A stretch of DNA of 64,000 bases from an uncultured delta proteobacterium (GTDB lineage Bacteria; Myxococcota_A; Polyangia; Fen-1088), in assembly GCA_963796685.1 (NCBI GenBank), contig CAWCMR010000025.1, positions 1,312,001 through 1,376,000 on the forward strand, written 5' to 3'. Position numbers and translations under genes: made by a program. This document shows positions 1 to 64,000 of the stretch, one piece after another. Each line of letters opens with the position of its first letter. Position 1 is the first letter of the stretch. The notes beneath the pieces were generated by a model. It searched no databases and had not been told where the DNA came from. It worked only from the letters and a program-made list of their open reading frames with translations.

Positions 1-564
1 GTACTCTTGATCCAGCCTCAGGTGGGCATTCGCGAAGAGCTCACCGGCCGGCAACAATTGCACCTGGCTGCCGGATTCAGCTATGCGGTGACACTCCGTC
101 GAACGGACATTGCCAACCTGACCTGGTATCCCGCGCCACTCCTTCAGATCGATCTCATCTCGGTCTTGCAGCGAACGCGCACGGCTGTCGTACGATCGAC
201 CCTGGGTGCGGGAACGACAGAGTTCGTTGACCCCGTGCTTGGCGCAGTGGTCTCGCGTGGTCTCGCCCAGGCGGGTGTAGACGCCCAACTGGGGCTGTGG
301 AGCGTGGGGGCACGCTGCGCGTTTGCGACCGATCTCTCCAGGACTCTGCCTACCATCGGGAATGTCTTCCCTGACGAAACCGCCGTGTCGGCCGAGATCC
401 CGGTTCGCTATCGCACGTCGAGACACCTGGTTGTCGAGCTCGGGGGGCGATACACCGAGCGCGCTCCCCACCTGGGCGCGCCGGGGTTCGCCTGGCACAA
501 CCGAGAGCTGTGGCTGTACCTCAATCTGACTGCCTCTTCGCGGCCCTCGTCCACGCGCTCCTAG
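1..564 (+). CDS. Hypothetical protein, 5'-truncated; possible outer-membrane beta-barrel associated with polysaccharide export
   Basis: Frame is open from base 1. Alternating hydrophobic beta-strand-like segments (e.g. HLVVELGGRY, ELWLYLNLT). Adjacent to polysaccharide genes. Confidence 0.45.
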   Translation, partial: VLLIQPQVGIREELTGRQQLHLAAGFSYAVTLRRTDIANLTWYPAPLLQIDLISVLQRTRTAVVRSTLGAGTTEFVDPVLGAVVSRGLAQAGVDAQLGLWSVGARCAFATDLSRTLPTIGNVFPDETAVSAEIPVRYRTSRHLVVELGGRYTERAPHLGAPGFAWHNRELWLYLNLTASSRPSSTRS

Positions 565-645
565 CACTCTTGGCATCGCGCGCCTGGGTCGGTGGCCGCG
601 CGGAGTACCGGCCACGTCGCGCGTGACCGACTTCGATGTCATCGT

Positions 646-1974
646 ATGATTGGTGCCATGACCAACGTCGCAGCGGATAGGTCCGACCCGAGCACCCTGG
701 TGCTGTCCGGGGAAACTCAGGAGGCATTGGAAGCCGCCACGCTGAGGCTGGCGACCTGGATGGCTGAGGGCTGCCGCGACGGAACCGTGGGTTGGCCGCT
801 GCCGGAGCTCGCGGCCGCCTTGCGCAACCGCTGCAAGCCGCTACCCTGGCGTCGGGCAGTGCGCGTCGATAGCTGGCGAGACGCGATCGCCGCCCTTGCG
901 AACAAGAGCCGCCAGGTGACAGCGACGGCGATGGCGAGTCCGCCCAAACTGTTTCTATCGTTTCCCGGCCAGGGCTCGCTGCGGCCGGGGGTGCTGTCAC
1001 GACTGTCGACCGGCGCGCCAGCCTGGGCCGCGCACCTCGCGCGCTATTCCAACCTGGGCCGCGAGCTTTCCGGCTTCGACAGCGCCGTGTGGCTCGGCGA
1101 TGCCGGGGCCGACGCCGATCCCGTGCTCAAGGACAACGCCAAGACCCAGCTCGCCATCTTCTGCGCGGGCGCATCGCTTGGCCGCTGGCTGCTTGACCTC
1201 GGCTTGCGCCCCGACGGGTACATCGGCCATTCGCTCGGGGAATGGATTGGCGCCAATCTCGCGTCTGCGCTCAGCGACCAGGACGCCATACGGGCGGTCC
1301 ACCACCGCGGGCGGTTGATGCAGGCCACCGGAGCCGGCGCGGCGCTCATCGTGCGGTTGGCGCCGGATGTCCTGGCGCCGCAATTGCCCGATGAGATCTC
1401 GCTGGCCTGCGTGAACGCGCCCGACGTGTGCCTGATTAGCGGTCGCCCCGACGCGATCGCGGCCTGCGGCCAAAAGCTCTCCGCTGCGCATATCATCACA
1501 CGCTCGGCCCCTATCCACGTCGCTGTGCACTCGCCCGCGATGGACGAAGTGGTCGAGCCATTCCTGCGCGAGCTCGCGCCGCTCGACTTCGCCGCGCCCG
1601 CGACACCGCTGTTGTCGACCGTGACCGGTGAATGGATGACCGATGTGCAAGCGCGCGACCGCGAGTACTGGGCCCGGCAGCTGCGCCGCCCTGTGCGCTT
1701 CGACAAGGCTGCGAAGACGCTGCTGGCCGAGCCGTGCGCCGTCGTGCTCGAGGTGGGCATGGGCGCTGCGCTCACCAGCCTGGTGACCATGCAGGCACGC
1801 GGCCGCGCCAACCTGCGTGCCCTGCCCCTGCTGGGCCGTGACGAGCCGCCCGCCGAGGGCTACGACCCTGTCAGGGTCCACCAAGCCCTGGCCGAGCTGT
1901 GGGCCGCCGGTATCGCCATCGATCTGACGGGCGAGGTAGAACCGACGCGCCCCGCGCCCAAATTGCCGATCTAA
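646..1974 (+). CDS. Stand-alone type I PKS-like acyltransferase (KS-AT linker + AT domain)
   Basis: LVLSG...WRRAV linker, FPGQGS, active-site GHSLGEW, RGRLMQ, VAVHS, STVTG, YWARQLRRPVRF, LEVG. Start uncertain (592/646/658). Confidence 0.85.
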   Translation: MIGAMTNVAADRSDPSTLVLSGETQEALEAATLRLATWMAEGCRDGTVGWPLPELAAALRNRCKPLPWRRAVRVDSWRDAIAALANKSRQVTATAMASPPKLFLSFPGQGSLRPGVLSRLSTGAPAWAAHLARYSNLGRELSGFDSAVWLGDAGADADPVLKDNAKTQLAIFCAGASLGRWLLDLGLRPDGYIGHSLGEWIGANLASALSDQDAIRAVHHRGRLMQATGAGAALIVRLAPDVLAPQLPDEISLACVNAPDVCLISGRPDAIAACGQKLSAAHIITRSAPIHVAVHSPAMDEVVEPFLRELAPLDFAAPATPLLSTVTGEWMTDVQARDREYWARQLRRPVRFDKAAKTLLAEPCAVVLEVGMGAALTSLVTMQARGRANLRALPLLGRDEPPAEGYDPVRVHQALAELWAAGIAIDLTGEVEPTRPAPKLPI

Positions 1975-2000
1975 GTCCAAGCTAGACCGAAGTCCCGGGG

Positions 2001-2693
2001 TCACTTGCCATAGCGATCGAAGCCCCCAGAGGCCAGGCGCATCCCGGTCGCGACCATCTCGCGATCGATGACCAGGTGGCCCATGAGGCGTTCCTGGGGC
2101 AGGCCGAGGGTCCGGGCCGAGGCGATCAGCTCGGAGAAGAAGATGCCTTGTTGCGGTACGAGCTCGACATGAGCGTCGGAGAATTCAAGGTATCGCTTGA
2201 AGGTTGGGAAGAGCGCCTTGTAGGTCGTTTCCTTGGCCGAAAAGACCATGCGCGCATGGACCCCCGGGTCGGCGGCACGGTTGGCTTCGCGCAGCTCTTC
2301 TCGGTCGAGCACCAGGGACCACACCTCGGCGGGAAGAGGCAAGCGCGGCTCGGCGTCGAGGCCCAGACCCAAAGCCGTGCTTCGATGGGCAACCGCGACG
2401 GCACAGAACCCGCCCGGAAAGCCGTCGGTGTGGGTGATGGAGCCGACCACCGATGGCGGCCAGATGGGAGTACGGTCAGCCCTCGCGAGCAAGGGAAAGT
2501 CGATGATGCCAATTTCAGCCAAAGCCTTGCGTGCACAGCTTCGCCCAGCCCTGAGCTCCTTCCGTCGCTTCTCTACCGAGTTGGCAACGAGGACGGCTTC
2601 TTCGGGGCGAAGCGGCTCGTGTTCCCCATCAAGAGTTGTCTCCCTCACAACCACGCCTGGCAGGCCGAAGAAGTCAGCAAGACGCACTAGCAT
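2001..2693 (-). CDS. 4'-phosphopantetheinyl transferase (EntD/Npt-like)
   Basis: KRRKELRAGRSCARKAL, PIWPPSVVGSITHT, GLGLDAE, FSAKETTYKA. Confidence 0.9.
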   Translation of the reverse strand: MLVRLADFFGLPGVVVRETTLDGEHEPLRPEEAVLVANSVEKRRKELRAGRSCARKALAEIGIIDFPLLARADRTPIWPPSVVGSITHTDGFPGGFCAVAVAHRSTALGLGLDAEPRLPLPAEVWSLVLDREELREANRAADPGVHARMVFSAKETTYKALFPTFKRYLEFSDAHVELVPQQGIFFSELIASARTLGLPQERLMGHLVIDREMVATGMRLASGGFDRYGK

Positions 2694-2718
2694 CGCTCGG
2701 GGGAATGGCTCGCAGGCG

Positions 2719-4128
2719 TTACCAGGCGTTGCGACCCTTCACCGCGCTGAAAATGGTCATGAAGATGATCTTCAGGTCGAGCAGCAAATTCCAATTACGA
2801 ATGTACTCCAGATCGTGTTCAACGCGCTGTTGCATCTGTTGGAGGTCGGCTGTTTCCCCTCGTAGGCCATTGATCTGAGCCCATCCGGTGATGCCTGGCT
2901 TGACGATGTGACGGAGCATGTACCCATGGATGAGGCCACGGTACTGCTCGTTGTGAGCCACCGCGTGCGGCCTCGGCCCGACCAGGGATAGCTCACCCGT
3001 GATGACCTGCAGGAACTGCGGGAACTCGTCGAGGGAGGTCCGCCGCAAGAAGCGCCCTACCCTGGTAATACGCGGGTCGTTCTTGGAGGCTTGAACGATG
3101 TTTGGCCCGTCCTCGCAAACGCTCATGGTGCGGAACTTGAGGATGCGAATCTTCTTGCCGGATAGACCGTAGCGCCATTGGCGGAAAATGATCGGACCAG
3201 GCGAGCTGACCTTGACGGCAACAGCGATGCAGATCATCGGAATCGCCGTGAGCAGCACGATAACGCTGCCCAAAACCAGGTCTTCCAGGCGCTTGACCAC
3301 ACCCACGATTCCGTCGAAGGGAGAGTCGTGCAGGGCCACGACAGGCAGGTCGCCAACCTGGGACCACTGCGCGGCAAGCAAGCTATACGAGAACAAATCG
3401 GCCACCAGATAGACGGCAGCTGTGGTGTCCGCGAGCAGCGAGATGAGCCCCGCCGTACGCAGATCGGCACGCAATGGAAGGGCGACATAGACGACATCGA
3501 CCACTCCCTCGCGGCACGCGCGAAGTAGGTCTTGCGAATTTCCCATGAACCGCAGGTGAGGATGCTTGGGAACGCCGCGACGCTTCTCTGAACGATCGTC
3601 GTACACCCCGTGCAACTTCAGCCCAAGCCATGGAAGCTTGTCAAACGACTCGGCAAGGCGTTCGGCATCCGCAGTGCAGCCGAGTATCGCAACGCGACGT
3701 TCGTTGTGCCCATGGGCGCGAAAAATGCGCAGTCCAACACGAACGCCGACGCGAAGCATACAAATCATGAGTGGCGCGAAGACGAACCAAGCAAGCGCCG
3801 TGACACGTGAGTAGTGGGTTGAGGTCTTGGTGAAAAACCAGAACCCGAGAAGCACCAGCGGGACCGGCAGCCACGCAACCAGGGTATGCCTGATCTCGCG
3901 AAGAATGCTCTCCATCCGCCAAGTGCGATAGAGGCCCTTCACCTCCGCTGAAAAGCCGTAGACCAGCAAGCCGATGACGGTAACGGTCATCGCATCCTGC
4001 CGCCAATGCTCCCGATAGACGGCGTAAGCCAAAGTCTGAGCGAGAATGATCATCGCCGCGTCGGCTAAGCGCTGCACAGAGCTAACCCACGTTGCATGCC
4101 TCCGAAGTGGACCGCTTGTTGATCCCAT
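2719..4128 (-). CDS. wcaJ: Undecaprenyl-phosphate glucose phosphotransferase (WcaJ-like priming glycosyltransferase)
   Basis: N-terminal TM helices; KFRTM, DPRITRVGRFLRRTSLDEFPQ, SLVGPRPHA, VKPGITGWAQINGLRGET. Confidence 0.9.
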   Translation of the reverse strand: MGSTSGPLRRHATWVSSVQRLADAAMIILAQTLAYAVYREHWRQDAMTVTVIGLLVYGFSAEVKGLYRTWRMESILREIRHTLVAWLPVPLVLLGFWFFTKTSTHYSRVTALAWFVFAPLMICMLRVGVRVGLRIFRAHGHNERRVAILGCTADAERLAESFDKLPWLGLKLHGVYDDRSEKRRGVPKHPHLRFMGNSQDLLRACREGVVDVVYVALPLRADLRTAGLISLLADTTAAVYLVADLFSYSLLAAQWSQVGDLPVVALHDSPFDGIVGVVKRLEDLVLGSVIVLLTAIPMICIAVAVKVSSPGPIIFRQWRYGLSGKKIRILKFRTMSVCEDGPNIVQASKNDPRITRVGRFLRRTSLDEFPQFLQVITGELSLVGPRPHAVAHNEQYRGLIHGYMLRHIVKPGITGWAQINGLRGETADLQQMQQRVEHDLEYIRNWNLLLDLKIIFMTIFSAVKGRNAW

Positions 4129-4253
4129 GTTGGTCTATCCTCCCCTAAGCTTGTTTAAACTTGTCCGTATTGTAGCGAGCGAGATTGAGTCAAGCACGCC
4201 ACTTCAAGTCAAAGGAAAATGGCCTATCGAGCGCGTTATCGTCCCCACGACCT

Positions 4254-5351
4254 CTAACGTTCAGTCGGTGTCACCACGGCACTGACGCAAAGATGATCGG
4301 AAGCGAGGGTTTCGCCCACGCGAAATTCGACAGCACGCAGGCCGGGACCCGTGAAGATGCGGTCGATGCGCAACCACGGCAACTTGCTCGGGTAGGTGTA
4401 GCCAAAGCCGCGGCCGACGCTGGCGAACGCGTCGTCGAGGTCGCCCAGATTATCGGGCACCATGCGGCTCAAAGCCGGAAGGTTGAAGTCGCCGGCCGCG
4501 ATCACCGGGTGCACGCTGGCCCGCACCGCCGCAGCCAGCGCCTCCACCTGGCGGCGGCGGCGGTAAGCGTTGAAGGTCAGCGTGTCGGCGTGGTGGCCAA
4601 GCAGCACGTGGCCGTGCCGCAGCTCATACAGGAAGCCCCGCCCGCGCATGTCTTCGAGGCCCTCGCGCGGCGAGGTGGTGTGGACGCTGAAGACGTCGAT
4701 CGGACCGAGATCGGTGGCAATCGTATAGGCCAGAAAGTGCGCCCCACCCTCGCGGTCCTTTTGGCCGCCACCCTCACCTGCCCCGTAGTGCAGCCGGGCA
4801 GGCTGTCTGACCTCGAGGATGGGAAAGCGCGAGGCGATGAAGAACTGGTCGCGTTGATCGACGTGCCAGCCGGCAAAAGCCTGTCGCAGCTGGAGAACCA
4901 GGCCGTCTTGAGCCTCCTGCAGCAACACCAGATTAGGCTGTAACTTCATGACCTGGGCCACGATGTTGGGCACACCACGAGCGCCGAGATCGATGTTGTA
5001 ACTGACCAGTCGGATGGCGCGCGGGTCTTGCGCAGCATCTCCGTCACGCCGCAGGCCGAGCTCGAGACCGAGCAGCGCGAACAACGCGAATAGCACCGCT
5101 GCCAACTGAAGCGCGAACCACCTGCGTGTGCCCCACCGCCAGGTCACGGCGAGCGCGACAGGCGCCGGAAAGAGAAAGCCGACGGGCGGCGCGTATTGGC
5201 CTACGAGCGGTGGCCACCAGCCCTCGCCCGAGAATCGCAGCAAAAGCCACGCCGTCAGCAGACCAAGTGGATAGCCTGCGCCAACGATCATGGCCACGCG
5301 GCGCTTGCTACGCATGGCATCGGAAGATGCTGGCTGGGTCATGTGTTGCAA
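4254..5351 (-). CDS. Membrane-anchored endonuclease/exonuclease/phosphatase (EEP) family protein
   Basis: Three N-terminal hydrophobic helices; SYNI, LLQE, AGDFN, RIDRIF, SDH motifs. Confidence 0.85.
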   Translation of the reverse strand: MQHMTQPASSDAMRSKRRVAMIVGAGYPLGLLTAWLLLRFSGEGWWPPLVGQYAPPVGFLFPAPVALAVTWRWGTRRWFALQLAAVLFALFALLGLELGLRRDGDAAQDPRAIRLVSYNIDLGARGVPNIVAQVMKLQPNLVLLQEAQDGLVLQLRQAFAGWHVDQRDQFFIASRFPILEVRQPARLHYGAGEGGGQKDREGGAHFLAYTIATDLGPIDVFSVHTTSPREGLEDMRGRGFLYELRHGHVLLGHHADTLTFNAYRRRRQVEALAAAVRASVHPVIAAGDFNLPALSRMVPDNLGDLDDAFASVGRGFGYTYPSKLPWLRIDRIFTGPGLRAVEFRVGETLASDHLCVSAVVTPTER

Positions 5352-5521
5352 CCGTCGCTAGGGCTAGGTGAGGCGGGTGGCCGCCATCCACCTCCTCCAT
5401 GGCCATGGCAAGATCCCCGTCCGTAACGGGCCCGTGCGGCCTGGAATGAGCGATCCTGCGAGGCGAGCCTGCAGCGCACTCGGGAAGGCGTACGTGATCT
5501 GCTTCATGAGGCTGCGGCGTC

Positions 5522-6511
5522 TTAGCTTTGCTTCCAGCGGGGGCTGTCAATGGTGGCGCGCCAGAAGCGGGCGGGTTCCTGGTCTTTGAAGAAGCGCTGG
5601 ATATAGTCGTGGCCGGCGCGCGAGAGTCGCTCGCGAAGCGTTCCATCTTCCAGCGCCCGTAGGGACTGGGCCGCCTTGTCGGGCGTATCGGCAACCAGCG
5701 CGGTTTCGCCGTCCCGCATGCAAAAATTGGCACTATTGGCGTTGCGCCCGACGACCACCATGCCGGCCGACATGGCCTCTTGCGGGGGCAAGGCGCAGCC
5801 CTCGACCAGCGCAGAAGCGAGGAACACTTGGGGAGTTCGAAAACGTTGGGCCAGCTCGGCCAACGGAAGGCCATCGACCATGGTCAGCTTCCAATAGTTG
5901 CCGCCGGTCTGCTGATACGCATGCATGGTTTCTTGAATGAACTCAGGACCCTTGCGCGGAAAGGCCATCAGTTCACCCGCGCGTCTCTCGGATTGGGGAA
6001 TGAAAGGAAAGGCCGAGGCGTCGACGATATTGGGGACGATGGGAATGTCTTTGCCGGAATACTCGCGCTTGCAAATGGCAAGCATGTGCGGCGAGTCGGT
6101 CCAGATGAGCACGCGCTCGCGCCGGTAATCGAAGTCGTGGTGAACGAAGATCGGGCTTTGTTCGTAGGCCACCGCCCAGCCGTCAATGCCGTCGATAAGT
6201 TGGGTATAGATATCGGGCAGGATACAGATATCGTCGGGACGCCTATCAGCCCAACGGACGAAAGGAAGCTTGTCGATTCCCCAGATGGGTCCATAGGTAT
6301 CCGTCCCAGACTCCGTTGCCAGCACTGCCTCGGCACCTTGGTCGCGAGCGACGGCACAGTGGCGCATGATATTGAGGGTCCCACCCCAGACCTGATCGGT
6401 GCGCATGTGCTTTGACCGACACAGCCGCCGCAGGGGCGAGCCTTCCAGCTTCAGCCGCAGCGCCGACTTTTGGGTTCGGTCGAGGTCGGGGATCAGGAAG
6501 AGGAAACGCAC
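5522..6511 (-). CDS. Glycosyltransferase (GT-B fold, GT4-like)
   Basis: EGCALPPQEAMSAG (EX7E) motif; N-terminal GG loop; sugar-gene context. Confidence 0.75.
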   Translation of the reverse strand: MRFLFLIPDLDRTQKSALRLKLEGSPLRRLCRSKHMRTDQVWGGTLNIMRHCAVARDQGAEAVLATESGTDTYGPIWGIDKLPFVRWADRRPDDICILPDIYTQLIDGIDGWAVAYEQSPIFVHHDFDYRRERVLIWTDSPHMLAICKREYSGKDIPIVPNIVDASAFPFIPQSERRAGELMAFPRKGPEFIQETMHAYQQTGGNYWKLTMVDGLPLAELAQRFRTPQVFLASALVEGCALPPQEAMSAGMVVVGRNANSANFCMRDGETALVADTPDKAAQSLRALEDGTLRERLSRAGHDYIQRFFKDQEPARFWRATIDSPRWKQS

Positions 6512-7674
6512 GACTCAGCTCCTTGACGCAACGTGGTGCGAACAACCCCGATGATGCGTTCGACCTGTTCGCCGGTGAGATGGGGTGAAAGCGGAATGGA
6601 CGCCGTGTGCTCACCAACATAGTACGCGTTGGGAAAGTCGTCCGGCTTGAAGCCGAAGCGCTTGCGGTAGTAGGGGTGGATGTGGAGAGATCGATAGTGA
6701 ACCCCGCAGCCGATCCCGTTCCGATGCAGCGTCTGTAGGAATTGGTCGCGCGTGATTCCCGCCGTGGCTTCGTCGATCAGCAAGGTGTAGAGGTGGCGGG
6801 CATGCAAGGTTTCTGCTTCTTCGGGGGCGGGCCTGACACAAGGAAGATCGGCGAAAGCTTCGTCGTAACGAGCCCAGATTTCGCGGCGCCGCTGTAGCCA
6901 CCCGTCGATCTTGGCAAGCTGGCGAATGCCGATGGCCGCCTGGACGTCGGTCATGTTGTACTTGAAGCCCGTGAAGATCACGTCGTAGTGCTTGTAGCCT
7001 TCGTCGCTGAAGCGCGACCAGGCATCGGCGCTCATGCCGTGCAGGGAGAGAACCCGTGCCTTGTTGGCGATGTAATCGTGGTCGGTGCAGAGCATGCCGC
7101 CTTCGATCGTCGTCATGTTCTTGGTGACGTAGAAGCTGAAGCAGCTGGCATCGCCAAGGGCGCCGATTTTGCCACTACGGTAGCGGGACTCGACGGCATG
7201 GGCGGCGTCCTCGATGAGCATCAGCCCGTGGCGATGGGCGATCTTTCGTAGGGAATCCATTTCACAAGGGCGACCGGCCAAGTGCACGGGAAGGATGGCC
7301 CGGGTTCGGGGGCAAACGCGCTCTTCGACCTGATCCGGGTCGATGTTCATGCTGTCACGCCGAATGTCCGCAAAAATGGGTGTGGCGCCCGAATGAACGA
7401 TGGCATTGCTCGTCGCCGCGAACGTGAGCGGCGTGGTGATCACCTCGTCGCCTTCGCCTAGCCCGGCGGCGACGAGTGCCAAGTGGAGGGCCGCGGTACA
7501 GGATCCGACGGCGACCGCATGGCGCGTTCCGATGTAGCTCGCAAAGGCGCGCTGAAATTCTTGGACCCGTGGGCCGGTGCCTGCCCACCCGCTGCGTAGC
7601 GTGGCGGCGACCGCCTCAATTTCCTCATCGGTGAAGCTTGGCTTGCCAAATACGATATAGTCCTTATTCGCCAT
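6493..7674 (-). CDS. DegT/DnrJ/EryC1/StrS family PLP-dependent nucleotide-sugar aminotransferase
   Basis: SCTAALHLAL, IEDAAHA, FSFYVTKNMTTIEGG (PLP lysine), GFKYNMTDVQAAIG. Confidence 0.93.
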   Translation of the reverse strand: MANKDYIVFGKPSFTDEEIEAVAATLRSGWAGTGPRVQEFQRAFASYIGTRHAVAVGSCTAALHLALVAAGLGEGDEVITTPLTFAATSNAIVHSGATPIFADIRRDSMNIDPDQVEERVCPRTRAILPVHLAGRPCEMDSLRKIAHRHGLMLIEDAAHAVESRYRSGKIGALGDASCFSFYVTKNMTTIEGGMLCTDHDYIANKARVLSLHGMSADAWSRFSDEGYKHYDVIFTGFKYNMTDVQAAIGIRQLAKIDGWLQRRREIWARYDEAFADLPCVRPAPEEAETLHARHLYTLLIDEATAGITRDQFLQTLHRNGIGCGVHYRSLHIHPYYRKRFGFKPDDFPNAYYVGEHTASIPLSPHLTGEQVERIIGVVRTTLRQGAESCVSSS

Positions 7675-7978
7675 GGCTTTCTATCTGCCTTCGCCAACGC
7701 AAGAGAGCATAGCAGTGGCCGGCCAGCCGGCGAGGGAAAAGCGGGCTTCGAAGCGCTAGCTGCGTACCGCTGGGCGGTTGAATCCATATTCGGAGCACTC
7801 GATGGTGCCAATCGGCGTCCGTCCACGAGGAGCCAAGCCAATATCGCGAACTCCAAGCTTGCCGAGGCGCTCCACGTTCTCTCTGCTATACAACCACCAC
7901 GGTCGTAGGCGTAGGCACGCACGAATCCGCCGCCAAGTACCTGGGATCCCCCCGCGTGGTCAAGGCATAGAATCGACG

Positions 7979-8863
7979 CTAGCCGCTGGTCGACTTGTCG
8001 ACGGGGTGGTCACCGAAGCGTCGCTTGATGAAATCGAGGAACAGCTCGGCGCGCTTCTTCTGAAGGTCGTTGCCGAGCTCGCCTGCCACGCGCTCGAAGA
8101 CCTGCTTGGCCCGCGCGGGATTGCCGAGATCGAGGTTGGTTTCGCCGAGCGCGAGCATGAGCTCGCCCTCTTGGCCTGAATCCGGGTAGCGGCGCAAAGC
8201 GCCTTCGATGCGCAGGACGGCGGCCTTGGGATGACCCCGGTCGAGATAGAAGCGGGCCACGTAGACCTCGTGCTCGATGAGTCGACGCAGGACCTCGCGA
8301 CGATAGACCGTGGCTTGTTTGAGGTACGGCGATTGGGGATATTTCTCCCGCGCGCTGTCGATCTCGCGGAGGGCGTCGCGCACGGACGATTGATCCTTCT
8401 CGTAGGCAGGGGGCAGGATGAACCAGTCGTCGGGCATCTCCTTGACGTAGCACTCGGCGATGCGAAAGGCGGCATAGCCGTCCTCTACTTTTTCGTGCGT
8501 GGGGTGCAGACGCGCGAAGCTCTTGTAGGAATCGATGGCCTCCTGATAATTGCCGCGAGCAAATTCCGTGTCTGCGAGGGCCAACTCGGCTAGGCCGGCG
8601 TACTTCGAGAAGGGAAACTTCTGTTTGACGTAGGTGAAGTAGTGCGCGGCATCGGCGTAGTTCTCTTTCTTGAGCTCCTCCAGACCGCGCTCGTAGTTCT
8701 GTTTCGCGGTCAGAGAATAGGTGACTTGCTTGCCGTCCTCGCTGGAGGCGCAGGCTCCTGCGCCCACGGCCAGGGCGATGGCAAGCGCAAGCACCGGCGC
8801 CAAGAAAGGAGCCAAGCACGGCATGGACCGATGGAAGAGAATCTTGTGGGTTGTCTGAAGCAC
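7979..8863 (-). CDS. bamD: Outer membrane protein assembly lipoprotein BamD
   Basis: Lipobox AGAC; TPR repeats; FPFSKYA, LHPTHE, HEVYVARFY...AAVLR pattern. Start may be downstream (MPCLAP). Confidence 0.85.
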   Translation of the reverse strand: MLQTTHKILFHRSMPCLAPFLAPVLALAIALAVGAGACASSEDGKQVTYSLTAKQNYERGLEELKKENYADAAHYFTYVKQKFPFSKYAGLAELALADTEFARGNYQEAIDSYKSFARLHPTHEKVEDGYAAFRIAECYVKEMPDDWFILPPAYEKDQSSVRDALREIDSAREKYPQSPYLKQATVYRREVLRRLIEHEVYVARFYLDRGHPKAAVLRIEGALRRYPDSGQEGELMLALGETNLDLGNPARAKQVFERVAGELGNDLQKKRAELFLDFIKRRFGDHPVDKSTSG

Positions 8864-8886
8864 GGGCGTAGTATCCTACGTTCGCG

Positions 8887-9600
8887 ATGGCCGCCCGTCC
8901 ATGGTATCTCCCACTTGTGCTCGCGCTTCTTGGGTCAGCCTGCTCGACCTGGAAGGTGGACTATCGGCGCAAGCAGACGCAAGGGGTGCACGAACGCGGG
9001 CCGGTTCCCCTCCTGGTCGGGAAACGCTGCGCGGATGGGATCTGTCGCTGCCGCAGCCCGCGCGACGGGGCCGAGGATCCGCCGCCCGCGGCGACCCAGA
9101 AACGCATCGAGATCCGGTTGTCGGCAACCAATGGAGAGGTGACCTTGGATTCGCCTTCGGCCGGGCATTTCGAGCAAGCCGGCCCGGAAGAGGCTTGTTT
9201 CTACGTCGATCTGGAGGCCGGCCTGATTCACGATTTTCACCTGGACAGCCGAGAGGGGCGCGAAGGAGGCGGGGTCACGCCTCACCTCCACCTCGCCGAA
9301 TATGGTCCCAAGGGCCCGTACTGGTACGATCTCGTCGACATCGCCTGCGGCGAGGGCGCGCGCGGCTGCGACCTCGCGTTGGCCCGCGACTGGGGCCAAA
9401 GCTGGGTCGCCAACCGCAGGCGAGGGCGCCTGGACCCTTGCGGCTCCATTGTGGTCACGGGCCTGAAATGGACGACGTCGGGCGGCGAGGATGCGCAAAA
9501 AGGTGGCCTATTGCGGGATTTCGAGTCTACCTTCTCCCTTGAAGTGAAGAAGTTCGCGACCCAGTTCCCACCGGGTGCGGCGGAGTGTCAGATCAAGTAG
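8887..9600 (+). CDS. Hypothetical Cys-rich lipoprotein
   Basis: Signal peptide with lipobox LGSAC; fills the gap between bamD and mpl; ends 9 bp before mpl. Confidence 0.65.
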   Translation: MAARPWYLPLVLALLGSACSTWKVDYRRKQTQGVHERGPVPLLVGKRCADGICRCRSPRDGAEDPPPAATQKRIEIRLSATNGEVTLDSPSAGHFEQAGPEEACFYVDLEAGLIHDFHLDSREGREGGGVTPHLHLAEYGPKGPYWYDLVDIACGEGARGCDLALARDWGQSWVANRRRGRLDPCGSIVVTGLKWTTSGGEDAQKGGLLRDFESTFSLEVKKFATQFPPGAAECQIK

Positions 9601-9609
9601 CGAGCGTTC

Positions 9610-25419: not shown

Positions 25420-26238
25420 GTGACTCTCCTCGAAGACGGCAAGACCTTGGGCGTAATCGGCTGCGGCACGATGGGCGAAGCCATCGTGCGCGGCATTCTC
25501 CATTCGGGCAACCTGGCACCCGCGCAGATCTTCGCCTGCGACGCACGCGCCGAGGTGGCCCGCGACCTGGCAGCCAAGCACGGTATTCGCACGAGAACCG
25601 ACAACCTGGCGGTGGCCAAGGCTTGCGACGTGGCGCTGGTCTGCGTGAAACCCTACCAAATGGGCGCCGTCCTCGACAGCGATGCCATGCGCTCGGCCCT
25701 GGCGGGCAAGTTGGTGATCAGCATCGCGGCTGGCGTCCGCCTGGAGAAGCTGTGCGGCTTTCTACCCGGCAGCGCCGTGATTCGCGCCATGCCCAACGTG
25801 TCCGCCCTCATCGGCGAAGGCATGGCCGGGCTTGCGCGCAGCAAGGGCACGAACGACCAGCAGATGTCCCTGGCGCTGGCGCTCTTCGCCTCGGTTGGCA
25901 AGGCCCAGGAGGTCGACGAGGCCCACATGGACATCGTGACCGCCGTGGCGGGCAGCGGGCCGGCTTTCGTGTTCGTGATGATCGACGCCCTGGCCGACGG
26001 GGCCGTGCGCCTCGGCTTGCGCCGCGACGCCGCGGTGGCCATGGCCGCCCAGATGGTGCAGGGCGCTGCGCGTATGGTCGTGCAGACCGGCACGCATCCG
26101 GCCGTGCTCAAGGATCAAGTGACGACGCCCGGGGGTTGCACCATCGCCGGCCTCGGCGTGATGGAGGACGGCAAGATCCGCTCGGTCCTGGCGCGCACCA
26201 TCGAGGAAACCGCGCGCGTGGCGGGCAAGCTCGGGTGA
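25420..26238 (+). CDS. proC: Pyrroline-5-carboxylate reductase
   Basis: GCGTMG, VKP, ISIAAG, RAMPN, GSGPAF, VTTPGGCTIAG. Confidence 0.95.
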   Translation: MTLLEDGKTLGVIGCGTMGEAIVRGILHSGNLAPAQIFACDARAEVARDLAAKHGIRTRTDNLAVAKACDVALVCVKPYQMGAVLDSDAMRSALAGKLVISIAAGVRLEKLCGFLPGSAVIRAMPNVSALIGEGMAGLARSKGTNDQQMSLALALFASVGKAQEVDEAHMDIVTAVAGSGPAFVFVMIDALADGAVRLGLRRDAAVAMAAQMVQGAARMVVQTGTHPAVLKDQVTTPGGCTIAGLGVMEDGKIRSVLARTIEETARVAGKLG

Positions 26239-26282
26239 GGAGAACCCGAATCCACCGGCGCCTGGAGGCCATCTAATGGATC

Positions 26283-27155
26283 ATGACGCTTCGACCTATC
26301 GAGCAGATCATCCGGCCTCAGCCCACGGTTGAAGGAGCGGGCGTACACCTCATCCGCAGCATCGGCACGGGCCAACTGACCAACCTCGATCCGTTTCTGC
26401 TGCTCGACCACTTCGAGTCGTCGGCGCCTTCGGACTACCGGGCCGGCTTTCCCTTTCACCCCCACCGCGGCATCGAAACCGTGACCATTCTGCGCACCGG
26501 GCAAGTCCGGCACGGCGATTCGCTGGGACACAAGGGCACCATCGACGGCGGCGACATCCAATGGATGACCTCGGGCAGTGGCATCCTTCACGAGGAAATG
26601 CCGGTCGTGCGGCCCGAGGGCATTTCGGGCCTGCAGCTGTGGCTCAACCTGCCCGCCCGGGAAAAGATGACCCGGCCGAAGTACCGCGATCTGCGCGCCG
26701 ACAAGTTGGAAGAACGAGCCACCGACGATGGCGCAAAAATTCGAGTCATCGCGGGCGAGGCCGACGGCGGCCGCAGCAAAGGCCCGGTGGAGGGGCTTTC
26801 GGTGGCGCCGAAGTTCATCGACGTGAATCTGCCCGCGGGCGCGGTTTTTCGCGAAGAGGTGCCGGCGGGCCACACCGCGTTCGCCTACCTTGATCGCGGC
26901 AAGGTGGATTTCGGCACGGGCGCCGACGTGCAGTCCGTCGAGGGGCCAGCCCTGGTGGTGTTCGGCGAGGGCGATTTCATTCGCGCCCGGGGCGGGTCGA
27001 AGGGCGGGCGATTTCTGCTCGCCGCTGCCCGTCCGCTCGGCGAGCCCATCGCGCGCTACGGACCGTTCGTGATGAACACGCGCGAAGAGATCGAGCAAAC
27101 GCTGGACGAATTGCGTAGCGGAAAGTTCATCCGCGAGGAAGCCACCGACGCGTGA
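26283..27155 (+). CDS. Pirin family protein
   Basis: DPFLLLDH, FPFHPHRGIETVT, QWMTSGSGILHEE, QLWLNLP, YGPFVMNT. Confidence 0.95.
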   Translation: MTLRPIEQIIRPQPTVEGAGVHLIRSIGTGQLTNLDPFLLLDHFESSAPSDYRAGFPFHPHRGIETVTILRTGQVRHGDSLGHKGTIDGGDIQWMTSGSGILHEEMPVVRPEGISGLQLWLNLPAREKMTRPKYRDLRADKLEERATDDGAKIRVIAGEADGGRSKGPVEGLSVAPKFIDVNLPAGAVFREEVPAGHTAFAYLDRGKVDFGTGADVQSVEGPALVVFGEGDFIRARGGSKGGRFLLAAARPLGEPIARYGPFVMNTREEIEQTLDELRSGKFIREEATDA

Positions 27156-27728
27156 AACGGCCGAGGTGCGGTACGGTAGCGAAACGATGGATTGCCCTGC
27201 TCGTGCTCGCGCTCCCAGCATGCAAACCCGGTATATCCCCCTCGCCGGTCCGGGAATCGTCGCCGGCTCGCACTGAAGAGACGGCCGCACCTCTTCACGC
27301 GCGGGGAGCATCGGCCGCGATGCGTGACAAGAACGAGATCTTCCCCGAGGCCGCGCCGCCGTACGTGGCCGCGGGGCCCATTCAGCACGGTCCGGGCTAC
27401 GTGCGTCGCACCTACACCTCAGGCGAAAAGAGGGTGGAGATCACCATCGCGACCACGGGCCGGGAGCCAGGCGCGTTCGAGCGCTGGGTGGCGGGCTCGG
27501 CGAGCTACCCACAAGCCCCGCTCGCGCTGCCAGCGTCCCAGGCCAATGGCTTCTTCACCTGCGCCTCCGAGCGCGCCAATGCCCCCTGCGACCTGCACAT
27601 CCAGCTTCGTTCGGGGTTTCACATCGAAGCCATGGGCAACGGCCGCGTCCCGCGCGCCGACTTGCTCGAGCTTCTCCGCCCATGTCCCCCTGGGCGCCCT
27701 GTCGGATGCGACCTTCGCCAAGCTATAG
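27152..27728 (+). CDS. Hypothetical lipoprotein; probable frameshift near 27676 artificially fuses it to the next gene
   Basis: Lipobox LPAC; GTGA overlap with pirin stop; the +1 frame continues AHVPLGALSDATFAKL* to 27728. Confidence 0.55.
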
Positions 27729-27799
27729 CGTCCCACAAGTCTTCCTTCTTTCTGTTTCCGCGCGCCAGCGTGTCTCTCTTAGCGGAAGGAGAGACCACC

Positions 27800-28795
27800 A
27801 TGACACGTTTCGTTGCCTACACTGCCTTGTTCTCTACCCTGACCGTTGGGCTATTCGCCTGCCAACCCAAGGACGAGCCGGGCTCGGAGTTCGCCACCGG
27901 GGTACCACGCGCAAGCACGGTGGCCATGGCCGTCCCCGGCTCGGACAACAAGGCCCTGACGGTCGAGGGAAGCAACTACGCCCTCATGGGGCAACTCGCC
28001 GACTGGTACGTCACCACCCGCGCCGTCACCGTGACGGTCAATGCCGGCGCCCTGGCGGTGGGCTTGCTGGTCAAGTTGGTGACCAACAACCCGGCAACGA
28101 GCGTCACCTTGAATGCGGCAGTGTGGGGTCCCTGGCAATCTCCTCTCGATCCCATCGAATGGAAGGTCACGATCACGCGTACCGCGTCGCACCAGTATGC
28201 GTACATGTTCCAAGGACGCGACAAGCACGACCAGACCGCGCCGTTCGTCACCGTGCTCTCGGGAACGCACGCGCCCGGTCTCGATGCGCAGGGCAACGAA
28301 ATGGAAGGCTTTGGCGCGGGAAGCTTCACGCTCGATTGGGACGCGCGCGCCACGTTGCCCCAACCGGACAGCAACGTGGGTACCGCTAACTACACCTATG
28401 ACCACATGAGTCCCGACGCCGTGGTCAATATCGCGGCCAAGTTCCGCCAGGTCAAAGACGACAATCAACCTGGCAAGCTGGTCGATGTAGACTATGCCTT
28501 CGTTCAGAATCCTGGCGCGGATGGCAGCATGGATTTCCTCTACGACGTTCCCGCGAACGCGACGTCTGCCGGCGGCCTCGGCAAGGTGCACAGCCGGTGG
28601 CTGTGGAGCGGCGCCGGACGCTCGGATGTCAGCGTCACCACCACGGACAGCGCGCTGACCTACACCCTGAGCGAGTGCTGGGACACGAATTACCTCAGCG
28701 TCTACAAGTCGGTTCCCATTTCGACCAGCGCGACGGACAATTACGGCAGCGTCTCGAGCTGCGTGTTCCAGGACGCGCAATTCTCGAACCTTTGA
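27800..28795 (+). CDS. Lipoprotein A of ECF-caspase module (unknown function)
   Basis: RBS GAAGGAGA, ATG 27800, lipobox LFAC; paralogous to 31725-32657. Confidence 0.8.
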   Translation: MTRFVAYTALFSTLTVGLFACQPKDEPGSEFATGVPRASTVAMAVPGSDNKALTVEGSNYALMGQLADWYVTTRAVTVTVNAGALAVGLLVKLVTNNPATSVTLNAAVWGPWQSPLDPIEWKVTITRTASHQYAYMFQGRDKHDQTAPFVTVLSGTHAPGLDAQGNEMEGFGAGSFTLDWDARATLPQPDSNVGTANYTYDHMSPDAVVNIAAKFRQVKDDNQPGKLVDVDYAFVQNPGADGSMDFLYDVPANATSAGGLGKVHSRWLWSGAGRSDVSVTTTDSALTYTLSECWDTNYLSVYKSVPISTSATDNYGSVSSCVFQDAQFSNL

Positions 28796-28797
28796 TC

Positions 28798-29346
28798 ATG
28801 AGCGGCCGCCAGACCCCGACGTTTCAGATCATCCCGGGCGAAAAGGGCCTGGCGGCCTCGGATGCGCGCGAGCAGCTGCGCGAGCTTTACACACGATACG
28901 GCGCCAGTGTTTTCGGGCGCTGTGCCTACATTCTCAAGGATCGCAGCAAGGCCGAGGATGCCATGCAAGACGTATTCGCCAAGGCCCTCACCCACTACGC
29001 GGGCTTTCGCTCGGAATCCTCGCCTCTCACCTGGCTTATCAAGATCGCCACCCACCACTGTCTCAACATCCTGCGCGCCGATCGCGCCGCCTGGCACGAA
29101 CGTTTCGAGCGCGAGACCCGCGCGCGCAACGCCAGCGAGCCCGGCCCGCAGGTTTTCGAGATGCGCGAGCTGGTGGCCAAGATGCTGTCCCTCGTCGACC
29201 AAGAGACCCAGGCCGTGGCCATCCACTACCACGTCGACGAAATGACCCTGGAGGAGGTCGCCGCGCTCCTCGGGCGGTCGGTGCCGACGGTGCGCAAGCG
29301 CCTGGGCGAGTTTGCCGCGGCCTGCGGCAGGGAGTTTTCGCCATGA
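28798..29346 (+). CDS. ECF RNA polymerase sigma factor
   Basis: Region 2 AEDAMQDVF...LTWLIKIATHHCLN; region 4 MTLEEVAALLGRSVPTVRKRL. Confidence 0.92.
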   Translation: MSGRQTPTFQIIPGEKGLAASDAREQLRELYTRYGASVFGRCAYILKDRSKAEDAMQDVFAKALTHYAGFRSESSPLTWLIKIATHHCLNILRADRAAWHERFERETRARNASEPGPQVFEMRELVAKMLSLVDQETQAVAIHYHVDEMTLEEVAALLGRSVPTVRKRLGEFAAACGREFSP

Positions 29347-30137
29347 CCCTGGTCGAGAATCACGAGACGCCGTCGAGTCACCTGGCCGAGCTGGCCCTGC
29401 GCTGCTACCGCGCGGGCGAGTTTCCGCCCGAAGCCTGCGCCGAGATGGAGCGTCACCTCGCGAGCTGCCCCGCCTGCCGGGCCAAGATGCGCGTGCTGGT
29501 CGAAGAGCAGCGTGCGTTCGAGCGCGAGATCCCGTTCGAGCGCTTCGCCGGCGGTGTGGAGCGCGCCCAGCGCGTGCCGCGGCAGCGTCCGCGACGGGCG
29601 TGGGCTTTCGGACTTTCCGGGGTGCTGGCCGCCGCAGCGGTGGCCTTGTTCCTCGTGCGCGTGTCCTCGCCCGGGAACCATCAACACAACCGCAGCAAGG
29701 GCAGCGCCGTGGAGGCCACGGCACGCATCGCCTCGACGGGAAATTCATCGCAGCGGATCTCCCCGCCCGGATCGCAAGAGGTGCTGGACCCGGGCGACCG
29801 GGTTCGTCTCGGCTACAAGACCGCGGACCCGCGCTACCTGGCGGCCGTCTCCGTCGACGACAGCGGTGAGGTGACCCCGCTCTATCCCGAACGAGGTCCG
29901 GCTCTCCCGGTGCCCGCCACTCTAGAAACTGTCTACTTGCCCGACAGCCTGGAGTTCACGGGCGCGGGCCGCGAACGGGTCTTCCTCTTCCTGGCGCGAA
30001 CGCCCTTCGACCTCGAGGCCGCCGAGCAGGCCGTGCGGTCCGCGCACCAGGCGGCCAAGGGCGATCTCTCGGCCCTGCCGAATCCCGCCTTCGCTGGCGG
30101 ACAAGACGTCTTCTCCTGGCTGTTTCGCAAGCCATGA
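29343..30137 (+). CDS. Zinc-finger (zf-HC2) transmembrane anti-sigma factor with periplasmic DUF4384-like domain
   Basis: HLASCPAC (HxxxCxxC); TM AWAFGLSGVLAAAAVALFLV; LDPGDRVRL...VDDSGEVTPLYP; ATGA overlap with sigma. Confidence 0.8.
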   Translation: MTLVENHETPSSHLAELALRCYRAGEFPPEACAEMERHLASCPACRAKMRVLVEEQRAFEREIPFERFAGGVERAQRVPRQRPRRAWAFGLSGVLAAAAVALFLVRVSSPGNHQHNRSKGSAVEATARIASTGNSSQRISPPGSQEVLDPGDRVRLGYKTADPRYLAAVSVDDSGEVTPLYPERGPALPVPATLETVYLPDSLEFTGAGRERVFLFLARTPFDLEAAEQAVRSAHQAAKGDLSALPNPAFAGGQDVFSWLFRKP

Positions 30138-31735
30138 CCACCCTGCGAGCCATCGCGCGGGCCGGGCCGGTGTTGGCGCTACTGCTTTGCGCGGCGCCGA
30201 CGCAGGCCGCGGGTCAGCACCGATTCGCGCTCATCGCGGGCAACGACGAAGGCGGCAGCGACACCCGTCCTTTGCGCTTTGCCGCCGAGGACGCGCGCAA
30301 GGTGTACGCCGTGCTCACGCAGCTCGGGGGCGTGGCATCGGGCGATGTCACCATGATCCTCAACCAGTCGGCGGGTGAATTTTGGCGCGCCCTTGGCGAC
30401 CTCGAGGGGCGCATGGCCCAGGCCAAGCAGCGCGGCGAGCGGGCACTTTTCATCCTCTACTATTCGGGCCACGCCAAGGACGGCGAGCTGCGCCTGGGCG
30501 ACTCGCGCATTCGGCTCGATCAATTGAAGGCGCGCTTGTCGGCGGCGCCGGCCGACATCCGCATCGGCGTGTTCGATTCGTGCCACTCGGGCATGGTGAC
30601 CCGCACCAAGGGCGCGCGCCACGCGCCGGCGTTCCAGATCGAAGCCGCGGGCTCGGAAGAAACCCGCGGCCTGGTGCTACTGTCCTCGTCCAGCGCCGAC
30701 GAGGACGCGCAAGAATCGGATGAGATTGGCGGCAGCTACTTTTCCCACTACCTGGTCAGCGGTTTGCGCGGCGATGCCGATCGCTCGCGCGACCGCCGCG
30801 TGACCCTGTCCGAGGCCTATGCCTACGCCTACGCGCGCACGGTGGCGGACACGGCTGAAAGCGCCGCTGGCGCCCAACACCCGACCTTCAGCTACGACTT
30901 CCAGGGCAACGCCGATCTGGTGCTGACCGATTTCGCCAGCCGGCGCGAGGGCATCTACGTCCCCGGCACGGCGCCCGCGGGGATCTACTACATCGTGGAT
31001 GGCAATGGCTTCATCGCGGCCGAGATTCAAAAAGCTGCCGACGGCGATCGACAGATCGCCTTGCCCGCCGGCCGCTACCACGTCCGCCGCCGGCTCGCCG
31101 ATCGCCTGCGCATCGGCGAGATCCAGATCGCCTCGGGTCAGCTCGCCACCCTCGACGAATCCCGGCTGCGCGACGCCCCCTTCTCCGACGACCCGGTGAA
31201 GGGCGCGATTCGCGACGAGGGCGCGCATTTGAGCCTCAGCCTGGGCGGCATGATGCAGTCGTTCTTCGATGGACCCACGCGCGACAGTCTCTTCCCACCC
31301 ACTGGCATGGTGGGCGTGGAGCTCGAGGTGCGCGATTTCTTCCGCCACGGCTTCATCTGGGGACTCGACGTGGCCAGCGGCGGCGCGCACGGCCAGGTCG
31401 ATCGCTATGGCTCGCTCTTGCCCTTCCGTTTCAGCGAGGTCACGGCGGGAACCACGCTGGCCGCGGAGTGGCGTTTTCACTTCGGCGACGTCGGCGTGTT
31501 CGCGGGCCTGCGCCTGGCGGTCGTGCTCATGAGCCGCAAATTCGACGATCCCGCCATTCCCGATCAGTTCTTCGCCACCTTCACGCCGGGCCTGGTCGGA
31601 GGTTTCCGCTATCGTCTGTCACGAAGCTTTGCCCTGCTGACACGCGGCCGTGTCCATTACTTGCTTTACAACGTCGACGAAGACCGCTCCCTCGGTTATT
31701 GGGAGCTTTCCGCGGGGGTTGCCTATGATTTCTGA
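30134..31735 (+). CDS. Exported caspase-family (peptidase C14) protein with C-terminal beta-barrel
   Basis: Signal peptide; RFALIAGN, LRFAAEDA, YYSGH (catalytic His), DSCHSG (catalytic Cys); C-terminus SAGVAYDF resembles a beta-signal. Confidence 0.85.
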   Translation: MTTLRAIARAGPVLALLLCAAPTQAAGQHRFALIAGNDEGGSDTRPLRFAAEDARKVYAVLTQLGGVASGDVTMILNQSAGEFWRALGDLEGRMAQAKQRGERALFILYYSGHAKDGELRLGDSRIRLDQLKARLSAAPADIRIGVFDSCHSGMVTRTKGARHAPAFQIEAAGSEETRGLVLLSSSSADEDAQESDEIGGSYFSHYLVSGLRGDADRSRDRRVTLSEAYAYAYARTVADTAESAAGAQHPTFSYDFQGNADLVLTDFASRREGIYVPGTAPAGIYYIVDGNGFIAAEIQKAADGDRQIALPAGRYHVRRRLADRLRIGEIQIASGQLATLDESRLRDAPFSDDPVKGAIRDEGAHLSLSLGGMMQSFFDGPTRDSLFPPTGMVGVELEVRDFFRHGFIWGLDVASGGAHGQVDRYGSLLPFRFSEVTAGTTLAAEWRFHFGDVGVFAGLRLAVVLMSRKFDDPAIPDQFFATFTPGLVGGFRYRLSRSFALLTRGRVHYLLYNVDEDRSLGYWELSAGVAYDF

Positions 31736-32657
31736 ACGTCTCGGTCCATGGTCGCTGGTCCTGCTCGCCGCCATTGGCGCGAGCGCCTGCGGAAACTATT
31801 CCAACGAGGATCTCGATTTTCAGCTCGCCCTGCCCGAGCAAAGCGACATCGAAGCCAAGATGCAACTATCGGTCACGCGTGCGGACTCGGCCGAGTACTA
31901 CCTTGCGACCCGCGGCGCGATTGCCACCTTCAACACCATGGTCGCGGATCTGGTCGGCCTCATCGAGGTGGTTCGCGGCACCACGCCGACCTCGCGCCAG
32001 GGTGACCAACGCACGTGGGGGCCGTTCCCGAGCGACAAGTATCCCGACTGGGAGATCCGCGTGGTCATGCAGCGGTCGACGGTTTCCTCGACGCTGCTGA
32101 AGATGGACTACTGGGTAGAGCTACGACCGGTCGGCCAGGGCGATTCGGCCTGGGTCGATTTTCTGACCGGCACGTACACCTCTGGCGGTAGCGCACGCAC
32201 GGGCACGGGCGACATCCAATTGCTTGCCAGCACGGCCCGCGCAGCGGGCTACCCCGTCGACGACGATGCCGGGCTCCGCGATCTCGACCACCTCGACGTC
32301 ACCTACGACAACGTCGCCTATCCGACCAGTGTGATCATGGACATCGTGAATGTGGCAACAGCCACGACGCGAACCAGGCACTATGAGTACTATCAGAATC
32401 AGGACGGGTCGGGCCGCATGCTCTTCAACTGGCAGGGCACGACCGACACCGGCGTGTCGATCACCGCGGCCATGACTTCGCAATGGCTGGGCTCGGGAGC
32501 AGGCCGCGCCGATCTGACCGCCGCTCTCACGCCCAACCTTCCCAATCAGTCCACCACCCTCGGCACCGACTGCTGGGGCGTCGACACCGTGGCCACCTAT
32601 TCCTATCGCTTGCAAGGCGACACGACGACCGGCTCGCCCGCATCCTGTTTGTTCTAG
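31725..32657 (+). CDS. Lipoprotein B of ECF-caspase module (unknown function)
   Basis: Lipobox ASAC; overlaps caspase stop; paralog of lipoprotein A. Confidence 0.8.
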   Translation: MISERLGPWSLVLLAAIGASACGNYSNEDLDFQLALPEQSDIEAKMQLSVTRADSAEYYLATRGAIATFNTMVADLVGLIEVVRGTTPTSRQGDQRTWGPFPSDKYPDWEIRVVMQRSTVSSTLLKMDYWVELRPVGQGDSAWVDFLTGTYTSGGSARTGTGDIQLLASTARAAGYPVDDDAGLRDLDHLDVTYDNVAYPTSVIMDIVNVATATTRTRHYEYYQNQDGSGRMLFNWQGTTDTGVSITAAMTSQWLGSGAGRADLTAALTPNLPNQSTTLGTDCWGVDTVATYSYRLQGDTTTGSPASCLF

Positions 32658-33475
32658 CGCGACTGACAATTGGCGCAGAAGAACGTCGAACGCCCGGAAT
32701 CCACCCTGCGGCGCACGCGACCGGCGCAGACGGTGCACGCCTCGTCTTCCCGTCCATAAACGAGCAAGGCCTCGACGTTCTTTCCCGGCGCGCCTGTGGC
32801 ATCCACGAAGTCGCGAAACGAGGTGCCGCAATTGGCGATGCCGATTTCCAGGGTTTCGCGAATGGCGCGCAGCAAGACCCCAGCCTTGTCGCGCAGTCGG
32901 CGAGCTTGCGTGCGCGGATGGATGCGGGCTCGAAAGAGCGCTTCGCACACGTAGATGTTGCCGAGGCCGGCCAGGCGATGCTGGTCGAGGAGGAACGCCT
33001 TGATGGGCGCGCGTGAGGTCGCGAGCATGGCGTGAAGCTCGTCACCATCGAGCTCGGCGAGCGGATCCAGCCCGAGCGCCCGCATTTCCGGAAGGCGGTC
33101 GAGATCCGTCGCTGCTTGTACCCAGCCGAAACGGCGCGAATCCACGAAGCGCAATTCGCGGCGTTGCGGAAGCGTCCACACCACGTGCGTGTGCTTGGTC
33201 CGTTGCACGCGCTCTTCCGCGACGGTCAACCGTCCGGTCATCCCCAGGTGGACCAGCACCCCACTGTCCGAATCCAGGTCGATGAGGATGTACTTGCCCT
33301 TCCGGCGAACAGCGCGGATGGTCGCGCCGACGCTGGCTTTTCGCAGTCTGCTCTTGTCCAGCTCCCGCGCCATGCGCAGCGCTTGACCACTGGTCCACAG
33401 CGAGCGGATGGTTTGACCCACGATCTGCGGTCGCAAGGTACGAACCACGGTCTCGACTTCGGGAAGCTCAGGCAT
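32654..33475 (-). CDS. mutM: Formamidopyrimidine-DNA glycosylase
   Basis: MPELPEVE, HLGMTG, GLGNIY, C-terminal zinc finger CTVC...CANCQ. Confidence 0.96.
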   Translation of the reverse strand: MPELPEVETVVRTLRPQIVGQTIRSLWTSGQALRMARELDKSRLRKASVGATIRAVRRKGKYILIDLDSDSGVLVHLGMTGRLTVAEERVQRTKHTHVVWTLPQRRELRFVDSRRFGWVQAATDLDRLPEMRALGLDPLAELDGDELHAMLATSRAPIKAFLLDQHRLAGLGNIYVCEALFRARIHPRTQARRLRDKAGVLLRAIRETLEIGIANCGTSFRDFVDATGAPGKNVEALLVYGREDEACTVCAGRVRRRVDSGRSTFFCANCQSR

Positions 33476-34339
33476 GTTCCTCGGCCAAAGCATTCGCCAA
33501 ACGGGCGAAGTCCGCCACCGCAAGCTCCTCGGCCCGGCGCGTTCCAGCGATGCCGGCGGACGCAAGCGCTGCGGCTGCGCGGGCGCCACCGAAGCCCGGT
33601 TCGAGGGCGCGGCGAAGCATCTTGCGCCGGGCGCCGAACGCCTCGCGCACGAGGCGCGCGAAGAGGTCGGCGTCGTCGACAGCAGCCAGCGGCTGTGCGC
33701 GTGGCCGCAGGCGTAGCACCGTCGAGGTCACCGCCGGCGGTGGCAGGAACGCACCCGCCCCCACGTGGAACAGGATCTCCGCGTCCGCCGCCTGCTGGAC
33801 CATCACCGAGAGCCGGCCATAGGTGCGGCTGCCCGGCGGCGCCAGCATTCGCTGTGCGAATTCCTTTTGCACCATGAAGATGGCGCGATCCACCACCCGG
33901 CCCGCGGCGGCGGCCTCGATGGTCGCGAAGAGGACCGGCGAGGTGACGACGTAAGGCAAGTTGCCCACCACGACCAGCGGGCGACCCGCCTTGCGCGCGA
34001 CTTCGCCCAGATCGAGCTCCAACGCATCCCCGAGCACGATCTCGAGGTTGGGTCGGTCCGCCAGCTCGCCACGCAGCACTTCCACGAGGCGGGCGTCGCG
34101 GTCGATGGCGATGACCTTGCTCGCGACGTCGGCGAGGCGGGCGGTGAGCGCCCCCAGCCCGGCACCGATCTCGAGCACCACGTCCGCGGTCTGGAGCTGG
34201 GCCGCGGCCACGATGCGCTCCTGCACGCGTGGGTCGACGAGGAAATTCTGCCCCAGGGACTTCTTGGGCAAAAGGCCGTGGCGCCCGAGCAGCTCGCGCG
34301 CCGTGGCCAGCGGAGAGCGCGCCGCTTTCGAGGCGTCGC

Positions 34340-34343
<4 letters not shown>
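33468..34343 (-). CDS. rsmA: 16S rRNA adenine dimethyltransferase KsgA
   Basis: KSLGQNFL, LEIGAGLGALT, VGNLPY, MVQKE, YGRLSV. Confidence 0.95.
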
Positions 34344-35353
<1,010 letters not shown>

Positions 35354-35377
35354 GCGCGGAGCACCGTCGTAGCGCGG

Positions 35378-38182
35378 CTAGAGATTGCTCAAGATGGAGC
35401 GTAACTCGCGGGCAAAGGGGCCCTCGGGTGCCAAGTCGAGATACTTCTGGTAAGCGGCGCGCGCTTCGTCGAGCCGCCCGGCTTCCTGCTCGACGGTGCC
35501 GAGGTAGACGTAGGCGTCGAGGCGCTGCGGGTCGGTGGCCAAAGCCTTCTTGGCCAACGACCGCGCCTCCGTGAGATGGCCACGATCGATCTCCGCGCGG
35601 GCGAGGATCACCATGAGCTGCACATCCTTGGGGTCGGCTTCCAAGGCCGGCCGACAGGCTATCGAGACCGCTCTGGCCTTGCCCTTGCCCTCGGCGTCGA
35701 CCTCCAAACACTTCCGCCGCAAGTCCGCCGCCGCGGGTGACGGGCTGGCAAGCCCAAGCCGAGTCGGGGCCCCGGCCGACTTGGACGCGGCGGGCGAGCT
35801 CGACGCCGCCGAGGGCACTGCGGGCAACTTGTCCGCCACCTTCGGACGCTCCTCTGGCGCGGGTGCCGCTTGGCGTACGCGTGCCTGCTCGGAGGAAGAT
35901 GGGACCACGGCCGATGGCATTTCGGGAGACGACGAGTCTTTTCTTCCCAGCGCCAGATACCCGATCACGCCAAGGGCAAAGGCGCCGCCGGCCATGAGCC
36001 AGATCTGCTGTGACGGAATCGTCTTGCGTGCGGTCCTGCCGCCGGCCTCGGCTTTCGCCTGAAGCCTTGGGCGCGACGGCGCGGGAACCGCCTCGGCCGT
36101 CGCGGACGTGGGAGCCTCGGGATGCTCTTGACCAGGCGAAGCCTGGCGGTCGGCGCCGTCCTCTGCAGGCGAGTTGGGTGGATGGGGCGCAAAAAGGGCC
36201 GGCAGCTCCTCTACGGGGGGCGCCTCCGTGTCTGGCGCCCGGACTTCCTCGGGGGGCGCCAGCTCGAGCGACGGTGGGCGTGGCTGGGCTGCTTCTGTCA
36301 CCGAGCTCGGCGCGCCAGCGATCTGGCGGAGGTTGTCGGTCGCTTCTTCGTTTCGTCTCGGCTCGGTGGCGAGACCGGTGGGCCATGCACCCCAGTCGAC
36401 ATCCTTCGTCGGTCGTCCCGGCTCGTTCGGCACAGGGCTTTCGCGTTTGATGTCGTGGGCCGAGGAGATCACCTCCTGCACCAAAGCCGCGGCGGCTTCG
36501 GCGGCCGGATCGCCATACTCGCGCGTGTTGCGATCGGTTGACTGCGGGCCCTCGACCTTGCCGCCACCGCCGCCGATGGCTTCGTGCATGGCCGAGGCGC
36601 GCACCGCGGAGTCTTCACTGAGTAGACGTTCCGCGAGACCGAGGGGTTTGGTCGATCGGGCCTCCATAGGGTTGCGGACGACGTTGGAGTCCGGCTTTGG
36701 GGGACTCTGGATGGCAAGAGGGGGGACGTCCTTCTTTGGTTCTTGCTTTGGTTCTTGGTCACCACCAAACAAGGTGTCGACGGGAACGCCCTTGAGGGTG
36801 TCGGATGGTGGAGCGAATTCGCTGGCGCCTCCACTGGTCGGGTCAGCTCGGGGCGGGAGCACCGCCCCAAGGGATTCTTCCGCGGAGAGTATCGGCGTGG
36901 GCACCGTCGGCGAGACGTTTGGCGGAGCAGCCAGGGAGAGGTCGAAGTCCGCGTCTGGAGCCGGGACGACGGCCGGCACGGCAGCCACGAATTCCAGTGT
37001 CACCCGCGCGGCGGCGCCAGCGGGCACAGGAGTCCTCTCGGGAACGACCTCACCGTCGGGTGCAAGGTTCTGAGCCGCGGCGAATTCGGAGGAGGCGCTG
37101 GCGTCTTCGGCGGCCGCGCCGTCTTCGGCCCCGCCCTCCGACAGCCAATGCGCCAGGCGTTCGCCAGGCTCGGACTCCCCGCCGCGGTCGGGAGCCTGGC
37201 GGGCAAAGATGATCTGGTTGGTAAACAGTTTGTCGATGAAGGTGAGCGCCTCGAGGTCGGGATGGTCGCTGTCCTCGACGACTTCTTGCAAGGTTCGTGT
37301 GCCGTCGCACAGACGCAGGACGGAGTTCACCTCGTCGGGCAATTCGGCCAGCTCTTCGGCGAGAGCGCGGCAGTCGACCTCTAGCACGCTGCTCGTGGAG
37401 GGAAGCGTGTCGAGCAGGCGCGTGCTTTCATCGAGCCGACGCATGCCTTCCATCAACAGCGGCGCCATGGGTGTGTCGATGACGTCGTGGCGGCGGATTT
37501 GTTTGAACTCGACGGCGAATTGGCCCTCGGACCACGAAAAGAGACGATAGATGGCGTTCGCACCGGAAAGGCGGCCGACCTCGGCATCGATGACCTTGCC
37601 TTCACGGAAGAAGATGGAGCCGCGACGGGTGTCGCGGTTGACGATGTGGATGATGCCGGACTTGCGATTGAGCTCGATGGTCTGTACGAGATCCACGACG
37701 CCGACGTCGGAAAGGTCGCCGGCGAAGCGGGTGCGACCTTCGCGGCGTGATTCCATGCGCTCGCGTTCGGCTCGCTGCAAGGCCGTGCGAACGCGGATGC
37801 CGATTTCCTTGATGTAGATGGGCTTGGTCAGGTAGTCGTCGACGCCAAGCTCCAGGCCGCGGATCTTGTCCTCAATGGATTTGCGACCCGAGACGAAGAG
37901 GAAGGGAATCTTTGCCCATTCTGAGCGGGCCTTGATTTGGCTGCACAGCTCGAAGCCGTCCATCTCGTCGAGATCCGTGTCGGAGATGATCAGATCCGGC
38001 AGGCCTGATTCGAGCAAACCAAGCGCTTCGCGGCCGCTTGTGGCGGTCGTGACATCGAATCCGGCTTTCTTGAGGCTGACGTCCAGAACGCGAAGACTCT
38101 TGGGATCTCCGTCGACGAGAAGAAGCCGATTCTTTGACTGGGCTGTGTCCATCCCGAGGCGAGGAGAGATTGTATCCTTCAT
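35378..38182 (-). CDS. Response regulator: receiver + DUF4388(PatA-N)-like + Pro-rich linker + TM + TPR
   Basis: LLLVD...PDLIISD...DDYLTKP; FAGDLSDVGVVDLVQTIE...WSEGQF; TM IWLMAGGAFALGVIGYLAL; C-terminal TPRs. Start uncertain. Confidence 0.8.
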   Translation of the reverse strand: MKDTISPRLGMDTAQSKNRLLLVDGDPKSLRVLDVSLKKAGFDVTTATSGREALGLLESGLPDLIISDTDLDEMDGFELCSQIKARSEWAKIPFLFVSGRKSIEDKIRGLELGVDDYLTKPIYIKEIGIRVRTALQRAERERMESRREGRTRFAGDLSDVGVVDLVQTIELNRKSGIIHIVNRDTRRGSIFFREGKVIDAEVGRLSGANAIYRLFSWSEGQFAVEFKQIRRHDVIDTPMAPLLMEGMRRLDESTRLLDTLPSTSSVLEVDCRALAEELAELPDEVNSVLRLCDGTRTLQEVVEDSDHPDLEALTFIDKLFTNQIIFARQAPDRGGESEPGERLAHWLSEGGAEDGAAAEDASASSEFAAAQNLAPDGEVVPERTPVPAGAAARVTLEFVAAVPAVVPAPDADFDLSLAAPPNVSPTVPTPILSAEESLGAVLPPRADPTSGGASEFAPPSDTLKGVPVDTLFGGDQEPKQEPKKDVPPLAIQSPPKPDSNVVRNPMEARSTKPLGLAERLLSEDSAVRASAMHEAIGGGGGKVEGPQSTDRNTREYGDPAAEAAAALVQEVISSAHDIKRESPVPNEPGRPTKDVDWGAWPTGLATEPRRNEEATDNLRQIAGAPSSVTEAAQPRPPSLELAPPEEVRAPDTEAPPVEELPALFAPHPPNSPAEDGADRQASPGQEHPEAPTSATAEAVPAPSRPRLQAKAEAGGRTARKTIPSQQIWLMAGGAFALGVIGYLALGRKDSSSPEMPSAVVPSSSEQARVRQAAPAPEERPKVADKLPAVPSAASSSPAASKSAGAPTRLGLASPSPAAADLRRKCLEVDAEGKGKARAVSIACRPALEADPKDVQLMVILARAEIDRGHLTEARSLAKKALATDPQRLDAYVYLGTVEQEAGRLDEARAAYQKYLDLAPEGPFARELRSILSNL

Positions 38183-38381
38183 TGGCCTGCACAGCCACGC
38201 GTCGGTGGCTTTGCTTTCAAGTTGGGGCACGGATAACGCTGGGCGAGATGCGTGGAAATGCGGCGCGGCTATTCGTAAGGCGCCTTGGGTCGCTCCGATT
38301 TCGGTCGGATTTTGGCTGAGCAGCTTTGTTGCACGACCTTCTGCGGCTATCGCGGGACTGCAGAGGTATAGTGCTTGTCGA

Positions 38382-38993
38382 ATGTCGCTGGAAGCTGCAG
38401 GTATCTTGTCATTGGCCCGGGACTGGTCTCAGTCTCTGGATGCGGGGGTCGCCGAGCGGGTTGTTGTTTACGTAGGCCGACTTCTCGAGTGGAACCAACG
38501 TGTCAACTTGACCGGGGCTCAAACCTTCGCCGATCTGCTACGGGAACACTTGCCCGATAGTTTTGCGATTTCCCGATTGGTTCCTGAGGGATCCACGGTC
38601 ATCGATGTTGGCGCCGGGGGAGGGTTGCCCGGGATCCCCTTTGCGCTGCTGCGACCCGATTGCCGTATCACTTTACTTGAGCCCAGGGCCAAACGCGTTG
38701 CGTTCTTGAATACCGCTGTCAGGGACTGTGCTTGCAGGAATGTGCTCGTCGTTCGTGCCCGACTCGAGGAGGTAGAGTCTCCGCTCTTCGATGTTGCCGT
38801 TTCGCGAGCCACCTTTTCTCCTGAGGAGTGGCTGAGGCTTGCCCAAGGTTTGTTGCGTCCATTAGGGCGCGCGCTTGTTCTTGCAACCAACCCTGTGCAA
38901 CCAGGGGCTGAGAGTGCACGACTCATGGATTCGCTTGCGTATTCGACCGACGGGGGGGCAACGCGCTGGGCCGGATGTTACTGTTTCACGTGA
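38382..38993 (+). CDS. rsmG: 16S rRNA (guanine527-N7)-methyltransferase
   Basis: WNQRVNLTG, HLPDS, DVGAGGGLPGIP, LLEPRAKRVAFL, SRA. Confidence 0.9.
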   Translation: MSLEAAGILSLARDWSQSLDAGVAERVVVYVGRLLEWNQRVNLTGAQTFADLLREHLPDSFAISRLVPEGSTVIDVGAGGGLPGIPFALLRPDCRITLLEPRAKRVAFLNTAVRDCACRNVLVVRARLEEVESPLFDVAVSRATFSPEEWLRLAQGLLRPLGRALVLATNPVQPGAESARLMDSLAYSTDGGATRWAGCYCFT

Positions 38994-38997
38994 AACA
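38982..38997. promoter_or_regulatory. parS: parS centromere site
   Basis: Perfect palindrome TGTTTCACGTGAAACA matching the universal parS consensus, about 9 kb from oriC. Confidence 0.93.
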
Positions 38998-39073
38998 TCG
39001 CTGCGGCCATCGCGGGACTCGGGATCTTCAAGCAGATTGACAGGTGGCCACCCTCCACCCAAATTGCTACCCG

Positions 39074-40998
39074 GTGCTACCGTCACTCGCTCAGCAGCTT
39101 GCCTCCGACCTCGAGGCGCTCCAATCAAAGGGACGTCTCAGAACCTGTCCGCGCTTGGCCGGAAACTCGAGGGTTCATGTCGACCTGGACGGTCACTCCC
39201 TCGTCTCCTTCTGTTCCAACGACTACCTCGGACTTGCCTGCGATCCTCGCTTGCGTATGGCAGCGGCAGATGCGGCTGCCATCCGAGGGTTCGGGGCCAG
39301 CGCCTCCCGCCTTGTCTCCGGCAACTTCCCTGAACATCTCGCCTTGGAGAACGAGCTCTCCTCCTTTCTATCCGTCCCGGCCACGCTCCTATTTCCCACC
39401 GGATATCAGGCCAACCTCGCGGTTCTCACCGCCCTGGCTGGACCCGACAATCTCCATCGTGGCCGACCGCGCTGTTCACGCCAGCCTCCTGGATGGCTGT
39501 CGGCTCTCTCGAGCCAAACTTGCGGTCTATCCCCACCTCGATGTCGAAGTCGCTGACCACCATCTTGCTCGCCTGGGTCCGGATAGGCGCCGACGCTTCT
39601 TGGTCACCGAGTCCCTCTTCAGCATGGACGGAGACGTCGCTCCTCTCGAGGCCCTTGCCGCCATCGCCAAAGCCCACGACGCCGCCCTAATCGTCGACGA
39701 GGCCCACGCCTTCGGCTGCCTTGGACCCTCCGGGCGAGGACTCTGCTCTCACCTCGGAGTTCGCCCAGACGTTCTCACCGCCACCCTCGGCAAGGCCATG
39801 GGAACCGGCGGAGCTTTCGTAGCGGGCACCGAAGGGCTTCGGGCCTACCTCTTGAACCATGCGCGTGGCTTCCTATTCACCACTGCCCCACCCATTCCGG
39901 TCGCCGCAGCTGCACGCACCGCCCTCCAAATAGCTGCCTCCCCAGAAGGCGACTCCCTTCGCGACCACCTTCGTGCTCTCGGGTCTCACCTTCGCGTGCT
40001 TCTTGGCCTTTCCCCCGATCCCTTCACGACGCCCATCATTCCCATCACCCTCGGAGCCGACCAGGACGCGGTCGCCGCATCCACCCACCTCAAAGGTCTC
40101 GGCTTTTTCGTTCAGGCGATCCGCCCTCCAACCGTTCCAGAAGGAAGCTCCAGGCTGCGCATTACCCTCTCCGCTCACCACACCGAGCAGCACATCGCAG
40201 GGCTCACACAAGCCATCCTCACCCTCCCCCAAGCATCTACACCCATCCCAACCCATCCCCCATCCGTCTCCTTCACCCACCCCGCTCCGTCGCCCCATGC
40301 CTTCCGCCCAACCGGCATCTTCATCCTCGGAACCGACACTTCGGTAGGAAAGACATCGGTAGCCGTCGCTCTCTTGCACATCCTTGCTACTCAGGGCGCC
40401 AACCCGGTTCCCTTCAAGCCAGTCGAGACAGGAGCCCGTCCTGTCCCTTCCGACGCCACCAGGTTGCTCCACGCATCGATGCGACAGGACATACCCCTCG
40501 ATGTCGTCTGTCCACTAGCCTTCCCGGATCCGGTCGCTCCAGCAGCCGCCTCCGACAGCCCGCCCATAACGCTTCCAGCGCTCTTGGCCTTTGCTCGCCA
40601 CGCAGCCTCTCTTGGCGGCCCACTCATCGTAGAGTCCGCTGGCGGACTGCTCTCTCCCTACGCCAAGGGACTGACCTCAGCCGATTCTCGCGGCCGCCCT
40701 AGGATTTCCAGTCCTCCTCGTGGCGCGCAACGCGCTCGGCACCATCAACCACACTTCCCTCGCAGTCGCCGAGCTCCGCCGACGCCGCATCCCCTGCCTT
40801 GGCACCGTCCTCGTCACCACCACCCAACATCCGACTGCAGATCAGCACTCCAACGCCGCTCTCATTTCTGCCGCCACCGGCCAGGCAACCCTCGGCACTC
40901 TCCCCTTCCTTGGCACCCTCTCACCTCTCAATCTGGCCGCTGCCCTCGCCGCGAACGTCAATCTCGACGCAATCTTGAAGCACCTCGGCATTACCTAG
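39074..40998 (+). CDS. bioF: Fused 8-amino-7-oxononanoate synthase / dethiobiotin synthase (BioF-BioD), with two apparent +1 frameshifts (~39456, ~40686)
   Basis: SNDYLGL, TGYQAN, ESLFSMDGD, DEAH, TLGKA, RPPTVP, then in frame GTDTSVGKT, FKPVETG, VESAGG; tail LGTINHT in the next frame. Confidence 0.82.
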
Positions 40999-41479
40999 CT
41001 TCGAGCTCGCTCCCCTTGGGGAATATCACCACGCGACGAGCGGCCCCCTCTCCCTCGGACTCCGTCCTCACCCCTGGGTGCTCGGCAAGTGTCTTGTGCA
41101 CGACCTTTCGGTCCTGCGGGCTCATCGGCTCGACCGGAACCGGGCGACCTGACCGCACCACCTTCTCAGCCAGCCGCCTGGCCAAGTCAGCCAGCGAATC
41201 TTCTCTACGCCCGCGATATCCCTCAGCATCCACAACGATGGGAGAGGATTCCCCGGGCTTCCGAAACACGATTCGGCTCACCAAATACTGCAACGAGTCC
41301 AGCGTGGCGCCCTTCTTCCCAATCACCAAGCCGGATTCGCACCCGTGTGCGTCAAGGATGATCTTCTCGCCATCGTCGAAAGCGCTCACCTCCGCGTCGA
41401 CGCTCATCTTGTCGAGAATCTCTCGCAAGACCTTCGCCGCCTCTTCTCGCTTTTCGGACAGTGTACTTTGCTCGCTCAT
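40991..41479 (-). CDS. jag: Jag/KhpB (KH + R3H) RNA-binding protein lacking Jag-N domain
   Basis: IGKKGATLDSLQYL, DAEGYR, PMSPQDRKVVH, SEGEG..RRVVI. Confidence 0.9.
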   Translation of the reverse strand: MSEQSTLSEKREEAAKVLREILDKMSVDAEVSAFDDGEKIILDAHGCESGLVIGKKGATLDSLQYLVSRIVFRKPGESSPIVVDAEGYRGRREDSLADLARRLAEKVVRSGRPVPVEPMSPQDRKVVHKTLAEHPGVRTESEGEGAARRVVIFPKGSELEAR

Positions 41480-41940
41480 CTTCTCTCCCTGCCCAACTAT
41501 ATAGTGAAGCTAGCGATCGGCACTGGAAGGGCCGGAGGAACCCCGCTCCGTTCCCTCGCGTACCCCGAACTACCAGCCTCGAACGGCCAGCCTCTTCCAT
41601 CAACCGCTATGCGACCTCTCTCTCCACCCAAATCTCCCTTCCCTACCCCGATGGCCGACGTTCTACCATCAAACTCCACTTTGCCCCGCCCATCGGACTC
41701 TGCCCCTGACTTACCCTTGGCAGATCCCTCCTTTCCGACCCCTTGCGAAGCCGCACCACGTCTTCTCTTTTCGCTCTTCGCCGCTTTAGCCCGCATAGCC
41801 ACGTAGGAGAAAACCCTACCTTTCCGTGCCCAACTTTGTCAATATCAACACAGTCCACCCTGTGAATTCCCAAGTACAATCAACTGCAATACGACCACAA
41901 AAAAGGGCACCACCTTACCCTCTCTCTTCGCGAATACCCA

Positions 41941-41969
41941 TTGACTTAAGCCAAACCGCAGGGTAGAGT
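41941..41969 (+). promoter_or_regulatory. Sigma70-type promoter of carD
   Basis: TTGACT-17 bp-TAGAGT upstream of RBS AGGAG and ATG 42025. Confidence 0.7.
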
Positions 41970-42024
41970 ACGCGCGCCTCGGTTACTGAGGTTTTTTCAA
42001 CAGGACTGATAGGAGAGCACCTAG

Positions 42025-42516
42025 ATGGAGCCCACTTTCCGCGTTGGTGATTTGGCGGTTTACCCGGCGCACGGCGTGGCCCAGATCACCGGCATCGAGA
42101 CCCGAGAAATCTCGTCAAGCAAACAGACATTCTACATCCTCAAGATCTTGGATAACGGGATGAAGATCATGATCCCCACCAAGAATGCCGGGGCGGTAGG
42201 CCTGCGCGAGCTCATCCGCGCGGACGAGGTCGACGAGGTCTTCGAGATTCTCAAGAGTCGCGAGATCTCCGTGGAAGGCCAGACGTGGAATCGGCGCTAC
42301 CGCGAGTACATGGAGAAGATCAAGACCGGCTCTGTCTTCGAGATCGCCGAGGTCCTTCGCGATCTTCAGCGACTCAAGGGCGACAAGGAGCTTTCCTTCG
42401 GCGAGCGCAAGATGCTCGACACTGCCCGCACCTTACTGGTCAAGGAGATTGCGGTCGCCACGAAATCCAACGAAGGCAAGATCGAAGAGAGGCTCAACCG
42501 CATCTTCGCCTGCTGA
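42025..42516 (+). CDS. carD: CarD/CdnL family RNA polymerase-binding regulator
   Basis: FRVGDLAVYPAHGV, VGLR, WNRRYR, LSFGERKMLD; no HMGA tail, so CdnL-type. Confidence 0.93.
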   Translation: MEPTFRVGDLAVYPAHGVAQITGIETREISSSKQTFYILKILDNGMKIMIPTKNAGAVGLRELIRADEVDEVFEILKSREISVEGQTWNRRYREYMEKIKTGSVFEIAEVLRDLQRLKGDKELSFGERKMLDTARTLLVKEIAVATKSNEGKIEERLNRIFAC

Positions 42517-42530
42517 CCTTCGCGTGACTC

Positions 42531-42563
42531 AAGGCCCCTCGGCGAAAGCCTTGGGGCCTTTTC
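42531..42563 (+). terminator. Intrinsic terminator after carD
   Basis: AAGGCCCC-TC-GGC-GAAA-GCC-TT-GGGGCCTT followed by T residues. Confidence 0.75.
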
Positions 42564-42623
42564 CATTTCCGCACGGCTCTCCCACCCCGGCTCTCGCACC
42601 GGCGATCCGGCAAACTCGCGCAG

Positions 42624-45089
<2,466 letters not shown>

Positions 45090-45150
45090 CTAGGACTTTC
45101 AGTTAGATAGCATCAATAACCCGGGGAGTAAAGCAAAACTGCCCGACCCC

Positions 45151-46248
45151 CTAGGCGGGTTCGATATGCCCACCCGAAACCCGCCAGTCCGATCGCTCGG
45201 GCAGCTCAGGCAAGTGCTCCCGCTCCGTCACCGTGATGAGAGTCTGACATGCCATGGCCGAAATGGTCTCGAAAAGACGCGTCCGTCGTTCCTCGTCGAG
45301 CTCGCTGGCCACGTCGTCGAGCAAGAGCACCGGCGTTTCGCCATTTTGCGCCTCTGCGTACCGCAACTCCCCAATCTTGAACGCCAGCACCAGCGACCGA
45401 ATCTGGCCCTGCGAGCCGTGCTCGCGTGCCGGACGCTCCCCGAGCAGCATCTCCATGTCGTCGGTTTGGGGACCGAATCCCGTGAAACCTCGCCTGAGGT
45501 CGTTTCCACGCTCCCCCTCGAGTCCCGAGCGCAGGGCTTGCTCGATTTCAGCTTCGCTTTGCGCTGCCTCGACCTGGTCGTGGCTGCGATAGCGAATCTT
45601 GGCCGGCAGCTCCCCGTGGATCTGCGCAAAGACGCTGGTCACGACGGGCGCGAGCTCCCCCACCAGACTTCGCCGCCGCACCACGATGCGCGCTCCCGTG
45701 CGAGCCAGGGTCTCGTCATAGCTCTCGAGCAGTTCCCGCGAAAACCCTCCTCGGCGAAGCAATCCGTTTCTGGCCTTCAGGGCGCGCTCGAAGTCGAGAG
45801 CCTCGCGAAAATAGGTACGCTGGACCGCGAACACGGCCCGGTCGACGGCACGGCGTCGCTCGGCCGCTGGCGCCTTGGGCAGGCGCAAGTCCTCGGGACC
45901 GAAAATCACGACCCCGGCACCCTGCAGCGATTCCGAATCGCGACGCACCGTCTTTCCATCCAACGTCGTTCGCTTCTTCCCGACCGCGAGCTCCACGCGC
46001 AACGTGCGCTCCAATCCATGCAAGGTGATTCCGGCTTCGATCTCCGATCGCTCCCCGCCCCAAGCAATCACATCGCCCATGCTGCTGGTACGGAAGGAGC
46101 GAAACGTAATCGCATAGTATGCAGCCTCGAGAAAGTTGCTCTTCCCCTGACCGTTCTTCCCGAAGAGAACGGTTACCCGCCGGGCGAGGGCAATCCCCTC
46201 CGCCGCAAGGTTTCTCCAGCCCCTGACCCGTATGTCCCTAAGGAGCAA
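45151..46248 (-). CDS. recF: DNA replication/repair protein RecF
   Basis: GKNGQGKSN, GSQGQ, LLLDDVASELD. Confidence 0.95.
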   Translation of the reverse strand: MLLRDIRVRGWRNLAAEGIALARRVTVLFGKNGQGKSNFLEAAYYAITFRSFRTSSMGDVIAWGGERSEIEAGITLHGLERTLRVELAVGKKRTTLDGKTVRRDSESLQGAGVVIFGPEDLRLPKAPAAERRRAVDRAVFAVQRTYFREALDFERALKARNGLLRRGGFSRELLESYDETLARTGARIVVRRRSLVGELAPVVTSVFAQIHGELPAKIRYRSHDQVEAAQSEAEIEQALRSGLEGERGNDLRRGFTGFGPQTDDMEMLLGERPAREHGSQGQIRSLVLAFKIGELRYAEAQNGETPVLLLDDVASELDEERRTRLFETISAMACQTLITVTEREHLPELPERSDWRVSGGHIEPA

Positions 46249-46426
46249 GGTCCGTGGCCGCGGGCCTAGTTCCGCCCGTAAGAAGAGCGGCCATGTTTAG
46301 GCCGCCGAGGCGCCAGGTCGGCGAGGCGCGACGAGGGCGCATACTGGACGTATGTAACCGAGGAGCAACGAAGCCGGGCGGGATGCATCGACGACCCAAA
46401 CATGGCTGAAATTCTGACGGGCGGAA

Positions 46427-47530
46427 CTAGAGCCGCATGGGCATGATGACGCCCTGGTAGTCCGTGCCATCGCAGGGCTTGACCAGCGCGGGGTCCAGGT
46501 CGCCGCCGAGCTCGATGCTGACCTCTTTGCCGCCCATCTCACCAAGCAGGTCGATGAAATACCTCGCATTGAAGCCAATCTGCAAAGCCGCGCCTTTGTA
46601 GTCCACGTCCACTTTTTCCTTGGCGTTCCCAAGATCAGGGTTGTCGGCCTCGATGGACAGACTTCCCTTTTCGAGCGAAAAGCGGATCCCCCACGTCTTG
46701 TCCGACGCGATGATCGACACGCGACGAAGCGCCTCCAAGAAGGGCTCGCGTTCGAGCACGACCTTCTTGTCGTTGTCCTTGGGGATCACCTGGTCGTAGG
46801 GAGGAAATTGCCCTTCCCCGAGCTTTACGGAAAGCACCATGTCGTCGGACTTGAGCACGAAGAAGCCTTGATCGACCCCTATTTCGCATTGCCCCTGGTT
46901 CCCTTCCAGGGCGCGCCGAATCTCGGAAAGGCCCTTTCTCGGCACAAGCCCACCCGCCGCAAGCTTGGGACCTCCCGGCATGGGCCGGGAGATCTTGGAC
47001 AAGCGATGGCCGTCGGTGGAAACCATGGTCGCTTTCTCGCCGTCGCTTTCGAAGAGCACGCTGGCCAAGTGGGGCCGGGTCTCGTCCTGAGAGACCGAAA
47101 GAATGGTCTTGCCGATCATCTCTCCCAGCAAGGTCGCTTCCACCTTGCTGCACGAAATCTCTTCCACGCTCGGCAGCTTGGGGAAGTCCCGGTCGCTCAT
47201 CCCGACCACCTTGAACTCCGTCCTTCCGCTCTCGATGTACAGCCAGTTCTGCTCCGTTCGCTGGAGTCGAACCTCGTCACCTCCGAGTCCCTTGACGATC
47301 TCGTAGAGCTGCCGCGCGCCCACCGTGATTCCACCCTCCTCCGCGATCTTCGCCACGCAGCTCACCAGCATCGCCACCTTCAGATCGGTGGCTGCGAAGA
47401 CAACCTTGTCCTTGCCACTGGCCCGAACCAGCACGTTGGCGAGGATCGGAATCGTATTTTTCCTATCCGCGATACCGTGGGTCAGGTAGAGGCCACGCAG
47501 CAGTTCGTTCTTACCAATCCGAAAGTCCAT
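46427..47530 (-). CDS. dnaN: DNA polymerase III beta clamp
   Basis: PILANVL, ATDL, STDGHRL, FPPY, GFNARY, MPMRL C-terminus. Confidence 0.97.
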   Translation of the reverse strand: MDFRIGKNELLRGLYLTHGIADRKNTIPILANVLVRASGKDKVVFAATDLKVAMLVSCVAKIAEEGGITVGARQLYEIVKGLGGDEVRLQRTEQNWLYIESGRTEFKVVGMSDRDFPKLPSVEEISCSKVEATLLGEMIGKTILSVSQDETRPHLASVLFESDGEKATMVSTDGHRLSKISRPMPGGPKLAAGGLVPRKGLSEIRRALEGNQGQCEIGVDQGFFVLKSDDMVLSVKLGEGQFPPYDQVIPKDNDKKVVLEREPFLEALRRVSIIASDKTWGIRFSLEKGSLSIEADNPDLGNAKEKVDVDYKGAALQIGFNARYFIDLLGEMGGKEVSIELGGDLDPALVKPCDGTDYQGVIMPMRL

Positions 47531-47569
47531 CCGTTACCCTCTGGCTGGGGTTTTCATCCATCAACACGG

Positions 47570-47775
47570 TCTTAGAATCTATAGGTTTTTGATCTACTTT
47601 GGGAGAAGTATTAGGGCCTGTGGTTTTGTGGATAACCTGGTTTCGCCGTCGGTGAGTCGATGCTTAGGTGTGGGGACAAAAAGCCTGGGACAAGGGGGTG
47701 AATTCCGGATAAGTCTGAAGACGCACCCATCAAGGGTGTGACCACATGGTTTCGGGGCGATGTATCCACAGGCTC
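47570..47775. other. oriC unwinding region (dnaA-dnaN intergenic)
   Basis: Perfect DnaA box TGTGGATAA 47627-47635, adjacent degenerate box, GGCCC and trio-like repeats; GTATCCACA 47762-47770; AT-rich stretch 47571-47600. Confidence 0.8.
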
Positions 47776-47905
47776 TTCGAGGTGAGGATCCCCGCTCTTC
47801 GGGCGAAGCGGCGCCCGGAACCCGGAGTGGAATCCAAGCCATGGCGAGCACGCAAACCCGTCCAGCGCGCCGCAGGAGTGGACCCAGCTCCCCGACAAGC
47901 GGGAG

Positions 47906-49297
47906 CTAGCGCTGGCGAAGACGGGTGGTCAGCGTCGACACCACGCTACGTAGACTGGCGTCCTCGGCCATCTTCTTTTCGATCTTCTTGACCGCGCTGA
48001 TGATGGTCGAGTGATCCTTACCACCGAAGCGGCTCCCGATCTCGGGATAGCTCATCGAGGTGAGATGGCGCGAGAGGTACATGGCGATCATGCGAGGATG
48101 GGCGACCGCGCGATGCCGCTTCGGACCCTTGAGGTCGTGGACCTTGACCTCGAAATACGACGAAACCTCGCGCTGGATCGATTCGACGCTGAGGCCGGTC
48201 GGGCCGGATGAGGCGAGCGTCTTCAAGATCTCCTCGGCGACTTCCTTGGTGATCGCGCAGCCGGAAAGCGAAGCACGCGCCGAAAGCTGAAGCAAGGCGC
48301 CTTCCAGCTCGCGCACGTTGGACCGAACGTGACTTGCCACCGTCAACGCGACATCGTCCGGCAGATCGAGATGGTCGATCTCGGCCTTGCGCTTGAGGAT
48401 GGCAATCCGAGTCTCGAGATCGGGATGGCCGATCTCGGTGATGAGACCCCAGGTGAAGCGGCTGCGCAGGCGCTCTTCGACGCCGGGCAACTCAGCCGGC
48501 AGCTTGTCGCAGGTGAGGACGATCTGCTTGTGCGTATGATGGAGCGCGTTGAAGGTATGGAAGAACTCGTCCTGGGAGCTGTCCTTGCCCGAGAGGAATT
48601 GAATATCGTCGACCAGGAGCACGTCGGGGGTTTCGCGGTAGCGTTCGCGGAACGCCTCCATCAGGTTCACGCCATTGCCATGACCGTTCCCGGACTGCCG
48701 GCGTTGGTTCAGCATCGAGCCGATGAAGCTCGACACGAACTGCTCGCAGGTCACGACCGTGATGTTCCATTCGGGGTGCTGGCGGTGAATCTCGTGTCCG
48801 ATGGCATGAAGCAAGTGCGTCTTGCCAAGCCCGACCCCACCGTAGATGAACAAGGGGTTGTACTTCGAGGCAGGTGCGTCGGCCACCATGCGCGCCGCCG
48901 CGTGGGCGAACTGGTTGGTTTGGCCGACCACGAACTTGTCGAAGGTGTACCTGCGGTCCAGCCCCTTTGGACAGGGCGAAGGCTCTCGCGGCGCGTCCAC
49001 GGATGGAGGCTCGGCCAATTCTACAGAGCCTTCCGGAGATCTTTCCTGGGCTGCAGTCTCTTCCACCACTTCGATATCCACCGAAAAGGTTGTCTTGGTG
49101 CGCTGCTCAAGGTCTGTGAGAATCGCGGGAAGGTAGTGGTCTTCGAACCATTCCTTCTGGTATCGATTGGGCGCACGCAGGCGAATGTGATTGCCTTCGA
49201 AGCCCACGACAGTGATGGGCCGCAGCCACTGATCTCGCTGCGTCGGCTTGACTCGCTCCTCGACCGATCGTACGGCTTCTCCCCAGAGTGCTAGCAT
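47906..49297 (-). CDS. dnaA: Chromosomal replication initiator DnaA
   Basis: YTFDKFVVG, NPLFIYGGVGLGKTHL, LLVDDIQF, RLRSRF, NVRELEGAL, FGGKDHSTI. Confidence 0.98.
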   Translation of the reverse strand: MLALWGEAVRSVEERVKPTQRDQWLRPITVVGFEGNHIRLRAPNRYQKEWFEDHYLPAILTDLEQRTKTTFSVDIEVVEETAAQERSPEGSVELAEPPSVDAPREPSPCPKGLDRRYTFDKFVVGQTNQFAHAAARMVADAPASKYNPLFIYGGVGLGKTHLLHAIGHEIHRQHPEWNITVVTCEQFVSSFIGSMLNQRRQSGNGHGNGVNLMEAFRERYRETPDVLLVDDIQFLSGKDSSQDEFFHTFNALHHTHKQIVLTCDKLPAELPGVEERLRSRFTWGLITEIGHPDLETRIAILKRKAEIDHLDLPDDVALTVASHVRSNVRELEGALLQLSARASLSGCAITKEVAEEILKTLASSGPTGLSVESIQREVSSYFEVKVHDLKGPKRHRAVAHPRMIAMYLSRHLTSMSYPEIGSRFGGKDHSTIISAVKKIEKKMAEDASLRSVVSTLTTRLRQR

Positions 49298-49300
49298 GTC

Positions 49301-49309
49301 TTATTCACA
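49301..49309. promoter_or_regulatory. DnaA box just upstream of the dnaA start
   Basis: TTATTCACA, one mismatch to TTATCCACA. Confidence 0.55.
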
Positions 49310-50014
49310 GCTATTGAGCGGACAAAAGTACAGCAAATACAGACATTTACACACACCAATCCCCAATTTGCCAACAGCGATACCTAAGCGCAATCCGGTC
49401 ATCCACGCATGGTCAAAACCGGAAGGCGCTGTCGGCGGGAGGCCTTTACTACCAACCAGGCGTGAGACCGGCAAGGCCAAAATCCACTCTTTGCCGAGGC
49501 CAAGGGGATCTGCGGAGATAGCCGATCATGGCTCGCAATGCACGCCCTTGCAGTCTGCCAGACAAGCAGAGGCAAACCGTTCAACTATTTGTGATCATTG
49601 GACAAACAACCTGCGATTCCGAACGTATTGACGTCCGCCCCGAATTCCACAGCCAAGCCCCATCCCAGCGCGCGCTAACCGCCATGCCATGGGCTTTGCA
49701 GCAGCTCGGTGACAAGAACGTGTCAATTTTCCGTCGGAGGTCTTGCGCGACTGTGACAACAGTCCCTGCAGTGCCGTCGGGCAGAAAGCAATCGATGCGC
49801 GCCATCGGTGTCTTCTCCGACGAGAAAACCATGTCGACCCTCGATCTTTCGCCGGAAATTGGGCCCATTGCGACGATCGATCGAGCGCAACTTCTAAAAA
49901 TCCCCGCGTCCACCCACCTACAAAAAGGCGATGCAAACGCGGACCGGTCGTTGACAGCGCCGATCTGGAATGTTAGTTCTCCCTGCCCACACCGGGGAAA
50001 GACCGGAGGATCCA

Positions 50015-50164
50015 GTGAAGAGGACGTATCAGCCCCACCGAAGGAGCCGGAAACGCACGCACGGTTTCCGCAAGCGCATGAGCACCCCAGCGGGGCGCGA
50101 AATCATCAACCGTCGTCGCCGCAAGGGGCGCAAGAAGCTCACTGTCAGCGTTCCCAAGAAATAG
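50015..50164 (+). CDS. rpmH: 50S ribosomal protein L34
   Basis: (M)KRTYQP...[11 protein letters not shown]...RRRKGRKKL; RBS GGAGG. Confidence 0.97.
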
Positions 50165-50170
50165 GTTGAG

Positions 50171-50554
50171 GTGACCGATCGGCGCCTGCACCAAGGATTT
50201 GGCCGCAGCAAGCGACTCCGAAAACGGTCGGGCTTTCTTGCGGTGCAGCGGCGCGGACAGCGCTTTCCTGGCCGAAACCTCGTTCTCTATGCCATGACGC
50301 CGACCGCCGGAAAGTCCGCGAGCGACGCACGTCTTGGTATCACCGTGAGCAAGAAGGTTGGCAACGCGGTGGTACGTAATCGCATCAAGCGCTGGCTGCG
50401 CGAGAGTTATCGCCGTCTGTCCGAGCCACCGCCCGGAGGAACCGACCTGGTGGTCATCGCGAAGCCCGGCGTGGCCAAGATCAGCTATGACGCCACCGCG
50501 CAAGAGCTGCGTCGGCTCGTACTCTGCATCGCGAGGCCATGCGATCGCCGCTGA
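50171..50554 (+). CDS. rnpA: Ribonuclease P protein component
   Basis: [21 protein letters not shown]. Confidence 0.95.
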
Positions 50555-50817
50555 ATAGTCTCGATGCTCTCGGCAAAGCCCCTCTGACGGCGGCTCTGCG
50601 TGTGTATCGATCCGCCATTTCGCCCGCGCTCGGACCAGCCTGCCGGTTCGAGCCCACCTGTTCGGCGTATGCACAAGAGGCCATCGAACGATTCGGCGTG
50701 GTGAAGGGCAGCGCCCTGGCCTTGCGCAGGATCCTGCGCTGCCATCCCTTCGCACGAGGGGGACTGGATCCCGTTCCACCGCCTGCGCCGACAGACGTTC
50801 GCGCGCACTCGACCTAG
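50539..50817 (+). CDS. yidD: Membrane protein insertion efficiency factor YidD
   Basis: ISP...[10 protein letters not shown]...[15 protein letters not shown]. Confidence 0.93.
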
Positions 50818-50825
50818 GAGAGAAC

Positions 50826-52499
50826 ATGGACAAGCGGTTGCTTCTCGCGGTGGTTATCTCGATGGCGATCCTCTTCCTATGGATGAAGATCTTTCCGCCC
50901 ACAGCCCACGGCCCGCAGCCCACAGCTCCGGTCGTCAGCTCGTCTTCACAAGGGGTGGATTCCGGTGTTCCCGCCGCCAACCCCGGCCCAGCCCAAACTG
51001 GATCCACAGCCAAGGCCGCCCCGGCGCCCGCCGAGCGGCCAGCCGAAACCCTGGTCACCCTCGAATCGCCCGAGGCGAACTACGTGTTCTCATCGCGGGG
51101 CGCCTCGCTTCGTCAGATCAAGCTCAAGGATCGCCAGTTTCTGCTCGATCCCACGCGGCCCGAGTCGGGCATACAGATCGTCACGACCTCGACGGAAGAC
51201 ACGGCCCCGTTACGCACCACGTTCACCAAAGCGGACTTCGCATGGAACGAGCATATCCCCTGGTCGGTCCAACGACCTGCGGCCGGCGTCGTGGTCTTTC
51301 GTGCCGAGACGGACGATGTGGTGGTCGAGAAACGCTTCACCCTCGAAGCCCAGCGCTATCGCCTACAACTCTCGGTGACGGTGCAGAACAAGAGCCACAA
51401 GCCGCTCGACCATGGACTCGAGGTTCTTCTCTTCGCCGCCCAAGATCCCGCGAAGAAGGGCGGCGGTCTCTTCAGCTACGCCACGGCGAACCTTGCCGAA
51501 ATGGTGTGCTATGTGGGCGACAAAGCCAAGCGCGCAACCGTGGATGCCTTGCTCAAGGAGTCGAAGGACTACGTGGGTTCCGTACTCTGGGCGGCTGCCG
51601 GAGACAAGTACTTCACCATCGCGGCGGTTCCGTTTCCCGAGACGCCGTCGCGTGATCGCGGCTGCAAGGAACAAGCCATCGACGCGAGCACCGCCGAGGT
51701 CGCGCTCTCCTTCGCCACCCGTACCGTGGCGCCGGGCGAGAAGACCGAATACCCCTTCGTCGTCTTTGCAGGACCGAAGTACACGCACGATCTCGACGCG
51801 GTCAGGCCGGGCGGCGAGGACGCTCACCTCGCCGACGACGTGGATGTCACCTTCGCCATTCTTTCGCGTCCCATGCTGGGGTTGCTCAAGCAGTTCTACC
51901 GTCTGTCCGGCAACTGGGGCATCGCCATCATCCTGCTGACCATCTTCGTCCGCCTAGTCACCTTCTATCCGACCTACAAGACCTTGGTGTCGGCCAAGAA
52001 GATGCAGGGACTATCGGGGAAGATCGCGGATTTGCGAAAGAAATACGAGAACGACAAGCAGAAGCTCGGCGTCGAGACCATGAACCTGTACAAGGCGCAC
52101 GGGGTGTCGCCCTTCGGCGGCTGTCTGCCCAGCCTCATCCAGATGCCTATCTGGATCGCGCTGTTCTCGACCCTCAACTATTCCGTCGAGATCTACCACT
52201 CGTCCTTCTTCTGGTACATCACCGACCTGTCGGCCAAGGATCCCTACTACCTGACACCGCTGCTCATGGGCGCGGTCATGTTCCTGCAAATGCGCATGTC
52301 GCCGGCGGGAACCGATCCGCAGCAGCAGAAGATGATGTCGGTGATGATGCCGGTCATGTTCACCGGCTTCTCGCTCTTCTTGCCCGCCGGTCTTTCAATC
52401 TACACGCTGACCAGCTACTTCATCGGCATCCTGCAGCAGCTTTACGTCAATCGTAAGTTCCGCGCGGGCCGCACACCGGCGCTCGCGGTGAAGACCTAG
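50826..52499 (+). CDS. yidC: Membrane protein insertase YidC
   Basis: NWGIAIILLT, GGCLP..IQMPI, DLSAKDPYY; synteny. Confidence 0.96.
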   Translation: MDKRLLLAVVISMAILFLWMKIFPPTAHGPQPTAPVVSSSSQGVDSGVPAANPGPAQTGSTAKAAPAPAERPAETLVTLESPEANYVFSSRGASLRQIKLKDRQFLLDPTRPESGIQIVTTSTEDTAPLRTTFTKADFAWNEHIPWSVQRPAAGVVVFRAETDDVVVEKRFTLEAQRYRLQLSVTVQNKSHKPLDHGLEVLLFAAQDPAKKGGGLFSYATANLAEMVCYVGDKAKRATVDALLKESKDYVGSVLWAAAGDKYFTIAAVPFPETPSRDRGCKEQAIDASTAEVALSFATRTVAPGEKTEYPFVVFAGPKYTHDLDAVRPGGEDAHLADDVDVTFAILSRPMLGLLKQFYRLSGNWGIAIILLTIFVRLVTFYPTYKTLVSAKKMQGLSGKIADLRKKYENDKQKLGVETMNLYKAHGVSPFGGCLPSLIQMPIWIALFSTLNYSVEIYHSSFFWYITDLSAKDPYYLTPLLMGAVMFLQMRMSPAGTDPQQQKMMSVMMPVMFTGFSLFLPAGLSIYTLTSYFIGILQQLYVNRKFRAGRTPALAVKT

Positions 52500-52566
52500 G
52501 CCCGGTCGGGAAGGGGCTCTCGCAACGGAGCCCTCGCCGTGCAATCTTTCGCTCGAGTAAGCCGGT

Positions 52567-53199
52567 ATGCGCATTCGCCAGCACGTCAACCCGCTCCGCT
52601 CGGACTATTTGCAGATCCCGCTGGAGCCTCTCGTCCTGCCACCAGATCGCCCGATCGAGGTCGAGCTGGGCTCGGCGGAGGCGTTCTTCCTGATGGAGCG
52701 GGCGGCGGAAGAACCGAGCCGCCACTACGTCGGCGTGGAGATCCGCCGCGAGCTCGTGGCCCAGTCGAACGACCAGTGCAAGGGCAAGGGCCTCGATCAG
52801 GTGCGCAGCGTGTTCGCCAATGTCTCGGTTGATCTGCCGCGGTTGTTCCCCCCCGCCAGCGTGAGCCGTTTCCACATCAATTTCCCCGATCCCTGGTTCA
52901 AGCACCGCCAGCGCAAGCGGCGCGTCGTCGACGAGGACTTGGTCGGCCAGCTGGTGGAGCTGCTCGCGCCGGGTGGCGAAATCCACGTGGCCACCGACAT
53001 CTTCGACATCGCGCTCGACGCCATGACCATGCTGGAATGGGAGGCGCCCCGGCGCTTCGTCAATCTCCACGAACCGTGGAGCTTTCTGCGCAAGAGCCAT
53101 TTCGCCGCACGCTCTTTTCGCGAGCGCCTCTGCGAACGCGAAGGCATCCGCATCTGGCGCCTAGGCTATAGATTGAAATGGGAACCCTCGAAGGGTTAG
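52567..53199 (+). CDS. trmB: tRNA (guanine46-N7)-methyltransferase
   Basis: RIRQHVNPL, EVELGS, GVEIR, NFPDPWFKHRQRKRR, ATD. Confidence 0.9.
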   Translation: MRIRQHVNPLRSDYLQIPLEPLVLPPDRPIEVELGSAEAFFLMERAAEEPSRHYVGVEIRRELVAQSNDQCKGKGLDQVRSVFANVSVDLPRLFPPASVSRFHINFPDPWFKHRQRKRRVVDEDLVGQLVELLAPGGEIHVATDIFDIALDAMTMLEWEAPRRFVNLHEPWSFLRKSHFAARSFRERLCEREGIRIWRLGYRLKWEPSKG

Positions 53200-53273
53200 C
53201 TGCGCACTCGGCACCTACACCCCCTACCCCTACCCCCTCGCTGCGCTCGGCCTCGCCAAACCCTCCCGCGCTC

Positions 53274-53304
53274 TGGCGCAGGCGGGCCAAGCCCTCCTGC
53301 GCCA
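53274..53304. terminator. Hairpin between convergent trmB and uvrB
   Basis: TGGCGCAGG-CGGGC-CAA-GCCC-T-CCTGCGCCA inverted repeat; no clear U tract. Confidence 0.4.
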
Positions 53305-53390
53305 ACGCGATAATTGAAGCCTCCGACATTCGGATCCCGCATCCGAATGACCTCTTTCTCAGCGTCCTCCGTTTCCTCTGCGCTCTCTCT

Positions 53391-55391
<2,001 letters not shown>

Positions 55392-55446
55392 GCTGGAATC
55401 CCTGAATCGACGTTTGGCAGCGACTGTGACAGAACCTGGCACTGCC

Positions 55447-56094
55447 ATGACACTGCGGATTCAAGGCTACTACGCAATTTTGGACGTGCCGGGAACTTCG
55501 CTCGATTTGCCGCTGGAGATCCGTCACGCAAGCGAGCTTCTGGCGGCCGGGCCATGTTGCTTGCAGCTTCGGGCCAAGCAGCTCGGCCTTGCGGCGCTGT
55601 GCGAGCTCGGGCATGCCCTTCGGCCGCTGTGTAACCAGCATGGCGTTCCGCTGTGTGTGAACGATCGCTTGGATGTGGCCCTGGCGGTCGGAGCCGACGT
55701 CATCCACCTCGGACAGGGCGACTTGCCTTTGGCAGAAGCCGTGCGGGTGCGAAGCGCGGTGCGCGCGCCCGCACTCGCCATCGGCATCTCGACCCACGAC
55801 ATCGATCAGGCCAGGGCGGCGGTCGCCGGGGGGGCCGATCACATCGGCTTCGGTCCCGTATTCCAGACGCAAACCAAGCCCGACGCGGAGTCCGCGGTGG
55901 GGCTTTCCACCTTGCGCGAGGTCGCAGCCGCGATCCACGTTCCGGTGGTGGCCATCGGTGGCATCACGCTCGACAACGTGGCCGCCGTGGCGCGGGCCGG
56001 GGCCAGCGCCGCTGCCGCGATTGCCGCCGTCGACGGCGCCCCGGACCGAACAATGGCGGGCCGGCGAATCGCTTTGGCCTTTGCCGCCGCGTAG
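55447..56094 (+). CDS. thiE: Thiamine-phosphate synthase
   Basis: [37 protein letters not shown]. Confidence 0.93.
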
Positions 56095-56106
56095 GCCGAA
56101 CAGACT

Positions 56107-56357
56107 CCTAGAGCACCGAACGGGTTGAAACCCGAGCAATTTCCGGATTCTAACCACAGAGGACACAGAGGACACAGAGACGGACGAGAAAGGAAGGGTT
56201 CGGATCGAGATCCGGAAACCACTTACTTCTCCGGGCCTCTGTGCCCTCTGTGTTCTCTGTGGTGAAAAAAGGCTTGTGCGCGCTCTGCACAGCGGCCTCG
56301 GCGGCGCCAGGCAATCCCTTGGATTCAGGAGGAATTCAACCCGTTCGGTGTTCTAGG
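56107..56357. mobile_element. MITE-like non-coding element with 23-bp terminal inverted repeats
   Basis: CCTAGAGCACCGAACGGGTTGAA (56107-56129) and TTCAACCCGTTCGGTGTTCTAGG (56335-56357), one mismatch; CTAG at both ends; no transposase. Confidence 0.7.
56153..56263. repeat. Internal inverted repeat built from 9-bp units (ACACAGAGG)n / (CTCTGTG..)n
   Basis: ACCACAGAGGACACAGAGGACACAGAG (56153-56179) pairs with CTCTGTGCCCTCTGTGTTCTCTGTGGT (56237-56263). Confidence 0.8.
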
Positions 56358-57559
56358 CCTTCACCGCGAGCACGAACTTGAGGTAGTTGCCCTCGGGGAA
56401 ACCGGGGTTGACGGGAAAATCCGCGGGCAGGCCGTGGCGTTCGATGATGCGCAGGTCGTGCCCGAAGGCAGCCGCACCCTCGGCGATGGCGCGGTCGACG
56501 TCGGCGGACGAAACCTTCGCCGCGTTGGTGGCGAAGGCGAGAAACCCGCCGGGCACCAGCACCGAAGCGGCTGTGCCGGCCAGCTGGCCAAGATCCGAGG
56601 TGGCGGAGAACGGTCGGCCCTGGCCGTGCGAAAAGGTTGGTGGATCGCACACCACCAGGTCGAACGTGCGCTTGCGATCGGCGAAGCGTTCCAGCGTCTT
56701 CATGGCGTCCGCGGTGATGAGCCTCTACGTGGCTCGCATCGAGCCCGGACAGCTCGTAGTTGCGGCGGGCGCGCGCGTGGGCTTTGGCCGAGGTGTCGAC
56801 GGCGACCACTTCCGTGGCGCCCGCCTTGGCTGCGCGCACGGAGAAGGCCCCGGTGTAGGAAAACAGGTTGAGCACCCGGCGCTCGGCGGCCCGGCTGGCG
56901 ACGGCATCGCGGCCAAGTCGCATGTCCGGGAAGAAGCCGACCCCGAGCGGCGCGGTCACGTCGACCGCGAAGCGGCAGCCGTCCTCCTCGACCAAGATCT
57001 CCAGGGGCGCCTCGTCGCCCGATACCTTGACCGCGGGTTCGGGTGCAGGCTGACCCGCGAGCGAACGCACGCGTTTCTGGTCGTAGATACCCCGCGGAGC
57101 CACGGAGGCGGTGATGGCCTCATAGAGCTCGTCCCGCCAGGGCAGGGCACCGGCCGAGAGCCACTGCACGACCACGAAGTCGCCGTAGCGGTCGACCGTC
57201 ACTCCGGGCAGTCCTTCGTTTTCACCCGAGAAGAGCCGCAGGGCGGTCGGGCGCTTGCTGCCCAGGACTTGCCAGCGCATGGTCACTGCGCGCTGGAATC
57301 GCGCGGCGATGACACCCGATCCTGGGTGTACCCGCTCGTCCGCATCACGGGTAACGATGCGGACCGCGATGGGGTGCTCTCCATCCACGAAGCCGCGCGC
57401 CAGAAACGTCCGGTTGTTGGCGACCAAATCCACCAGGCTTCCCGTAGCCTCGGTGATCTTGCGCGCGCCAAACGCCTCGCGAAAAACCCAGGGATGACCG
57501 AGCCTTACGCGTCTTGCCACATCATCGGGCAGGCGGTAGACGCCCTGGCGCAGCGACAT
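56353..57559 (-). CDS. RlmI/RlmK-like class I SAM-dependent rRNA methyltransferase, frameshifted near 56722
   Basis: GHPWVF, EGLPGVTVDRYG, GFFPDMR, VLNLFSYTGAFS; next frame FDLVVCDPPTF...YLK. Confidence 0.85.
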
Positions 57560-57826
57560 TCCAGCGCCGTGGCGCGAATCAGACTGCGATGGCTCCCGCC
57601 CTTGACGGCTTGAGGATGAGACACGACGCGTTGGACGGTGAGCTTGATTGGGCATGGGGTTATCGACCTGTAGCGACAGGGGAGCAACCTTAGTACGCGG
57701 CCGTCAAGTGTCAAACGTAGTGAGCCGTACGTCAGGGATTGACTTTGTAGCCCTCCGACAAGAAACTTCCCTTCTCCCACCTTGCCTCCACGTTTTCGCG
57801 GTGAGGCTGCAGAAAGGAATTACCCA

Positions 57827-58900
57827 ATGTCGACTGGCCCCGGGCCGACACGAAAGGCCGATGGATCCCCTGAGGCATCCGTCGATGACATCGCTGATCT
57901 CCTGGTCGAAGATGAATCCCATCAAGGTCGCATCGAGGGGGATCAGTCCCTGGACGACGGTCTTGACGTCATGTTGGAGACGCCTGGGCCTGCATTGGTG
58001 AGCACGTTCATGCCGCCGCCGCCCTCGCCGGTTGCTGACGATGTGGAAGAGAGCGAAAGTGTCGAGGAACCTGGCGAGGCGACGAACCTCGCCTACGAGG
58101 ATCTGTTGGCCAAGCTGGTGCTTCCGGCCAAGGCTCCCGAGCCCGAGCCTGCCATGCCCGCCCTGGCCGCGGCGCTGCCGCCGCCCGAATCCATGATGCC
58201 ACAGGCGGCTCCCACACCGCCCGCGATGGCGTTTCAGCTCCCGTCTTCGCCCAGCTTCCAGCTTGCCCCGCCCACCGACGAGCGCACGTTGGTGACAGAC
58301 AACCCGCTCGTCGCCGAAGAGCAGGAAGCCGCGTATCGCGAGGGCCGCACGGCCTCTCGCGAGCATGCGCCCATCATCGTGCAAGAGGAGATGCGGCCAG
58401 CGTTCACCGAACCCATGGCTGCGGTGAATGGCGGGGCCAAATCGCGGCTGCTCTACCTGATGCTGGGCGGTCTGTTGGTCCTGGGCGGCATGATCCTCGC
58501 GGTGTTGGTGCTCAAGCTGCTCATGCCCACGCCCGCGCCGCCGCCCACCGTGGTTGTAACGCCGCCGCCACCTGCGCCGCCGCCCGCCCACGTCGAGCCA
58601 CTCCCGCCGAGCGCGCCTATCGCCGTGCCGCCACCGGCGGCCGCCGAACCCGCAGCCGCGGCTGCGGCCCCGGCAGAAGCTCCGGCTCCAGCCATGGCAG
58701 AAGGTGCCGCGCTCGAGAACGAGAGGGTGCAGCCCAAGGTCCATAGGGCTGCGGTTCACAAGGCCCCCTCTGCCCACTCCGCTGCGCCCAGGCCCGCCCC
58801 GAAGGCGTCAGCCGCCACACCCAAGGTGGCGCCCGCGCCGAAGACCACCAAGGCGAAGAAGGTCAAGAGCAGCGGTTACGCGGATCCGTTCGACAACTGA
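57827..58900 (+). CDS. Hypothetical bitopic Pro/Ala-rich membrane protein
   Basis: RBS AAAGGA; acidic N-terminus, single TM (LLYLMLGGLLVLGGMILAVLVL), Pro/Lys-rich tail ending GYADPFDN. Confidence 0.7.
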   Translation: MSTGPGPTRKADGSPEASVDDIADLLVEDESHQGRIEGDQSLDDGLDVMLETPGPALVSTFMPPPPSPVADDVEESESVEEPGEATNLAYEDLLAKLVLPAKAPEPEPAMPALAAALPPPESMMPQAAPTPPAMAFQLPSSPSFQLAPPTDERTLVTDNPLVAEEQEAAYREGRTASREHAPIIVQEEMRPAFTEPMAAVNGGAKSRLLYLMLGGLLVLGGMILAVLVLKLLMPTPAPPPTVVVTPPPPAPPPAHVEPLPPSAPIAVPPPAAAEPAAAAAAPAEAPAPAMAEGAALENERVQPKVHRAAVHKAPSAHSAAPRPAPKASAATPKVAPAPKTTKAKKVKSSGYADPFDN

Positions 58901-59035
58901 TCAGGCCAGTAGACAGGTGCGCGGGCGCCTGTCGCCGCTCTGTCCGCCATCATCTCCGACATCATGGGGTCCGGCCCGAAGGGCCAACCCGCCTGACGCG
59001 TTCTGCGCCTGGTGGTCGATCCGTGAGCGATGATC

Positions 59036-59064
59036 TTGCCTCGGCGCTGACCCACTGTTACGAT
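59036..59064 (+). promoter_or_regulatory. Putative sigma70 promoter of pilB operon
   Basis: TTGCCT-17 bp-TACGAT with extended -10 TG, about 50 bp upstream of pilB. Confidence 0.5.
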
Positions 59065-59113
59065 CGCTGGCTCAAGCAGCCGTTTCTATCTGCCGACGGT
59101 TCTTAGGGGAAAC

Positions 59114-60814
<1,701 letters not shown>

Positions 60815-60827
60815 AGGAGGAGAGTTT

Positions 60828-61973
60828 TTGGACACGACGCCGGCACCTGCGAGTGGGCTCAACGTCAACCTACAACAGCTGCTGAAGGCGATGGTCGAGC
60901 AAGGGGCCTCGGACTTGCACATCACCACCGGCTCGCCGCCGCAGCTGCGTATCGACGGCGTTCTCGTGCCGCTGCGGGTGAATCAGCTCTCGCCGGTGGA
61001 CACCAAGCAACTGTGCTACTCGGTCTTGACCGACACCCAGAAGCTGCGCTTCGAAGAAGACAAAGAGCTCGATTTTTCCTTTGGCGTGCGCGGGGTCGCG
61101 CGCTTTCGTGCCAACCTCTTCATGCAGCGGGGCGCGGTGGGCGGCGCCTTTCGAACGGTCCCGTTCCAGGTGAAAAGCTTCGGCGATCTGGGCTTGCCTC
61201 CTGTCATCGAAGAGCTGTGCAACAAGCCGCGCGGAATGGTTCTGGTGACCGGCCCCACGGGCTCGGGCAAGACCACTTCGCTCGCGGCCATGATCGACAA
61301 GATCAACTCCGAGCGGCACGAGCACATCATCACCATCGAAGATCCCATCGAGTACCTGCACCCGCACAAGAAGTGCCTGATCAACCAGCGCGAGATCGGC
61401 GCCGACACCGATACGTTCAAGAAGGCGCTCAAGTACATCCTGCGCCAGGATCCGGACGTCGTGCTCATCGGCGAGATGCGCGACCTCGAAACCATCGAGG
61501 CGGCGCTGGTCACGGCGGAGACCGGACACCTGTGCTTCGCCACCCTGCACACCAATTCGGCGGTGCAAACCATCAACCGCATCATCGACGTGTTTCCGCC
61601 GGGCCAGCAGTCGCAGATCCGCGCACAGCTCTCGTTCGTTCTCGAAGGGATCATCAGCCAGGCGCTCTTGCCCCGCGCCTCCGGCCAAGGCCGCGTCCCC
61701 GCGTTGGAGGTCATGATCCCCAACGCCGCCATTCGCAACCTGATCCGCGAGGACAAGATCCACCAAATCTATTCCATCATGCAAATCGGACAGGGGAAGT
61801 CCGGGATGCAGACCATGAACCAAAGTCTGGCCAGTCTGTATTTGCGTCGGTTGGTCTCGCTGGAGGAGGCGATGAGCCACAGCTCGGAGCCCGATGAGCT
61901 GGAGCAGATCATTTCATCTGGCGGTGCATCGCCCGGCAGGCCCGCCGGCAGGCCGCCCATGGGAAGAGGATGA
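60828..61973 (+). CDS. pilT: Type IV pilus retraction ATPase PilT
   Basis: ASDLH, GPTGSGKTT, EDPIE, AETGHL, AIRNLIRE, GMQTM. Confidence 0.96.
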   Translation: MDTTPAPASGLNVNLQQLLKAMVEQGASDLHITTGSPPQLRIDGVLVPLRVNQLSPVDTKQLCYSVLTDTQKLRFEEDKELDFSFGVRGVARFRANLFMQRGAVGGAFRTVPFQVKSFGDLGLPPVIEELCNKPRGMVLVTGPTGSGKTTSLAAMIDKINSERHEHIITIEDPIEYLHPHKKCLINQREIGADTDTFKKALKYILRQDPDVVLIGEMRDLETIEAALVTAETGHLCFATLHTNSAVQTINRIIDVFPPGQQSQIRAQLSFVLEGIISQALLPRASGQGRVPALEVMIPNAAIRNLIREDKIHQIYSIMQIGQGKSGMQTMNQSLASLYLRRLVSLEEAMSHSSEPDELEQIISSGGASPGRPAGRPPMGRG

Positions 61974-61987
61974 GAGGATAAGGAGCC

Positions 61988-63208
61988 ATGGCAACGCAAA
62001 TGAAAGCCTTCATTTGGGAGGCGCGCACGCGGACGGGTGACGTCAAGAAGGGCGTCATGGAGGCCGAAACCGCCGAGGCCGTCCACAACAAGCTCAAGAT
62101 GCAGCAGCTCTCGCCGGTGACGGTGAAGAAGCAGCCCATCCAGCTCACCCTGCCCACCATCGGCACCGGCGTCACCACCAAAGATATCGTGATCTTCACC
62201 CGCCTCTTCGCCACCATGATCGACGCGGGCTTGCCCATCGTGCAGTGCCTGGAGATCCTGGCGTCGCAGGCGGAGAACAAACGTTTCGGCAAGATTCTGA
62301 GTCAGATTCGCACCAGCGTGGAGGGGGGCCTCACCCTGTCCGATGCCATGCGCCGCTTCCCCAAGATCTTCGACAACCTCTTCGTAAACCTGGTCGCGGC
62401 GGGCGAGGCGGGCGGCATCTTGGATACGATTCTGCAACGCCTTTCCCAGTACATGGAAAAGGCTCAGAAACTACGCCGCCGCGTAAAGGGTGCCATGAGT
62501 TATCCACTCATCGTCCTTTTCATCGCCGGCATCGTCGTCGTCGTTCTGCTCACCAAGGTCATCCCGGTATTCGAGAAGATGTTCAAGGATTTCGGCGGCG
62601 GCAAACTGCCCAAGCCGACCCAATTCGTCATCGATCTCTCCTACGCCATGCGGAACTACCTGCCCTACATCATTGCCGGGCTGATCGCTCTCTACGCGTC
62701 TTGGACCGCGATCCTGAGAACGCGCAAAGGTAGGCTGGCCTGGGACGGGATGCTCCTGAAACTCCCCGTCTTGGGGAGTGTTTTGCGCAAGACCGTGGTC
62801 GCGCGTTTCACGCGCACGATGGGCACGCTGCTTTCGTCTGGCGTTCCCATTCTCGACGCCATGGAGATCGTGGGCAAGACGGCCGGGAACGTCGTGGTCC
62901 AGGACGGCATCATGTTCGTGCGCGCGCGCATCTCGGAAGGCAAGGACATGTCCACGCCGCTCATGGAAACCGGCCTCATGCCGCCCATGGTGGTTCAGAT
63001 GATCAGCGTCGGCGAGCAGACCGGCGCACTCGACGCAATGCTGACCAAGATCGCCGATTTTTACGAAGAAGAGGTCGATGTCGCAGTGGCGTCCATGACC
63101 AGCATGATCGAACCGCTCATGATGGTATTCCTGGGCACCGTTGTGGGCGGTCTGGTCATCGCCATGTACCTGCCGATTTTCGAGATGGCCGGCAACATCA
63201 AGAGCTAG
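61988..63208 (+). CDS. pilC: Type IV pilus inner-membrane platform protein PilC
   Basis: Two T2SSF repeats; GEAGGILD, GEQTGALD, EP...AMYLPIF. Confidence 0.95.
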   Translation: MATQMKAFIWEARTRTGDVKKGVMEAETAEAVHNKLKMQQLSPVTVKKQPIQLTLPTIGTGVTTKDIVIFTRLFATMIDAGLPIVQCLEILASQAENKRFGKILSQIRTSVEGGLTLSDAMRRFPKIFDNLFVNLVAAGEAGGILDTILQRLSQYMEKAQKLRRRVKGAMSYPLIVLFIAGIVVVVLLTKVIPVFEKMFKDFGGGKLPKPTQFVIDLSYAMRNYLPYIIAGLIALYASWTAILRTRKGRLAWDGMLLKLPVLGSVLRKTVVARFTRTMGTLLSSGVPILDAMEIVGKTAGNVVVQDGIMFVRARISEGKDMSTPLMETGLMPPMVVQMISVGEQTGALDAMLTKIADFYEEEVDVAVASMTSMIEPLMMVFLGTVVGGLVIAMYLPIFEMAGNIKS

Positions 63209-63249
63209 CTCGCCGTCGGTAGAAGTGCGGCCAGAGGCAAGTCGACACG

Positions 63250-64000
63250 ATGGATGACGCCACGCGAGGCTCTGCGCACGGACCCGCCCGGCCGACCGCG
63301 GATCTTGGGGGGCTTCCCTCGGCCCAGGTCGCTCCGCTCGCTCTCGTAAGCAGCGCCTCCGCGGTGCCCCCACTCGACAAGTCGCGTGCCGAAGGCCTGA
63401 GAATCGTCACCTATCTCATGCTCGTGCGCACCGCGCTCGCCACGGTGCTCATGCTGTCTGTGGTGATCCTGGCGTGGACCCTGGGATCGCCGGAAACGCT
63501 TTCCAGCCCGTTCGGACGCTTCGTCTTTGGCCTCTTGGCCACCACCTACCTCGCCAGTCTCGCCTACGCCATCAGTCTCAAGCGCATTCAGGATCCGATC
63601 CATTTCGCCGACATCCAGATCGGGGTCGATCTGATCCTGGTCACCCTGCTCGTTCACGCCACCGGCGGCGCGCAAAGCGGGTACACCTTTCTCTACCTCA
63701 TTGACGTCGTCGCGGTGTCTGCGTTGCCCAAAGGGGTCGGCGCGGCCAGCGTCTCCCTGGCCAGCGCCCTGCTCTTCGTCAGCATCTCGCTGCTCGGCTA
63801 TCTGAAGATCCTTCCCCCGATCACCGGCCAGACGGTCTTTCCCTGGGATCTCACGCGAGAAGACCTGGTCTTTCGCATCGTGATCTTTCTGGCCGGGCTC
63901 ATCTCGGTTGGCTCTCTCGGTGTCAGTCTGGCGCGGCAGCGACGCAAGGCAGGCGAGCGGCTCGCCAGGCACCAGCAGTTGGTCGGCGATCTTGCGTCGT
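63250..64000 (+). CDS. pilS: PilS-like sensor kinase, N-terminal membrane domain (3'-truncated)
   Basis: Frame from ATG 63250 translates to YLMLVR...QIGVDLILVTLLVHATGGAQSGYTFLY; follows pilC. Absent from the ORF track, consistent with no stop before the window end. Confidence 0.78.
   Translation, partial: MDDATRGSAHGPARPTADLGGLPSAQVAPLALVSSASAVPPLDKSRAEGLRIVTYLMLVRTALATVLMLSVVILAWTLGSPETLSSPFGRFVFGLLATTYLASLAYAISLKRIQDPIHFADIQIGVDLILVTLLVHATGGAQSGYTFLYLIDVVAVSALPKGVGAASVSLASALLFVSISLLGYLKILPPITGQTVFPWDLTREDLVFRIVIFLAGLISVGSLGVSLARQRRKAGERLARHQQLVGDLAS

What the first reader, a model, noticed from the sequence alone, without database searches (positions are those of the whole stretch)
27800..32657. 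Five-gene lipoprotein / ECF sigma / zinc anti-sigma / outer-membrane caspase / lipoprotein module: candidate caspase-triggered trans-envelope signalling system
Seen: five co-oriented genes that are tightly coupled (2-bp gap, two ATGA overlaps, one 11-bp overlap), sitting between pirin/proC and the convergent mutM. The caspase keeps its His (YYSGH) and Cys (DSCHSG), has a signal peptide and ends in amphipathic strands with a terminal Phe. The anti-sigma has HxxxCxxC, one TM helix and a periplasmic domain. Established: ECF sigmas are released by regulated proteolysis of membrane anti-sigmas (RseA/DegS/RseP, FecR), and C14 peptidases use a His-Cys dyad. Inference: an envelope-anchored caspase acts as the site-1 protease or sensor for this anti-sigma, with the lipoproteins as partners or outputs. 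That would be a non-death, non-defence role for a caspase. Similar loci probably exist in other myxobacteria; I know of no mechanistic characterisation but could not search.
Basis: partly seen in the sequence, partly recalled or inferred. Interest (0 to 1): 0.8.

Follow-up and report, generated by a model that had tools for sequence, protein, structure and literature searches.

The report
Sigma-factor operon with outer-membrane caspase
A tightly packed five-gene operon, conserved across myxobacteria, joins a stress-type sigma factor and its membrane inhibitor to an active caspase-like protease anchored in the outer membrane and two related lipoproteins; it probably carries a signal across the cell envelope, but nobody has tested how.

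Summary
Five co-oriented genes lie at 27800-32657 with the stated overlaps: lipoprotein A, an ECF sigma factor, a zinc-type anti-sigma factor, a caspase and lipoprotein B.

- **Anti-sigma:** one membrane helix and a DUF4384-like periplasmic domain.
- **Caspase:** a secreted C14 protease with an invariant His/Cys pair, a beta-sandwich and an OmpA-like 8-strand barrel.
- **Lipoproteins:** A and B are paralogues.

The order is kept in 24 of 24 loci with flanks and in 60 of 79 named myxobacterial loci. Of the other 19, 13 are cut by contig ends. A conserved two-part promoter motif sits before the first gene.

The core trio (sigma, anti-sigma, caspase) is much wider. There are four copies in this genome, and 32 of 40 sampled paralogue loci carry it.

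That the caspase cuts the anti-sigma remains inference. Support comes from strict linkage, translational coupling, the literature's DUF4384-protease link, and a shared R-x-K-G motif in the caspase's own disordered loop and beside the anti-sigma's sensor domain. There is no direct evidence.

Sigma/metacaspase operons were noted in 2012, and DdvA is a fused precedent. I call this a new variant of a known kind. This scan has found the same module before on other DNA.

The parts
27746..27777 (+). Promoter-like two-part motif: TTTC at 27749-27752, a 17-nt gap, then GTGTC at 27770-27774. Probably the ECF-dependent promoter of the operon.
   Evidence: The motif is present upstream of lipoA in 25 of 25 aligned upstream regions. 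It is the best PWM hit of the whole 64-kb window (28.2 bits; next best 13.7) and of the whole genome (next best 24.4; control maximum 18.8). In 61 of 68 further loci, and in 17 of 17 loci from named cultured strains not used for training, the top hit of the locus lies within 300 nt upstream of the first cassette gene. Where lipoA is missing, the motif sits before the ECF gene. Function not tested.
27784..27793 (+). Shine-Dalgarno-like GGAAGGAGAG, 6-15 nt before the lipoA ATG
   Evidence: Read directly from the sequence. GGAG-rich stretches are also seen before the ATG in the orthologous upstream regions.
27800..28795 (+). lipoA: lipoprotein of 331 aa with lipobox ...GLFAC; first gene of the operon; paralogue of lipoB; no Pfam or NCBIfam family
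   Evidence: The lipobox Cys is conserved in orthologues. Invariant residues shared with lipoB are the lipobox Cys, WGP, and two further Cys. lipoA is missing in 5 of 79 loci with adequate flanks.
28798..29346 (+). ECF (group IV) sigma factor, 182 aa
   Evidence: Pfam Sigma70_r2 at 48 bits, and Sigma70_r4_2 at 25.0 bits, just under its 25.7 cut-off. TIGR02937 at 71 bits against a cut-off of 42.9. The nearest solved structure is E. coli sigma-E at 30.8 bits.
29343..30137 (+). Anti-sigma factor, 264 aa. N-terminal zinc-type anti-sigma domain (H38, C42, C45; nt 29454-29477). One membrane helix at about residues 86-106 (nt 29598-29660). A variable linker. The motif N-R-S-K-G at residues 116-120 (nt 29688-29702). 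A DUF4384-like periplasmic domain at residues 148-217 (nt 29784-29993).
   Evidence: The alignment profile matches ChrR (E 7e-4), RslA and, weakly, the DdvA N-terminus. DUF4384 matches 23 of 36 family members at E<=0.01. Two paralogues in the same genome reach the Pfam cut-off.
30134..31735 (+). Secreted C14 caspase-like protease, 533 aa. Signal peptide at about residues 1-25. Caspase fold at 28-257 (nt 30215-30904), with His113 (nt 30470-30472) and Cys150 (nt 30581-30583). Disordered loop 159-172 starting with K159-G160. Beta-sandwich at 263-348 (nt 30920-31177). Eight-strand OmpA-like barrel at 365-533 (nt 31226-31732), ending in Phe.
   Evidence: Pfam. H113, C150 and D148 are invariant in 39 of 39 aligned sequences. 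AlphaFold2 model with pLDDT 83.2. Foldseek hits to caspases, MALT1 and Yca1, and to OmpA, NspA, Ail and OmpX.
31725..32657 (+). lipoB: lipoprotein of 310 aa with lipobox ...GASAC. The mature N-terminus C-G-N-Y-S-N-E-D is conserved. Its start overlaps the caspase gene by 11 bp.
   Evidence: The 11-bp overlap is kept in 18 of 25 loci. Model with pLDDT 89.9 and pTM 0.84: one long helix plus about 14 antiparallel strands. No Foldseek match at E<=1e-3. The best VIA-align match is OspA at Z 9.8, rmsd 3.5, 160 aligned, barely above the usual background of 7-8.

Best explanation
This is a self-regulated signalling operon that spans the cell envelope.

**Resting state.** The ECF sigma factor is held at the inner membrane by its zinc-type anti-sigma factor. 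The anti-sigma's DUF4384-like domain projects into the periplasm.

**The protease.** The caspase-like protease is exported, and its C-terminal 8-strand barrel anchors it in the outer membrane. Its active caspase domain and beta-sandwich therefore hang into the periplasm. The two paralogous lipoproteins, probably in the outer membrane, are its partners. lipoB is translationally coupled to the caspase.

**The switch.** On an unknown envelope signal, the caspase cuts the anti-sigma just outside its sensor domain, most likely at the conserved R-x-K-G. That site resembles the caspase's own inter-subunit loop. A site-2 protease then releases the sigma factor, which transcribes the operon from the conserved TTTC-N17-GTGTC promoter.

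**What is shown:** gene content, folds, catalytic residues, conservation, linkage and the promoter motif.

**What is inferred:** topology, the promoter's dependence on this sigma factor, the roles of the lipoproteins, and above all the cleavage step.

In layout it works like cell-surface signalling (sigma factor, inner-membrane anti-sigma, outer-membrane barrel protein with a periplasmic N-terminal domain), but the outer-membrane partner carries its own protease.
For: **1. Linkage**
- The five genes keep their order in 24 of 24 loci with flanks and in 60 of 79 further loci.
- The 4-bp ECF/anti-sigma overlap is kept in 17 of 24 loci, and the 11-bp caspase/lipoB overlap in 18 of 25.

**2. The trio travels as a unit through duplications**
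- In this genome, all 4 Pfam-detectable C14 genes sit directly after an ECF/anti-sigma pair, and all 3 DUF4384 matches are those anti-sigmas.
- Of 40 paralogue loci from about 15 other families of the class, 32 have ECF, anti-sigma and caspase co-oriented, and 2 have the pair divergent.

**3. The protease looks active and periplasmic**
- The His/Cys pair and the Asp two residues before the Cys are invariant in 39 of 39 sequences.
- It has a signal peptide and an OmpA-like barrel.

**4. Domain logic**
- DUF4384 is reported as often fused to protease domains and as the C-terminal domain of some Csx30 proteins. Csx30 is the caspase-like Csx29's substrate and binds an ECF sigma (bioRxiv 2022.08.17.504292, passage).
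- DUF4384 also occurs on cyanobacterial orthocaspases (PMC7475262, passages).

**5. Shared motif**
- K-G, mostly preceded by R-x, is found in 38 of 39 caspase loops, at the start of the model's disordered stretch 159-172.
- It is found in 31 of 36 anti-sigmas, right after the variable linker.

**6. The pair without a sigma factor**
- An anti-sigma-like gene plus a caspase also occur together without an ECF gene in a Myxococcus locus. This points to those two as the interacting unit.

**7. Site-2 protease**
- M50 site-2 protease genes are present in the genome.

**8. Promoter**
- The promoter motif moves with the first gene of the operon.

**9. Precedent**
- DdvA has a periplasmic caspase-fold domain proposed to start anti-sigma proteolysis (PMC11506125).
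Against: - No result here shows binding or cleavage.
- The motif similarity is short and not statistically significant. The profile-profile comparison aligned exactly these two stretches, but with probability 0.3% and E 0.22.
- Four of 36 anti-sigmas have Met, not Lys, at the proposed P1 position, and one has K-S.
- The basic-residue specificity is inferred from the metacaspase-type D-S-C motif. That link is recalled, not tested here.
- The promoter motif has no clear second target in the genome. That is just what one expects if the caspase and lipoproteins are simply the output of the sigma factor.
- Four of 40 sampled paralogue caspases have no ECF or anti-sigma next to them.
- Three of 25 orthologous anti-sigmas lack the zinc-binding Cys residues.
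- DUF4384 is below the Pfam cut-off in this protein.
- It is not known whether the caspase domain faces the periplasm or the cell surface.
Confidence: 0.4

Rival explanations
1. Output model. The ECF/anti-sigma pair senses the signal by itself through the DUF4384 domain and is processed by general envelope proteases. The caspase and the two lipoproteins are only the regulated products, for example an outer-membrane-tethered protease for envelope remodelling or quality control together with its substrates or helpers.
For: The only strong match to the promoter motif in the 7.3-Mb genome is the operon itself. The next hit, at 24.4 bits, precedes no obvious partner gene. The operon's own products are therefore the visible regulon. 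ECF operons commonly carry their effector genes (general knowledge). lipoA, the first gene after the promoter, can be lost while the rest stays, in 5 of 79 loci.
Against: It does not explain why each duplicated caspase keeps its own private sigma/anti-sigma pair with overlapping stop and start codons. It does not explain why the anti-sigma's sensor domain belongs to a family that the literature finds fused to proteases. It does not explain why the anti-sigma-like gene and the caspase stay together where no ECF gene is present.
Confidence: 0.3
2. Docking or inhibitor model. The periplasmic DUF4384 domain of the anti-sigma binds the caspase and keeps it inactive or positioned. The signal frees the caspase to cut other envelope targets, perhaps the lipoproteins. 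Sigma release is a parallel consequence, as in a partner switch, and not the result of caspase cleavage.
For: The linkage evidence is the same as for the main model. DUF4384 occurs in cis on caspase-type proteins elsewhere, which fits a regulatory or docking domain as well as it fits a substrate. The lipoproteins are specific to this cassette: no other copy is found in the genome, and there are no hits beside paralogue trios.
Against: No evidence of binding. The conserved K-G next to a variable linker is more easily read as a cleavage site than as a docking surface.
Confidence: 0.15
3. Cell-death or anti-phage defence module. The sigma factor switches on a caspase that kills the cell or a neighbour.
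For: Caspase-family proteases act in bacterial defence and death systems. The 2012 survey speculated on a link to developmental lysis in Myxococcus (PMC3501461, passage). ECF-linked caspase systems of conflict type have been described (PMC8195603, passages).
Against: The cassette lies among housekeeping genes. It is inherited with its promoter across two myxobacterial lineages. GC content is about 0.62-0.70 inside the cassette against 0.64-0.73 in the flanks, so there is no island signal. PADLOC gives only an 18-bit generic caspase hit. The NCBIfam EACC1-type caspase model scores 57.8 against a cut-off of 140. The protease is exported, not cytoplasmic.
Confidence: 0.07

Closest known systems
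Sigma-70-family/metacaspase operons noted by Asplund-Samuelsson et al. 2012 (PMC3501461; abstract and passages read)
   Same: The association is the same: a sigma-factor gene in one operon with a metacaspase, reported for four of five M. xanthus DK1622 metacaspases and for Anaeromyxobacter, Haliangium, Sorangium, Ralstonia and Fibrobacter. The three-gene core found here is that kind of operon.
   Different: In the passages I read, the paper does not describe an anti-sigma factor between the two genes, a DUF4384 domain, the barrel anchor, the flanking paralogous lipoproteins, a promoter or a mechanism. It speculated on cell death. Its supplementary tables could not be opened.
DdvS/DdvA of Myxococcus xanthus (PMC11506125, abstract and passages; PMC6061681, passages)
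   Same: An ECF sigma factor is held by a single-pass zinc-type anti-sigma. A periplasmic caspase-fold domain with a His-Cys pair is proposed to make the first cut before RseP.
   Different: In DdvA the caspase-fold module is a TPR-CHAT domain fused to the anti-sigma, and is proposed to act in trans within a dimer. Here it is a separate C14 protein anchored in the outer membrane, and the anti-sigma carries a small DUF4384-like domain. Sequence similarity to DdvA is limited to the N-terminal anti-sigma domain (E 0.032). DdvS controls a CBASS/CRISPR island; this cassette shows no such neighbours.
Cell-surface signalling, FecI/FecR/FecA type (recalled knowledge, not tested here)
   Same: The layout has three parts: an ECF sigma factor, an inner-membrane anti-sigma with a periplasmic domain, and an outer-membrane barrel protein whose N-terminal periplasmic domain faces the anti-sigma. 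Such trios are multiplied within genomes.
   Different: No TonB-dependent transducer and no FecR-type domain were detected by Pfam. The barrel has 8 strands, and the periplasmic domain is a protease.
Sigma-E/RseA/DegS/RseP regulated proteolysis
   Same: Proposed logic of a site-1 cut in the periplasm followed by an M50 site-2 protease. M50 genes are present. E. coli sigma-E is the nearest solved sigma factor.
   Different: The proposed site-1 protease is a Cys protease of the caspase fold encoded in the operon and tethered to the outer membrane, not a PDZ serine protease of the inner membrane.
Type III-E craspase: Csx29 (TPR-CHAT) cutting Csx30, which binds an ECF sigma (bioRxiv 2022.08.17.504292, passage; PMC10028731, search listing only)
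   Same: A caspase-fold protease cuts a sigma-binding protein in a flexible linker. One group of Csx30 C-terminal domains is DUF4384.
   Different: The craspase system is cytoplasmic, RNA-guided and CRISPR-linked. Here everything proposed happens in the periplasm and no CRISPR genes are nearby.
M. xanthus act operon (actABCD), a lead from earlier notes of this scan
   Same: In Myxococcus qinghaiensis, one caspase gene follows an anti-sigma-like gene (my HMM, E 9e-16) in a row that begins with a GGDEF protein and a sigma-54 enhancer-binding response regulator. That fits what I recall of actA and actB. The papers I could read say only that actB lies in the actABCD operon and that ActB is an enhancer-binding protein.
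   Different: That locus has no ECF gene and no lipoA or lipoB. Whether its fourth gene is ActD was not shown here. The original act papers are not held.

Membership tests
ECF (group IV) sigma-70 factors | Only regions sigma-2 and sigma-4, about 180 aa | tested here: met
   Sigma70_r2 at 48 bits (cut-off 24). Region 4 at 25.0 bits against a cut-off of 25.7. TIGR02937 at 71 bits against 42.9.
ECF (group IV) sigma-70 factors | Cognate anti-sigma gene directly downstream and co-transcribed | tested here: met
   4-bp overlap in the window and in 17 of 24 orthologous loci.
ECF (group IV) sigma-70 factors | Assignment to a numbered ECF group with its typical neighbourhood | not testable with these tools
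   No ECF-group models are on hand. The main text of the reclassification paper has no mention of caspase, C14, CHAT or DUF4384 (PMC7826278, term search). Its supplementary group descriptions could not be opened.
ECF (group IV) sigma-70 factors | Autoregulated promoter with conserved -35 and -10 elements | tested here: inconclusive
   A conserved two-part motif with ECF-like spacing lies before the first gene. Its dependence on this sigma factor was not tested.
Zinc-binding (ZAS) class I anti-sigma factors | H-x3-C-x2-C in an N-terminal helical anti-sigma domain | tested here: met
   Residues H38, C42 and C45. zf-HC2 at 24.6 bits against 22.2. The profile matches ChrR and RslA. However, 3 of 25 orthologues lack the Cys residues, and only 10 of 36 family members match zf-HC2 at E<=0.01.
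DUF4384 (PF14326) | Match to the Pfam model above its gathering score | tested here: inconclusive
   The window protein scores 20.9 bits against 27, or 22.9 bits in the genome search. Two paralogues in the same genome score 27.9 and 27.0. 23 of 36 relatives match at E<=0.01.
Peptidase C14 (caspase / metacaspase / orthocaspase) | Pfam model, caspase fold, and a catalytic His-Cys pair | tested here: met
   49.1 bits against 21.4. H113 and C150 are invariant in 39 of 39 sequences. Foldseek hits to caspases 1, 3, 6, 7, 8 and 9, MALT1 and Yca1, at E 1e-6 to 1e-7.
Peptidase C14 (caspase / metacaspase / orthocaspase) | Proteolytic activity and P1 preference (Arg/Lys for metacaspases and orthocaspases) | not testable with these tools
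   There is only the metacaspase-type D-S-C-H-S-G motif with an invariant Asp148. Its link to basic P1 specificity is recalled.
OmpA/OmpX-like 8-strand outer-membrane barrels | Eight antiparallel membrane strands and a C-terminal aromatic residue | tested here: met
   The model has 8 strands at residues 365-532, mostly pLDDT 84-95. Foldseek hits: OmpA (E 3e-9), NspA, Ail and OmpX, with target-normalised TM-scores of 0.63-0.71. The protein ends in Phe. Pfam OMP_b-brl scores only 19.9 against 28.7. Membrane insertion was not tested.
Cell-surface signalling (FecIRA type) | TonB-dependent transducer and a FecR-type anti-sigma | tested here: not met
   No TonB-dependent receptor, STN or FecR family was found among the Pfam hits of the five proteins. 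The resemblance is in layout only.
DdvS/DdvA-type pairs | Anti-sigma with a periplasmic TPR-CHAT domain in the same chain | tested here: not met
   The anti-sigma is 264 aa with no TPR or CHAT hit. The caspase-fold protein is a separate gene product.
EACC1-associated caspase systems | Match to NCBIfam NF047832 above its cut-off | tested here: not met
   57.8 bits against 140. Paralogues and a Myxococcus orthologue score 54.8-72 bits.
Sigma/metacaspase operons (Asplund-Samuelsson 2012) | A sigma-70-family gene and a metacaspase gene in one operon | tested here: met
   The description comes from passages of PMC3501461.
Known anti-phage defence systems (PADLOC-DB 2.0) | Matches of the components to a defined system | tested here: inconclusive
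   Only the caspase matches a generic 'caspase' model, at 18.1 bits (E 3e-4). The other four proteins give no match.

The most novel reading that the evidence does not exclude
Outer-membrane-tethered periplasmic metacaspases are the dedicated, signal-activated site-1 proteases of a large family of DUF4384 anti-sigma factors. They would cut at an R-x-K-G site that copies the caspase's own activation loop. In this five-gene form, two paralogous outer-membrane lipoproteins would act as the signal receivers. That would give bacterial caspase homologues a defined natural substrate and a signalling role rather than a killing role, present in several copies per genome across myxobacteria and, by the literature and earlier notes of this scan, beyond them.
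Probability: 0.25. Interest if true: 0.8.

Novelty: new variant of a known kind. Interest (0 to 1): 0.55.

Why it matters
The natural substrates and roles of bacterial caspase homologues are largely unknown. This module offers a concrete, testable pair: one protease, one candidate substrate and one candidate site. The read-out is built in, because the operon has its own promoter.

If the cleavage model holds, regulated proteolysis of anti-sigma factors gains a new class of site-1 enzyme. Caspase-fold proteases would also gain a signalling role in the bacterial envelope, alongside DdvA and the CRISPR-linked craspases.

The cassette occurs in cultured Corallococcus, Archangium and several Myxococcus species, so the tests are feasible.

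Tried and rejected
- **Complex prediction.** Caspase 27-352 with anti-sigma 107-264, both given as alignments, gave 'no answer' (ipSAE 0.02 and 0.01 against a mark of 0.32). Controls were not run. This is no evidence either way.
- **Fold of the lipoproteins.** Foldseek against PDB gave no match at E<=1e-3. VIA-align against 48,161 chains gave OspA (Z 9.8) and parts of many membrane barrels (Z 8-9.7), close to the usual background. I draw only 'long curved antiparallel sheet'. The Atlas search gave only unnamed Myxococcota clusters.
- **DUF4384 region searches.** The Atlas search of the region gave nothing usable. A search for longer proteins holding the anti-sigma periplasmic region found one 675-aa metagenome protein that joins it to the caspase. 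That protein is a single member, possibly a frameshift or gene-calling artefact. I do not count it as a fusion.
- **Profile comparison.** Caspase against anti-sigma family: not significant.
- **Regulon hunt with the promoter PWM.** No convincing second target.
- **RNA evidence.** No RNA holder was listed. Four soil DNA runs of one study hold small shares. No reads were laid.
- **Non-myxobacterial caspase loci L006-L009.** No ECF or anti-sigma hit with my HMMs.
- **ActD lead.** No paper holds actD/actABCD with Myxococcus and caspase. A review has no mention of it. The 2002 act paper is not held. Database names of orthologues do not include ActD.
- **Literature searches for a prior mechanistic description**. 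Beyond DdvA, craspase, EACC systems and the 2012 survey, nothing was found. The library lacks most subscription journals, and supplements were closed.
- **Chance juxtaposition** is rejected on conservation.

Full report
**What is in the window**

Five co-oriented genes occupy 27800-32657 on the + strand:

| Gene | Coordinates | Length |
|---|---|---|
| lipoA | 27800-28795 | 331 aa |
| ECF sigma factor | 28798-29346 | 182 aa |
| anti-sigma factor | 29343-30137 | 264 aa |
| caspase-like protease | 30134-31735 | 533 aa |
| lipoB | 31725-32657 | 310 aa |

lipoB's stop overlaps the convergent mutM by 4 bp. The flanks are P5C reductase and pirin upstream, and Fpg/MutM and RsmA downstream. GC content shows no island.

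Between pirin and lipoA lies one more lipoprotein gene. It has homologues in some related loci. Here it seems to change frame near its 3' end, so that an uninterrupted 547-aa ORF runs from 27152 into lipoA.

**What the proteins are**

*Sigma factor.* It is a plain ECF type. E. coli sigma-E is the nearest solved relative.

*Anti-sigma.*
- It has H-x3-C-x2-C (zf-HC2 above the cut-off), one hydrophobic helix and a periplasmic part that matches DUF4384 below the cut-off.
- Two paralogues in the same genome reach the cut-off. 23 of 36 relatives match at E<=0.01.
- Its family profile matches the anti-sigma domains of ChrR and RslA, and weakly that of DdvA.

*Caspase.*
- It matches Peptidase_C14.
- In an alignment of 39 orthologues and paralogues, His113, Cys150 and Asp148 are invariant.
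- Its AlphaFold2 model (pLDDT 83.2) shows a caspase fold (28-257), a beta-sandwich (263-348) and an 8-strand barrel (365-532).
- Foldseek finds caspases, MALT1 and yeast Yca1 for the first part, and OmpA, NspA, Ail and OmpX for the last part.
- With a signal peptide and a terminal Phe, the simplest topology is a barrel in the outer membrane with the protease hanging into the periplasm. This is inferred.

*Lipoproteins.*
- They are paralogues. They share a conserved lipobox, W-G-P and two further invariant Cys.
- They match no Pfam or NCBIfam family and have no other copy in the genome.
- The lipoB model is confident (pLDDT 89.9, pTM 0.84): a long helix plus about 14 antiparallel strands. It has no clear structural relative.

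**Conservation of the five-gene cassette**

A class-wide search of 301 genomes found full-length caspase orthologues only in the window's own family. Elsewhere the matches covered only residues of about 10-360.

I fetched the flanks of 20 of those orthologues, chosen for contig length before their flanks were seen. I added 5 loci. All five genes stand in the same order in 24 of 24 loci with flanks; the 25th is cut by its contig end. Caspase identity goes down to 52%. The outer neighbours (proC, pirin, mutM) vary.

A pattern scan of species-representative genomes added 79 loci, partly the same contigs:

| Result | Loci (of 79) |
|---|---|
| All five genes in order | 60 |
| Lack only lipoA (Cystobacter fuscus, Archangium minus, three Archangium MAGs) | 5 |
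| Broken | 1 |
| Cut by contig ends | 13 |

By record title the cassette is present in cultured Myxococcus (qinghaiensis, eversor, dinghuensis, vastator and others), Pyxidicoccus, Corallococcus, Archangium, Cystobacter, Hyalangium, Vitiosangium and Citreicoccus. No record titled M. xanthus was among the best 80 of 266 relatives when a Myxococcus orthologue was the query. That is not proof of absence.

Public names for the orthologues are 'caspase family protein', 'DUF4384 / zf-HC2 / anti-sigma factor family protein' (also the odd 'ACP synthase'), 'sigma-70 family RNA polymerase sigma factor' and 'hypothetical protein'.

**The core is a three-gene unit that duplicates as a whole**

The window's genome holds three more ECF / anti-sigma / caspase trios, on contigs C8, C15 and elsewhere on C25, none with lipoA or lipoB. 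All 4 Pfam C14 matches of the genome are these genes, and all 3 DUF4384 matches are their anti-sigmas.

I also hand-picked 40 non-orthologous caspase loci from the roughly 115 places listed, to spread over about 15 families, before seeing their flanks:

| Arrangement next to the caspase | Loci (of 40) |
|---|---|
| ECF, anti-sigma and caspase co-oriented and adjacent | 32 |
| ECF/anti-sigma pair divergent | 2 |
| Cut by its contig end, anti-sigma present | 1 |
| ECF gene plus an unrecognised 790-nt gap | 1 |
| Neither ECF nor anti-sigma | 4 |

The C-terminal parts of these paralogues vary from 100 to 450 aa. Many end in barrel-like tails, and 17 of 46 end in Phe.

In Myxococcus qinghaiensis, 9 C14 genes were found.
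- One follows an anti-sigma-like gene without any ECF gene, in a row starting with a GGDEF protein and a sigma-54 activator.
- Another trio carries a C14/CHAT protease and a different lipoprotein.

**Promoter**

Upstream of lipoA, all 25 aligned regions share TTTC, a 17-nt gap and GTGTC, 28-92 nt before the start codon.
- A weight matrix built from them scores the window site (27746-27777) at 28.2 bits. That is the best in the window (next best 13.7) and in the genome (next best 24.4; reversed and complement controls reach at most 18.8).
- In 61 of 68 further loci, the best hit of the whole locus lies within 300 nt before the first cassette gene. The same holds for 17 of 17 loci from named cultured strains that were not used to build the matrix.
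- Where lipoA is absent, the motif stands before the ECF gene.

This is what an autoregulated ECF promoter looks like, but it was not tested. No convincing second target was found.

**How it most likely works**

The strict, repeated linkage of each caspase to its own sigma/anti-sigma pair points to a direct functional link between protease and anti-sigma. So do the overlapping stop and start codons: 4 bp in 17 of 24 loci for ECF/anti-sigma, and 11 bp in 18 of 25 for caspase/lipoB. A further pointer is the nature of the sensor domain. The literature finds DUF4384 fused to proteases and, in some Csx30 proteins, on the substrate of a caspase-like protease that controls an ECF sigma.

A detail fits a cleavage model.
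- The caspase loop just after the catalytic Cys reads T-R-T-K-G-A-R. K-G is found in 38 of 39 sequences, at the start of the model's only long disordered stretch inside the domain.
- The anti-sigma reads N-R-S-K-G directly after its length-variable linker. K-G is found in 31 of 36 sequences, M-G in 4 and K-S in 1.
- The profile comparison aligned exactly these stretches, but without significance (E 0.22).

I therefore rate 'the caspase and anti-sigma act together in one signalling unit' as likely, at about 0.75. I rate 'the caspase cuts the anti-sigma at this site' at about 0.35-0.4. M50 site-2 proteases are present. The roles of the lipoproteins are open. lipoB's coupling to the barrel-bearing caspase suggests a complex at the outer membrane.

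**Rivals**

1. The caspase and lipoproteins are only the output of the sigma factor. The self-contained promoter pattern fits this.
2. The DUF4384 domain docks or inhibits the caspase.
3. It is a death or defence module. This is disfavoured by the housekeeping context, vertical inheritance, export of the protease and the lack of defence-system matches.

**Comparison with what is known**

- The sigma/metacaspase operon association was noted in 2012 for M. xanthus and other deltaproteobacteria, without the anti-sigma, topology or mechanism in the passages I read.
- DdvA of M. xanthus carries a periplasmic TPR-CHAT domain proposed to start its own proteolysis. Here the caspase-fold enzyme is a separate, outer-membrane-anchored C14 protein.
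- ECF54 neighbourhoods with CHAT proteins and EACC-type caspase systems with ECF genes are further relatives of the idea.
- The main text of the ECF reclassification paper has none of the terms caspase, C14, CHAT or DUF4384. Its supplements were closed.
- My searches found no experimental study of this module.

Earlier notes of this scan describe the same trio and the same five-gene cassette in other genomes, and reach the same reading. I saw them after my own analysis. They added only the ActD lead, which I could test only in part.

**Verdict**

This is a real, conserved operon. It is a new variant of known kinds (ECF/anti-sigma regulated proteolysis; sigma/metacaspase operons), and it makes the question of what bacterial caspase homologues cut directly testable.

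Noticed in passing
window 27152-27799: A sixth, upstream lipoprotein gene with its own lipobox lies between pirin and lipoA. It has homologues in L002, L003 and L005. In the window its frame appears to shift near 27665-27690. The homologous C-terminus and a TAG stop at 27726-27728 are in another frame, so the starting frame reads on into lipoA as one 547-aa ORF. This is either an assembly error or a real frameshift.
   Followed up: partly
window 31626-31657 (inside the caspase gene, about 100 nt before lipoB): This is the second-best promoter-matrix hit of the window, at 13.7 bits. The same place scores 23.6, 24.6 and 29.4 bits in L105, L106 and L111. It overlaps conserved codons (…R-V-H…), so it may be a coding coincidence or an internal promoter for lipoB. 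Only 3 of 79 loci exceed 15 bits.
   Followed up: partly
own genome: C8:25211-28850; C15 about 119990-123237; C25:587545-590389: Three further ECF / anti-sigma / caspase trios occur in the same genome, without lipoA or lipoB. The C8 caspase (791 aa) also carries LA_2272/VC2662-type surface repeats.
   Followed up: partly
own genome C8:649041 (+): This is the only other genome site that clearly beats the control in the promoter-matrix scan (24.4 bits against a control maximum of 18.8). About 370 nt of apparently non-coding DNA follow, and then an ATPase-like ORF of 378 aa. It may be a second target of the sigma factor, or chance.
   Followed up: partly
L267 (Myxococcus qinghaiensis, G301:C10:33200-42400): The gene row is: GGDEF protein, sigma-54 enhancer-binding response regulator, epimerase/GNAT fusion, anti-sigma-like membrane protein with no ECF gene, and a 746-aa C14 caspase. 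It resembles what is recalled of the act operon that times C-signal production. If so, ActD would be a relative of this anti-sigma family.
   Followed up: partly
L265 (Myxococcus qinghaiensis, G301:C3:229700-239000): A variant module: an ECF gene, an unrecognised 270-aa gene, a protease matching both Peptidase_C14 and CHAT, and then a lipoprotein with CarboxypepD_reg-like domains whose mature N-terminus begins like lipoB's.
   Followed up: no
protein P0078 (metagenome, 675 aa): A single metagenome protein joins the anti-sigma periplasmic region (83% identity) to the caspase (88%). It is either a natural fusion or a frameshift or gene-calling artefact at the ATGA overlap.
   Followed up: no
L134 / L191 (record titled Comamonas sp. 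KCTC 72670): A record with a betaproteobacterial name carries the complete myxobacterial cassette at 81% identity to a Myxococcus caspase. The record is probably mislabelled or contaminated.
   Followed up: no
orthologues of window 29343-30137 in public records: Several anti-sigma orthologues are named 'ACP synthase' in public annotation. Nothing in the Pfam or NCBIfam results supports that name.
   Followed up: no
anti-sigma residues about 59-77 (window 29517-29573): A strongly conserved cytoplasmic stretch (F-x-R-F-A-G-G-V-E-R-A) lies between the anti-sigma domain and the membrane helix, in all 25 orthologues. It has no assigned role.
   Followed up: no
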